A DNA stretch of 64,000 nucleotides from Vitrella brassicaformis CCMP3155. Lineage: Eukaryota > Protista > Chromerida. Of this stretch, positions 1 to 64,000 are shown in pieces. Made by a program: the position numbers and the translations under genes. Where the stretch lies: the NCBI GenBank assembly GCA_001179505.1, contig CDMY01000897.1, positions 176,741 through 240,740 on the forward strand. Reading direction: 5' to 3'. Positions within the stretch are counted from its first letter, which is position 1. Each line of letters begins with the position of its first letter. The notes beneath the pieces were generated by a model. That model saw nothing but the letters and a program-made list of their open reading frames with translations, was not told where the DNA came from and searched no databases.

Positions 1-3000
1 TCATCCTGGTCAGCACGCCCCTCTCCCTCTCCTGCCCCGCGCCGCCCTTGTCCCCCTCGCCGCCTCCCTTATCCGCCTCGCGCCACGCCGACACACTCGT
101 GGCGTCGATATTGTCGCCGGAGGGCCACTTCTTGCCGGGAAAGGCCGAATGCAGAGTCGCGAACGCCTCACGCACGCCCTTTGCGCGTCGTTTCTCCAGC
201 TCGTCCATGCGAGCGCCGTTGTCCTGCAGGTTCAGGGTGGAGTCGAGGGAGCCCCCGCTGCTCCGCCTCCTGGCCACGACCTCCTCTGCTGCTTGCGCCG
301 GCCGCTCCTCGTCACTGGGACCCACGGCGTTGCGGACCCGTGTGGATGGGTGGAACTTGCCTGACTCGGGAATGGTGATGGCGACCTGGTCGGTAGCCAT
401 GAGGTGGGTGGTGCCGGGCGTCATGGCCGTGGGCGGCAGATGGTTGTCGGAGAAGGACACCTTCCGGCTGTTCTGCCGCAGGCCGTTCTTGACCGTCTCG
501 ACGAGGGTGCTGGGCGGGGCGGGCGGGAAGGACACACTCGCGGACGGCACCAGGGGCAGCTGCATCGGCGAGGGAGGGGGCAGCAGCAGCTCCTCGCTTC
601 CCTTCCCTTCGCCCCTTTCCGGTGCTGGCGGGTGGTCCGGGGGTGGGCGCATTGTGAGGACCCCTCTTCTGGCCACCAGGCTCTCGAGCGACCGGGTGAC
701 GCGCTCGCCAGGGTCCCTCTCTGACTCGAGCACGATTGCTGACGGGCAAGGGGATGGGAGCGTGGGGGGAATGCACGGCGGGAAGGGGGGGTTGGTCGTG
801 GTGGTGCGGGTGGGCGGCGTCACGCCCACACACGCCCCGGTGGCCTCCGCGTCTTTGTCCTTGCCTGTGCTTGTGCCGTTCTCGTCAGCAGCAGCGGTTG
901 GGTGGTCGTTGTCTGCGGCGGAGCGCGTTGCCTCGCGCGACGGCATGGGTGGCGACTGCGATGATGTGGTTTTGGTTGGGGGGCGGGTGGTGGTGTTTGT
1001 CTTGGTGCTGTGGTGCTCGCTGTTGGTGAGTGCGATGTTGATGGTGGACGAGGTGTGCTGGGCGGGTGTGGCCTCAGTGAGGAGGTAGGTGTCCATGAGC
1101 CCCTTGCCCTTCACGTGGGTCTTGCGCGCCTCCCACTTGTAGCGGGGGTCGGACTTGACGTGCTCATACCTGACACACCACACATGGACACACACACACT
1201 CGCGAGTGTGCAACGACGCACCCCTCAATCTCTCTCTCTGTGTGTGTGTGTGTGTGCGTCTGACGTTGAGTTGGATATGTGGACGTGGTCGGCCTCGCCT
1301 GTCGTCTTCATGCGCGAGGCCGTCTGCACACACACACACACACACAGACACAGAGGGGTGCCATGCATGCCACCCACCCATCCCATGAACGCGGCAAGCC
1401 AAACGATTCACTGACTGACTGACATGTTTCTTTCCTCACTACTCACGTTGACAGTGTCCCCGAAGAGGGCATATTGGGGTTTCTTGGCGCCGACCACTCC
1501 GGCGACCACCTTGCCCGTGTGGACGCCGATCTTAACGTGCAGCACGCACTGCTCCCACTCCTGCTTCTCGGGGCACTTGCGGTCGTACATCATCTTCTTG
1601 GCGATCTGCAGCTGAGCCACGCCCATGCGGATGGCAGTCAGGGCGTCGTTCGAGGGGTCCGGCGGAGTGGCCGGCGTGGGGGCGCCGGGGTGCAGACCAC
1701 TGGCCGCCAGGTAGGTCTCTGCCACCGTCTCGATCTTCTGGCAGTTGTAGCGCTCCGCTGCGCGGTCGAACGCCCTGCATAGACAGACCCACACACAAAT
1801 GGTGGGATCGATGGCCTGTGCGAGCGTGCATGTGTGGGTGGGTGAGAGTGTAAGTGTCCTTAGTTAGTAGGCTGCGTACTTGAATACGGTGTCGAGCATT
1901 TTGACGAGTTTGGTGGGCTCCATGGAGGCGACCAACTCGTGGAAGGCGTAGATGTCGCAGAAGATGACTGACACCGTTCCAGGGTCCTCCGAGATGATCG
2001 GCCGACCAGGGCCTGAGCGAGCAAGAAACAAACACACAACCGAACCAGCCAAGCCCTCATTCACTGACTCACGCAGTGCAGACCGATCAACACGCCGAGG
2101 CCCACGTACCTGATAAGTCGAGGTATGTGTCGACGATGTGGTCAGGGAGCGACCAATTGAGGATCTCCCTCTGCCGCGCGAGTGCGTCCCGCCCCTCGGC
2201 CTCGTAAATGAATGCAATCCGCTGCTGGTACTCGAACCGGCGGCCGACGAAGGCCGAGAACGCCGTGATGCCCAGGAGAATCGGCATGTAGTCGCAGAGG
2301 ATCTGCAGCCGTTCGTCCAGTGAGTCGGAGCCGCCCGGGTTGCTCTTCTCGATGTCGTCCAAGGCATATCTGAGGGAGAAGATGGTCATGTGGGCGACGT
2401 TGATCCAGAAGGCGTAGGTGAATGGGATCCGCAGGATCACGAAGGATATCACGGGCAGCATTGCTGTCGTCTGCACGCCGTCACTCGTCTGCACAATGGG
2501 TGACCACCACACACACGCAAATCGAGAGCACATCAAGACACCGCGAACCGGTGTGTGTGTGTCCGTGTGTGTGTGTGGGGGGGGGGGGGGGNNNNNNNNN
2601 NNNNNNNNNNNNNNNNNNNNNNNNNNNNNNNNNNNNNNNNNNNNNNNNNNNNNNNNNNNNNNNNNNNNNNNNNNNNNNNNNNNNNNNNNNNNNNNNNNNN
2701 NNNNNNNNNNNNNNNNNNNNNNNNNNNNNNNNNNNNNNNNNNNNNNNNNNNNNNNNNNNNNNNNNNNNNNNNNNNNNNNNNNNNNNNNNNNNNNNNNNNN
2801 NNNNNNNNNNNNNNNNNNNNNNNNNNNNNNNNNNNNNNNNNNNNNNNNNNNNNNNNNNNNNNNNNNNNNNNNNNNNNNNNNNNNNNNNNNNGGGGGGGGG
2901 GGGGGGGGGAGACGGTGGCTCACTGACCGAGACAACGTCGATGGTGGCCTTGTAGACGAGCCCCAGGACACAGATGGTGATCATGATGCGCACGTACTGG

Positions 3001-5248
3001 TCGACGAAGAGCCTGCTCCAGGTAAATGCGAAGAACATGGCGAGGGCGAAGGAGGCGAAGTACTGGGCCACGTTGGTCTTCCACTCGATCTTGCCCCCAC
3101 CCAACTCGAAGATCGTCACGTAGCCCGCGTACATGAAGGTGATCAGGATGGCGAAACCCAGCAGGACACGGAAGAACGGCGTGTACTTCCTAAAAGTCAG
3201 ACAGACCACAGACAGACACACCCATGCAGAAGACACGGCCAGAAGGGAGTGCATTCGGTGTGTGTGCGGCTGTCTGTCTGTCTGTCTGCCAGGCACCCAC
3301 CCATCCTACCTACCTGATTTTGATTTTGAAGTGCTGCAGGTACTCCTTCTCGATCTGTTTGTCCTTGAACCGCAGCGAGAAGCGCCAGAGCATCTCGTCG
3401 ACGTTCCTCTGGCTGCCCGAGGAGGGTGTGCCGCTGACGCTGGTGCTGACGGTGCCGTCCTTGCCGTGCTCACTGCCGCCGCTGAGCTTCCAGTAGTGCA
3501 CACCGCCCGTCAGACATGCCCACGACCGATCCACCAGCAGCGACACAAAGGTCCGCCAATCACGCTTCTTGGCTGCAAGCACCATTGGTTGACACACAAA
3601 CAGACAGAGGGAGAGGGATGGAGGGGCGGGCAAGGGAGGGAGGGAGGGAGGGAGAAGGGGATGTGATGTGGTGTGGTGTGTTGTGTACCACTGCATTCGA
3701 TTTCGACTGTCCGCTGGATGGGGTTGTCGTTGGGGCTGCACTCGATGTGTCTCTGGAGTATCCTGCCCAGCTCCTCGGGCGCCAGCAGCTGCAGCAGCTT
3801 CCGACGCTCCTCAAACCACTCCTGCACCACCGTCAGGGGCGAACGGTAAAACCTGACAGACACACACATCATACAGACAGTCACACAACACATATGATTG
3901 ATCTCTTGATCTCTCTCTCTCTGTTGGCCTGGCCAGACGCTCCGCTCGCTGACCGCTTGTAGACGTGCGAGATGCCCAATTCCATCAAGAAACAGGTGGC
4001 GCAGCTGAGGAGCGTGGCGAGCCAGTACTGCGTGGCCCCGAAGAGGTGCACAGCCACGCCCTCCATGGACTTGTGGGGCCAGCCGGTGACCGAGTAGGTG
4101 AAGATGGAGGGGAAGAAGAGCACCACCGAGAAGCCCAACGTCACGCCGGCGTATAGCCAGGTCCACCGCTGGGTGCACATGGCCACCTTGATGGTGACGG
4201 TGAGGATGGTGTTGAAGAAGGCGGCTGTGCCGAGGGTCATGATGTCGACGGTCTTGCCGTTGGGGAGTGCGGTGGAGACGTCGAAGGCCAGGTAGAGGGC
4301 GCCTGCGTTGATGAGGCCGTACAGCAGACCCTGGAACACCCAGGCCGCGAAAATCCGCGAGTTGAAGCACAGATGACGCTGCCCCTGATGCACAAACACA
4401 CCACACAGCCGCCACAGAGAGAGGGAGAGTGAGAGGCGTGGCGTGCAAAGCACAGCGGAGAGAGGCTGCCAGTGGTCCATCCATCGGCCATCTAGACTCC
4501 TGTGTGCAGTGACTGCACCTCACCTGTTGGTAGAGGATGGGGACGTATGGCAGTATGTGCACGTAGATGTCCTCCTCGAGGAGGCCGTAGAGCACTATGG
4601 GCAGCGACGTCCACACCACGTTGTACGACATCAGCAGCCAGCTCTCGTACAGGGACGTGCCGCTGTAGGCGTTCAGGAAGATAAAGTAAAACTGACTCAC
4701 ACACACACGCGGAGAGAGAGAGAGAACCACAGAACAGACACGTGTGTGTTGTGTGTGGGGGTGTCTCAAAGAGAGAGGGGTGGTGGGTTGTGTGCAGTGC
4801 ACCATCGCATTGCGTACGTTAGGTAGGATGAGGCAGATGTTCTTGAAAAAGGAGTAGAGGATGACGACACTCAGCCTGACGTAGTTGAGCCTCCCGTGGA
4901 CGAACAGCAGCTTCCTGAGGAACCGGAACCGCCCGATTGCGTAGTCGCTCGCACGCACCGCCTGCATCCCTTCGTTGCCGATGATCCCCACACCCACGTC
5001 AGCCTCCTACACACACAACAGAGACCTGTCATCATCATGGCCCTCCCTCTGTGTGTGTGTGTGGTACCTGGAGCATGGAGACGTCGTTGGCACCGTCGCC
5101 GATGGCGAGAGTGGTTGGGTGCGGTTTGAGGCAGCGCTTGACCATACGGACCAGCTCGGCCTTCTGCGCGGGCGCTACGCGGCACGCCAGCACAGACTTG
5201 CACGCACACGCCATCGTCAGAAACAAGTGCTGCAAGAAAGCATCCACA

Positions 5249-5285
<37 letters not shown>

Positions 5286-6198
5286 GAAGCATGCACCTCA
5301 GAGCAGAGCAGTGCCGTGCATGTGTGTGGATGTGTGTGTACCTTACCTTCATTTCGTCCGAGTGCAGGATGTTGTAGAGGGTCCTGCCGTCGACGACGAG
5401 CACGCAGGGCTCCTTGACCTTCTCCTTCTCGCTGGCCTGGAACTTCTTGTAGACGCACCGGATGTCCTCGAGGGCAGTGGCCTCGTTGTGCGCCAGACAC
5501 TCGATGCGCCGGAAGTGCGCCTGGATCAGCTGACACGCGTAGCCCACATTCACAGCCGTCTCGCGCTTGTCGCCTGGACACATACACCGGGGGACATCGA
5601 TCCATCCATCCATCCACCCATACTGCCATGGTCGTGTGTGCGCGCGTGTGTGTAGGATGGTACCGGTGAGCATCCAGACTTTGATGCCGCCGTCAAGCAG
5701 CGCCTTAATGGTTGCGGCCACGCCCGGCTGCAGCTTGTCCTCAATCGCCGTCGCACCCAACAGCTAACACACACGTCACATGACACAGAGAGAGAGAGAA
5801 AGATGCGCGTATGTGTGTGTGTGTGTGTGTGTGCAAGGCCCAGTGAGTGCGTGTGTGAGTATTGACCCACTACCTCGAGATTTGCCTCGAAGTCTTCGGC
5901 GACCTTTTCGAGCCGCTCCTCCCTCTGCAGGAGAGAGCTCCTGGCGTCGTTGTACCGCTTGCTGAAGCTCTCGTACTCACTCTGGTCCAGACGACGGCGA
6001 GCCAACACTGCACACACACAGACAGACATAGAGAGATGGATGGTGCTGCCAGGGACGACCGGGTGTGAATGTCTGGACGTACCCATTGTCCTGAGTCCCT
6101 TGACGGCGAACTCGTTGATGTGCCGGCGGACCTTGGCGATCTGCTCGTTCTGGTTGGGCGCCAGACGCTCAAGCATTGCACTGTCGGCACCCTGCACA

Positions 6199-6238
<40 letters not shown>

Positions 6239-9200
6239 AGACACAGAGACAAACACAGAGAGAGGGAGAGGGAGATCCACCCACCAGCCCATCCCATCAC
6301 ACCACACCGTACCTTGCAGTAGAGCATGGCGCCCTCCTTGCCATGTTCCCTGACGACGATGCTCATCCTTTTCCTGTTGCTGTTGAACTCGTTGATCCCC
6401 ACGATCTGCACGGTCTGCGGCTCCCCCTGGATGTCCAAGGTGAGAGTGGTCGAGGTCCGCGGCGGGATGAGCTGGTAGCCAAGGCAGCTGGCAGCCACCA
6501 CAAAGGCTTCCTCGTCAGGATTGGCGGCCTGGTAATGGAACTGAGTCCTGCCCTTGTCGAAGTAGCTCTTGCGGATCTCGTGCACGTTGCTCGCCATCCT
6601 GATGGGGGCGGGGCGGGGCTTCTCCTGGTCGTAGTACTGGGCCGACAGCACGTGGGAGTCCACACTCATGCTGAAGTTGGCAACGTTGGTCGCGGAGCTC
6701 ACGTCAACTGCCGTCGCATTGCTCCCGCCCGTCGCGGCCATGTCATGTTCGTGTTTCTCCTGCTGCTGCTGCATGATGGCGGCCATCGAGGGATGCATCT
6801 GCTTGAGCCGCTCGGTCAGCAGCTCGCGGCCCCGCTCGATGGTGTCGTTGGTGGTGCTGTTGTTTGCGTTGACCTGGCCGGCGTGTGTGTGCCGCTGCAT
6901 GCGCCGCGAGTGTGAGAGGGGGGAGAAGGGATTGCAGTGGGAGAGCGTGCAGGGGCCCTCCTGGCTCTCTGGTCGAGATACGGGGTGCCGCTCGGAAGGG
7001 ATGACGGTGTGGCAGAGGGCCATGACTTTCAGAAACGCGTCGATCTTCTCGCTGCGCTCGTCGTTGGCCTCCAGGTCCCTGTGTGACAACAGAGAGAGAA
7101 TTCACACAGATGGATTGAGATGAAATGAGATGAGATGGGTCAGTCAGTGAAGTGCACTGGCGCAGTACAGAACGTGTGCCTCTGGTTCCCCTAGCTACCT
7201 GAGTATCCGTGGATCTTTGAAGCGGCATCGAGGGTGCGTCCGGATCGACGCAGGAGCTGACCACACACACACGCACAGACACACACACACATGCATCTTC
7301 AGTCTGGGGGATGAGTGCAGTGCGTCTAGTCTGTCCCTCCCTCCCTCCCACTTTTGCTCTCACTTACATGCTCTAGTTGACCTGGATCCCTGCGAGAATG
7401 GCGAGGGCGGGCTCTTGCCCCGTACCACCCCGTTCACCACCTCCCCCCCACCCCCGTCAGCACCCACAGGGGCCACCACCATGCAGGCCCCACACGCCTC
7501 GTCATACATGTCGCTCTCCCTGCTGGTGTACAGACCCGGGTCGGTGTAATGGTGCACCGACCGACGCACAGCCGAGTTGGCGGGCGACGAGGCGGCCGAG
7601 GCGTCCTCGCCGTCGCCCCTGCGAGAGGACACGCCCATGTCTGGCTCGGTGGTCAGGGCCTCATTGCCCACGTCCTCATTGCCGATGTCCTGCATCTGAT
7701 CGTCCAGATTGTCAGACTCGCTGGAGCTGTCGGACGAATGGTCGTCCTCGAAGGGCTGCGGGACGGGGGCGAAGGAGTGGAAGAGGTCATCCTGGCTGAG
7801 TGGGGCGGTGAGGGGCATCTGGTCGGAGTGATCGGGCATGACGATGTCCTCCCCCTCGGCGTGGTCGAGCGCGTAGTGCACCCTCGACGCCACGTTGTCC
7901 ATGTCAATCATCTCCTGGCTGACCTCGTGCGGCGGCCGTCTACCCTGGCCCTGAGAGTCGTCGTCCACAAAGTGGCGGCCGTCGTAAGGACTCAGGGCGT
8001 GCGCATCGTGCCAGGGGGTGTACTCCTCCAGTCCCATGTTGTCGCGGGAAGCCGACGCAGCATTGGTCATGGGGAGGGAGATGGGCAGCGCGGGGCTGTG
8101 GCTGCTCTCGAGCTCGTCTGCCTCCTGGGGAGTCGCGAGTCGTGGGTTGAGAGCCATCGCCAGCCCCAAATCTGGCGCAGTGGCCGTCCGCTGATACTTG
8201 CCGAAGGCAACGGCGTCAGACTGAACACATACAAACACATACACACACACATCGCCCATCCACACAGCAGATCTATCTGCGGATCGGGGCCGTGTGCGTG
8301 CCTGTGTGGCGACGGGAAAGCTTCGTGGGGGTCCGTCGTCTTGTCCGTCCATGGGCATGGGAATTGGGATGAGGGGGTCGGCGACGCGCGGCTGGGGGTG
8401 GGGATGGGCATGGGTGTGGGGGTAAGGGGGCGGCGGGGGCGGGTGTCTTGGGAGCTTGATCCTCTCCTTCTTGCCGTACTTGCGGCCAGCTATCGAACAC
8501 ATCGCAAACTCCATCTCGTTCTCTGCGACAGGGGGACAACACAACACAACACAACACACATAGGAAATGTGTCAGTCAGCGGGCTGGTCAGTCAATTGCT
8601 GCCTTGCCCTGCCCTGCCCTGGTCTGCTCTCACCGACCTGTGATTGTGCCGGTTTTGTCAGAGAAGACGTATTCGATTTGCCCAAGGTCGTCGTTGAGGT
8701 TGGCCGTCCTTGCCTGCGCCTTGACCACCGTCGACTCGCCCGGACTGCCGTCGCGCCCAGGCTCTGCCGCCCCCTTGACGTACTCCAGATCGGGGTCGTT
8801 CTCGATGAAGATAGCCTGGATGAACCGGACGAAGTCGATGGTGACACAGAGGGAGATCGGCACGAGGTTGTTGTAGAGGATGGCGAATGTGATGATGCGC
8901 AGCCAGTCGTGGTATCGTTTGACGCTCTCGCCCGCGAAGTAGAGGAACACCTCTGGCTCCTTGTCGGTGAACCGGAAGGACAGCCACACCGAGATGGCCA
9001 CCATGATGGTCAGCACCGCCGCGATGATGAAGAGGTACCAGTTGACGTCGCGCTCAATCTTGGACCGCTTGTTGCGCGGCGGGCGGGAGTTTCGGTGAAG
9101 GCGCGTGTCCACCCCTGCACACACACATCGACGACATCGACAGACGAGTGAGGGAGCTAAGTGCCAAACATCCAGCCCACCCCACACCCTCCTCTCTCGC

Positions 9201-10956
9201 CCAGCTTGGCTCACCGGTGTAGATGACGACACCGTAGAGGTACTCGGTGTTCCTGAGCCTTGACCCCTTGAGGATGAAGTTCTTGGCGTCGATGGACGTG
9301 TTGCGCGGATACTCGTCCAGCTTGAGCGTCCCAGTAAAGGTGTCCAGCCGGTTTGACGGCGGCTCGCAGCTGATCTTCCCACGCTTAGACTTGAGCGTGC
9401 CGTGCGTCTCGGCTGACGGACGAGACAGACCCCAAATCCATTCAACACGCACACAAACAGCAGTGCAGTCTGTGTTGATTACTTACTCTTGGTGTCTTCA
9501 ACGGCGTTTTTTGGTTTGAGGCTGGTTTCTCCGTCGAGCATGGCGGTCTCGACGTAGGCAATGCCTTCGGTGGGGTCGTTGGTGGCCAGGATGACCATGT
9601 CGGCAGGCACGTCGTCGCCGTCCTCCAGACGCACAATGTCGCCCACCTGCACACACCATACCATCCACACACACACACACACACACAAGACACACACCCA
9701 TGTCCAGTCCACAGTACTGAGTGTGTGTTCATTGTGAGGGTCGATGGGATGGGCGTGTAAGTGAAGTGTTTATGGTATGGTGTGTTCAGCTGACACGCAT
9801 GAAATACATAATATCAACACGATAGATCTAATGCCTCGCTGCACCACCGGCGCAGCTTAGATTCAGTGCCCGTAATCATCCCGACCACCGCCAACGCACT
9901 CCACTCACACACATGCCCCTCCATCCCATCTCATCTCTCTCCCCTCCCCTCTCCCCCACTGCCCCCACTGACCTTGACGTCAGCCCATCTGGCCCGTTTC
10001 AGTTTGTTGGAGTTTGGTTCGGGGTCGAGAATGTCGCACTTCCTGTTGTTGACCTTGACGTCGTTCTTGTACCGACGCCAATCCTCGTAACCGTCCTTCA
10101 CCATCTGATAGAGATAGAGGGATTCATTGACACACATGACATATATGACCCCCCACAGACAGACAAACAGGCAAGCCACGCCATAATCCCCTGGCTGCCC
10201 TGCCGCCTAGTTCTGCGAACGTACCGTGACGAACAAAACGATACTCAGAGGGACGATCGTCGCCCATCTGAACCGAAGTATCAAATCAAGACACACACGT
10301 ACACACACTCATGCCATGCCATGCCATGCCTCGAGCGGCCTGCCTGTCTTCGGGCAAATGTTAAAGGTGTGCCGGCCCGGCCCCTCCCTGCTCGGCTTAC
10401 GATGACGTGGGCGAGACGTTGAGCGGCAGCAGCTGCAGGATGGACACGACCAGGAACCACCAGTTGGCCCACCGATGGAACTGCTCCCACAAGTTCTTGG
10501 GCACAAAGTTCCATACCTACGCCACAGACAGACAGGGGAGCGCCAATCAGCCAACCAGCCAATCGGTCTGTCTGTCTGTCTGTCTGTCGGTCCTTTGCCC
10601 ACCCACCCTGTAGCGATTGGTGCGGACATTATTGTCAGGGAAGCTCGCGTTGTGCTCCTCCTCCTCGTCGCCGGGGGAAGCATTGATGCGAATCTAAGAA
10701 ACAGACAGACAGACAGACATCAGACACAACCGACAGGGCAATAAAGTAAGCAGTGTTGCGATGCAACGTTCTTGGCAATGGGTCAAGTCATGTGTCCGCC
10801 GTTGTCCTCTGCTCTCACCCTTCGCCAGCCGTGTCCAAGTCCGTCAGCGGGCTGATGCATGGAACTGTGAGTGTGCGACAGGCCGAAGGGGCCGAATCTC
10901 GGGGAGGTCCCCGTCTTCCGCTCCGACGACGGCAAACTCACCAGCTCCACACTCAT
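1..10956 (-). CDS. P4-type ATPase (flippase)-guanylyl cyclase fusion, alveolate GC-alpha type; multi-exon, 3' end runs off the window (second cyclase domain not included)
   Basis: Spliced exons give NNVRTNRYR-VWNFVPKNLWEQFHRWAN, VKDGYEDWRR, ETAMLDGETSLK (A domain), YVFSDKTGT (phospho-Asp), FLKVMALCHTV, EFNSNRKRMS, LYCKGADS, GATAIEDKLQ, VWMLTGDK, LAIGDGANDVSM, GIIGNEGMQAVRASDY, then TM helices and a cyclase domain (VIFCDI, KIETVAETY, KIGVHTG, PQYALFGDTVNTASRM, VKGKGLMDTYLL). Start ATG is 10956 or 10860. Confidence 0.95.
2592..2891. other. Assembly gap (300 N) flanked by poly-G, inside an intron of the GC gene
   Basis: N run with G homopolymers on both sides. Confidence 0.99.
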
Positions 10957-11293
10957 CCTCAAACCACAAGAGTAGCGGACTGCACGCCTCTTGCTTCAAG
11001 GACCAGCACCGCACGAGCCTCACTCAGATGACCGAATGGCCCTCCCGCCGCATGATCTCACAGCACCTGCTCACGTGTGCTCTCCGTCATCACATGGTTC
11101 TCCGATATCAGTCGCAAAGCTCCAATTTCCTCTCGAGATAGATCTGCGCGAGCTCACATCTGAGCTCGCAAATGAAGGAGACCGGAACAAGGAGAAATGG
11201 CCACGATGGAGGTCCGGCAGAGGCATCACTGGAGCGCTGCATGATGGCGTAATGCACGAAGAGGGTAGAGCTGATTGATCTGTTTGTGTGAGG

Positions 11294-13038
11294 ATGGTCT
11301 CGCTCGGAGGTGTGTACAACGCCGGCTTCTACGCGAACGAAGAGCGGGTGACAGGGTTCCACGTGCCGGAGGAGGCGGACGTCGCAGAGCCCAGAAGCAT
11401 ATCCAAAGAGGTGCGTGCAGGGCAGTGCATGACCGATGTCAACTCATCCATCCATCTGCCGCTGCATTTGGTGACTTGACTGCGTGGCTGCAGGAGTTGG
11501 ACAACCTGGCAGGTCGTGTGGCGCGATATTGCCTGTACAAGGTCCCCCACATCATCCGACACGACGAGCTCAAAGACGCCGTGAGTTCGTCCTCACAATG
11601 TGTGTGCGTCCAACTTGTGTGTGTGGGTGGTGTGTGCAGGTGTTACAGGACCGGGGCAACAGTCCTAGAGGGCACCTCGACGCAGCCATCAGTGAGGAAT
11701 GGACGGATGCTTGCGCGTCGTTCGTTCATTCTGTCACTTGTTGGCTCGTTCTTTCGTCAGAGCGTGGCCGCACCTGGCTGGAGCAGGGTCTCGCACTGAC
11801 CATCGTGGACCTTGACAAACACACACCAAAGATAACCAACGAGATCAAGACAGGTGAGGTGCGTGCGTCAGAGAGTGTGCCAAGGTCACACATACATGTG
11901 GATCGGCTACGTGTGGCTGGGTGTGCCTGCTTGTCTGTGTCAACTCATTCATCAGGTGGGGGCGTGTTGGCGTCCGAAGTGTCCGGGAAGCGCTACGTGG
12001 TGGTCAGCTGCTTCAGCAACCCCAAGCACGCAAGCGCACTCGTCACCAAAGGTAACCACACATCGGCCGAGCAGCCCTGCCACCCTCCCAACCAATCGAG
12101 TCGGCTCCGTCTGTCTGTCTGTCTGTGTGCAGATAGCGACCATTTGGCTCGGGGGTTCTTCATCTCGTGCCTCATGGTGCCCTGGATGTACCGTGGCCTC
12201 GCGCCGCTGAAATTCTGTACGGCTCTGCACGCACGCACACTCCCACCGACACACACATACAGACAGACAGACAGGTGTTTTATGGATGTCGGATGGGTGT
12301 GTGCAGCTGAGGTGAAGGAGGCCTTGGTCAAGCTGAAGCGAGAAGACTTCTTCCAAGTGGAAGACGGTCAGCCAAGCGGCCACGCAGGCAGTGCAGTGCC
12401 TATACAACACATAACACACCACAGCATAAGAGGGACACACACACACACATGGCACATAAGGAATGCCGCTCTCTGTCTGTCTGTCTGTATGTCTGTCTGT
12501 CTCTATGTGTCTGGTTCCCTCCTCTGTCTGTGCGTGGCCAGGTGCCAAGGAGCCGCAGGTGGCGAAGGCGCTGAACCACCTGCGCAAGCTTAATCTGGTA
12601 CGTGTGAGCACCGACCAGGCACCAGGGGCAGGGGGGCATGCGCCGCCACAGAGCAAAGAACAGGTCGGCACACACACACTCAAGGGACACTCGAGTGCCC
12701 CTCTATCCATCCATCCATTCATCCATCCATCCGCCCATTCAGGAGCTGCATTACACCGACGACATGTGGCTGCACCCCGGCCCTCGGTTCGAAGTGGAGT
12801 CCAAACGTCAGCAACACACACAGAACTACACAGCCGCACCGAACCCAGTCCAGCTTAGCTAGCTCGTGCACCTGATTGATTGTGCTGTCTGTGTCGTGTG
12901 GATGCATCGGTGCCTGCAGATTTGTTTGAGTCGATTGCCGAGTCGCTCAACGATCGGTTCGGGCTGGAGGGGGAGAGCGAGGTGCCCGACAGGATGGACC
13001 AGGCGCAAGACCAGGACGTCGATATGGCCGACGGATGA
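11294..13038 (+). CDS. MAGE-domain protein, probable NSE3 subunit of the SMC5/6 complex (about 10 exons)
   Basis: Spliced ELDNLAGRVARYCLYKVPHIIRHDELKDAVLQ...AAIKRGRTWLEQGLALTIVDLD...KRYVVVS...ARGFFISCLM...EVKEALVKL...LRKLNLVRV...WLHPGPRFEVESK follows the MAGE/NSE3 pattern, including the C-terminal GPR-x3-E motif. Confidence 0.65.
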
Positions 13039-13485
13039 ACGAATGGATGGATGGATGGCCGGCCACGCCACCGTCATGTATATGTGTGTGCCTATACCTG
13101 TCATGTGGATGTGTGTAGAAAGCTAGACTGACTTGAGAGCCTCATTGATTCGTTGCAGGCGCGGCGCGCGTGTGTGTACAGTTTTGCCATGGGTGCCATG
13201 GCAGACAGAACACAGCGTGCTGTGCTTGGATTTGGGAGTAGGGCTATCCACGCATCCGTCCATCCATCCGTCCGTCCATTCATCCATCCATCCAGTCGCC
13301 AAATCGCTCGCTACCTATGCAAGCACAAACCACCCACTCGAGCCATGGGAAACAGTCGCCCGGCCCGGCAATCATCTCAATACATCCCCCAACCAACCAA
13401 CCAACCAACTGACCAACCAACCAGTCGGTTAATTCTGTCTACCGTCCCCCCTCTATTTACATGTATGTGTCTGTCTGTCTGTCAG

Positions 13486-16400
13486 TCAGCCGTGCATCCA
13501 AATCCTCGCCGCCCCACCGCCCGACACCCGCCGCGCCTTCTTCCGCCTGTGGGCCTCGTCCTTCTCATCCACCAGGGTAAACTGCTGCCACGGCCTGGGG
13601 TCGCTGTCCCACGGCCCCCGCCCACTGCCCCTGGTCGCCGCCAGCACATCATCTGGGAAACCGCCCTCGCGCTCCGCGATCAGCGGCGCCCAGTCGTGGA
13701 TGTAGGGGCCGTCCCCGTCGCCGCCCTGCCTCTTGCGCTTGCCGGGCTTCTTCTTGTTTGCTGGGGGGGCTGGCGCTGGCTTGCCATCCTTGCCCTTGCT
13801 GCTGCCGGGTTGGTCTTGTGTGCCGTCCTGTCCTGAGGCTGATGCTGATGCCGATGCCGATGCGGCAGTGGCGGCGGCGGCGGCTGCGGGCGATCCGTGC
13901 ACGCGGCGGTCACGGGTGGGAGGGTCGCCGCCGATGGTGCCGCTGCACCCATGAGTCAATGGACACGCAATGAGGAGACGCAATGAGTGGCCGTGTTTGT
14001 GTGTGTGAGCTGTGTGAGTTGTGTGATGCCTACGTGCATTTGCTGGATCCGCAAAAGCACTGGAGGCCCTTGGCGCGGCCGAAGCCGTCAGACATGTAGT
14101 CGTACGTCAGCGGCTCGCCCTCCTCTATGTCTCGAATGGCGAAGAAACCTAACATATGCAGCGCAGCAGCCCCCCAGCAAACGAAACCGCACCCATGGCA
14201 GATATGATGGATGAATGCACTGACTGACTGACCGATCTGTGGGATGCATCCCTTGCTAGGGTCGCCGCAGAAGATGACCTTGCGCTCCATGTTGGGCTCG
14301 CACGAGTGGTTGGCGTACCGCATTGCGTTGCCGAAGTACATGGCGTCCACCGCAGGGGCCAGAGCGCTGCACACAGACATGGCACACACAAGCGTGGGGA
14401 TGCATGGCCCTTCCCGTGTGTCTGATGTGCTGTGGTTGTGGCTGTGGTTGTGGCTGTGGATCTGCCTCACTCGGCCCCCTTTGGCAGCTGGTCGAACGGC
14501 AGCACGCTGATGGCGTACTGGTACTTGCCGCCGGTGGGGTCGTTCTCGTACTTCAACACCCGCGCACGCCACTCGCCCAGCGTGATGACCTCACCCGCAA
14601 ACTCACCCACAAAGTCACCCGCACCTATCGCACTCTACACACACACGCACACACACAAGTGCAATCGATGTGGTTAGGGGGAGAGGGGTGTGTGGTGTGG
14701 TGTGGTGTGGTGTGGTGTACCTGCGCTACGAGTCCCCACCCCAACTTGTCTGAATGGGAGATGCACACCGGCACGCCCAACTGGCCCAACCAAGCAGGGC
14801 TCCTGACACCACACACACACACACACACCCCAACACCCCTCTCTCTGCTGGTGTGTGGGAGGACGGGTGGATGTGTCGTCTGGTGCGTACCGTACCAGTT
14901 GCTGCAGACATGGTCCACGTTGGCCGTTTTGCAGGGGGATGACTCCGAGCAGTAGGCCACCGCCCCCGGCCACAGCTTGTCCGTATTGAGCCCCGCGGAG
15001 CAGACCGTGCCGTCCTCGTCCTTCCACGCCCACTCGCCGCTCTCCTCGTCCCAACTGACACACGGCCATCCGTCCATCCATCCACCCACGGTGATGGTAG
15101 TGGGCGTTGGTTGGTGATTCTTTCGTTCGTACTATTTCTCCTTCTCAGCGATGGCCCTCTTGTCAGGCGGGACGCACCCGGCGCAGATGTGTGGGAGCGG
15201 CGGGTTCATCACGGGCGGCTTGTGCAGCTGCAGCTGGTAGGGCATGTAGGAGGGCAGGTTGTTCAGCACGGCCCCAACGCCGTAGCCGTCAGTGCTGACC
15301 ACCGGCACATCGCAACTCTGACACAGATGACACACACACACACACGGGCACATGTCATGTGGGAGGGAGAGAGGGAGAGGGGTACCTCTCTGCGCTGAGC
15401 TATGTCGAGCATGGGGTCCCAGTCGGGGAGCGGCAGCTGGCAGAGAATCGACATGCTGATGTTGTCGTCACGCTCCTGCAGCTGGGGGAACATCGTGCAG
15501 GCTACCTGATGACACACACATCACACACAAGAGAGAGCAAGAGACAGACCCACATCAGCACAACCACTCCGGGCAGATTGTGTGGGGGTGTGGGTGGGTG
15601 GTTGGGGGGAGCGGTGTGACGTCACACACACACACACAGACACACACACACACACAGGCGTACGGACGTCAGACTCGAGTGTCCTCGGGATGGGCAGTAT
15701 CTCAGTCATTTGCACGTTGTCGTCTTTGTCCTTGTACTGCACCACCAGCAAGTAGGGGAAGAAGTCGTGGGCACCGAACGCCTCGCCCTCGAACCACCCC
15801 TGGCTCGCGTCTATGTACTCCACCAACCTGTCAAGCGACTCGTCACCGTGCTCCTACACACACACACACACACACACAATGGATGGATGGATGGATGGAT
15901 GGATGGCGGCGAACGGATCGCCCTGACTGTCTGTCTCTCTGTCTGTCTGCTCTGCTTGTCCTCACCTGACGGAAGGTTTCGTCATTTTCCTTGACGTACC
16001 CGCTGAGCACCTTCTCGATCTGCTGCTTCATGGCGTTGTGCTGGTCCAGCAGCACCAGCTCCAGCGTCGTGAGGCGCAAGGTCTGGTGGGCGATGCGGGT
16101 GGTCGCGTCAGCCGCGGCGTCGTGGTCGGGAGTCGGGAACAGCAGCGGGATGGCGCGCGTCGGCTCCCTGTTGAGCATCTTCCTCTGCACACAGAGAGAG
16201 AAGAATATGCCTGTGGCTGGCTGTGTTGATGTGGTGTGTGGTGTGTGGGTGTGAGGTGTGGCGGGTGAACCCACCTGCTCCTTGATGAAGTCGCTGCTGT
16301 TCCTGTCAGCGAGTGCGCGCTTCTCTGTGCCGGCGGGTGGGAGGCAGCTCTGGACCTCGTTGGCCCTGGGAGCGCGAAGCAGCACGTAGTCGGCCATCTG

Positions 16401-17128
16401 GGTGCTCTGCAACACAAACTAAAGAGAGAACCGGGGAATCGGGAAGGTGCGTGTGTTGGTCAGCCATCCATCCATCCATCCATCCCCCCAGCCACGGACC
16501 TTCCAGACGCGTCTGCGCGCCCCTCTCTCGACGGTGGTGTCGACGTAGGCGTTCCTCACGGTGAACAAACCGTCATACCGGAACCCCCTGCACACACACA
16601 CACACACAGTATGGACGCCAGGACGCATGTGTGTGTGTGTGTGTGACCTCCATGCCCTCCCACCTCAACCCCGCCCGTCCTGAGTATATCATTCACTCAC
16701 CATGGGGGCGCGTACTGCGAGAGTGCCTTGTACCCGCGGACGAAGCGGATCTTCTCGCCCTTGGCATAGGCACTCAGCAGCGCGTCGTTGCCCCTGGACA
16801 GCGTCTGGTCGTCCTCCTCGGCCTTGCCCTCACCCGCATACACCACACGACTACCGCGGTCCCAGTCATCTAAACACACACACAGAGAGAGATGTCATAT
16901 GGCAATAGGCACACGTGTGTGTGAGAGGGGTATGTGTGTGCGTGGGTGTGCGGTAGCTGACCCTTGTATCCTCCGTTGCTGACGACGCTAGTGCAGATGC
17001 CGTCCCTGAAGGCGATACCGGCCACCATCTGCTTGTGCACACCAAACAGGAGCATCGCGTTACGGTACGGAAACACCGTCCCTGGCTCAAACTCTGCAGA
17101 GAGAGAGAGAGTGAGAGTGAGTGAGAGT

Positions 17129-17168
<40 letters not shown>

Positions 17169-17616
17169 CCCACACACACGTCGTGAGAGTGTGATGTGTG
17201 TGGTGTATGCGGATTGGATACCGAGCAGCGGTTTGCCCTTGACATCTACAGGCTCGTCGAGGCCCAGCCACTCCTGGATGGACCTGAAGACCTTGTTGTG
17301 GTCCTTCAGGGCCTCGAACTCCTGGTCCCATCGCTGCAGCAGAAACTGACCTGCAGCCAGCCAGCCAGCCATGTGACGCATACGCACACACACGCTCGTT
17401 GCCGATGGATGGATGCCCTTTCTCCGAGCGCACACGTGTGCCCACCTTTCTGTTTGGGGGTGAGCGACCGATACAGCCCCCTGCACACACGGACACGGGC
17501 ACGACGCATCACCATCCATCCATCATCCACACATCCCACCCCACAGCGCTGCCGGGTGGATGAATGGCTTACTTGTCGAGGAGCTCCCCCTCCTTGAACT
17601 GGCGCTGCTGCGCCAT
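13486..17616 (-). CDS. SUVH-like histone H3K9 methyltransferase: SRA/YDG + Tudor/Agenet-like + Cys-containing pre-SET + SET + post-SET + basic tail
   Basis: GVHKQMVAGI...SVVSNGGYKDDWDRGSRVVYAGEG...GFRYDGLF (SRA); VEYIDASQGWFEG (Tudor-like); KLGWGLVAQ, GEFAGEVI, RYANHSCEPN, EPLTYDY, CFCGSSKC (SET and post-SET). Confidence 0.9.
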
Positions 17617-17789
17617 CTGTCGCCCTGCTATCCTCCTGCCTTATGGTGCGATTTGTCCTCGGCGCCCAGTTTTAGAGCGGGAGGGGTCAAACACAAAGAG
17701 ATCTACGAGACGTGATTTCACGGGAATTCTTGTGTTTGAACACATCCGCGCACGACAGAGACCGGATTTCATCGGCAGCAGGCGCCACC

Positions 17790-20001
<2,212 letters not shown>

Positions 20002-20269
20002 CGTTTGTTTGCCATTGCTATTACGCGCGGGGGCGCGCGCGCGCGTGTGTGTGTGTGTGTGTGTGTGTGAGGCTTTCTCCCGTGCGTATGTGTGTGGATC
20101 GAACATACGAATGGATGGACCGACACATATAGTGTTTATCTCGTTGGTTGGTGTGAAAACGTCCCACTCCCACCCATGCAGTCATCTGTCTCAAAGAAAG
20201 CAGAAACCTCACCCACGCCACATCTCAACAGCAACACCTCACTTCTCTGGGCACTCTCTCTGAGCTCAT

Positions 20270-21313
20270 TCATCCCCTCTGTGCCCTGCCGACCGTTGGA
20301 TTCGCCGCCCTCCCGGCCTTGGCGCCTCCGCCGTTGCCCTTCTTGCTGTCTGCCGCCTTGCCCTTGGTGCGCTTGGCCCTCTGCTGCTCCTCCCTCTGTA
20401 TCTCGGCCTCCAGCCGCTCCTTCATCCGCTGCTGGCCCGCCTCGCGCACACGCTCGACAGACTTGAAGAACCGGGCCACCACCCCCTGCACACAGACAGA
20501 CAGTCAAGATGAAAACACATGATGGATGCTGATTTGATTGCGAGCGGGGCGTGTGGTGGTTTCGATTAACGCATTACCGTTTTCCTGCCGGATGCCTGCA
20601 ATTCTTCCGGCTTGGCTGGCGGGGCGAGGTTTGCCCGGCTGGGTTTGCCCTCTGCGAATGCCTTGAAGTTTGAGTAGGTGGTGGCGCCGCAAATGTACTT
20701 GTTGGTCCGCCTGTTGTAGTAGTAGGGCAGCCCGCCGCACCGGGCCTTCTTGTCGAGCTTCTGCAGTAGGTCCCAGTTGACGGGGTGCAGATACACCTCC
20801 AGCCGCTCTATCTTGGTGTGCAGCTCACGCTCCACGCGACGCAACACCGGCTCCATGTCCTGATAGGGAATCAATCAATGATGCAAATCACATGAAAGCG
20901 ACACGCATGGCATGCCGCCGCTGCGCTGCGTGATAGTATGTGTGTTCACCCCATCCGCCCACCTCGCACTGGTCACAGTCGATGCTGTGGAACTCCAGCA
21001 GGTACGGCTCGTTGCGCCGTGGCCGGACGGCGGCGCTCTTGACCCCCATCATTGAGAGCAGGAAGGACCGTCTCTTGCTGGAAGAATGACGGTCTTCTGC
21101 ACCCGCACCCATCCTCAACATCAACAAGGCCATCGTCACGGCAACAAGCAGGGCGAAGCGAGTCAGAGAAGAAGGTGATCTCGTCCGTGGACAGTGCCAT
21201 GGGAGCGTTGACGCCCTCCTTGACGAGGTTGCATCGTCAGATCTCGGTGCAGCATCCCTCCTTGGCCTTGTTGGCTGATGCTCATGAGTTTTTCTCGGCG
21301 CCGAGGGATTCAT
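20270..21313 (-). CDS. Thioredoxin-fold protein (CDQC) with N-terminal hydrophobic/signal segment; start ATG 21313 or 21133
   Basis: FALLVAVTMALLML...PYLLEFHSIDCDQCE|DMEPVLRRVE...CGGLPYYYNRRTNKYICGAT; two GT-AG introns splice in frame. Confidence 0.75.
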
Positions 21314-21427
21314 TTCGCAGATTGCCGTGGACAGAAGGGTACACGGGCCAGGCACTCTGTCTTGTGGCTGACCCCGGGACTGTTGCGAAGCTCGCAATCG
21401 TGAGGGGGAGGAGGAGGGGGAGGCAGA

Positions 21428-24141
21428 ATGGACCCCGAGACGCAGAAGTTCTTCAAGCGGTTGCGGGAGGAAGACAAAAGCAACAACAAGTGTTTTGACT
21501 GCGGTGAGTGATCTGATCAACGACAGGCAGTCAGCTGCACACCACACGAGAGAGTCTAGTCTTGTGTGTGGGTGCACCTCTCCTCTCCTCTCCTCAGGCG
21601 CAGCGAATCCCCAGTGGGCGTCGGTGTCGTATGGCACCTTCATCTGCCTCAACTGTTCCGGCATACACAGGTTGGCAGGAGGGAGGGAGGGAAGGAGGCA
21701 ACCACCTTACCCACACACCAAGGGAAAAAGGTACCCCTCTGCTTCACTCACTGCTGTCTGTCCGTGTGGTGTGACTGTGCTGTGCCTGCAGGGGTTTGGG
21801 TGTCCATCTGAGCTTCGTCAGATCAACGTCCATGGACACATGGTCAGTCAGTCAGTCAGTCAGTCAGTCAGTCGGTGAGTCAGTCAACACACAGAAAGAG
21901 GGGTGAGAGGGGCAGACACCGGTCTGGGATGGGATGCTTCTGTGTGCGCACACAGGAGTGCGAAGCAGCTCAAGATGATGAAGATGGGCGGCAACGCCAA
22001 ACTCAAAGCTTGCTTCGAGGAACACGTAAGTGACTAAGGCTATCTGGACTGGACACCACACCCCGCCGGGCATGTCATGTGGGCACACACACACACCTAT
22101 GGTATGTATGTCCGTTCATCTCTCTGAATGACATGTGTGATTCAATCAATCAACCAGGGTGTGTCCACTCTGCCCATCAAGCAGAAGTACAACACCAAGG
22201 CGGCAGCACACTTCAGAGAGACGGTCGGTACGGTACACACCCTCACACAGACTGACTAACGCCTACACACACTGAACTTCAGTGGCGTGCGCCTGTTCGT
22301 TTTGTCAGGTGCGTGCGCTGGCTGAGGGCAAAGAGCCGCCACCGCCACTCGCCAAGGGAGAGGGGCAGGAAGAAGCTGGTACCAAGTCACACATCTGCAG
22401 ATGGGAGCCTCTGTGTGTGTATCTGTGCGTTGCAATCAGTGCCTGGTTCCTCCGCCCCTCTGACCCTCGGCAGCAGTAGCAGCACCAGGACGGCCGCCAA
22501 CAACCTCTACCCATCAGCAGAAATCAGCCAGGCCAAAGCCGACATGTCTGGCACCAGCAGCAACCAGCCCAACAGCACCGCCAACTCAGCAGGGTACCTA
22601 CGGTGCCTCTGTCTGTTCTGTGCACACACCGCTCCCTCTCTCTGTGCGCGCACCAATGTGTTGCTGTTTGTGTCAACAAACAGGCCGTATTCGTCAAGTT
22701 ATCACTATGGCGGGCCGGCCACAGGCGGCGGCAGCAGCTCGAGCGGCGGTGGGGGGATGCAGGGCTTCGGCAACCCACATTTCCAGAATGCCAACGGGCT
22801 GGAGGGCCAGGGGGGAGACAGGTGGGTGGGTGCGGCAACAAACACGTGCAGACAAACAGACATGGTCGGGCCTTCATTGCGGGGCAATGTGTGCGTCTGT
22901 GTGTGTGTGTGTCAGGTCAGGGACGAGTTTCAATCTCGACTCGCTGGGCGGGGGGCTCTGGTCGGCCATGTCGGCGGCGCAAAACCTGGCAGGAAAGGTG
23001 AGTTGAGTTGAGTGGGCCAAGCGTGACGACGGACAGCTGCATGGCTGCAAGTACGCCCTTCCATTGGCTCTGGCCGTTGTCGGTTGTCAGGCTGTCAACA
23101 AGGTCAAGGCGACGGTGGAGAGCGCCAAGACAGAGGGCATCCTCGAGACTGTCGGCGACACCGTCAGAACAGTAGGCCTGAAACAAACAGAACGAGACAA
23201 TGACACGCGCTACACTGCCCCTGTGTGCGTGTCGTGACGTGGCCGTCAGACGACTCACTGGGTTGGCGAGAAGGGCCGGCAGCTGACCGACACCGTGACG
23301 GACGAGCAGTTCATCAAGACAACCACCGGCAAGATCAGCAACACTGCAAACTGGGCCGTCGGAACCGTCAAAAAGGCACGCAACACGCACGCACACACAC
23401 ACAAACCACACACACGAGCAGCGGATGGCAAACGTCGTCATGTGTTGGTTGGTGCGGTCGGTGTGTATCCATCTGTCCATGTATGTGATGTGTGTGTGCA
23501 GGGGATAGGTTCGGCGAGCGACTGGTTCAGCGAGCAGCTGCACGACGGGCCGGCCGTCAGCGCCAGAGGCCAGGCGTCGGCCGACGCACTCAGAAACCTC
23601 AGCAGCGGTGAGTGTCCGTCCATGCAGGCACAGAACAACCACCCATTCCCTCTCACAGCCATCTCTCTGTGTGCATGTGTGTCATGTGTGTGCAGGGAAG
23701 ATGCAGGGGTTCGGCCCGGATTCGCTGCCCCCGCCGGCCTCCTCCGCGCCCCCATCGACCTTCACGCGTGCCACCCACCGCCCCCAGACTGACCTGCTCG
23801 GCGACGACGAGGAGGGCGCGGGGATCGTGCCCAATGCCGCTGATGATATGACGTACCGACGCACCCACACATAGAAGGCCTCACTAGTGAGGGAGTGAGT
23901 GTGGGTGGTTGTGTGGGTGTGCAGGTCGTCATCGGGTGGTGCTCAGCAGGTCGCCGGCAATAGTGGTGTGGGGGAGAAAGAGCCCGCAGGGTAAATAGGC
24001 AGAGGGAAGGACGACAGAAAGGAGCGATTGCATTGCGGCCTCTCAAGATCGCGTGTGTGGTGTGGTGTGTGTGGTGTGGTGTGTAGGTGGGACAACGACG
24101 AGTGGGGCGACTTCAACCCGTCGGAATTCAAGAAAGCGTAG
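21428..24141 (+). CDS. ADP-ribosylation factor GTPase-activating protein (ArfGAP1/Gcs1-like)
   Basis: [47 protein letters not shown]...MGGN...KYN: C4 zinc finger with catalytic Arg. Confidence 0.93.
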
Positions 24142-24147
24142 GCCATT

Positions 24148-24178
<31 letters not shown>

Positions 24179-24857
24179 GGAGGGACACACCAACCGTACG
24201 ATCAATCATGTGCTGTTGTTGGCCTTCAGGACGTTCGGCAAAAGAGCCTGACATAATTCAACATTGATTCAATGTTCCATGATGGATGTCTGCCGCTTCC
24301 CTCTCCGCCCACTGACACACACCCACACCCACACCCACACACACACACACACACGCACCCCGACACACTTTCGCGATGAGCAAGATGCCGATTTGTCGAC
24401 TGATGCTGTGGGGGTGTGGATACTGTGTGTGTGGCGGCTTCCATCACCACTCGTGGCGGTCAGGTCGGTTGATGTGCACCCTCTTATCTATGTCTTTATC
24501 GACGTGATGCACACGATCAGTCGTTGTGTGTGGGCGTGACCGCATCATCAGACAGACAGACAGTAATTCGCAGCAAAGGGGGAGGGAGGGTGGGAGAGAG
24601 GGGGCGATCGGTGGATTGCTAATTGGGGGTCGTTTTGAGGCGGTTCGTTCGTGTGTGTCCATGATGAATGTGTGCAGAGGAACTATCAATTGCGTGTGTG
24701 GGTGCGTGCCATGCCCTGGCTCTCTCGTGTGCACATGTGTGTGGCCGGCGAGAGACTCTGATGGCCCTTGATGCCACAATGAGTGAATGGATGGATCGAT
24801 CGGCTGATCAGGCGAAGGCGAATTTGCCACGAGATTCACCACCACCAATGCACTCAC

Positions 24858-26587
24858 TCCCATAAGCCAGAAGAAGTAGGAGTCAGTCGTGAACTCATAC
24901 ACGGCAATATTCGCAGGCAAGTCCTCCTGCCTTGCCCATCCCACGAGCTCGACAGGGGCTGCGAAGTATCTCGATCTCTCTGTATCTCTGTGTGTGCCCA
25001 TGAGTGGAAGTCTGCGCGTCGATCGTCTGCAATCCGACACACACAAGACAGACAGAGGGCGGGCCACAGGAGTGAGTGCACACGAATAACACGTCCTACC
25101 AGAACGCTCACCGATTGCTTACGTCGATCGAGTGGGTATGAGTGTGCCTTATTTGTGCTCAGAACACGACCAGCCCACTGGTCGACGGCTGCACAATCCC
25201 ACCTGCACACAACACAACACAATACACAACACAATGCAATGCAATGGAATGGAATGGAATGGAATGCATACCCACCCGTCTGGTTGGCCATGTGCTGCAG
25301 AAACTCCTCCACCTTAGCCTACACAACAAGAATACACTCCCATACCCTCTTTGCTGTCGTGACAAGTCGCTCCCTCACCCACCCACCCTGTGTCCATCTC
25401 CTCCACTGATCTGCTCCGCATCGGCCATTTCCACATCGGTCCCCGCTGCTGCCGCACTTGAGGTCCCTTCTCCCCCCGCACTGGTGTCGCCGGTGAAGCC
25501 GACGCCGACCGTGTACAGAGGACACTCCATCTCCTGGCAGCAGAGTCCACCACATGTTGCGGCTGCCTGGGTGGGGGGCTGGGCGTGTAGGGTACCTTCA
25601 TCCTGCCTAGGAGGATTCTTGTGATGCAATTGTCCTCTTCAGCAATGTCATCGTCCTCTTCTCCAGCAGTGGTATATATATCGGTGTTGAGTGTGCAAAG
25701 GCCGTTGGTGTACAGGTAGATCTGACACACAGCCAGCCAGACTTTGCGTGTCGTTGCTTTCTCTGCCTACCCCAGGTAGTAGTGCCCCTCGCCAACAGAT
25801 CACCCGCTGCAACACAACACAGCCCGGAAACACACGACCGTCTCCCTCCCTCCCTCCCTCCCTCCCTGACGGCTGGCTCCTCGTGGCGTGGACATACCTA
25901 TGAACAGGGCGTCGATTAAGTCGCTCTCGCCGTTCTCGCACTTCTGATCCAACTCGATGCTACCCTCACCCAACTCCCCCTTTCCCCCCCGCACACACAC
26001 AGAGCACACAACACACGCACATATTGTCGTGTGGTTGTATGTGTGTCGGTCCGTACGTACGCCTCTTTTGGTGGATGTGAGAGTGGTGATGTTGTGGTAG
26101 CCCTCACCCTCCGACTCGTCGTGCATCGAGTTGCTCGTCCCTGATGCGCAAGCCAGACAACACATCATTACACGCGAGCCGTGAACCCCATGCAGACGAC
26201 GGCCAGCTGCTGCTTGGGGTTCAGCAGCAGCTTGTGCTGCAGCCTGCATGCTGCCATCAACCAGCCGTCAGACTTGTGCACGGTGATCGAGGCCGTGTGT
26301 GTGGAGCATGTGTGATGTACGTTATTACCTGTGCGAGTGTGAAGTGTGTTCTGTTGGTGTCGTCTTGGTCGTTGAGTTTGGCCGCCATGGTGCGGCCGCA
26401 GTCCAGGATGATCACCGCCGCCTCCTTGGTTGTCTCCTTGATGCTCAGCTGCGTATGTGTGTCAAGAGACCGCATCCACCAACTGCATGACCGCTTCCTG
26501 ACACCCACAGCTAACCTGGGTCTGCAGACGTTTGCGCAGTGCATCGATCTCATTGCGAAGCGCACCCAGGCCGTCAGCAGCCGTCAT
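24858..26587 (-). CDS. Ku80-like protein: vWA domain plus only the start of the Ku core; 3' end and some splice junctions unresolved
   Basis: KEAAVIILDCGRTM, LQHKLLLNPKQQLAVVCMG, GEGYHNIT, SDLIDALFIG, IYLYTNG match Ku80 N-terminal vWA motifs; RYFAAPVELVG...NIAVY resembles the first Ku-core strands. Confidence 0.6.
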
Positions 26588-26975
26588 CTGCACTGTACTC
26601 AACACAACACAACAACACAATGCAGCTGGCATCCGGCTGCTGCATCACGGTCACCTCGCTGCAGCCGATGCTCGAGTGGCCTCGCCTGACACACCAGCGC
26701 CAGCTGGCACACACACGCAGCCAATTCATGCCGCAGATGTTGGCCGCCGTATGCCACCCCCAAGTGAAGCGTGTGCAAGAACAGTGCATGTGGTACCTTC
26801 ACACAGCCCTTGAATAGCACTGCATGCTGCTCTGCGATGAAACGAACAATTCAGAGGATTCGATCTACAAGCGGAAGCTTCTTGAAGCTCGCACGTCAGA
26901 GGGGAGGCTGACGCAGACCTGAGGCGCCAGGCAGTAGAATCTGATCCCCGAAGCAGTTGAGATGAGTCGTGACTC

Positions 26976-28589
26976 ATGAACAAGCCTTCCCAGACGTCCC
27001 AATTCATCGGATCTCTGCTGCTGCTCATGTGTTTGCCCTTGGGTGGTGCGGTTCTGCAAAGGCACAGCGGCGTGTGGAGGCTAATCACGGCACTGTCGCC
27101 CTCTTTCATCACGCCCCGTGCCACTCCCTTCGGCGTCGGCTTCGTGCGCCGGTCTGTAAGCAGCAGCAGCAGCAGCAGTGAGTCTGCCAGTGAGGGCGAG
27201 GGCGGCGAGAGCATCCCGTCGAGCTTTCGGTTGACGCACTTTGTGGGTGTGCGAGTGGACAGTCATGAGATACAAACGCACGCGGAGAGCCTACAAGAGT
27301 GAGCTCAGCTGAAGGGGAGAAGCAAACACCTCTGATGGTATTAGCGGTGTGCGGTGTGCGTGCAGCTATGTGGTTGGCGAGCATCCTCACTTGGACGGCT
27401 GCAGGATCCCACTGCAGCGCCTGCACATCTCGTCAGCCAGCACAAGCACCGATATGCTCTCTCCTCGCACACCACTAACTAACGTGCTCACACGAAATGC
27501 TCTCGATCGCCGGCCTCCCTGTGTGTTGCCTGCCTGCCAGTTTGCTTGTGTGTGGCCTGGAGAGCCAGGACCTGGTCGAGAGGGCCACAGATGCACTGCA
27601 AGAAGGTGGGTGTCTTTGACGGTGGCTGGCACGGCATGTGTGCATTGGTCTGCGGGTGCTTCTGCTGGTCGTTTTGTTTGGCTCTAGTGCACGCCCTTCT
27701 GCAACAAGGCGACAATGGGCTTGGCCTCGCGCGGCCTTTCGAACTGACGGTGCCTGGCCTCGGCAGCTTCGGTCGGTGAGCGAGCGGACCACACACACTC
27801 AGAGAGAGGTACACCACGCATACCATCACTCCATCATTGATTGTGCTATGCTGCCTGTGTGTGTTGGTTGGGTTGGCCAGGGCGACGAGTGCTCTACGGT
27901 TGTGTCGATGATGCGGCATCCGAGCGGCTGGCGGCTTTGCATCGGCTGATGGGCAAGGTGTTCGTCAGGAGAGGGATCCCCTTTGTGGGCCACCAGGCCT
28001 TCCAACGGTGAGTGAGGGAGGGAGAAGGCAAAAAATAGATGAACGGGTGGATGGATGCAGACGTGATGGTTCATTCTGCCTGCCTGCAGGGACTCGGATT
28101 GCCCTGCCCCCTTTACGCCCCACCTGACTATTCTCAAGACATCTCAGGGCGTCAGGCGGCTCAGAAAACTCCGAAGCGACGAACGACGGTATCTAAGATG
28201 GATGCCGACCCTGTCGCGTCGCCGTCCCCCTTCATGTGTGTCCATGTCCGCAGGCCTCTCCGTCAGCAGCTCGAGAAGCTTGGCATTCCGTCAGTCGATG
28301 AAGACAAATGGAGGCAACAGGTGCTGTGCAGTCTATGACAGAGAAGACGCGTCACCTGTATCCGATGACTGACTATGTGCAATTTCTCTTCTCCAGGCGG
28401 GGCTGGCGAGTGCTGGGGCGGTTCTCGGTTGTCAGTCGGTGCACTCCATCGAGCTCTTGAGCATGCAGGGACAGGTCAGGTGGGCGGGGGTGCATGGGGT
28501 GACGCTTTTTGTTGTGATGTCGCTGTCTGTAAGTGCAGGCTGCTGACGGCTACTACCCTCGGGTGCACTCTCTGAAGCTTCAACAGTGA
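26976..28589 (+). CDS. AKAP7-like 2H phosphoesterase with N-terminal signal + transit-like leader (8 exons)
   Basis: Spliced THFVGVRVDSHEIQ...IPLQRLHISLLVCGLESQDLVERATDAL...GLGSFGRRVLY...FTPHLTILKTS...IELLSMQ...DGYY; both HxS/T motifs present. Confidence 0.8.
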
Positions 28590-30376
28590 CTGCATTGCGT
28601 GGTGTGTGAAGAGGTCGACTGACGTAAGGACAGAACAATATGTATGCTGTCGGACTGAAAAACTTTCATTCGTTGAGTCGGCTTGCCTGCCTTGCGTGTC
28701 AAAAAGAAGATGAGTCCGCGTGTGTCCATGCCATGCAGTGCACTTCATTCATGTCAAACAGTGTGTGAGTGGGGCATCCACACACACGTGCAGTCCACAC
28801 ACATGAAATCAATCAATCAATCAACGGCCGCCTGGCCGCCCCGCGGTTGATCGACCAGTCACTCATTCGCACAAAACGACACCCACCCACCAGCCCCCAC
28901 CAAGCTATACAGCTTTTCCCGCCCGCCACCAACCATCGCCTCGTCCTTTTGCAGAAAACTCCCGCGGTGCTGTGGTGGTGTGATGCTGCTGAAACGCCCC
29001 CCAAAAACGAATAAGAGCATCATCAACAAACATCATCAATCAATGGCTGACTGTCAGGGGCGTGGCGTTGGCATGAAATGGCATGACATGACATGGGATG
29101 GCATGGCATGCACCGGACGAAAGAAACCAACACATCTCGCATCGCAGGAAAGCACCACACCCGCCCACGCCCCCCGCCCCCACACACACACGCGCGTACA
29201 TGCACACACGTGCATCGCGTCCGTCCACGTCTTATCTTATCTCTCCGTCGCTTCGCATTGTACGTATGAAACTGTCTGTCTCAGTCTTTCTTTCCCCTTG
29301 CTTCACATCCATCACATGACTGAGGAAGGATGGATGGATGGATGAAGGCATCACTCACTCACTCCTTCACTCATATGCCCGTCAGCATACATTGGCCCGG
29401 CCCGTCAGCCCGCTGTACGTGCCTGCGTCTGTACAGCAGGGAGGAAATGGGAGGGGAGGGCCGACATGTAGAAGAAAAGTACACCCATGCACCCAGCTGC
29501 CAATGGGGGGCCGACGATATTCGTGTGTGTGTGTGTGAGACAAAATATGCAATGCATGGCATCCCTTGTGGTGTCTCGACCAATCGATGTCAGATCATCC
29601 CCCGCAGCGGCACGAACAGACTGCCTGTGGCGCAACACAAGCCCCCTGCACGTGCCGAGACGGACATGGATCCAACACCGATCTGTCGAGCCCACGGAGC
29701 GCTTCACCCACCAGAGGAAAAGCCCCTTTCTCCCAGACAGAACCATGGCATAGCATGGAAGGCATGACAGGTGAGTGGATGGATGGGTGAGAGGTGAGAT
29801 ACGCAGACAGAGCATAGCAGCGCACGAAGGCAAGAAGGCAATACAGCGGGTGATCAGAGTGGCTAGTCTATCCCTGTACGTGGACTCACATCGCTTCACA
29901 TGACTGACATCAATGGCCGGCCGTGTAGTATGCACACACACCCCACACCACCACACCCCACACACCCATGCAGCAACTACCGTCTTGTGGCTGGCTGACA
30001 CACCAAGACAAGACACCAGGCCACCCCCACACGCACACACACGGCATGTGGGGCGGCTGGTAGGGCCTCTTCTGGATCGGTTCGTTCGTTATCCGTTCGC
30101 TCGTTCGCTTACAAACTGACTGACGTTGACGGACAAAGAGACCGGAAAAAAGCTTACATAGCTGAAAGCGATTGAGTGATTGAGTGACTGAGTGACAGCA
30201 CAGCCTAGCTCAGCGTGTTGTGTTAGTGCCATGCCACGCACACACGCACTCACGCACGCCGCGCCACGCCACGCCACACGGACAGACAGACAGTCAGCCA
30301 AATCAGTCGATCAGCCAGGGAGGCAACACATACATAACATACACAACACGCACACGCCGCCAGCAGTCGGCTGCCG

Positions 30377-32173
30377 TTACTCGGCCTCCGACGGTGGTGC
30401 CGTAGCGCTCTCCTGCTCGCCGTCTGGTGGCGGGATGAGGACGCCGTTGACGATGTGCACCACCGCATTGCTCGCCTGCACATCCGCCTGGATCACCTTG
30501 GCACGGTTGACAAACACCTCACCGTCCACCACCTGCACCGTCAGAGGAGAGCCCTGGAGCGTCGTGAGGGTCGCGGGGCCGTCGGCAGCCAACTCGATGA
30601 CGTCTGCGGCAGTGAAGGTGCCGCCCACGACGTGGTACGCGAGGACGGTCTTGAGGTCGTCCTCGGCCTGGGGCTCGAGCAGAGCGTTGTAGGTCTCGCC
30701 GAGGCCAGTGAACGCCTCGTTGGTGGGGGCGAAGACAGTGAACGGACCTGCACACACAGAGGGATGGGTGGGGGTGTGGTCAGTGGGGGCCTCCGTGTGT
30801 GTGCGTTGATGTCAAAATACCTACCGTCTTGGCTGAGCAGTTCCGAGAAGTCGGCTGCCTCGACGGCGGTGACGAGGCTGGAGAGCTCGGGGGTGGCCTG
30901 CGCGACGTCCAAGAGGGCCGGCAGCTCCTCTGCTTCTGGGGGCGCAGCCGTCTCCACCTCAGGAAGCTGCGCGGGCTGCACCCATTCATCCATCCAGCGC
31001 ACACACACACATATGCCCATTCACACCATACACACATGTCCGCCACACTCTCCTCTGTGTGTGTCAGTCATGTCAGTCACCAGCTGCGGGATGAGCACAG
31101 AGTCGACAATGTGGACGATGCCGTTGGACGCGGTGATGTCTGGCTGGACCACCCTGACGTTGCCATTGATGAGGATGTCGCCGTCCTCCCCGGTGACTGT
31201 CACGGTCTCCTCGGCCCCCAGGGCGGTGCGGGTCTCGATGACCTCGGCCTCGGCCAGCTGGGCGGTGAGGTCCGACGAGGTCAGCCTGGCCGGGATAACG
31301 TGATACTTGAGAATCTGCGACAAAATCTCCGTGTCCGCTGAGATCTCCTGGAAGTTGGGGATGGCTGCGAAGGCCTCGTTGGTGGGGGCGAACAGCTGAG
31401 TAGTCATTGCATCAAGGCAGAGGGCAGGAAATGGACATCAGAATCAGACGTGCGTGGTTGCGGTGTTGTGGTGTGGTGACGCACTGTGATGGGTCCAGGG
31501 CCGCGGAGGTCTTCCATGAGGCCGGCAGCCTCCACGGCAGCCAACAGGGTGGACAGCCGCTGCACACACACAACACACACACGCACACGTGTATTACTTA
31601 CATGAATGTGCGGCACCACACCCACCCAGATCTGTCCCCTCCCGTGCTAGATCTGCCTCCCCTGCTCTCCCCTCCAGCCAGCCGCTCACTCACCGGCTCG
31701 CTGGCAGCCAGGTCAGCGATGGTCACACTCGGCGGCGTTTCCTCAACAGGTGTTGCAGGCTCCGCCATCGGTGTAGGTGAAGGTGTGGGAGCGGCGGGAG
31801 GGGTGGGCGTGGGCGTGGTGCTGCCCTTCTTGCCACCGCTCGGGGGCGGCTTCATCGTCGACTCCTTCGTCGGCGGCGTGTAGTCCTTCTTGGTGGGCGG
31901 TGAGGTCGGCACATCCTTCTTGCCAGTCGTCGGGGGCGCGTACGTGCCCTTCTTGCCACCTGAGGGTGCTGCGTATCCGTGTCCATAGGACGACGAGTGC
32001 CCGTGGTCATAAGTGGAGTAGGTTGATGAGGTCTTGCCGTATGAGTCCACCGGCACGTACGAGTCCTTGCTGTAGTAGCTGCTGTCAGAGTACCGCATGT
32101 TCTTCGTGCCGCTCGCTGCAGCGAGGGCGATGAATGCAAGAAGAACGATCACCGTGGCCGCCTTCACCATCAT
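30377..32173 (-). CDS. Secreted fasciclin protein: signal peptide, Tyr/Ser- and Pro/Thr/Lys-rich region, two FAS1 domains
   Basis: MMVKAATVIVLLAFIALAAA; two copies of T-x-FAPTNEAF...YHV...ASN-x-VHI-x-x-VLIP. Confidence 0.92.
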
Positions 32174-32522
32174 GCCTGCAGGGGACACACACGCACTCAG
32201 AGATCTGACGAGTCAGATCACGCACTCAAAAGATCACCATCATGCCTGTCCCGCATGTGTTGTCAAGTCAACGGACCTGAATTTCAGTGCGATGGGTGCG
32301 ATAGTGCGATGGATGGGGGAGGGGTGGGCGTGCGGGGCGACGGGCGGGACCGCTGAGGAGATCAAGTACAGACGAAAGTAACAAAAACGGGGGGCGGCCG
32401 ACGTGGTTCACACAACGTGCAGCTCCGCGAGGCCTCTCAACCCGTAACCCCGCAAACCCTGCTGCCGTCTGCGAGCTGAACTCCTTGCTAAGAGGAGATC
32501 TGTGTCCAAATCGGCTGTTCAG

Positions 32523-34237
32523 ATGCGGTTCGCTGTGTATGGATCAGGTAGGGAGCCAAACCACAATCATTTCTTTCATGACTTTTCATCCAGACGTGTG
32601 GTCTCCCAGGAGGCGTGGGAGGGTATTTCGGTGCCTGCCTGTGGCGGGCGGGGCATGAAGTGTTGTTCATCGCCCGTCCTGGCAACCATCTCAACGCGAT
32701 GAAGGAGAAGGGCCTCACTATCACAGGCACCAAGGGCAAGATCACGGTGCCTGCGGAGCAACTGAATGCCACAGACGACCCGGCGTCCGTCGGCAAAGTG
32801 GATGTGGTCTTGGTCGGTGTGAAAGCATTCCAGGTACATGGCGTGGCATTCGTGACACCCGAACGACAACACAGACACCTGGGCCTCTGTGTGTGTCTGT
32901 GTGTGTGTCTGTGTGTGTGTCTGTGTGTGCAGGCTCGTGAGATAGCTCCCCACGTGAAGGGCATGCTGAAGCCCGACACCGTTGTGGTGCCGCTGTGCAA
33001 CGGGATAGAGGTCACACACACACACACACACACGAACTCATGCTGGGCCGCTTCATGCGTTCGTGGATGTCACAAGTATGTGTGCGTGCAGGCCCAGATC
33101 GTCCTGGCAAGCTTCCTGGGTTGGGATGTCGTCACGGGCGGCCTGTGCAAGATATTTGCCTACATCACGGAGCCGGGCGTCATCACATGTGAGAGCCTGT
33201 CCATCACGCCAATCATCGAGTTCGGCCCCATGACGAAGATGGGTCACTACGCCGACCTCTTCGCTGTCACGCCGACAGACAAGGGAAACGGCACCGTCAC
33301 CAATGGCGCCAACTGTGTGGCCGATGGCGACGCGGGCAACAAGTGAGGGAGATGACAATACGTGTTCCTTCATGTGACGACACGAGTTGGTTTGTGTGTG
33401 CAGGTTATTGTCTGGTCGGCTGCAGGAGGTCGCCGACGTGATGAATGCGTGTGAGGGGATGGAGGCTATCATCCCGGAGGACATCGAAATGGCAATGTGG
33501 AGGAAGTTCCTGGGTGAGAATGAGAGTTGCTGTGAATGGATGGTACAGACGGTCGGCCTGCACTGCGGTGTGGTGTGGTGTGGTGTGTGCCATCATCATC
33601 AGGTATGGGCGCCTTCGGTCCGTCTATGGCGTGTTTCCGTGCACCTCTGCCTGCTGCTGCTTCCATACCAGAGTGCGTCAAAGTCATCAAAGCCGCACTC
33701 AATGAGGTCACTAGTCAGCCAAACGGTCATACAGACACACGGATACATGCGATGAGATGTGTGTGTGTCTGTGTGTCTGTGTGTGTCAGATCGTCGCTGT
33801 GGCCAAGGCCTATGGAGTGCAGCTGGGTGAATCGGAGGCCGAAACGATGGCAGAGAGAGGTACATCCACGCACAAACAGACATACAGACATACAGACAGA
33901 AAGGAACACACACGCGCTTCCCGTGCCTTACACGAGTGAGTCATTCTCCCTTCCTCCGTGCAGCCAAGACCTTCCCCAAAAACAGCACGCCGTCGACGCT
34001 GCGGTACACACCCACTCGTGTGCACACTTCAAGCCGGCAAACCTGCATCTTACTTACAGGGACGTGGTCGACGGCCGTCCAAGTGAGCTGGAGGAGCTGA
34101 GCGGCGCGGTGATCCGTCTGGGCGGCAAGGTGGGTGTGCCCACCCCCACCCACCAGATCCTGCGTGCGATTCTGCTGCCGCAAGAGCTCAAGGCCCGGGG
34201 GAAGATCGAATACACACTGCCGCAGACCACACGATGA
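32523..34237 (+). CDS. panE: 2-dehydropantoate 2-reductase (ketopantoate reductase)
   Basis: MRFAVYGSGGVGGYFG Rossmann motif, VGVKAFQ, LCNGIE, WRKF (catalytic Lys), RPSELEELSGAVIRLG..GVPTP (catalytic Glu). Confidence 0.9.
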
Positions 34238-34892
34238 ATGAATGAGGCAAAGAGGGAGAGAGGGAGGGGAGGGAGGGAGCGGGGGTCTGCCATGCTGATG
34301 GATGCAACAGCTGGCGTGTCACGCTTATTGGGTTTATCGCTCATGCTGACGGACTACGCTCATACGTGCATGCACTGCACACTTACACACTCAATGCTAC
34401 GCTACCTGCCTGCCTGCCTGCCTGTGCGGTGCCTACTGGCCGCGGCCGACTTGTTTTGTCAGTCAGTAACCTGATAGATAAGACAGGCGGCGTGCACGTG
34501 GGCGTTTTGTTACGCGGGTGAATGGGCAAATGCAAGGTGCATTTCATGGTGCCATTCATGATCTACCTGTTTGACTTGTGTGGCTAATGCTACACGCATC
34601 CGCCTGACAGACGTGTCTGTCCTACTCGTGCCCGCGATTGGACTAAGGGATTGCCGGCTCGACAGGAGCTTGGCTTGGTGGAGACTGTCTGTATGTGTGA
34701 GAGTAACGATGCTGTTTGCCCAACATGTCGGGCTCGTCCATTCACGCCATGTAATGAATTAATGCAGCGTCACTGCAGTCATTCACTGCCACCCAATGTC
34801 ATTGTCACGATAGCTACTATCATTCCATTCAGCATCACACAAAAACCGTCTGTCTATCCCCCCTCTGAACACACTGCCACGACCGACACGAA

Positions 34893-35942
34893 TTATTCAC
34901 TGGAGCTCAGTTTGTTGAACCTCTCCATGCTGTCGCGCAGGTGCTGCGAAATGGCCGCCACGTCGGTGCCCAGCGTCACGAAACGGAAGTCTCTCTTTAC
35001 CATGTCGAGGGCGAATCCCGTCTCACCGCACCAGATGCCCGCCACCTTGCCCCTCTTGCTGCACTCCCGCCCGATCCTCTCGATGGCAGCCACCACCTTC
35101 GGATGGGTCGGCGCGCCTGACGGGGGGACGCCCAGCGCCAAACTCAGATCATTGGGACCTTTGGCGATCGGTCGACACACAAACATTGCAGCGATGAATG
35201 TACGAAGGGTCATTGTGGCTCGACTCACCAATGAAGGCCCCATCGACGCCCTCGACAGCCAGGATATCCTCGAGGTTGTCGAGACCTTGTTGGGTTTCGA
35301 TCATGACCAGCTTGACAATCAGCTCGTCCGCCATTCTCAGGTACTCGCCGCCGCCATAGACCATCCCCGCCCGCGTGGGGCCGAAGGAGCGGCTGCCTTT
35401 CGGGGGATACACGCACGCATCCACGAACGCACGGGCCTGCTCGGCGGTGTCCACCAATGGACAAATGAGACCTGGCCACAGCACAAACACAGAGAGAAGA
35501 GAAGCATACGTCGATGATGCACGCCGACTTGTCAAGTGACACTGAAGCGCGGACTTACCTAAGTAGCCTGCGTCGAGCAGCTTGTGTATCATCGATACGT
35601 CAGCAGCTGGCCACTGGTGCGGGATACGTGCCACTGGTGTGGGTGGATGGGCAGACAGAGCCGACACCATCTGCAGCGCATCGGAGAAGTCTATCATGCC
35701 ATGTCTGCACACATACGCGCGGAAGCAGACAGGCAGACAGAGGATGGATAGATGTGTGTGTTTGTCTATTGCTCCGAGTAGCTGGCGGTGAAGGATACTC
35801 ACTGCATGTCCACAACAGCCGCTGTGAGCCCCGCTGTCGTGGCGGCTGCCTCGGCGCTCAGCGTACTGGGGATGGCCAGCCACGCATGCGTGGCGACGCC
35901 GCCGCTGGACAGCACATCTCTCAGCGCACTTTGAAGCCTCAT
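34893..35942 (-). CDS. HpcH/HpaI-family class II pyruvate aldolase (GarL/RhmA-like)
   Basis: [79 protein letters not shown]. Confidence 0.92.
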
Positions 35943-36104
35943 CCAGGGGAAATCTGCACGACGCGCTGAGACCCAAGGGTTTGGTTAGGTTGCGCGAAAC
36001 GGGAGACGAAAGCGGTTGAACCTGCACCCGAAATGCAACAGCAGATCTGGCCATTGCGTGCCAGTGCCCTCTGATCTGGCTGCCGTGTGAGTGATCTCAA
36101 TCTC

Positions 36105-37046
36105 ATGCTTGCTGATCTGAATCCCGACATCACCTCGGCATGGATGCTCCTCTGCGATGTCAGAACCATCGGCAGGGCCATGGGGACGTGCACAACACTA
36201 GCGGCCTCCCTCCTCCCCATCCCACAGCTGATGCGGCGCGACTTCCCTTCTTTCTCGGCACTATGCACCCACATAGCGCAGCAGCAGCAGCAGCAGGATG
36301 GCGGCAATGAAGATGACGTGAGCGCCTTCCCCCGCACAGACAGGGCGAGCATCACGCGGCTGTACAAGCGCTTCTGTGCCACCCCAGCGCAGCGGCTGGC
36401 TCGGCGTGATCTTACACCGATGGACGAGCCGACGACGCGGGCTTCCTCCGTGTACCTCTTGTGCGACGTTTCGACGGATGTGGGGCTCCTCCTGTCGCAG
36501 TGGCGTCGGCTGGATGAGCTCACTCGGGACCTATCCTTGTTCAAGGTCTCCTTCAGCGGACCTGCTGCCGTGATGACCCCCAGGGCAGCCGCACTTCTCG
36601 AGAGGGGGTTTGCCGGCCTGCCGTCCAGAAGCCCTCACGTGTGTATCCGCGCGGTGTGTCCCTTGACCAGCACCTTTGCTGTGCTGTTCCGCCAGCCTCT
36701 GCTGCTGCACACTCCGCCCGATGCGACGCTTCACGAGCAGCAACAAGAGCGAGAGAGGGGGGATGGCGATTCGGCCGCGTGTGAGAGCGAGTGGCGGTTC
36801 GAAGGCAGTTTCGAGGAGAATCCGACTTTTTATTCTGCATGGGGGTTGGTGAGGCAAGTGAGGGCCGACGTGAGGCTCGTCGACGGTGCCGGTGGTGGTG
36901 CTGGTTCTGGTGGTGGCGGCGGCGGAGTGCGCGTGGCGTGTGACGTGTCTATGGTGATCGAGGAGGCTTACCAGGGGAACGTGCTGCCGATGCGGAGCGC
37001 ACTGCAGGTCTTCGACTCACTCCTGTGGAACGACCTCTACCAGTAG
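36105..37046 (+). CDS. Intronless hypothetical protein with F-box-like N-terminus
   Basis: Single ORF of about 313 aa with coding-like composition; LADLNPDITSAWMLLCDVRTIGRAMGTC loosely fits the F-box pattern. Confidence 0.55.
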   Translation: MLADLNPDITSAWMLLCDVRTIGRAMGTCTTLAASLLPIPQLMRRDFPSFSALCTHIAQQQQQQDGGNEDDVSAFPRTDRASITRLYKRFCATPAQRLARRDLTPMDEPTTRASSVYLLCDVSTDVGLLLSQWRRLDELTRDLSLFKVSFSGPAAVMTPRAAALLERGFAGLPSRSPHVCIRAVCPLTSTFAVLFRQPLLLHTPPDATLHEQQQERERGDGDSAACESEWRFEGSFEENPTFYSAWGLVRQVRADVRLVDGAGGGAGSGGGGGGVRVACDVSMVIEEAYQGNVLPMRSALQVFDSLLWNDLYQ

Positions 37047-38273
37047 ACCGACCGAGTGGCAATCAGTGCTGAGCGCATTCACGCGACTGCGACTGATCGA
37101 TGTCTGTGTGTATTTGTCGTGTGACCAATTGGGGAGGGGAGGGGAGAGGGGAGGAGAGCTGCCTGCTGGTGTATAGTAGTGTCTTGTGTGCTAAATCTTC
37201 TCTGTAGGCTAGACGTGGCTCATTCAGTGATTACACACGGATGTGATGCTCACTCGAATGTGTGCTGTGAGCTGTGTGAGAGGGACTTTGTGTTGCGTGA
37301 CTTTACTGCCGAGGTTCGTGGTTTACACATGAATAAAGAGATTCACAGATGGATGGATGGATGGGTATCGTGAGGTCCCCTCCCCCTCCCCTTGTCTCTT
37401 GCCTGCCCGCCGTGGCCAGCCGCCACATTGACAGCGAGTGCAGCGCTCACAACACATGCACACAGGCCAGCCAGGACGGGGCTGCATGACTGCATCGGCA
37501 CACGCATGACTGACCTACACCACACACACGGCTACTCGTCGGTCTGTGCACCTGCTCGCTCGCTCAGTCATTCTACAGTCAACTGAGTCAGACAGCGATC
37601 ATCGAAACCACTCACTCGTCATGTCAGTCAGTCATCGAACATGCCATTCATTGGTCATGAACCACATGAGCGTTAGGGAGGCGGATGCATCCATTGCATG
37701 ACATGAAAGCACCAACACGACAGACACCACAGACAGCACCACCACAACAGACACTGAATGATCCATCCATCCATCCACCTATCGACTGCACTGCTCTCCC
37801 CTCCCCTCTCGCCTCTCGCCTCTCTGGCTTCGTTGCGCCGACAACGAAGCGAACCAACCAAGAGGCGGGCAAGGCGAGGCAAGTCCTACCTCTGGCTGCG
37901 TCAAATAGACAGATAAAGCTCAGTGTGCCTTTCTCCCTTCATTCTTTCCCTTCCTGCCAGCCGCCACCCGCCACAACGCATCCAGATCTGTACACAAAAA
38001 GGCACGCGGACGCGGCACGCGCTCGCAGGCAGGCAGGCAGTTGGGCCGGCTGGCAACCAAAGAATGCATTCATCAATCACATCAAAACAGAGATCAAAAA
38101 TTCGTCGGTGCGTATGTGGTGTGGATGGATGGCAGGATGGATCAGTGAAGTGAATTGGGTAGGGTAGAGGGCGGTGCAACATGCACTCAATGCCTCGCGA
38201 TCGGTAATCGATTCGTATGCATGTAGCGGACAGACGGACAGACAGACACAAAAAGTCCCCCCCCCCCCCTGCC

Positions 38274-38573
38274 NNNNNNNNNNNNNNNNNNNNNNNNNNN
38301 NNNNNNNNNNNNNNNNNNNNNNNNNNNNNNNNNNNNNNNNNNNNNNNNNNNNNNNNNNNNNNNNNNNNNNNNNNNNNNNNNNNNNNNNNNNNNNNNNNNN
38401 NNNNNNNNNNNNNNNNNNNNNNNNNNNNNNNNNNNNNNNNNNNNNNNNNNNNNNNNNNNNNNNNNNNNNNNNNNNNNNNNNNNNNNNNNNNNNNNNNNNN
38501 NNNNNNNNNNNNNNNNNNNNNNNNNNNNNNNNNNNNNNNNNNNNNNNNNNNNNNNNNNNNNNNNNNNNNNNNN
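38274..38573. other. Assembly gap (300 N) flanked by poly-C
   Basis: N run with C homopolymers on both sides. Confidence 0.99.
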
Positions 38574-39082
38574 CCCCCCCCCCCCCTTGCCAACCAGACA
38601 AAGCACCCAGCCATTCGTTCGTGGGCGCAGCAAAATGGTATGCAGACAGGCAGGCAGGAAGGCAAGAAATAAGCAGGCGAATTCCAAAAGTAGCCGGCCA
38701 CAGATGCAGGCAGGCAGGCAGGCGGACAAGAGAGGGCAGTCTCGGGGCAATAAACTCAGGCGCATCCACCCATCCATCCATCCGTCCATCCACAGCGACA
38801 CAGCATATCCACGGCAGGAGCGTTAGCACTAGCGCAACCAACGAGTGAAAAATGACCTCGCGAGTGAGTCAGTGGGTGGGTGGTGACGGGTGTGGTGTGC
38901 ACACAATGGATTGGATGAATGCGTCCCGGAGGATCGACCGAACGACTGACTGTGTGGGTGGTGTGGTATGCAAGCACAGCATGACTGACGTGGGTGGCTG
39001 GGTGTGGTGCATGAGTGCAATGCAATGCACAGGGAGGGGGAAAAATGTCCGTACGTCGGTTGATGTCGCTCCTCCATCTTCA

Positions 39083-42000
39083 TCACACGTCGTGGGCCCA
39101 CTTCAACTTGGCGCTCTCGGCAGCACGGTCCAACATCGCCTGCAGGACAGGACAGGACAGGACACACCAACAGAACCAAACAGATCAGCCATCTCTCGTC
39201 ATGCATGTCTCTCTTTCCGCCCCCCACCCACCTGGCAGACACGTATGTCGACGAGCCCTTCCTCATCCACAGCACAGCTGAAGGAGCACTGCTGCACGCT
39301 ATCCGATGCCAGCGTCTCAAACGTGCTCAGCCCGTGCGACACCACATCAGACCCTACTGGAGCGCTCGTGGCGCCACTAGCCGTCACGGTGTCGAGCATG
39401 GAGGCGATCAGTGCATGGTGGTGCAGGGTGACGGACGACTCGAAGGCCGCAGATATGACCGACGGCACACCTGCTTTCGACGCGACGGAATGGAAGTCGA
39501 GGCATTTGTCGTAGCCGCCCAGGAGAGCCGGCTTCAGCACCAGCGCCGCCAGACCTTTCCCAAACAGACTCGGCAAATCCGACAGCCGGAAATGCTCTGT
39601 ATGGCAAGCAAAAGACAGCAGGCTCATGCACACATCCCCACGGGTAGTGGTGCTCCTTGCCGATGCCCACCTTGGTAGAGGCTCTCATCGAGTGCGAAGT
39701 GGACGCGTGTGGCCCTGTGGAAGACGGGCAGCAGCTGACAGTCGGCCAATGGCTCCTCGACGTACTCGATAAGGGCCAGCGACCGCTCACTCAGCTGCCG
39801 GAAGAAGGCGTCCGCCTCGCGCAGCAGCCACGCCTGGTTCGCATCCAGCCGGATCCTCGGCGCCACGCCGTCGCTGTCGGCCATGACGTCCTCGGCCATC
39901 TGGTTGACGCGCCTCGCGTCCTCTGCGGTTGACCTCCCGCCGACCTTGACCTTCACCACTGGATAGCGGACGCACCGCTCAGATGACGATGATGCGTCCC
40001 CGCCGATGGTGGCATGGCTGCGGACCCTGAGGCCGTTCAGATGGACATGGGAGCTCCGACTCGTCCCTGAGCGCATGCTCGTGACGAGCTCCGGAATGGC
40101 CTGTCCCCTCTCCCGAGCCAGCAGGTGGAGCACCGCCTGCTGCAGCCCCAGGCGCACCGACGGGACCACAGGCTGCCGACCGCCCTTGAGCGTCGTCACC
40201 CACGCGTCGAAGGCACGTGAGTCCCTGAGGGCCCCCAGCTGCCAGGGTATGTCCACACCCTGCTGTCCCGCAAGCCCGGTCAGCAGTGCTGCAGCCTCGC
40301 CGTGGGTCTCGTTGTGGAAGCCCGGCAGTGGACACACCTCGCCGATCCCAACGGTGCCTGCGGCGTTCCGCGCCAGGATGAGCCAGCCTCTCCGCTCCGT
40401 GATGGCGTCGAACTGACTCAGCTGCAGGGGCTGGGAGAGGTCCATCGTGAAGGGGACGATCGCCAGGCTATCAAGCACGGGGGCGGGGGAGGGGAGAGGT
40501 GGGGGCGGTGCTGCTGCTGCTGCCGCTGTGGCATCGTCGATGGCGACAAGTTGGTGTTTCTGCAAAAATGCGCCTATCGCCTGAGCGAGCCACGTGGGCT
40601 GCTCCTCCACCACAGCGTGGCCTGAATCAGCTGTCGCCACCTCCAGTCTTCGGCCCTCAATGCTGCTCTCGACAAGCTCCTCGCTGATGGCGTGATATCG
40701 CGCGTCGTGTCTGACATACGGACAGACACGGACAGACAGCACAGAGGAGAGAACACGTCGTAGGGCACTCATGCAGCTTGATCCTTGTGCCGTTGCTCGA
40801 TGACATACCTTCCTGCGATGAAGAGAGCAGGGCATGGCGGGTCCACGAGCGTCGGTCTCAGGTCTGGCTGGAGTGCAGCACTCATGCCACGGAGGGACGC
40901 TGCGGCCGCGCGCGGTGAGGTGCGACACCTCCTGCGGATGATGTCCGTGAGCAGAGCGGTGGTCGGCTGCTGATCGCTGTCTTCTAGGGGGCTACATGGG
41001 GCCGCCAGGGGGCCCCACATGGGCATGCTGTACCACTCAGACCGAAGGAAACGCTCGAACGCGCACCTGCACACGCACACGGATGACATGTATCACCTTG
41101 TCGACATGTTGTACTTCATGCCAACTTACCTGTCCATCGCTTCCACCCGGCCAGCAAGCACCTGTCCCTTGCAAAAGCGCTCATGGCGCTCCGCCGGGTC
41201 CGTCGCGCCTGGGTCGGCCGCAATGATGACCGCCGCACGAACGCGCTGAGGTGCTTTCTTCATGAGCTGCATCGCCAGCCGCCCGCCCATGGAATAGCCG
41301 ACCAGAATGGCGTCGGTGATGCCTTCGCTGGCCAGCAGGTCAAGCAGAGAGGTGGTGACGACGTCAGGTGTGTGTGCCAGGCTGGCAGCCAGCCCCTCTG
41401 CAGCAGATCGGGTCCCGCCGTGCCCCAACAAGTCGACAGCGAACAGGCCCACACACTGTCCGCCTGCCTGCTGCGTCAGAGATGCGATGACCGTCCGCCA
41501 GTCGTCCTTTGACCCCAGCCAGCCGTGGAGGAAGACCACCGTGGGGCTGTCGCGGCACCCTCCACGCCACCAACACCAGCGTATGCTTCTCGCCAGGTGC
41601 GTCACGACTGCATCACCAGCCGCCCTCTGGATGTCCCGATGGATGCTCACGTTGCTCTCTCTGTCCGTGCACACTGCCTCAATCACTCGCGGGAAGGCCG
41701 ACTTGCCACTTACTGCGGCACTCAGCTCTTCGGATGTCTTGACCCGCGAGTATGGCAGGCCGACGCTCGCACAGATGCCCTCGAAGCTGACGTCGTGTGG
41801 GGTGTCGAAGAGAGGCGAGAAGACGTCCTTGTGTGCCGCGATGGGGAGGAAGTGAAAAATGCCGCCGCCGCCGTTGTTGACGACCACGACCGACACGGAC
41901 GCGCCGCTTTGCTTAAGGGTGTGCAGCCCACCCATGTCATGCAGGGCCGCCACATCACCCAGCAACACCGTCACAGGCTGCCCCAGGCCGAGGGAGTAGC

Positions 42001-45000
42001 CGATGGCGCTGTGAAGAACCCCATCGATGCCGTTGGCCCCTCTGTTGGACGCAACGCACCCCACAGGCCCTTCGTCTGACCTGCCGACATCGGGTGCGGT
42101 GGCGATGGCGTCAGGCAGCGATCCGAACGAGTCGGCGTCTCTGATGGGCATGCTGCTGGAGAGGAAGAGGCCACCGGTGCTCTGGGCGGAGCTTGCCGCG
42201 AGTCGGGCCACCTCAGGCTCACACAGCGCAGCCGAGGACGACGACCCGTCACCGCTCTCGCCTTCTTGCGCCTTCAAGAAATTGGCCGCTCCGGCGATCG
42301 CGATTGAAGTGAGGTCCGCCAGACCACAGAGCTCGCTCGCGTGGGCGACTTCACTGATGGCAGCCGGCCGGGCGACGTCGTCGAGGGCCTCCACGAAGGA
42401 GGCGATCGAGCATGTCAGCTGGTGGGTCATCACCGCATCTGGGTCGTGACAGTGAGGCTCGGGAGAGACCACGATGGTGGCAGCTTCGTTTGCTGTCTTC
42501 TTCATGGCGGTCTCGATGAGCGCATACATCCGTTTGGACGTCAGGGGGATCCCCAGCTGCAGCACCAGGTCCGTCCGCAGGTGGTGGGTGATGAAAGGGC
42601 ACCCTGCCAGCAGCAAGTCGGCAGCCGCGACGTGCTCGATCTTCTCGGCCGCCTGCTTGTTGTGCTCGTCGATGGGACCGCGAAGAGAGGAGGTGATGTC
42701 CGTCACAACAGGCCATCCGAGTTGCCCAACAAGCCAGATGGCGGCTTGCACATCGCCCTCTCTCCATTGCCCTCCACCGGCCACCACCAGGCCCCTCCTG
42801 CTACTCGAAAGTAGCGAGAGGACCTCGCTGGCGGCATCTCGCGACATCCCGCCGCCTTCGCCGGGCACGTATATGGCGTAGGGCGAGCACGACTGCTGCC
42901 ATTTCGCGAGCCGCTCGTCGCCATGACCGAAACCATCCAGGCATCCGTGCGACCAGGTCGACGCCAGGCCCGGCGTGCCGCGGACGGGGCCGCCGTCTGG
43001 TGCGAGGTTCTCGCGGAAAGGGAGGTTGAGCTGGACGGGCCCCTTGCCGCCCCCCTTGGCACCCTCTGCATGCGCCACGGCGCAGTCGACGTCGGCCAGT
43101 AGGTGACTGAGGGCGATGTGGTCGGTGGGGCAGCTCACGTCCTTCATCCACCGCACGTACTTGCCGAATATGTCGGGCTGCCAGATGGTCTGCATGCTCC
43201 CTCGGCCACGCAGCTCCGGCGGCCGATCAGCTGTGCAGAGCACCATCGGCAGCCCCGCCTGCCACGCCTCCACCACACCCGGATACAGATTCGCCACGGC
43301 AGTGCCAGAAGACACCACTATCACCGCCGCACGCCCCGTCGCCCGGGCATACCCCACACCCATGAATGCCGCCCCCCGCTCGTCGTGGACCGACGTGGTC
43401 ACCCTGGCGGCCAGTGGATGGCGTGCAAGGGCCGTGACAATCGGCGATGACCGCGATCCAGGAGCGACGAAGAAGCGCGAGATGCCGAGACGCAGGAACT
43501 CTTCGACAATGGCCACGCCCCCCATGGTGTTGATGTTGGGTGCGCTGCGCAAGCGGAGGGCGAGAGGGTGGGCGGGAGGTCCGAGGACCTCGACGAAGTT
43601 CCTCATCTTCACTGCCGTCTCGCGCCACTCGCCGCTCGCTGTGGACCCCGGCACGATGCCCGCACCCGCGAAGACATGCACTACACTCGACGGCCGGCGA
43701 CCGCTGTCATCTGGCCGGATGAGCGCCGACCGGATGGCGACGGCGAACTCGCTGCCCGTGGCTGCCACATAGCCGACCGGTCCTGCGTAAAAGCCCCGGT
43801 CGAAGTCCTCAAGGCGCCGCACCGCATCGGCAGCGATGCCCTTGGGCAGCCCACACACGGCCGCTGTTGGGTGCAGGCCATGCATGAGCCGCACGCCCAG
43901 GCGGAGCAGGCCCGAGTTGGATTGGCCGCCCCTGTCGGCCCTGTCGGTCACATCGGTGGGTGGCGCGTATGACCTCAGGGCCTGCTGGAGGTTGAGGCGC
44001 ACGGTCCTGAAGAGGTGCTGCACGTGCTTGAGCTGCTTGACCTGCAGGGATGACACCACCAGCTGCTGCGACAAGTCTGCCGGCGGCCTGGCGACCGCAC
44101 GGGCGGCCTCTGGCGACTGGAACGAGTCGCCGATGGTCGTCTCGGACTCGCTGCTGATGAAGCTCTGACCGGTGGGACTCGGGGCCGTCCGGGGGCTGTC
44201 CAGAATGCCCTCAGTCGACTGGTCGTCCTGTTGCCGGGGCGGCGGCTGGCAGGGGTCTGCCGAGTCGTGCAGACACGTGTCGAGCTGCGTGAGAGCCACT
44301 TGGATGCTCTCGAGGGTCAGGTCGAGCTCTGTGCGGTCCTTGGGGTCCTCCATCAGCTCACGCGCCAATGCATCATCTTGCTCCTGAAATGCACACACAC
44401 AAGAGCAGGCAGGCAGAATGTTGGGGACCGCTACGGCACGTGTTCGGCTACGATATCACCTTTGTCGCCCCCCGTGGCCTGGTGCCAGCAAGTGCCACGG
44501 TGGACAGCTGCTGCTGCCGAACACTCAGCAACTGCTCTGGCGTGCACCCAACAAAGCCGACAGATGCCCTGGGCTTCAGACACAACAAGTACCTGCACAC
44601 CGAACACCCACGCATCAGTGGTGGCTCTTCTGGCTTCTACGCATCCATTGTGTATGCGGCATACCCAGTGGTAGCTCGCGTCGATCCATACAGCTGCAGC
44701 AGGATATCCAGAGGCTCGAGGGCATCAGGGAACTTCAGCTGCACCGACCGAGCCAGCACCGTCTGAAATGCACGAACAAGACGACACGTCAATATCAGCT
44801 GCTCGAAGCTCTCTGGATGGCGTCATTTCTCACCTTTTTGTATTTGCCATCGGTGATATCCTGTAGTGCCGTGTTGATGGCCGCCGTCCACCTCTCGAAG
44901 GCCTCGCCGCTCTCTTCGTCGAGCGGCCGATGGGGCGGGAGGGGAGGCGGCAGACAATACGGAGGCCGCAGAACACGATCAAACTCATAACTCATCTGAA

Positions 45001-45851
45001 CCAGACAGGCGGACAGCATACAAACAGGCACCCAGTGAGGTGAGTTTCTGCAAATGCCGATCCAGAGGTCACCCCCCTCTCACCTGATGCAGCGCTTCCA
45101 GTGCCTTCCTGCGGCTCTGCCTCCACGTGAGCAGCGCTTCCTCGCCATCCTCAGCAATCGTGTCGCCACCGTCCCTCTTCCTCCTGTCGCGGTCATCACC
45201 CGCCCTCCACCGCAGTGTGAGGCTCAACGTCCACTCATACGGTTCCCGTGACCGACAACTCACTGGGTCTTCACTCCTGCGGGCCTCGTCGGTCCTCCTC
45301 TCGTTAGAAAAATCCACCTCTCGTGCTGAGCTGCCTTGCCTGTGAGATGCCGCCGCCGCTGCTGCCGTTGCGGTTCTGTGTGGTGCGGTGCGCCTGAGTT
45401 CGATAAGAGGGAGGAAGAAGAAGTGGTCTTGGAAGGCCTCCCACTCCTTGTCCCGCTCAGCCGTCACGTCGAACCGCTCGCCGCCGTAGTAGTGCACTGC
45501 GGTGGGCGCCTCCACCTGCACGTCACTCTCCGCCAGCCGTCCATTGCCCGTAATGAGGTGCGCCGCGCCAACGCCTGCCGCCACGAGGTCGCCAGAGGGG
45601 TTGGAAAAATACACCTGAGGGTGCAGGGACTGATTGCGGAGCCAGATGATCGCGTCACGAGCATTCTGGACCGCCACCGAGCACTCCCATCGACATACGC
45701 CACTCGAGAACGGCGCAGCAGTTGCATGGGTGGCAGACAGGGCGTCCTTGAGCAGCCGTCGGGCCTTCCACAGAGGCACAGGGACTGAGCTGACGGGCAC
45801 GGACGCTCCCCCCTCCTTGAGGACCGCTTGTGGGACTGCATTCTCCCCCAT
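39083..45851 (-). CDS. PHYLLO-like multifunctional naphthoquinone biosynthesis protein, domain order MenF-MenD-MenH-MenC
   Basis: MenF: KK-TVLAR, GCTPEQL, ALAGTRPRG, LHPTAAVCGLP, DRGFYAGPVG, FAVAIRSAL, FAGAGIVPGS...EWRET. MenD: APGSRSSP, HDERGAAF, SSGTAVAN, TADRPPEL, SNRGANGIDG, LGDVAALHD, NNGGGGIF. MenH: FLHGWLG, GYSMGGR, SGHAVVEEQP. MenC: GEVCPLPG, VKVKVG, RLDANQAW, EYVEEP, ALDESL, VLKP. Confidence 0.93.
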
Positions 45852-46046
45852 AAAGTCTCCGATAAAAGGGCGGCTTGCAACCGCTTTGGCAGATGTCAGC
45901 TGAAGTGTGGATTGCGCATTGAGAAGCGTTGCTGCGCTCCAGCGTTGCTGGCAACGCTTGCGTGGATTCCCCTTTGTGGATCGTCTGGCTTCAAGCTCGC
46001 GTCGACCGCGGCATTTCGTTGCGAGCGTGGCCAAGGCTAACCAACA

Positions 46047-46873
46047 ATGGCAGTTGGCCCTGTGGGTGTCCTCGGCAGAGTGTTCTTCGTAAGCGAGATC
46101 ACCACCGTCATGAATGAAGCGGAGCCGATGCGTGTACGTGTGCTGTGTGTGTGTTTCAGATAATCATCTTCATCCTCGGAAACGTCAGATCTCTCATGGT
46201 GGGCTCCTGTGCGCGTCAGATGCGTCACCGTTCACTGGGTGTTTCTGTGTCTGTTGCAGAAATGGGAGCTCAGCATCAACCAGCCTCTCAAGGCAGGGTG
46301 GGCGATGAGGAAGCATCTATGCAAAACCGCCGTCTCAACTGGTGTGTCGTTATGCAGGGTTCCTGCTGAGTACGCTCCTGCGATTGTGGTTGGGACGGCT
46401 GTGCTGGCCTTCCTGGGCTCACTCTGCATCCTTTTCGGACAGATGAAGCCGGGGTGAGGCACGACTGCGGAGGGAATCATGCATCTATCATGGAAACATG
46501 TCGTGTGTGTGTGCGCCAGTGCCGCGTGCTACACGGTGTTCCTGATCATTGTGGGCTTCACAAAGCACTACGGAGACTACTTGGCGGCCGAGGGAGACCC
46601 GCAGCAGCAGTGGATGACAATCGTCCAGGCACGCCTCACTCACTCAGTCTCACACGTCGATAAACCAAACACGCACTTGTTGTGTTTCTCTCTGCGCGTG
46701 AATGTGTATGGCTCGCCAGGTGTGCAAGAATTTGGCGCTGGTCGGTGCGTGCCTGATGTTCGTCGACTACGATAGCCAAATCAGAAAGCTCCAGGCTAAG
46801 GTAAGGCGAGTGACTCACAAAGTGCAAGCTGGATCAAGGTCTGGCTTACCGTCAGGAGAAGAAGAAGGAGTGA
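46047..46873 (+). CDS. Small polytopic membrane protein, HR-lesion/DoxX/SURF4-like, with C-terminal dilysine ER-retrieval signal
   Basis: MAVGPVGVLGRVFF|IIIFILG...hydrophobic helices...KNLALVGACLMF...KEKKKE*. Confidence 0.65.
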
Positions 46874-47184
46874 TGGATAGGTGATGACGAACCAATCAAA
46901 GTGCCGAGTGAATGACGAGTGAGTAGATCGACTCCTTCTCTCCTTTTTCACACGGACGCTTCCTGCTTAGTGCCACGCACGAGAGTCTTTTTCGTCCCGC
47001 TGAGTGTCCGTCCGATTTACTCACTGACTGACTGGCTGACTGTCTGTATGCATGTGAGTCTGTATGTCAGTCTGTATTTGTGTGATACATACATATGTGG
47101 CGACTCATATTCACTGGTCGATCGATCAAGCGCTGTGAGAAGCGAAGGCCGACCGAAAGAACACAAGTCACCAACACAGCCGTC

Positions 47185-48361
47185 ATGACGCGTGCGAGTG
47201 TGTGTGTCGTTACGATTCTGCTGGCCTTGGCTGTCGTTGGCTCGCGAGCCGATGGCGTGAGCCCAGAGAGAAGAGGAGACGAGAACTTCCCGCCGAATTC
47301 TCTGCGGCCTGCAAGCAACCCACTGACATGAAAGAGCGAATCAATCGAATCGATATGTGGCGCTCATTGGTTTGCAGGCGCCGATGGTTGATCCGGTGCG
47401 TGGCGGCCGCGGACTCATGTACCGGCCGTGGCTGGGTGAGCAGAATGAGAGGGAGACAGAGACACTCACTCTCACATAGACACACACACAGTCAGTCACG
47501 ACGGTCGTGTGTGGTGGCATTGCAATGCATTGCAGGCAAGGACATGGACGACGGTGGGAGACACAGACACATACATACACAGACAGACAGACAGACAGAC
47601 AGAGAAGGGTATATATCTGTGCGTCTCACTCAGGAGAGTTCCCCGTGCTGAATGTCGACTACGATCGGCAGATCCGCGACGTGCGCGACAGGAGAAACAG
47701 ACGGGAGAGCGCAATCAAATTCAACAGAGAGCTACGAAAGCAAACATCACGACTCGGTCAGTCAGTCAACCGTCAATCACTCAGTGAGTGGACAAACACA
47801 CATACAGACAGGCCACTCACTTTCTGTGTCTCTGTTCGATCAGGGTCTTGGCGGCGCAACATTCAGTTCCTCATCGACAGCCAGAAACAACGTGATGGAC
47901 AGACGGCTGACACACTGACAAACAAGAGACACCAACACACTTTCTCCTCCTGTGTGTGTCATTCATTGGCCAGAGATAGAGGAGCTGACTCGCATCTTCC
48001 TGCAGGAGATGCTCCAGATGCAGCAGATCGCCCAGAACGGCCCATGATCCCACCGCAGCCGCCGTCAGAGGTACCAAACAGAGAGAGACGACAGACAGAC
48101 ACGCACACCATCTCCCTCTATCCCTTTCGCTGTGTGTGTGTGTGTGTGCAGTTGACGACTGGCACTGTGTTGGGTTCGAGCATCATGCAGGACAAGGAGC
48201 GTGCGCTGCTGTACAAGAGCAACCCGTCGCTGCGTGTGAGAGGTGGCGGAGTGCTGCCGACCGGGCCCCCATCTGGCCTCAATGTGGAAGGCATCACATA
48301 CGACGACCCCGCACACGACACGCAAGACATCAGAGAATACATCAGCGACTCATTCGAGTGA
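47185..48361 (+). CDS. Hypothetical protein with signal peptide (multi-exon)
   Basis: MTRASVCVVTILLALAVVGSRA; exons join in frame through plausible GT/GC-AG sites; no family recognised. Confidence 0.5.
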
Positions 48362-48947
48362 CTGTCTGACAGTGAGTGAGGTGAGTGCGGCCGACACGAC
48401 ACACACGGCGCAAGAGAGAGATGCACACTGAGGATTGAGAGGTGGGAAGGGCGGATTGACTGAATGGATGGATGCATCGATGGACGAATGACACGTCGGC
48501 CATGAAAATGGTTAACTCGAGCCCTTGGCACCTTCTTCCACAGACACCGAAATATGCATAGGGTCCGCTCGCAGTAGAGACGCATCAGCATCGACGCGTG
48601 CACGCACCCTGGTTCGAACCAAAAAACACACACATTGGTCTCAACACGCACTTGCGCACACACCAAAAGAGGCAATGCGACACGGACGTAGCACGTGGGA
48701 GGAGAAAGGCTGCGCATGCTGGTTGAGAGAAAAGGCCCAGAGCAAGCTGATCGAGAGCGGCTGTTCGGCGGTCGAAAAACGCTTACAAGCCACGTCAATA
48801 ATGCATACAGATAAATTCGTGACATGCATCTCGAATGTAGGTAGAGACATGAATGCAATGATGTTGCAAAAAAACCATTGCAAGACACATACACATAAAC
48901 TTGACGACATGCAGGCCTTGTGCGCATCCACACACGCGGACTCCACG

Positions 48948-51062
48948 TCATTGTCTGGAGAAAAAATAGTTTCCGCCTACTCCCTTGAAGCCAAAATGGT
49001 CGACTACGCGGCCCCAGTGGTCGAGGCAGGTCTCGCGATCCTTGATGTATTGAAGCGCGTCCTCACGGGAGGTCTGCCTGAGCGCGTTCTCGACGCTGAG
49101 TTCCTCGTCGTAGAGGCACGCCTCGCCGGTCGACCCGTGTGAGTCCATGCCCGTGATCTTCACCCCGACGAAGGCGACGGTCGTCTCGCCATGCCGATGG
49201 CCATGCACGATGACGTTTCTGAAGCGGAAGCAGGGCAGGGAGGCCGGGAACGCGGTCGGTGCTGTGGGCCGGAAGTTGTCCAGCCGCCCCCAGTCCTGCA
49301 GGTAGTCGATGGTGAGGTAGTCGCCTATGTCGATGGGCTGTGTGGCAAGTGCCATGAATTTGTCGTCGGCAGGGCCGTGGTAGCCGATGGCCTCCTCATG
49401 TCGGGGCGGCTTTCCGAATGGCAGGGTATGGCGCATGGCGAAGGTGGTGAATGAGGGGTACAGCCCGATGCCCATGCCCATGCCCGCCCGGATGACAGGG
49501 TCGCTTGTCGAATACGAGGCCTGATGAGGTGTAAGTGAGGATGGATACGGACAGAAAGGAGAATACTTGAGAAACGCACCTTGTAGGGATGGTCGTCGGG
49601 TAAGTCGCCGTAGGGGACGATGCGGAATGCCTCCTCGCCCAGCCGATACCGATCGTGTTGGGTGCCTGCCTCGTGGTCGAGGCTGTCCTCCGAGCCGGCC
49701 TCCGACTCGGTCTCCTCACCTTCGTCGACGCCGTCATGCTCACGCTCCTCCTGGGCTGGCAGACAGAGAGGGAAGGAGAACAGAGAAATGTGCTCTCCCA
49801 TCGTGTGGCTGGGGGTTGTCTTAACACCTTTTGTCCTGAGCATCGCCCGGCGGTCCCTCAGCCTTGTTCTAGTGAATGGGCACACAGGCATACCCACGCA
49901 AAGGGGGATGGGCGTGTGTGCAGCGTTGTGTTGGGTTGTGTTGTGTTTGGTGTGTGTGTACCACTGCGACGGGTCGAGTTGGATGACCTTAAGGATGTCC
50001 CTGAATGCCAGCCGCCACTTGTCCTGCGACTCGTACGCAGTGCAGCGGCGGTGGTAGGCCTACACACACACCACAGACATGAAGGCCTGAATGCAGCGTA
50101 CCGTATGTCGTGATCGCTCTAGTCACCTTGACGTATTGCTGGTCGTGCTTGATGCTCTTGGTGCAGTCCTTGATCGCTTCGTCATAGTGGCCCTGCTGCA
50201 TGTGACACGCACCCCTGACCGACACACAAGACGACAGAGAACACACAGTCTGCGGCGCCCTTCTCCTCCCTCCCTCCTTGCACACACACCTGTTGGCGAG
50301 AATGATGGCTTTGAGGCCTTGCTGGTCCCGAGGACACACACGGACCGCCTCTGCCCAACGGACACACACCCACACCCCATACACATGTCGTGGTTCCCAC
50401 CCCACCCACGCACCCACGCCCTCACCTGAGTAGAGCTTGATGGCATCGTCGTATCGCCCCTCACGATAGTGCACGTTCCCCGCCTCCTTGAGCCGCTCGC
50501 ACGCCGCCTTGTCCATCAACACCAGGGCCTTCGGGTGGCCACGCCTGGTCAGCAGCTGCCCGAATGTCTTGTAGATGCCGATGGCTAGCGGCAGCTGTCT
50601 GAAGGCCGTTGTGCTGGGGATGGTGTCCATGATGCCCTGAGGCGGCAGCCGTATCGGCAGCTGCTCCACCACCTCGAAGTTCTTGGCCACCCGGGCGTGA
50701 AGTGCCATCGACGGCCACACGGCCGCGCCCTCCTCAAACACCCAGGCGCAGCGGGAGAGGTAGCCGAAGTAGGTGAGCCCATCGGGCATCACCACATCAG
50801 CAGGTGCATCTGTCGGGGCGCTCGTCGGGGCGGCTCCATCTGCCTCGTCATCCTGGTTGCTGTCCTCATCTTGATGCTGCCGCTGGACGTCGAAGAGTCC
50901 GTCGAGGCCGTGGCGGGTCAGGGAGCCCTCGATGCGGCGGAGCATCACCGTGCTGTTGATGAGAGATCCCTCAGTGCCGGAGATGCATCTGACGGGGAGC
51001 ATGTCATGGATGGTGCCGAAGCGGCTGCTCCGCCACAGATCCAGGGGCACCTGATGCGACAT
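48948..51062 (-). CDS. TPR-repeat protein with a C-terminal degenerate SET-like segment (SMYD-like)
   Basis: LKEAGNVHYREGRYDDAIKLYS, ANRGACHMQQGHYDEAIKDCTKSI, AYHRRCTAY (3 TPRs); GIGLYPSF...ALATQPIDIGDYLTIDY (SET C-terminal signature). Confidence 0.7.
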
Positions 51063-51233
51063 GAGGACTGCGAGAAATGCACGCGAGAGAGAAGTTCTGT
51101 AAGGGAAGTGTCGAAGGTGCAAGTCGGTCCAGGGTTTAGGGTCTAGGGTTCATAGGCTGACGAAGGCGAGCTCAAAACCGACGACGGGAAGATCTGCCCT
51201 TGGGATTCATTCAAAGATGCTTCTAATGCGACG

Positions 51234-53073
51234 ATGCAGTCCCTCTTGCCCGTCATGACGCGACAAAGGTACGCGAAACAACGTCCATCTCACTAATCTC
51301 TCCTCTGTGCGTGTGTGAGCGACTCATTCATCTGGCATGCAGGAAAAGCAGCCGTCAGTCATCGACCGACTTGCCTGCCGCATCTTCCCCCGACCCGACA
51401 GCTGCCGCATTCTGGACAAAGCCAAAACTCTATGTTGCCGTCGGTGCGGCGGCGGCTGTCCTGACCGCCACTGCAGTGACGCTGCTGGTGGTCTTCCTGC
51501 AGCACCGAGATGAAGAGGTGGATGACGGCTCGGTGAGGTTTTATTCGTATGAGGTTTTGCAGCGGATCCCTCACGTCCACAGTGTGCCACCGAGTGGAGA
51601 TGCAGTAAGCGGGGTGCGGCCATTCACACAGGGGCTGTTCTTCCTCAACGAGAGTGTGGTGGTGGAGTCGGGCGGCTGGTACGGCGAGAGCATCATCAGG
51701 AAATGGGTACCTATGTGGGTCAGTGTGTGGGTCATTGAGTGGTTGGCAAATGGTCCAATCTTTGCTTTTGTTGCCTGTTGGTTTGTGCGTGTGTGCAGAG
51801 CTTCCCGAGTGGCGACACATTGGCCCATCATGACTTGTCGCCCGACCTGTTTGGCGAGGGCACGGTGAGGTTCAACGATTCCATCCTGCAGCTCACATGG
51901 TGAGGGTGGTGAGGGGAGGGGCGGGAGATGCACCAATCGCCCACGTGTGTGTGTGCAGGCGAGAGGGCCTCCTGTAAGCAATGTCGACCAACCAGAAACC
52001 ACCCACCTGCTGGCAGACGGACCGCCTTCGATATGTTCAGGCTGGCGTATGACGTCGACTCCCTCACGCCCACTCAGCAATACGCCCTGCCCTTCGTCGT
52101 AAGCACGCCCAACACACACGAAGGCAGGCAGGCAGGCATCTGTGTGTGTGTTGGTGTGTTAGGGGTGGGGACTGGCGACGGACGGCGAGAGGTTGTGGGC
52201 AACGACAGGAGACTCCTTCCTGCGGACCATCACACTCCAGGAGCAGAGGGGCGACGTGCCTGCACAGGTGCACGTCACCAACAGAACCAAGGTCAGTGCA
52301 GTGCGCTGCGCGTGTGGGCGGGTGGTAAGACCGACACGGACAGACACACAGTCTGGTAGATGGTTGGTTCTGCTGATTGGCCGGCCAGATTGTGTGTCTG
52401 GGGCGGACGGTGTCGCGCGTCAACGAACTTGAAGTGAGTGAATGCATTGCAAGGCTGCCTCGACGTGTGGGGTGGATGGGTCGAGGGTGTGCAGTACTGG
52501 GAGGGCCGTATATGGGGCAATGCGTTCGGCGAGACCTACGTGCTGGAGATCGACCCACACACAGGCCAGTGCACCAGGTGAGTGAGGTGCCTACACACAC
52601 ATACACACACACGCAAGTGTGTCGACCGTGTGTGTGCCTTTGTGCAGCATGGTGAGTCTGAAAGGGCTGTATGACCCCGCCACGTCAGCCTACGTCACAA
52701 CGCACGACCTGGGGTACAGTCAGGACACGCACCCACATGGACGGACACACTCACACAAATAGTTATGATGGAGATACCGATGGCTGGCTGGGATGATCTG
52801 TGCTGTGCTCGTGTCCGGCTGGCTGCCAACAGGAATGACGTGTTGAATGGCATCGCACACCACACATCACTCGGACCACAGAGGTGACTGACTGACGGAA
52901 ATGACTGACACGCCCGACGAACGAGTCTCTCAAGCCCCCACACCACACCACAGCCACCACCGACCTGTCTGCCTACCTGCCTGTGTGTGAATAATGTATG
53001 TGTGTGTAGGATGCTCGTGACGGGCAAGAGGTGGCCCTTCCTGTGGGTCATCAAACTCAAACCAGGTCGGTAG
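51234..53073 (+). CDS. Glutaminyl-peptide cyclotransferase (type I, plant/bacterial/apicomplexan QC), N-terminally membrane anchored
   Basis: PFTQGL..ESGGWYGES, LFGEG, QLTW, GWGLATDG, VNELE, IDPHTG, DVLNGIA, LVTGKRWP; TM segment YVAVGAAAAVLTATAVTLLVVFL. Confidence 0.9.
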
Positions 53074-54516
53074 GTGATCGACACACACAGGTGGTGTCTG
53101 TATGGGTGCGTCTGTCTGTCTGTCTGCCTGTCTGTGTATGTGCAGTGCGTCCGAGTGAGCCCATATCGAGATGGAGCGACATCCGGACCAAGCTAAAGGG
53201 ATTCTTGTAAGATAGTGGGCTGTCAATGAATTAGTCACTGAGGCGACTGCCTGCCTGACGCGATATGCGTCAAATACAGATTAGTGGTGTGTGTTTATGT
53301 GTGTGGATAGTGTCCATTTGGCATCGATTGATTGGCATGAACGCATCACTTCGTGGGCACAACACGTCGGCATGGCATGGTCGGTACCATGCTCTCCATG
53401 ATCACACTCACTCACTCATGCAGCAACAATACATACACCATCCATCCACCGTACACCATGTGTGTTGTCTGTCAATTCGCATCTGTCTGTCCGTCACCTC
53501 ACACGCATGCCAGCCGCACACCGACGCCAAACGGACGACACGAGGGAAGGCACCATTCACACACACACACACTCTATCCATTCCATGGCGTCGCATGAGT
53601 CAGCTGCATCACTCACACTCAGATGAGTTTCCACTCGTCAGTCAGGCGATCTGTGATAGCTATTCCCCCACCTTACTTAGCACTGACACACGCCATGCAT
53701 GCCGTACACACACCAACAGCAGCCACATGAAGCCCCCGGTCCCCGTCCCCCCGCCGCACTGCACGGCGTATCTCTGTGGGTGGCGAAGGAATCACAAACA
53801 GGCAAAGCGACACTGGAGACACCACAAACGTATGTATGCACACAATGACATCTCCCTCCCTCCCTCCCTCCCTCTCTGTCTTGTGTGTGTGCGCCCGGAA
53901 GAAGGAAAGATGAGGCAGCGATGGTGAGGCAGACACCGGGCAGACACACGAACACGTACCCAGCTAGATGCCCTGTTGAATGGATGGACGGTTGGTGTGA
54001 TTGAGGCGAGAAACGCCACGCCCAGCCATCGCCAAAGAGAGCGACAACAGGCCACACATACACACATTGGGGGAGCGATGAGGCACCAGCAAAGCATGAC
54101 ATTACATGCCACAATTGCCCAGCGAGTGTGCCATGTAATCTACCTCTTAGCAGTATTGTGGCCGTGTTCGTGCTCGTGCTCTGCACAGTGCACCATCCGA
54201 CCGCCCGACTATGTGTGTGTGTGTTGTTCTGTCTGCCGCAGTAAGTCAAATCGCATATGTGTGTCTTCCATCCCGTCACCCCCACGCACGCACACCCAGC
54301 AAGGGGGACAAAAAAGAGGAAGACACCATCCCATCACTGACACCATCCACTCCATTGCATTGCACCGGTCACTAGCGAGGCAGCTGCATCGCACAACACA
54401 CATGAGTTGTCACTAGCTAAGCGGCACACAGACATTCTCGACAACAAGAACGACAAAACACGGCACACTTGTTACGCGTGGGTAGCCGACACGTAGAGAG
54501 TGGCCGTCCATGTCTC

Positions 54517-54753
54517 TCAGGAGTATCTTGGCGAGAGGCAGCTGGCGAACCAGGAGAGCGGGTTCAACCACGAGAACGCCCCCGCCTTCTTGTCAACCTC
54601 TGGCACCTGCACAAGCACAACGGCCGAGAGGGAACCACACATTTGACTGCATGCTGTGTGTGCTGTTCTGAAGGCGTTCGTACGTTGTTGGTGAGCTTCG
54701 ATGAGGTATGGAGGGAGGGGATTGCCGCTGGTTTGACGGTCTCGGCCATCTCC

Positions 54754-54784
<31 letters not shown>

Positions 54785-55195
54785 AGCAGACCACACATCA
54801 TGAGCCCGATGGATAAGCGGCATGCAGCCCCATATATCAGTGTTTCTGCAGTGCATGCAATGTGTAATCCCCTTCTGCCTATTCTGATGTGCAGTCCGCT
54901 TACGTCTTGGCCTATCCCGAATATTTCTACGTCATCCAGCTCCTCGAACGCGTTTCTCAGGGCGCCTGCTGCTGCCCGTGACGGGCGTCAGTGGACCAGG
55001 GAAGGTGAGCATCGCCTTGACGAGCTCCTGCTGCTGCAGGGGGTCGGTCCAGCCCAGGGCCTTGATGAGCTCCAGCAGGTCGGCCTCGCTCATGCCGCCG
55101 TAGGTGCGGCCGTGGGCAGGGGCGGCGTAGTAGTACTCCGTCTCGCACACGGAGCTGGCCGCTGAGCTTGTGGGGCTCGGGGGGGAGTAGTACAT
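54517..55195 (-). CDS. Small hypothetical protein (1-3 exons; structure uncertain)
   Basis: Coding-like exon MYYSPPSP...MSEADLLELIKALGWTDPLQQQELVKAMLTFPG and possible downstream exons ending SWFASCLSPRYS*. Confidence 0.4.
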
Positions 55196-55514
55196 GACTG
55201 AAAGATGGCGACTGGTCGGCGATGCAGATGGCTTGCTGCAGCGACGCAGGGGGCGTGAAGAGGTGTTCTTTGAACGAGGGCTCACTTTCGAGACTCCAGG
55301 CCCCCACCCTGGCCGCGAAACACCGACAGTGAAAAAAGGCTCTTTGATATCTCTTTAGACGGCATCAGAGGACATCTAGCTGGTGCCCTGCTCCACAAAT
55401 TCATTCGATTCGGCGTTGATCTCCTTCAATCAGTCGCATTCAGTGACTGTCGCACTTTCAGTCTCACTTGCCGTCCCCCCCCCCCTCTGCGTCATCGGCC
55501 TTTGAGCTGTCATT

Positions 55515-56460
55515 ATGTCGGGCGGGTTGATGCTCGAGGAGAATGCGCACGACGACGGCTATGGCGGCCCGTCGACGGGCCGTGTGAGCGGCCGGAAGCG
55601 CAAGTCCATCTGGCGGTATCTGGTCCAGCGGGGCGTCATGGACGACGAGGCGGAGCTCCTCTGCGACGCATATGAGGTAATGCACTGCACAGAGAGAGAG
55701 GGAGAGAGATGGAGGGTTGGAGAAAGGCCTCTTTACACTGGTGGAATCTCACTTTGTGTGTTGGGGGTGGATGTGCCTCACAGGAAGGTGCCGAGGAGTA
55801 CGTGTGTGCGTTGGCTTATTGGCTGCCGGCGATGTTCGAAAGGTATAGAGCGCTCAAAGACGTCACAGAGGTCTTCAAGGTGAGTCATCCACACACACAT
55901 CAGAGGGGAGACAGACAGACAGACGGCATCGCCCCCTCCCCCTCTGTGTGTCCGCCGTGTAGATTGACCACCCGTTTCTGTCGGTGTTGATGCCGGACGA
56001 GCGCGTCAAGGTCGAGGCGCTCGTGTACGCCAAAAAGGCCATTGGACACATGGCCAGCCGCACCACCGCGGAAACGCACTACAAACAGGTAACTGCGACA
56101 TATCGAGACACCATCCTGCCAACCAACACGGCTGCGTCTCCCTCCCTCCCCCCCTCCCTCTCTCTGTTGCCCTGCACACAGGTCGCTGTGCGGCCGTTGG
56201 TGGGTGTGGTCCCCGAAATGGATGTCAGAGCCTCGGCGTCCCGCGTGAAGCCAATCGAGACGCAGCCCGTCCGCGGCCCCATTGCGCATCGCGGGGCGGG
56301 GGGGCTGGTCGAGAGGGAGGGAATGGCCACACCCCACAGACAGAAGGGGCCAAAGGCGACAAAGTCGACTGCCCAGGGCGGTGTGGCGAAGGCGTCTCTG
56401 TGGTGGCCCGTCAAGTGGCTGGTGGGCGGCTGCATCATGACGCCAACACACATCGACTGA
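55515..56460 (+). CDS. Hypothetical protein (4 exons)
   Basis: In-frame GT-AG splicing: ...RKRKSIWRYLVQRG...CDAYE|EGAEEYVCALAYW...EVFK|IDHPFL...HYKQ|VAVRP... Confidence 0.55.
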
Positions 56461-56945
56461 ATCAGGGAAGGCCCGCCGTGATGGGCTGCGTATGTGTCTG
56501 TCTGTCTGTCTGTGTGGATGAGTGCGATGTCGGCATACCCACGTCAGCACTCATTGCTTTGCTCCCGACGGTCACGATGTGTGCATCTCGCCCAAGAGAT
56601 CCCTTCAGCTGCATCGCTGTGTGGCGTGTTGCCTTTCCTTTGTGGTCCCACACAGAGATAGGCCGTGCACACGCGTGTGTGTGCGGCGGGGACACAGAGG
56701 AGGGCGACACACCGGATGGGATGGCTCTGCATCGATGTGGCTGTGTGTGCGGATGAGTGTGGCTGATGTCAGCTGAGGTGCCGATGGATGGATGGATGGC
56801 TAAGTGGCCGGCGGCGATCCAGATGTGTGTGAGTGATGGAGACCCACAGTGGATGGACTGTCAGACCACAGGTGTCAACACAATCAAACCAAACACATAA
56901 ACGTCGTGACTGTACAGATCGACACACACACATCTGTCAAGGCAC

Positions 56946-59233
56946 TCAGTCCATTTCCATTTCGCTGGCCGTCACTCCTTCACTCTCACCACCGCCCCGC
57001 CCCCTCTCGCTGTCTCTCTTCGTTCGTCTGCCCTGCTGGTCGGCCTCTCGCAGCCCGGCCTCTATCATGGCCGACGCCGCCCCGCCCCCACCCAAGGCGG
57101 CATTGCTCTCCGTCGCCATGAGCCGCACGGCCGTCACCGCACCGCCACTCGACCGCCGCTGAGCCCCTGAAGGAACACACACAGTGGATGGCATCACACA
57201 CACAGATGTTTGTCTGCCATTCACCTCTGTGTGTGCCGGCTGACTGACCTTTGTGTACGGCGGCCAGAGGCACATCGCTCACACACGCTTTGCAGGCCAG
57301 CGGCCCCTTGCCAATTCCCACGACGGCCGCCAGGTTGGCCACGTCATAGGGCCCCCGCAGCTCGAGCCCACACGAGGCCCCGCTCGTCAGCAATATGCGG
57401 GTCATCGGCACGAACCGCACTAACGACTGGATGTTCGCAAAGAGGTTCCGCCGGGCGGCGCTGTCGCGCAAAGCGGCGCCGATCTGAATCTCAAAGAACA
57501 TCCCGCGGCTGATTGAACACACACACACAGTGACTTGTGTGTGTGGCGACTCGTGTGTGGTGGTTACCTGACGGCGAGGCCCAGCTGAGCTCGGCGAATG
57601 GGGAAGGGCATTCTGCCGCTGGTGAAGTCGAGCGACACGATGTCACAGTCGCAGGACTGGCAGACAGTCAGCCAGGCCTTCTCGTCGGTCGGCTGCCGGG
57701 CCAGCAGATCATAGCCGCCGCCCTCTCTATCGCCGTTGACAGACATCCGGCTGATTTGGTTGATCTGAGTGACCTGGTTGGGGTGGCTGAAGACACACGT
57801 CAGACGCCGCAGCTGCACAAAGCCCACTCGCGAAGACGCCGACGCACTCAGATTGAGATCCTCGAGCGATGATAGCACCCGGAATGAGCTCACTCGGCTG
57901 AGCAGCGCCTCATTGCTGATGGCCACCTCTCTGATGGGACACACCATAGCTGACCTGCCGTCGGTCTGCTTGACGGTCGATAAGTCGACTGTGTGGTTCC
58001 AGGCCACGCCGCCGTAGCCCAAAGAGATGGCCGCCGCCGCCAGATGAGCCGCCTTGTCGGCATGCCANNNNNNNNNNNNNNNNNNNNNNNNNNNNNNNNN
58101 NNNNNNNNNNNNNNNNNNNNNNNNNNNNNNNNNNNNNNNNNNNNNNNNNNNNNNNNNNNNNNNNNNNNNNNNNNNNNNNNNNNNNNNNNNNNNNNNNNNN
58201 NNNNNNNNNNNNNNNNNNNNNNNNNNNNNNNNNNNNNNNNNNNNNNNNNNNNNNNNNNNNNNNNNNNNNNNNNNNNNNNNNNNNNNNNNNNNNNNNNNNN
58301 NNNNNNNNNNNNNNNNNNNNNNNNNNNNNNNNNNNNNNNNNNNNNNNNNNNNNNNNNNNNNNNNNNNCGCCTCTGTGTGTGCCGGCTGACTGACCTTTGT
58401 GTACGGCGGCCAGAGGCACATCGCTCACACACGCTTTGCAGGCCAGCGGCCCCTTGCCGATTCCCATGACGGCCGCCAGGTTGGCCACGTCATAGGGCCC
58501 CCGCAGCTCGAGCCCACACGAGGCCCCGCTCGTCAGCAATATGCGGGTCATCGGCACGAACCGCACTAACGACTGGATGTTCGCAAAGAGGTTCCGCCGG
58601 GCGGTGCTGTCGCGCAAAGCCGCCCCGCTCTGAATCTCAAAGAACATCCCGCGGCTGATTGAACACACACACACAGTGACTTGTGTGGCGACTCGTGTGT
58701 GGTGGTTACCTGACGGCGAGGCCCAGCTGAGCTCGGCGAATGGGGAAAGGCATTCTGCCGCTGGTGAAGTCGAGCGACACGATGTCACAGTCGCAGGACT
58801 GGCAGACAGTCAGCCAGGCCTTCTCGTCGGTCGGCTGCAGGGCCAGCAGATCATAGCCGCCGCCCTCTCTGTCGCCGTTGACAGACATCCGGCTGATTTG
58901 GTTGATCTGAGTGACCTGGTTGGGGTGGCTGAAGACACACGTCAGACGCCGCAGCTGCACAAAGCCCACTCGCGAAGACGCCGACGCACTCAGATTGAGA
59001 TCCTCGAGCGATGATAGCACCCGGAATGAGCTCACTCGGCTGAGCAGCGCCTCATTGCTGATGGCCACCTCTCTGATGGGACACACCATAGCTGACCTGC
59101 CGTCGGTCTGCTTGACGGTCGATAAGTCGACTGTGTGGTTCCAGGCCACGCCGCCGTAGCCCAAAGAGATGGCCGCCGCCGCCAGATGAGCCGCCTTGTC
59201 GGCATGCCAACACACATTCAGATCCAGGAACAT
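56946..59233 (-). CDS. RPP30: RNase P/MRP subunit p30; present as two overlapping near-identical copies either side of a gap
   Basis: MFLDLN...LGYGGVAWNH...LRRLT...YDLLA-QPTDEK...CDIVSLDF...GMFFEI...RRNLFAN...ILLTSGA...LELRGPYDVANL. Confidence 0.85.
57224..59209. repeat. Near-identical direct duplication of about 840 bp (57224-58067 vs 58370-59209) separated by a 300-N gap (58068-58367)
   Basis: Sequences align with scattered SNPs (e.g. LARQP/LALQP, QIGA/QSGA, DSAA/DSTA, AVVG/AVMG) and a 4-nt GT indel. Confidence 0.95.
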
Positions 59234-59397
59234 CGACACAAAGATGACTGAGAGAGAGTCGATGAGTGAGTCGGGGCGATAGATAGACGCCCGCCGCCAG
59301 AGAGCCGCAGATGTCCTCGAAACTCAAGGCGAGCTTAGATTGCGTGCGAGCCGTGTAATGAGCTCGCAGATCTCCGCTTCACGACAGAGCCGTCCCT

Positions 59398-61029
59398 ATG
59401 GGCAATTCTGACTCCTCTCCTACAGCCGAGGTTCAAGCTGTGCCAACTGAGAGCCTCCCCAGGTCGTTTGGCAGTTCCACGCGCTCATCCGAGATTCAAG
59501 AGTCCCACCCGGCCATGTGGCACCCGCCAACCCACCGCCGTCTGAGCCAGATGCACCACAACCAGCCGCCGCCGCCTCCCTATGACGAGGGCAGCTCACC
59601 GGTAGGCGGCATGGCGCCGCCGGCCTTCAACCCCGAAGCGATGCCACCGAGCGGTCAGCCGGGGTTGTTGGCGCCGCCGACGGGTCCCAGCAGAGGCGCC
59701 ATGTCTGTCAGCTCGAACCGCTCCAACCGTGACGCCAATGCCGAGTATGCCGAGTGTCCCATCTGCTACAATGAGCTGTACAAGGTGAGGAGGGCGAGGG
59801 AGGGAACAACACGGCGTTTTGTCACTTTGGTAGAGTGTGTGTGTGTGTGTGTGTGGTCTGTCTGCCAGGAGGAGCTGAGTGTGTTGACTCGGAGGGGCAA
59901 ACGGGTGTGCACTCACTTCTACCACACCAGGTAGACAGACAGACAGACAGACAGATGGATGGATGGCTGGACAGAGAAAATAAACGCGTCGGGCGCGTCA
60001 CTCCATCACTGGTGGTGTCGTGTCGTTGGTTCAGGTGTAGTATCGACTTCCTCAACAGTGGCATTCGCCAGTGCCCTGTGTGCAGGGCCGACTTCGATGC
60101 ACTCCAGGTACCGAGATCACATATATCCACCAAAACATCCATGCGTCCGGCACCGCTAATCCATCCCTTCGGTTTGTCTGTCGTCTGTCTGTGACATAAA
60201 CAGCCGGTGCCGGACGTCGGCCGCGACCCCCGCGGCTGGTTCCGTTTGGTTGACCTCAACGGCGACGGCCATCTGGACCAGAAGGAGGTGGTGGAGGTGC
60301 TCAAGGCGGCGCTGCCCATCGACTGGAAGGTCCTCGAGCACAAGCTACCCGAGTTCTGGGGCAGATGGGTACGCTAAGCTTCCCACGATCCACATACACA
60401 CACACAAACACACAAACACACGCGTGTGTGTGTGGATTGGCCGTCCGTCGTGTGTGTGTGTGTGAGTGTAGGATCGTGACGGCAACGGTACGATAGAGAT
60501 GAACGAGATGATGGACCCGCAGAACGGCCTGGTGGCCTATGTGCGCCGGACCCTGCCGCACCGCGGCGAGGCACGGCCGCCGGACCTCAAGACGCACCGC
60601 CTCGACTGGTTCAGATACTGGGATGAGGACAACAACGGCACACTCGAACAAGAGGTACGCAGCAAACAAGAGTGGTGGGGATGGACAGATCGTGTTGGTT
60701 CAAGGTTCTTGGTTGTGTGTGTGTTGTGTGTGGACACCGTGTGCAGGAGGTGGTTCGTGCGCTGGTCAAGACGTTTCGGATGCACAAGGACATTCAGCGG
60801 GTGTACAACTGCCGCAACCTCGTCATGGCGCTGTGGGATGACTTCGATGCCGATGGAAACGGTCAGACAGACAGACAGACAGTTGGAGAGACCCACCCCT
60901 TCACACACATCCATGCGCTTTTGTTTCCCGCGTTATCTGATGCATTCAGGTCACATAGAGGCCCGGGAGTTCTGCAGGGCGGGCGATGGCTTAGCCGACA
61001 CCATCATCGCTAACCTGGAGTTGCGATAG
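59398..61029 (+). CDS. N-myristoylated RING-H2 + EF-hand protein (putative Ca2+-regulated E3 ligase)
   Basis: MGNSDS; CPIC...CTHFYHTRC...CPVC; EF loops DLNGDGHLDQKE, DRDGNGTIEMNE, DEDNNGTLEQEE, DADGNGHIEARE. Confidence 0.85.
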
Positions 61030-62273
61030 CACAGGGGAGCATGGCCACACTCGTACCTCTCTCTCTCTCTCTCTCTGTCTCTGCATACGCACACACACCA
61101 ACTACCTTTCTGTGTTACCTTCTCTCTATGCTCTCTCTCTCTCTCTCTCTCTCGGTCCGTCACTGCTGATGTGTGCCTGCCTAATTGAGTCGATCTACTT
61201 GCTATTGAATGTGTGTATGGGATGTACAGAGGACAGCTGGGTGGTTCACATTACAGGGAGGGATGGGCGGGCCGGGCTTGGCTTGGAAGCGGTGCCTGCC
61301 TCCAGGGGGGACAGGGGCGGGTGGAGGAGGGGGAGGCCCTGCAGCCACCTATCCTATCCTATTAGGCCTATCCTATCCACCACCTATATATTACCTTAGC
61401 TAACAAACCAACACGTGTACAGCACAGGCAGACACCGACCGACACGCGACAGGCGGCATGGCATTCATTTGCTGTTTGCGTGTGCGTGTGGGAGGCCCCG
61501 ACCCCCTGGAGGAGTTGGGTGGGTCGGTTGGGGTGATTCCACACACCGGCCGACCGACCGACCGACCGACCGACAGCAGCACCGCATCATAACCACGTTA
61601 TGGATGCACACCTTTCGGGCCGGGCGGACCCCCAGCCCGAAAGCCATTTGCTTAGATGTCTGTCCTTTTGTTTCACACACGCTTACTTACAAGGGAGGGA
61701 GAGAGAGAGAGGGAGAGAAACACGCCCGCCTTTTTGAAGCGTTTGTTTCGTGGCGTGGGTGATTCGGCGGACAGACTGAGTTGGGTGGGTTGCTTCATTC
61801 AATGTACGCAGCTAGCTGCACTCGATGGATCGACCGACACACGTCACGTATGGGGGACGTTCGTACGTGCGCGCAATACGTGTGTGTTATATTTTTGTTT
61901 GTGCCTATCTAACCAACCATTCTTGCCGACCGAGAAGGAAGACGAGGACAGGGGAGCTGCAATTTGAGATGATCGACCTGTTTGTTTGTTTGCCGCCCGG
62001 GTGATGTGAGTGACCCCCGTCACCCGGTGGTGTGTGAGTAGTGACGCTCCCGATAGCAAGGGGGCATCACCTCTCGCACACTTCTCCGTGACGGCGCTCA
62101 CTCATAATGCCGCGGCGGGCTGATGAGGCTCCAGAGAGACACGTCTATCTGCTGGGAATGGTAACGAGTGGCAGTGATGCTATCTGACATTTGATTGGAA
62201 TGTCAACTCAGTTGATGGCTGGCGCACGATGAGAGGGACATTGCCGGCCCTCTCTCTCTCTCTCTCTCTCCCC

Positions 62274-62320
<47 letters not shown>

Positions 62321-62757
62321 AGCCTGCGTGCTGTCCGTGAGTAGACGTGAGGGTGGCGTACTCTGTTGTGTACAAACCTACCTAGACGCGCCCTGGCTGT
62401 TGGTGTGATTCATTCGTTAAGTCAAGAGTACATATGTAGCGCCCGCCCGCCCAAGCAGGCAGGCAGACAGGCAAGACAGACAGGGTCCCTGTCTGTTCTG
62501 TCGTGCCGACACAGATGGATGGGATTGACGAGGACACGGACAAGCAGCACACTGATTGGTTGGTTCAATCCATATCCCTTACCTCTGCTCCTTACCTAAC
62601 GACTGCAATGTCGGCTGTCGGTGCGAAAATGCACGCACACAGACATGCACATGCACACGCACAACATTGCCCGCCCATCCGTGCAGATAGATGGCATCAA
62701 CCAATCACACACACACTCTTACACCCCCTGTGCGGTGACGCAGTCAGTGGTGGGTGT

Positions 62758-63678
62758 CTATCGAGGTGCCATGCGAAAGGCCAGTTCGCAGCAGCAGGTC
62801 CCGAAGGCATTCTCCTCCTTGTGGAACAACCGATAGCCCCGACCCTCGATGCCCCCCACCAGCAGGTCGGCGTCTCTCTCCCCCCAGCGGCCCATCAGAT
62901 GCACTTCCACCTCCACCTCTCTCACCGCCGGCCACCTGCCCCCTCCCAATCCCTCGAACTCGCCACCCTCGATGTCCACCTTGAGCAACTCTATCGTCCG
63001 CTCCTCGTGGCCGAGTGCCCGGACAATGGCTGGCAGTCCGACGAGCTGCGGCGACGTGGGGGTGAGGGTGAGGTTTGGGTCGTTGGATGGGGCGGGGAGG
63101 GAGAAGTGGCCGAGGCCATATCGGTGGAAATGGACACCTGCCGGGGCAAAGGAGGGGGCCGAGATAAAGGGGTCGAACGTCTGCACAGCACAGGACAAAA
63201 GAGACTGATAGCCGTGGCGTGGGACACCCATATCATCTTTGCAGACTCTCTTACGGACGTGTATCTCGCACCCCGGGGCAGTGTTCAGGACGGCACTCTC
63301 AAAGGTCCAGTCGTTGTTGCTCCCGAACGAGTACACGAGGCACCTCTCCCCCTGATCTGCCAAAGTAGACGGCTCACACACCCATTTGCCTCCATCCATC
63401 TGATTGAAGAAATCGCCGCCAAGCCGCCTCTCGTTGCTGCAGTGGATGGACGGCTGGTAGTGAGTCTGCCAGAAGTCGTGGAGCTCCGCGGACCGCTCAG
63501 GGCTCGTGTCGTTGATCCCATAGTTGAGCCGGGCGGCGGCGTTGTGGCGCTGGAATGAGAGAGAGGGCGAATGCGAATGCGAATGCGAATGTGGCCTGGG
63601 CTCCCTCTCGGTGGCGTTGCGGATGGCTGCCAGTGAGAAGAGGGCAGGGAACACGAATGCCAGGAGTGGCATATGCAT
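62758..63678 (-). CDS. SAM-dependent methyltransferase (Methyltransf_22/METTL24/FkbM-like) with signal anchor; one in-frame intron
   Basis: RLGG...DGGKWVC, CLVYSFGSNNDWTFE, CEIH|TFDP, LGH..IELLKVDIEGGEF, VEVEVH, RLFHKEEN. Confidence 0.85.
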   Translation of the reverse strand: MHMPLLAFVFPALFSLAAIRNATEREPRPHSHSHSHSPSLSFQRHNAAARLNYGINDTSPERSAELHDFWQTHYQPSIHCSNERRLGGDFFNQMDGGKWVCEPSTLADQGERCLVYSFGSNNDWTFESAVLNTAPGCEIHVRKRVCKDDMGVPRHGYQSLLSCAVQTFDPFISAPSFAPAGVHFHRYGLGHFSLPAPSNDPNLTLTPTSPQLVGLPAIVRALGHEERTIELLKVDIEGGEFEGLGGGRWPAVREVEVEVHLMGRWGERDADLLVGGIEGRGYRLFHKEENAFGTCCCELAFRMAPR

Positions 63679-64000
63679 CTTCAGCTCAGGCGAGGGAGGA
63701 ACCGTTGTGGCTGACCGACAGGGCGGGACGGCACAAGCGACTGCCAGTGGTTGGGGGTGTGGGCAGAAGGGATATTATGTTCTCGGGGCCCCCATCTCAG
63801 TGGCCAAGACAGTCTCACAGTTGCCGACTCACTGCGAGGCGTTCGCGAAGCAGTCGCGAAGTGATAACACTTACAGCACCAGTTTCGTCGTTAGCTGGTA
63901 GGAATCCTCCCCCCATGATTGAGTTGGTGATTTCTCGGCTGTTTCTCCTCCTTTTCGGATGAGCGAGCGTGTATCGGACTACACCCAACCCCCTCCACCT

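What the first reader, a model, noticed from the sequence alone, without database searches (positions are those of the whole stretch)
13486..17616. Plant-SUVH-like SRA-SET methyltransferase with an extra Tudor/Agenet-like module in an apparent alveolate
Seen: SRA with intact 5mC-pocket residues (SNGGYKDD...VYAG, YDG), a VEYIDASQGWFEG Tudor-like exon (about 15660-15835), a pre-SET with fewer Cys than usual, an intact SET (NHSC, LTYDY) and post-SET. Known: SRA+SET coupling (KYP/SUVH4-6) is the classic plant DNA-methylation/H3K9me feedback loop, and Tyr at the F/Y switch favours mono/di-methylation. Inference: one protein could read 5mC and methyl-lysine and write H3K9me, implying a self-reinforcing heterochromatin loop in a lineage related to apicomplexans.
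Basis: partly seen in the sequence, partly recalled or inferred. Interest (0 to 1): 0.7.

Follow-up and report, generated by a model that had tools for sequence, protein, structure and literature searches.

The report
Chromerid SRA-SET histone methylase gene
An expressed gene of the alga Vitrella, a photosynthetic relative of malaria parasites, joins a reader of marked DNA bases (SRA) to a histone-methylating SET domain, as plant SUVH proteins do. The supposed extra Tudor module is not supported, and what the protein reads and writes is untested.

Summary
The gene is real. It has 17 GT-AG exons on the minus strand (13486-17616) and encodes an 853-aa protein identical to an unnamed Vitrella brassicaformis database entry. 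Pfam finds SAD_SRA (residues 71-204, E 5e-27) and SET (558-681, E 1.5e-19). The base-pocket Tyr/Asp/Tyr, GWG, NHSC, LTYDY and a CxCx4C post-SET are intact. Spliced contigs from three runs put SRA and SET on one mRNA.

The "Tudor/Agenet-like" exon is not supported:
- It has no Pfam or significant PDB hit.
- It has no relative among 1.84 billion representative proteins.
- Its first half is not conserved in the gene's own paralogues.
- AlphaFold gave an unusable model.

What is conserved (residues about 349-425) is a family-specific linker module that leads into the pre-SET region.

The pre-SET is eroded: six Cys and no Pfam hit. A paralogue on contig C356 keeps a canonical Pre-SET, so the family is SUV39-type by architecture. 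However, the catalytic core scores slightly higher against H3K36 enzymes.

Vitrella has at least four SRA-SET loci. This scan has already reported two of them (on other DNA of this genome). One published survey lists only DNMT2 and a DNMT4-like enzyme in Vitrella and leaves its 5mC status blank, so the proposed 5mC/H3K9me loop remains inference.

Verdict: a new variant of a known kind, of moderate interest.

The parts
13486..17616 (-). Whole CDS of the SRA-SET gene, 17 exons, 853 codons plus stop. Exons: E1 17616-17573, E2 17480-17446, E3 17350-17222, E4 17093-16962, E5 16869-16701, E6 16587-16500, E7 16418-16275, E8 16184-15966, E9 15853-15668, E10 15505-15386, E11 15317-15133, E12 15054-14896, E13 14802-14721, E14 14634-14471, E15 14366-14233, E16 14148-14034, E17 13942-13486.
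   Evidence: Read. The translation equals P0001. Spliced contigs confirm introns 13942|14034, 14148|14233, 14366|14471, 15054|15133, 16184|16275 and 16869|16962.
17223..17598 (-). N-terminal helical region (residues about 7-69) that precedes the SRA. It is conserved in paralogue C356 (31% identity).
   Evidence: tblastn. No Pfam or PDB match.
16404..17091 (-). SAD/SRA (YDG) domain, residues 71-204, spread over exons E4-E7.
   Evidence: Pfam E 5.1e-27. PDB phmmer: TagI 7.6e-13, SUVH5 4.3e-12, SUVH6 1.6e-10, UHRF1 2.8e-10. The residues aligned to SUVH5 chain positions 55, 57 and 67 are conserved as Tyr, Asp and Tyr.
15770..15853 (-). It is not conserved in the paralogues.
   Evidence: The paralogues carry Gly/Ala-rich low complexity here. 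Only weak SH3 matches, E 0.2-1.7. No relatives.
15309..15769 (-). Family-specific middle module (residues about 349-425; second half of E9, all of E10, start of E11). It ends in the D.SQ.RE motif that opens the pre-SET.
   Evidence: Conserved in C356 and C508 (alignments A1 and A2). No Pfam family in any member. No relative in metagenome contigs.
14745..15317 (-). Eroded pre-SET zone (residues 423-556) with six Cys where the usual count, from my own knowledge of SUV39-type enzymes, is nine.
   Evidence: No Pre-SET or AWS hit. Cys census. Alignment to the Cys-rich pre-SET of C356 shows lost Cys.
14096..14741 (-). SET domain (residues 558-681; E13-E16), with GWG, NHSC (14311-14300) and LTYDY.
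   Evidence: Pfam E 1.5e-19. PDB hits.
14036..14059 (-). Post-SET CxCx4C (residues 694-701).
   Evidence: Aligns to the post-SET of SETD2.
13489..13941 (-). C-terminal tail (residues 703-853). It is low-complexity Ala/Ser, with two basic clusters at 765 and 834 that look like nuclear localisation signals.
   Evidence: No Pfam family. The nuclear-localisation reading is inference.

Best explanation
This is an expressed nuclear chromatin gene of Vitrella brassicaformis. It belongs to a small chromerid family (at least four loci) of SRA-SET proteins built like plant SUVH enzymes.

Likely mechanism: the SRA domain flips a modified cytosine (most likely 5mC) out of the duplex and holds it in a Tyr/Asp/Tyr pocket. 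This tethers the C-terminal SET/post-SET module, which methylates a nearby histone H3 lysine. That lysine is most likely K9, taken to the mono- or di-methyl state.

The region between SRA and SET is not a Tudor reader. It is a family-specific linker module followed by a pre-SET that has lost several zinc-binding Cys.

Shown: gene structure, expression, single transcript, domain identity, conserved catalytic and pocket motifs, and paralogy with a canonical SRA-PreSET-SET gene.

Inferred: the ligand (5mC), the substrate (H3K9), catalytic competence despite the eroded pre-SET, and any feedback loop.
For: - Pfam finds SRA at 5.1e-27 and SET at 1.5e-19 in one 853-aa protein.
- Spliced contigs overlap across the gene: X1 record 2 spans E15 to E8, X6 record 16 spans E9 to E5 and beyond, and X6 record 15 spans E17 to E10.
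- The pocket residues aligned to SUVH5 chain positions 55, 57 and 67 are conserved. These correspond to Y416, D418 and Y428 by my own numbering from the literature. The thumb motif reads VAGI.
- GWG, NHSC, LTYDY and CFCGSSKC are intact.
- The best in-genome relative of the SET region is C356 (75.9 bits). C356 carries a Pfam Pre-SET hit (8.3e-6) and shares the same order of parts along its whole length.
- There are 18 residues between NHSCEPN and the IGFFA strand. HMMER has to open gaps against SETD2 at this point. By my own knowledge this loop length is SUV39-like.
- The G9a alignment reaches back into the pre-SET zone (query 81-273).
- The language-model neighbours are 16 plant SRA/Pre-SET/SET clusters at 0.92-0.93, followed by SUV39H1-family clusters.
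- A DNMT4-like C5 methyltransferase is reported for Vitrella (PMC10538959).
Against: - The SET core scores higher against the H3K36 enzymes SETD2, NSD2 and ASH1L (73.9-70.3 bits) than against G9a (64.9), DIM-5 (58.3) or SUV39H2 (52.8). Plant SUVH chains are not in the top 60.
- No Pre-SET hit, and only six Cys. By my knowledge of DIM-5-type enzymes the zinc cluster is needed for activity.
- The SRA is as close to the bacterial SRA-HNH enzyme TagI as to SUVH5.
- My six-frame genome search found only DNMT2-like cytosine methyltransferase genes.
- The published survey lists no DNMT1, DNMT3, DNMT5, CMT or UHRF1 and records no 5mC status for Vitrella.
- I could not build a phylogeny with outside reference sequences.
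Confidence: 0.55

Rival explanations
1. The SET domain writes a mark other than H3K9 (H3K36-type, or a non-histone lysine). The protein would then couple base reading to a non-heterochromatic mark.
For: The top PDB sequence matches are SETD2, NSD2, ASH1L and Set2. The post-SET and following residues (CFCGSSKCTGTIGG) align closely to SETD2. There is no Pre-SET hit.
Against: - No AWS hit either.
- The nearest relative over the whole length is a Pre-SET-bearing paralogue.
- Core-motif similarity does not discriminate. A SET1/Trx-type Vitrella gene (C153) scores 68.5 bits on two short exons.
Confidence: 0.2
2. The protein is mainly a reader or adaptor with little or no catalytic activity, like plant SUVH2/SUVH9, because the pre-SET zinc cluster is eroded.
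For: Six Cys in the pre-SET zone, against the Cys-rich paralogue C356. One paralogue (C508) has clearly lost NHSC, the catalytic Tyr motif and the post-SET, so the family does produce pseudo-enzymes.
Against: All SET catalytic and cofactor motifs and the post-SET are intact in this gene. This would not be expected in a long-standing pseudo-enzyme.
Confidence: 0.15
3. The SRA reads something other than 5mC: 5hmC, another modified or damaged base, or hemi-modified sites left by an unknown enzyme. Vitrella lacks the usual maintenance and de novo DNMTs.
For: The survey table lists DNMT1, DNMT3, DNMT5, DNMT6, CMT and UHRF1 as not detected. My genome search found only DNMT2-like loci. The SRA is equally close to a bacterial SRA.
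Against: The Tyr/Asp/Tyr pocket residues are those aligned with the 5mC-binding SRA domains of SUVH5 and UHRF1. A DNMT4-like enzyme is reported. No Tet_JBP match was found, but the control search rang nowhere, so this says little.
Confidence: 0.2
4. One reading: exon E9 is a Tudor/Agenet barrel that reads methyl-lysine, making the protein a combined 5mC reader, methyl-lysine reader and H3K9 writer.
For: The exon has a pattern of alternating hydrophobic and aromatic residues that looks like an SH3-like barrel. Weak SH3 matches at E 0.2-1.7.
Against: - No Tudor, Agenet, chromo, MBT, PWWP or SH3 Pfam hit at E<=10 in this protein or in the paralogues' equivalent regions.
- No relative among 1.84 billion representatives.
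- The VEYIDASQGWFEG half is replaced by low complexity in the paralogues.
- The AlphaFold model had mean pLDDT 35.8 and drew this stretch as helix.
Confidence: 0.05

Closest known systems
Plant SUVH4/5/6 (KYP-type SRA-PreSET-SET-postSET H3K9 methyltransferases)
   Same: - The order of parts is the same: N-terminal helical region, SRA, then SET and post-SET.
- The SRA pocket residues are conserved.
- The SRA loop reads DQTLSRGNDAL, which from memory resembles the plant DQKLERGN motif.
- Tyr sits at the F/Y-switch position, as I recall for KYP.
- The family also contains a dead-SET member, as plants have SUVH2/9.
   Different: - The organism is not a plant; it is a chromerid alveolate.
- The pre-SET zinc cluster is eroded in this member.
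- About 190 extra residues lie between SRA and pre-SET, including a conserved family-specific module.
- The SET core is not closest to plant SUVH chains in PDB.
- Common ancestry with plant SUVH versus an independent fusion is unresolved.
SUV39/G9a/DIM-5 clade (Pre-SET-SET-postSET H3K9 methyltransferases)
   Same: The SET and post-SET motifs match. The loop after NHSCxPN is long. Paralogue C356 has the D.S.G.E..P.P..N.VD motif and a Pfam Pre-SET.
   Different: This member gives no Pre-SET hit. It has no chromodomain or ankyrin repeats; an SRA takes their place.
SETD2/NSD/ASH1L (AWS-SET-postSET H3K36 methyltransferases)
   Same: These give the highest sequence scores to the SET core and post-SET.
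   Different: There is no AWS domain. The loop after NHSCxPN is five residues longer. The full-length paralogue is of Pre-SET type.
UHRF1 and bacterial SRA-HNH enzymes (TagI)
   Same: The SRA fold and the base-flipping pocket are shared. The thumb motif VAGI is the one I recall from UHRF1. TagI is the best single PDB match.
   Different: There is no UBL, TTD, PHD or RING domain, and no HNH nuclease. The effector here is a SET domain.

Membership tests
Plant SUVH (SRA-PreSET-SET-postSET) | [quoted passage not shown] | tested here: met
   Pfam SAD_SRA at 71-204 (5.1e-27) and SET at 558-681 (1.5e-19) in P0001. Overlapping spliced contigs show one mRNA.
Plant SUVH (SRA-PreSET-SET-postSET) | Base-flipping pocket residues of the SRA (Tyr, Asp, Tyr) | tested here: met
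   In the HMMER alignment to SUVH5 chain 3q0b, positions 55, 57 and 67 are all conserved.
Plant SUVH (SRA-PreSET-SET-postSET) | Pre-SET zinc cluster (nine Cys; Pfam PF05033) | tested here: not met
   No PF05033 hit at E<=10. Six Cys in residues 425-545. Paralogue C356 does meet this feature.
Plant SUVH (SRA-PreSET-SET-postSET) | Intact SET catalytic motifs and post-SET CxCx4C | tested here: met
   GWG 558, NHSC 638, LTYDY 677, CFCGSSKC 694.
Plant SUVH (SRA-PreSET-SET-postSET) | Phylogenetic grouping of SRA and SET with plant SUVH | tested here: inconclusive
   The SRA scores 48.8 bits to SUVH5 and 51.2 to bacterial TagI. For the SET, SUVH chains are absent from the top 60 PDB hits. No tree with reference sequences could be built.
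Plant SUVH (SRA-PreSET-SET-postSET) | 5mC binding and H3K9 methyltransferase activity | not testable with these tools
   This needs binding and enzyme assays.
SET2/NSD/ASH1 (H3K36 methyltransferases) | AWS domain directly before the SET domain | tested here: not met
   No PF17907 hit in P0001:380-560 or in the whole protein at E<=10.
SET2/NSD/ASH1 (H3K36 methyltransferases) | SET core closest to this clade | tested here: inconclusive
   It gives the best PDB scores (73.9-70.3 bits), but these are only 6-9 bits above G9a. The alignment needs gaps in the loop after NHSCxPN.
Tudor/Agenet royal-family readers | Profile match to a Tudor, Agenet, chromo, MBT or PWWP family | tested here: not met
   No Pfam family at E<=10 for E9, for P0001:290-400, for P0001:199-485, or for the paralogue regions.
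Tudor/Agenet royal-family readers | Conserved barrel with aromatic cage | tested here: not met
   The first half of the exon is not conserved in the paralogues. The AlphaFold model has pLDDT 35.8 and shows no barrel. The model is too poor to count as positive evidence of another fold.
UHRF1 | UBL, tandem Tudor, PHD and RING domains around the SRA | tested here: not met
   Only SRA and SET are found.

The most novel reading that the evidence does not exclude
Chromerids keep a plant-like coupling of cytosine methylation to H3K9 methylation. It would be run by a multi-gene SRA-SET family together with a DNMT4-like methyltransferase. It either arose independently of plant SUVH or was inherited from a deep ancestor or an algal endosymbiont, and was lost on the way to parasitic apicomplexans.
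Probability: 0.25. Interest if true: 0.7.

Novelty: new variant of a known kind. Interest (0 to 1): 0.45.

Why it matters
In the papers I could reach, SRA-SET fusions are described only in green plants and green algae (PMC5725981). There they are the link between DNA methylation and H3K9me2 heterochromatin.

A family of such genes in the closest photosynthetic relatives of apicomplexans would mean one of two things. Either this coupling is older or more widely spread than thought, or it was invented twice. It would also give a concrete test case for how heterochromatin is targeted in a lineage that lacks DNMT1, DNMT3 and UHRF1.

The value is limited for three reasons:
- The protein is already in public databases with SRA and SET marked automatically.
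- This scan has already reported sister genes of the same family.
- Nothing about its ligand or substrate is known.

Tried and rejected
- **Word-index protein search.** I ran it on the whole protein, the SET region and the SRA region. It returned only the protein itself and one grass SET protein, so it was too insensitive to show distribution.
- **Exhaustive HMMER job.** I spent it on exon E9. This showed the exon has no relatives and gave me the full-length record. It left no exhaustive search for the whole family.
- **Metagenome scan** with the three-paralogue alignment of the middle module: no relative found.
- **AlphaFold2** on residues 199-485 with a four-row alignment: mean pLDDT 35.8. 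The model was unusable, so I ran no fold search and did not spend the second job.
- **PDB sequence searches.** The pre-SET zone alone and the N-terminal 100 residues gave nothing significant.
- **Own-genome searches** for Tet_JBP, Chromo_shadow and AWS found nothing. The control genomes did not ring either, so these blanks say little.
- **DNMT4-like gene.** My six-frame PF00145 and TIGR00675 searches did not find the gene reported in the literature.
- **SH3 reading of exon E9.** I rejected it. The matches are at E 0.2-1.7 and fall in the part that the paralogues do not conserve.
- **Literature searches** for SRA-SET proteins in alveolates or other non-plants found no description. The last search was badly framed and wasted.
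- The spliced model of this gene and of the paralogues was searched exon by exon by reference. Whole-protein searches used the database's own record, P0001.
Full report
**Gene model and expression**

I read 17 exons with GT..AG introns on the minus strand between 17616 (ATG) and 13486 (stop). The coordinates are listed under parts. The CDS is 2562 nt, or 853 codons.

A HMMER search with exon E9 returned a database protein, P0001, of exactly 853 aa. Its sequence is the same as my exon-by-exon reading. NCBI holds it as an unnamed product of Vitrella brassicaformis CCMP3155, and UniRef calls it "SET domain-containing protein". The genome behind the window is 72.7 Mb in 1064 contigs.

Contigs of runs X1, X2 and X6 lack the introns, so they derive from RNA. 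Run X3 carries the introns and is genomic. The spliced contigs confirm six introns directly: 13942|14034, 14148|14233, 14366|14471, 15054|15133, 16184|16275 and 16869|16962. The lengths of the unlisted stretches fit the remaining exons.

The contigs overlap across the gene. X1 record 2 runs from E15 to E8. X6 record 16 runs from E9 to E5 and further upstream. X6 record 15 runs from E17 to E10. SRA and SET therefore lie on one spliced mRNA.

The 15054|15133 junction selects the longer form of E11.

I searched the spliced model exon by exon by reference and did not join exons. Whole-protein searches used the database record P0001.

**Domains that are certain**

Pfam finds SAD_SRA on exons E4 and E5 separately (1.4e-8 and 1.7e-6). 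SET hits E15 and E16 (8.1e-6 and 2e-3). On the whole protein, SAD_SRA covers residues 71-204 (5.1e-27) and SET covers 558-681 (1.5e-19).

In the HMMER alignment to the SUVH5 SRA structure, chain positions 55, 57 and 67 are conserved. By my own numbering from the literature these are the two stacking Tyr and the Asp of the 5mC pocket. The thumb reads VAGI, as I recall for UHRF1.

The SET has GWG (558), NHSC (638) and LTYDY (677), and the post-SET is CFCGSSKC (694). That this favours mono- or di-methylation is established knowledge from DIM-5 and G9a work, not tested here.

The tail (703-853) is low-complexity and carries two basic clusters that look like nuclear localisation signals. That reading is inference.

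**The "Tudor/Agenet-like" exon**

Exon E9 (15853-15668, residues 321-382) is real and expressed. Nothing supports a Tudor or Agenet fold:

- There is no Pfam family at E<=10 for the exon, for residues 290-400, or for 199-485.
- The best PDB sequence matches are the C-terminal halves of SH3 domains at E 0.2-1.7.
- Among 1.84 billion representative proteins, only the protein itself matches. The one other hit is a plant LRR kinase that matched through its repeats.
- AlphaFold2 on residues 199-485 with a four-row alignment gave mean pLDDT 35.8. That is too poor to use. For what it is worth, it drew the VEYIDAS stretch as helix followed by a hairpin.

**Paralogues explain the middle region**

Searching the genome with the SRA model found further SRA loci on contigs C356, C508 and C568. 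Each has a SET hit a few kilobases downstream on the same strand.

C356 and C508 align to P0001 along the whole length at 26-36% identity: N-terminal helical region, SRA, middle region, then SET.

The second half is conserved and runs on through E10 into E11, covering residues about 349-425. Its pattern is FFPY.L...Y, then ME.IPIPR.L, then LPL.DWD and D.SQGRE.

This is a family-specific module of unknown fold. It has no Pfam family and no relative in metagenome contigs. It ends in the motif that opens the pre-SET of SUV39-type enzymes. In C356 this reads D.SQGRE..PVP.INTVDDE.P..F.YI, and that exon hits Pfam Pre-SET (8.3e-6).

**Pre-SET and clade of the SET domain**

P0001 gives no Pre-SET or AWS hit. 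It has six Cys in the pre-SET zone. C356 has a Cys-rich, canonical one.

The SET core alone is ambiguous:

| PDB match | Bits |
|---|---|
| SETD2 | 73.9 |
| NSD2 | 70.9 |
| ASH1L | 70.3 |
| G9a | 64.9 |
| DIM-5 | 58.3 |
| SUV39H2 | 52.8 |

Plant SUVH chains are not among the top 60.

Against reading this as H3K36-type:

- There is no AWS domain.
- The loop between NHSCEPN and the next strand is 18 residues, and HMMER must open gaps against SETD2 there.
- The G9a alignment extends back into the pre-SET zone.
- Within the genome the best match of the SET region is the Pre-SET-bearing C356 (75.9 bits). A SET1/Trx-type gene (C153) still reaches 68.5 bits on two short exons, which shows that core similarity does not discriminate.
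- Language-model neighbours are 16 plant SRA/Pre-SET/SET clusters (0.92-0.93). With those left out, the next are SUV39H1-family clusters (0.80-0.82). The latter are leads only.

I place the family in the SUV39-type group by architecture and paralogy. I put about 0.2 on a non-K9 substrate.

**The SRA and the question of 5mC**

The SRA scores about equally against the bacterial SRA-HNH enzyme TagI (7.6e-13), SUVH5 (4.3e-12), SUVH6 and UHRF1. Its origin is therefore open.

My six-frame search for C5 methyltransferases found two loci. Both are DNMT2-like. The one on C929 has the CFT..Y..Y motif that I know as a DNMT2 hallmark.

The supplement of PMC10538959 lists the following for Vitrella:

- DNMT1, DNMT3, DNMT5, DNMT6, other DNA methylases, UHRF1, CDCA7 and HELLS as not detected; the Dim2, DRM and CMT cells of that row are blank.
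- DNMT2 as CEM37813.
- A DNMT4-like domain in the large protein CEM15752.
- 5mC status left blank.

My search did not pick up CEM15752, and I did not type it in.

A writer of 5mC may therefore exist, but whether Vitrella DNA is methylated is unknown. The self-reinforcing loop is an inference with one missing pillar.

**Family and earlier findings**

C508 has RHSEQTN in place of NHSCxPN, no LTYDY and no post-SET. It is a likely pseudo-enzyme, recalling plant SUVH2/9. C568 carries SRA and SET pieces on the minus strand and further SRA pieces on the plus strand.

Two earlier reports of this scan describe a dead-SET SRA protein and a back-to-back SRA-SET pair in this genome. These are probably those loci. 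So the scan has found this family before on other DNA.

**Literature**

In the library I could search, SRA-SET architectures are described for land plants and chlorophytes (PMC5725981). The chromerid genome paper does not mention chromatin. A eukaryote-wide chromatin survey does not mention such fusions in alveolates. I found no paper describing them outside Viridiplantae. This is absence in a partial library, not proof.

**Verdict**

The gene is an SUVH-like SRA-SET protein of a chromerid. It has an eroded pre-SET and a family-specific middle module, not a Tudor domain. I rate it a new variant of a known kind, of moderate interest.

Noticed in passing
window 17712-18806 (+): A PP1-like Ser/Thr phosphatase gene lies head-to-head with the SRA-SET gene. 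Its exons hit STPPase_N and Metallophos. The two coding starts are only about 100-170 bp apart, which suggests a shared bidirectional promoter.
   Followed up: partly
L012 (G000:C356:126000-135999), minus strand, about 4360-7700: A canonical paralogue: N-terminal helices, SRA, middle module, Pfam Pre-SET, SET with NHSC and TFRY, and post-SET CRCGQPGC. It is the best in-genome relative of the gene studied.
   Followed up: partly
L013 (G000:C508:14000-23999), minus strand, about 3200-5850: A paralogue with an altered SRA pocket stretch and a dead SET: RHSEQTN instead of NHSCxPN, no catalytic Tyr motif and no post-SET. It is a likely reader or adaptor, like plant SUVH2/9.
   Followed up: partly
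L017 (G000:C568:16500-26499): SRA and SET pieces lie on the minus strand (6539-6649 and 3603-3797). Further SRA-like pieces lie on the plus strand (8829-8927 and 9275-9394). This is probably the back-to-back SRA-SET pair reported earlier by this scan.
   Followed up: partly
L002-L004 (G000:C929:162284-166560) and L001 (G000:C954:154753-157905): Two DNMT2-like cytosine methyltransferase loci. They are the only PF00145 or TIGR00675 matches in the six-frame genome search. The DNMT4-like protein reported in the literature was not picked up.
   Followed up: partly
window 13400-17700, introns: Introns are rich in (AC)n/(GT)n runs and GGATGG repeats. Read-mapping was cut at these repeats. Another reader has already noted these intron features on this window.
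   Followed up: no
window, below 13400: RNA-derived contig X6 record 15 continues 1368 nt beyond position 13400. This is either a long 3' UTR or run-on into the neighbouring gene.
   Followed up: no
L014 (G000:C441:46000-55999), minus strand, about 4400-5500: A Pre-SET plus SET gene with post-SET CHCGAPEC and no SRA seen nearby. It may be the ordinary SUV39-type enzyme of Vitrella.
   Followed up: no

What the first reader, a model, noticed from the sequence alone, without database searches (positions are those of the whole stretch)
39083..45851. PHYLLO-like tetrafunctional enzyme with rearranged domain order MenF-MenD-MenH-MenC
Seen: one spliced reading frame of about 1,900 aa. The MenF-MenD and MenD-MenH junctions lie inside a single exon (about 41130-44387). 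The MenH catalytic His (SGHAVVEEQP) and the MenC start (LDSLAIVPF...GEVCPLPG) share another exon, so the H-then-C order does not depend on my splice choices. Known: plant/green algal PHYLLO is MenF-MenD-MenC-MenH, while E. coli-type operons run menF-menD-menH-menB-menC-menE. Inference: F-D-H-C follows both the reaction order (ICS, SEPHCHC synthase, SHCHC synthase, OSB synthase) and the bacterial operon order minus menB. This points to an independent fusion or an operon-derived transfer, and possibly substrate channelling.
Basis: partly seen in the sequence, partly recalled or inferred. Interest (0 to 1): 0.85.

Follow-up and report, generated by a model that had tools for sequence, protein, structure and literature searches.

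The report
Vitrella's diatom-type vitamin K fusion gene
This alga's gene really does join four vitamin K1-pathway enzymes in the order MenF-MenD-MenH-MenC, but that order is the usual one in diatoms, brown algae, cryptophytes, Chromera and Euglena and was published for diatoms in 2008, so the finding is ordinary.

Summary
On the minus strand, 45851 to 39083, nine exons encode one 2,044-aa protein. It is identical to GenBank CEM36643.1 (UniProt A0A0G4GZP4) of Vitrella brassicaformis CCMP3155. Spliced contigs of run X4 support seven of the eight GT-AG introns; the eighth is inferred and matches the deposited model. Pfam gives the order Chorismate_bind, ThDP enzyme, alpha/beta hydrolase, MenC_N/MR_MLE_C, which is F-D-H-C. 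The expected catalytic residues of all four modules are present.

Gross et al. 2008 (PMC2412073) already describe menFDCH in green algae and moss and menFDHC-duf in diatoms. In my survey every named non-green fusion is F-D-H-C: Teleaulax, Triparma, Fistulifera, Scytosiphon, Ectocarpus, Chromera and Euglena. Every named green one is F-D-C-H.

In a concatenated MenD+MenH+MenC tree, Vitrella is sister to Chromera (100/99). The domain order changes once on the whole tree (100/100). Single-domain trees give the same split.

So this is the chromerid ortholog of the known diatom-type PHYLLO without the diatom C-terminal domain, not a separate fusion or transfer. Whether the two orders arose by one rearrangement or two fusions remains open. 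The protein's location in the cell is unresolved, because the model has no obvious signal peptide.

The parts
39083..45851 (-). Whole coding region of the PHYLLO-type gene: 9 exons, 8 GT-AG introns of 63-98 nt, 2,044 codons plus TGA. It equals GenBank CEM36643.1.
   Evidence: Spliced model. 100% identity to P0218 over 2,044 aa. Accession and organism.
45084..45851 (-). Exon 1 (aa 1-256): start codon ATG at 45851-45849 and the MenF N-terminal region. The intron after it (44996-45083, 88 nt) is inferred.
   Evidence: tblastn of homologs and NCBIfam MenF N-terminal hit. The donor and acceptor were inferred from frame and GT..AG, and the result agrees with the deposited model. I did not check this intron against RNA contigs.
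44834..44995 (-). Exon 2 (aa 257-310). It ends with the MenF catalytic Lys310, which aligns with E. coli K190.
   Evidence: X4 joint 44763-44833. Alignment to E. coli MenF 2eua. Coordinates.
44665..44762 (-). Exon 3 (aa 311-342).
   Evidence: X4 joints on both sides.
44460..44592 (-). Exon 4 (aa 343-387). It holds MenF Glu362, which aligns with E. coli E240.
   Evidence: X4 joints. Alignment. Coordinates.
41130..44383 (-). Exon 5 (aa 388-1471). It carries the rest of MenF (to about aa 655), all of MenD (about aa 670-1290; Glu722; GD1197...NN1223 ThDP motif) and the N-terminal half of MenH with the nucleophile Ser1418 in GYSMGG. Both the F-D and the D-H junctions lie in this exon.
   Evidence: Pfam and NCBIfam. 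X4 contig record 7 is colinear across it. PDB alignments. Coordinates.
40809..41066 (-). Exon 6 (aa 1472-1557): the middle (lid) part of MenH.
   Evidence: X4 joints 41067-41129 and 40711-40808. Alignment to MenH structures.
39671..40710 (-). Exon 7 (aa 1558-1904). It carries the MenH Asp1560 and His1589, an Ala/Pro-rich linker of about 25 aa, the MenC capping domain, and barrel residues K1811/K1813, D1847, E1877 and D1899. The H-C junction lies inside this exon.
   Evidence: X4 contigs records 6 and 7.
39232..39596 (-). Exon 8 (aa 1905-2026): MenC C-terminal part with Lys1926, which aligns with E. coli OSBS K235.
   Evidence: X4 joints. NCBIfam. Alignment to 1fhu/3gc2.
39083..39139 (-). Exon 9 (aa 2027-2044) and the TGA stop at 39085-39083. 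No further domain follows.
   Evidence: X4 joint 39140-39231. Stop located. No match to the diatom Polyketide_cyc tail anywhere in the window.

Best explanation
This is the Vitrella brassicaformis ortholog of the 'diatom-type' PHYLLO gene. One expressed, spliced nuclear gene encodes a single polypeptide with four enzyme modules in pathway order:
- isochorismate synthase (MenF),
- SEPHCHC synthase (MenD, ThDP-dependent),
- SHCHC synthase (MenH, Ser-Asp-His hydrolase fold),
- o-succinylbenzoate synthase (MenC, enolase superfamily).

Together they would convert chorismate plus 2-oxoglutarate into o-succinylbenzoate, the first four steps towards the phylloquinone used by photosystem I.

The F-D-H-C order was not created in Vitrella. 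It is inherited: Chromera, cryptophytes, stramenopiles and Euglena share it. Vitrella's version differs from the diatom one only in lacking the C-terminal Polyketide_cyc (COG5637) module.

Shown here: the gene structure, expression as one spliced reading frame, the domain order, intact catalytic residues, and the phylogenetic position. Inferred: the four enzyme activities, the end product, and the location in the cell.
For: Gene and transcript:
- Seven GT-AG introns are removed in contigs of run X4, while runs X1 and X3 are colinear with the genome.
- The spliced frame is one open frame of 2,044 aa, identical to CEM36643.1.

Domain order:
- Pfam on the full protein gives Chorismate_bind 290-650, TPP_enzyme_N 677-787, TPP_M_2 877-1053, TPP_C 1179-1279, Abhydrolase_6 1336-1602, MenC_N 1660-1700 and MR_MLE_C 1807-1973.
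- NCBIfam gives menD, isochor_syn, menH_SHCHC and menC.

Catalytic residues, aligned to solved MenF, MenD, MenH and OSBS structures, are all present.

Sharing of the order:
- Literature: menFDHC-duf in diatoms (PMC2412073); MenD-MenH-MenC in Guillardia (PMC9244630).
- Survey: F-D-H-C(+K) in Teleaulax, Triparma, Fistulifera, Scytosiphon, Ectocarpus, Chromera Cvel_13927 and Euglena EG_transcript_121. F-D-C-H in all named green algae and plants.

Trees:
- Concatenated D+H+C (careful IQ-TREE, 41 rows x 1150 columns): Vitrella+Chromera 100/99. F-D-C-H lies on one side of a branch at 100/100, and the order changes once in 100% of bootstrap trees.
- The MenC tree (98) and MenH tree (98) each split all F-D-H-C types from green plus bacterial sequences. 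The MenD tree (99) splits bacteria plus green from all F-D-H-C types plus red-algal MenF-MenD fusions.
Against: - No enzyme activity or phylloquinone measurement was made for Vitrella here.
- The 5' end was not checked with reads. The deposited start (MGENAV...) leaves no room for the bipartite plastid leader expected in a chromerid, and the frame has no ATG further upstream. An upstream exon may be missing, or the protein may not enter the plastid.
- Vitrella's position among the non-green lineages, beyond its pairing with Chromera, is weakly supported (82/69).
- Bacterial sampling in the trees is thin and limited to the best hits.
- Run X4 carries no RNA label. I call it RNA only because its contigs lack the introns.
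Confidence: 0.9

Rival explanations
1. An independent gene fusion, or a fresh transfer of a bacterial menF-menD-menH-(menB)-menC operon, happened in Vitrella or the chromerid ancestor.
For: The order is colinear with the reaction order. It is also colinear with the E. coli-type operon minus menB (operon order from general knowledge; Gross 2008 lists the genes of the cluster but not this order). The nearest homologs are only 37-46% identical.
Against: The same order occurs in Chromera, cryptophytes, stramenopiles and Euglena and was published for diatoms in 2008. Vitrella's D, H and C domains fall inside the eukaryotic F-D-H-C clade, not with bacteria. The gene has eight spliceosomal introns. 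No bacterial four-module fusion appeared among the best 150 of about 25,000 hits.
Confidence: 0.03
2. This is a deeper version of the same idea and is compatible with Vitrella having inherited its gene. The F-D-H-C type and the green F-D-C-H type would be two separate fusions of an operon-derived men cluster, not one fusion followed by a swap of the H and C modules.
For: The two orders never mix. They sit on opposite sides of one branch in the concatenated tree (100/100) and in the MenH and MenC trees; in the MenD tree all F-D-H-C types again lie opposite green. Many red-algal models are F-D only, with no H or C module on the same polypeptide (Gracilariopsis, Chondrus, Pyropia; 30 representatives), so partial fusions exist. 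Proteins with only MenD-MenH also exist. Cenci et al. 2018 could not resolve the history of PHYLLO.
Against: With only three groups (bacteria, green, non-green), the unrooted trees cannot separate two fusions from one fusion plus one rearrangement. The shared F-D junction in all eukaryotic forms is most simply explained by a single F-D fusion. Gross 2008 reports PHYLLO genes as monophyletic in Plantae and chromalveolates.
Confidence: 0.3
3. The gene model is an artefact: two neighbouring genes (MenF-MenD-MenH and MenC) were wrongly joined.
For: Automatic models of long multi-domain genes are often wrong. Contigs cannot by themselves prove a single transcript (caveat printed).
Against: The MenH catalytic Asp and His and the MenC N-terminal domain lie in one uninterrupted exon with no stop between them. 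X4 contig record 7 runs from MenD through MenH into MenC with the introns removed. The same architecture is found in intronless single ORFs on eukaryotic metagenome contigs (L003, L004).
Confidence: 0.02

Closest known systems
Diatom PHYLLO (menFDHC-duf; Thalassiosira pseudonana, Phaeodactylum tricornutum; Gross, Meurer and Bhattacharya 2008, PMC2412073), represented here by Fistulifera solaris GAX16420.1 (P0231)
   Same: Nuclear single-polypeptide fusion with the same MenF-MenD-MenH-MenC order. It lies on the same side of the deep split in the MenD, MenH, MenC and concatenated trees.
   Different: Diatoms and their relatives carry a fifth, C-terminal Polyketide_cyc/COG5637 module, which forms one clade (99/97). 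Vitrella stops 18 codons into its last exon, shortly after MenC, and the window holds no such module. Identity is only about 38%.
Chromera velia Cvel_13927 (UniProt A0A0G4IF37, P0256)
   Same: The other chromerid alga. Same F-D-H-C order by Pfam. Sister to the Vitrella protein with 100/99 support.
   Different: 2,769 aa against 2,044 aa, with long insertions. Only 25-34% identity per aligned block. Long branch.
Plant and green-algal PHYLLO (Arabidopsis, Chlamydomonas, Physcomitrium; Gross et al. 2006 and 2008)
   Same: The same four (or three and a half) enzyme modules fused in one protein, making o-succinylbenzoate for phylloquinone. Homologous throughout.
   Different: The order is MenF-MenD-MenC-MenH. 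In vascular plants the MenF module is truncated and separate ICS genes supply the activity. These proteins lie on the other side of the 100/100 branch.
Cryptophyte PHYLLO (Teleaulax amphioxeia EP00802_P000826, P0131; Guillardia theta ID 72208, PMC9244630)
   Same: F-D-H-C order without the Polyketide_cyc tail. Among the nearest named relatives in every tree. It also starts without an obvious signal peptide (PMC6260743 says the same for the Guillardia men proteins).
   Different: About 40% identity. In Guillardia the published models split MenF, and possibly a MenH, into neighbouring gene models.
Bacterial men operon (E. coli menF-menD-menH-menB-menC-menE; order from general knowledge)
   Same: The same four enzymes in the same relative order. 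The catalytic residues align one for one with the solved bacterial enzymes.
   Different: The bacterial genes are separate polypeptides with menB between menH and menC. The Vitrella gene is one spliced eukaryotic reading frame and does not branch with bacteria.

Membership tests
PHYLLO (eukaryotic MenF/MenD/MenH/MenC fusion protein) | All four Men modules on one polypeptide encoded by one nuclear gene | tested here: met
   One open spliced frame of 2,044 aa. Pfam and NCBIfam find all four modules. RNA-type contigs have the introns removed.
PHYLLO (eukaryotic MenF/MenD/MenH/MenC fusion protein) | Common descent with other eukaryotic PHYLLO proteins rather than with a bacterial lineage | tested here: met
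   The MenD, MenH, MenC and concatenated trees place it among eukaryotic fusions, sister to Chromera. Bacterial sampling was limited.
PHYLLO (eukaryotic MenF/MenD/MenH/MenC fusion protein) | Catalytic residues of each module intact | tested here: met
   MenF K310, E362, E406, E639. MenD E722 and GD...NN. MenH S1418, D1560, H1589. MenC K1811/K1813, D1847, E1877, D1899, K1926. All aligned to solved structures. Residue roles are from published work on the E. coli and B. subtilis enzymes (my knowledge).
PHYLLO (eukaryotic MenF/MenD/MenH/MenC fusion protein) | Converts chorismate to o-succinylbenzoate and is needed for phylloquinone | not testable with these tools
   Needs enzyme assays, complementation or a knock-out. 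For context only: the Chromera PSI structure was modelled with two phylloquinones (PMC12830998).
PHYLLO (eukaryotic MenF/MenD/MenH/MenC fusion protein) | Plastid targeting presequence (plant PHYLLO is chloroplastic) | tested here: inconclusive
   The model starts about 25 aa before the conserved MenF N-terminal element. There is no hydrophobic stretch in the first 60 aa (Kyte-Doolittle heuristic only) and no in-frame ATG upstream. The 5' end was not covered by laid contigs. Euglena PHYLLO is reported as apparently cytosolic (PMC7580956), and the Guillardia men proteins lack signal peptides (PMC6260743).
Green/plant-type PHYLLO (menFDCH) | Module order MenF-MenD-MenC-MenH | tested here: not met
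   In Vitrella the hydrolase (aa 1336-1602) comes before MenC (aa 1660-1973).
Diatom-type PHYLLO (menFDHC-duf) | Module order MenF-MenD-MenH-MenC | tested here: met
   Definition from PMC2412073.
Diatom-type PHYLLO (menFDHC-duf) | Fifth C-terminal module (COG5637 / Polyketide_cyc) | tested here: not met
   The stop codon follows shortly after MenC. tblastn with two diatom-type tails finds nothing in the 64-kb window. The tail is also absent in Chromera and Teleaulax, and was not detected in Triparma or Euglena.

The most novel reading that the evidence does not exclude
The F-D-H-C proteins form one clade. It spans chromerids, cryptophytes, stramenopiles and even Euglena, whose plastid is of green origin. 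It could be a second, independent, operon-colinear fusion, distinct from the green F-D-C-H PHYLLO, that spread with or between complex algae. Several of its members start without a signal peptide, Vitrella's among them. In that case these members would make o-succinylbenzoate in the cytosol, next to the cytosolic shikimate pathway that I recall being reported for apicomplexan relatives, rather than in the plastid.
Probability: 0.2. Interest if true: 0.45.

Novelty: new member of a known kind. Interest (0 to 1): 0.15.

Why it matters
Very little in itself. It adds the two chromerid algae to the list of organisms with the diatom-type PHYLLO, and it gives a proper name to a deposited protein that is labelled only 'unnamed protein product' or 'mandelate racemase ... 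domain-containing protein'.

It has some modest uses:
- It shows that the closest photosynthetic relatives of apicomplexans have the complete front half of the vitamin K1 pathway in one gene. This is a useful reference point for the debated reports of phylloquinone and menaquinone in Plasmodium (PMC9069557), where bioinformatic searches have not found these genes.
- The clean split between the two domain orders, together with F-D-only red-algal proteins and leaderless N-termini in several lineages, marks out a small open question: how many times was the fusion assembled, and where in the cell does it work?

Tried and rejected
- A diatom-like fifth module. tblastn of two Polyketide_cyc tails against the whole window found only chance hits (E above 0.8). 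The reading frame ends at 39083.
- A downstream extension of the gene. X4 contig record 6 runs 2,569 nt beyond 38900, but the frame has already stopped. The region holds an assembly gap (about 38280-38560), a plus-strand ORF with no Pfam hit, and an HpcH/HpaI aldolase-like ORF. I read this as 3' UTR and/or a neighbouring transcript merged in an unstranded assembly.
- An upstream exon with a signal peptide. No in-frame ATG lies between the upstream stop (about 46166) and 45851. The 82-aa ORF at 46232-46480 has no Pfam hit and is not signal-peptide-like.
- The 'joint' 40530-43555 seen in X1 and X4. It rests on 22-nt matches of unrelated contigs with 397 foreign letters between them, so I dismissed it as a short repeat.
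- A search for stand-alone or MenH-MenC two-domain relatives with the H-C exon. It gave only 8 hits, mostly bacterial MenC. The arrangement of MenH and MenC in red algae therefore stays unknown.
- A search with the Teleaulax protein for long named homologs. It gave only 21 hits. The representative search was far more useful.
- Taxon names for the best metagenomic hits P0193 and P0194. None are on record. Their contigs are clearly eukaryotic, intron-poor and syntenic with each other.
- Literature searches for the Vitrella and Chromera accessions and for Vitrella plus phylloquinone found no paper describing this gene.
- Earlier findings of this scan held nothing on men genes.
Full report
**What is in the sequence**

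The feature lies on the minus strand. A mechanical ORF list and profile scans of the open frames show a run of pieces:
- A weak MenF N-terminal match in 45069-46034.
- In the 1,090-aa frame 41126-44398, in order: the C-terminal part of Chorismate_bind (E 1e-28), a complete MenD (TIGR00173, E 1e-90, with TPP_enzyme_N, TPP_M_2 and TPP_C), and the first half of MenH (TIGR03695, E 7e-27).
- A weak MenH middle piece in 40769-41089.
- The MenH C-terminus followed by MenC_N and MR_MLE_C in 39624-40928 (menC TIGR01927, E 2e-23).
- The MenC C-terminus in 39199-39633.

**Gene model and expression**

Public runs that hold the long exon were found. Contigs of four of them were laid on 38900-44899.
- Runs X1 and X3 give single contigs colinear with the window, so they behave as genomic DNA.
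- Run X4 (2013) gives contigs that skip seven short stretches, each bounded by GT..AG on the minus strand: 44763-44833, 44593-44664, 44384-44459, 41067-41129, 40711-40808, 39597-39670 and 39140-39231. I therefore take X4 to be a transcriptome, although its record carries no such label.
- One X4 contig (record 7) runs without a break from MenD through MenH into MenC. It overlaps the next contig (record 6), which reaches past the stop codon.

Removing these introns gives one open frame of 1,812 codons ending at TGA 39085-39083. One more intron, 44996-45083 (GTGAGA...CAG, 88 nt, correct phase), was inferred from frame and homology. It joins the frame to exon 1.

The product that starts at the ATG at 45851 is 2,044 aa. 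It is 100% identical along its whole length to P0218, found by the exhaustive representative search. P0218 is GenBank CEM36643.1 / UniProt A0A0G4GZP4, 'unnamed protein product [Vitrella brassicaformis CCMP3155]'. This also confirms the organism name that earlier notes of this scan had given.

- Exon 41130-44383 contains both the F-D and the D-H junctions.
- Exon 39671-40710 contains the MenH Asp and His, a short Ala/Pro-rich linker, and the MenC N-terminal domain.

**Is the enzyme likely to work?**

Pfam on the full protein gives this order:
- Chorismate_bind, aa 290-650
- TPP_enzyme_N, 677-787
- TPP_enzyme_M_2, 877-1053
- TPP_enzyme_C, 1179-1279
- Abhydrolase_6, 1336-1602
- MenC_N, 1660-1700
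- MR_MLE_C, 1807-1973

I aligned each module to solved structures and mapped the residues to window coordinates. The residues known to do the chemistry in the bacterial enzymes are all present. The residue roles come from my knowledge of the published E. coli and B. subtilis work.
- MenF: Lys310 and Glu362 (E. coli K190 and E240), and the Mg-binding glutamates 406 and 639.
- MenD: Glu722 and the GD(X)25NN ThDP motif.
- MenH: Ser1418 in GYSMGG, Asp1560 and His1589.
- MenC: the KxK pair 1811/1813, Asp1847, Glu1877, Asp1899 and Lys1926.

The activities themselves are inferred, not shown.

**Is the order unusual?**

No. [quoted passage not shown] With a C-terminal domain of unknown function (COG5637), this gives 'men FDHC duf'. 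A 2022 paper describes the Guillardia theta PHYLLO as MenD, MenH, MenC (PMC9244630).

I checked this independently. I located each module with phmmer in every protein fetched and with Pfam in the key ones. Among the 50%-identity representatives in the best 150 hits of the exhaustive search, the counts were:

| Architecture | Representatives |
|---|---|
| F-D-H-C + Polyketide_cyc | 14 |
| F-D-H-C | 8 |
| D-H-C + Polyketide_cyc | 1 |
| F-D-C-H | 14 |
| D-C-H | 5 |
| F-D only | 30 |
| MenD alone | 60 |

Every fusion for which a source gives a species name follows the same rule:
- F-D-H-C (with or without the tail): Teleaulax (cryptophyte), Triparma (bolidophyte), Fistulifera (diatom, with tail), Scytosiphon and Ectocarpus (brown algae), Chromera velia Cvel_13927, and Euglena gracilis EG_transcript_121.
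- F-D-C-H or D-C-H: Physcomitrium, Adiantum, Diphasiastrum, Setaria, Parachlorella, Elliptochloris and other plants.
- F-D only: the red algae Gracilariopsis, Chondrus and Pyropia.

**Phylogeny**

- MenD tree (97 rows, quick search): a 99% SH-aLRT branch separates bacteria plus green F-D-C-H from red-algal F-D plus all F-D-H-C types, Vitrella included.
- MenC tree: a 98% branch unites all 27 F-D-H-C-type domains, Vitrella included, against green and bacterial MenC.
- MenH tree: a 98% branch separates green plus bacterial MenD-MenH proteins from all F-D-H-C types.
- Concatenated MenD+MenH+MenC alignment (41 eukaryotic fusions, 1,150 columns, careful IQ-TREE with LG+C20 PMSF): Vitrella is sister to Chromera (ultrafast bootstrap 100, SH-aLRT 99). 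All F-D-C-H proteins lie on one side of a branch (100/100). The order changes exactly once in 100% of bootstrap trees. The Polyketide_cyc tail marks a single stramenopile clade (99/97).

Vitrella's position relative to cryptophytes and stramenopiles is not resolved (82/69).

A Vitrella- or chromerid-specific fusion, or a recent operon transfer, is not supported. The eight spliceosomal introns also argue against a recent transfer.

**What remains open**

1. The trees have only three groups (bacteria, green, non-green) and no reliable root. They cannot say whether F-D-H-C (colinear with the bacterial operon) or F-D-C-H is ancestral, or whether the two arose as separate fusions on top of a shared F-D fusion. 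The F-D-only red-algal proteins and the MenD-MenH two-domain proteins show that partial fusions exist. Cenci et al. 2018 (PMC6189191) also left the history of PHYLLO unresolved.
2. The location in the cell is uncertain. The deposited start leaves only about 25 residues before the conserved MenF N-terminal element. There is no hydrophobic stretch (a simple Kyte-Doolittle scan, not a trained predictor) and no in-frame ATG upstream. The Chromera, Teleaulax, Triparma, Fistulifera and Euglena models look the same. The literature reports an apparently cytosolic PHYLLO in Euglena (PMC7580956) and men proteins without signal peptides in Guillardia (PMC6260743). I could not check the 5' end with reads, because the single read-laying run did not reach it.

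**Verdict**

The gene is the chromerid member of a known, published architecture, and it is already in the public databases, though without a meaningful name. No paper in the searchable library mentions the Vitrella or Chromera accessions. Interest is low.

Noticed in passing
P0242 (Euglena gracilis EG_transcript_121); trees: Euglena's plastid is of green-algal origin, yet its PHYLLO has the F-D-H-C order (Pfam). It groups with unnamed F-D-H-C sequences (P0055, P0326) rather than with green F-D-C-H proteins (99/98). This suggests a non-green source for the gene.
   Followed up: partly
P0015, P0017, P0049 and 30 representatives labelled FD: Red-algal proteins (Gracilariopsis, Chondrus, Pyropia) of about 1,100-1,600 aa carry only MenF-MenD. 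Where their MenH and MenC are encoded was not found. One search returned almost only bacterial MenC.
   Followed up: partly
L003:10001-15973 and L004:10001-15859 (proteins P0193, P0194): The best non-self hits are intronless F-D-H-C ORFs of about 1,950-1,990 aa on two syntenic eukaryotic metagenome contigs. Their neighbours are FHA-WD40, an IGPS-PRAI fusion, GH9, GBP and Mito_carr genes. The organism is an unidentified intron-poor eukaryote. In the concatenated tree they group with Teleaulax (91/86).
   Followed up: partly
P0077, P0099, P0102, P0279: Two-domain MenD-MenH proteins of about 850-890 aa exist. They sit on the green/bacterial side of the MenH tree, but their taxon is not on record. 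They would be a fused D-H pair outside the four-module proteins.
   Followed up: no
window 38280-38560 and flanks: There is an assembly gap (a run of N) about 500 nt downstream of the stop codon. Short G/C runs and TGGA-type microsatellites (read as GWMDGWMDGW in translation) flank it. X4 transcript contig record 6 extends 2,569 nt beyond 38900 into or across this region.
   Followed up: partly
window 35149-36054 (-): An ORF piece with an HpcH/HpaI aldolase / citrate lyase domain (Pfam E 3e-12). It is probably an exon of the next gene downstream and unrelated to the men pathway.
   Followed up: partly
P0218 aa 1-60 (window 45672-45851) and the same region of P0256, P0131, P0231, P0201, P0242: The PHYLLO models of Vitrella, Chromera, Teleaulax, Fistulifera, Triparma and Euglena all begin without a hydrophobic signal-peptide-like stretch. 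One diatom model (P0202) has one. This is a heuristic scan only.
   Followed up: partly
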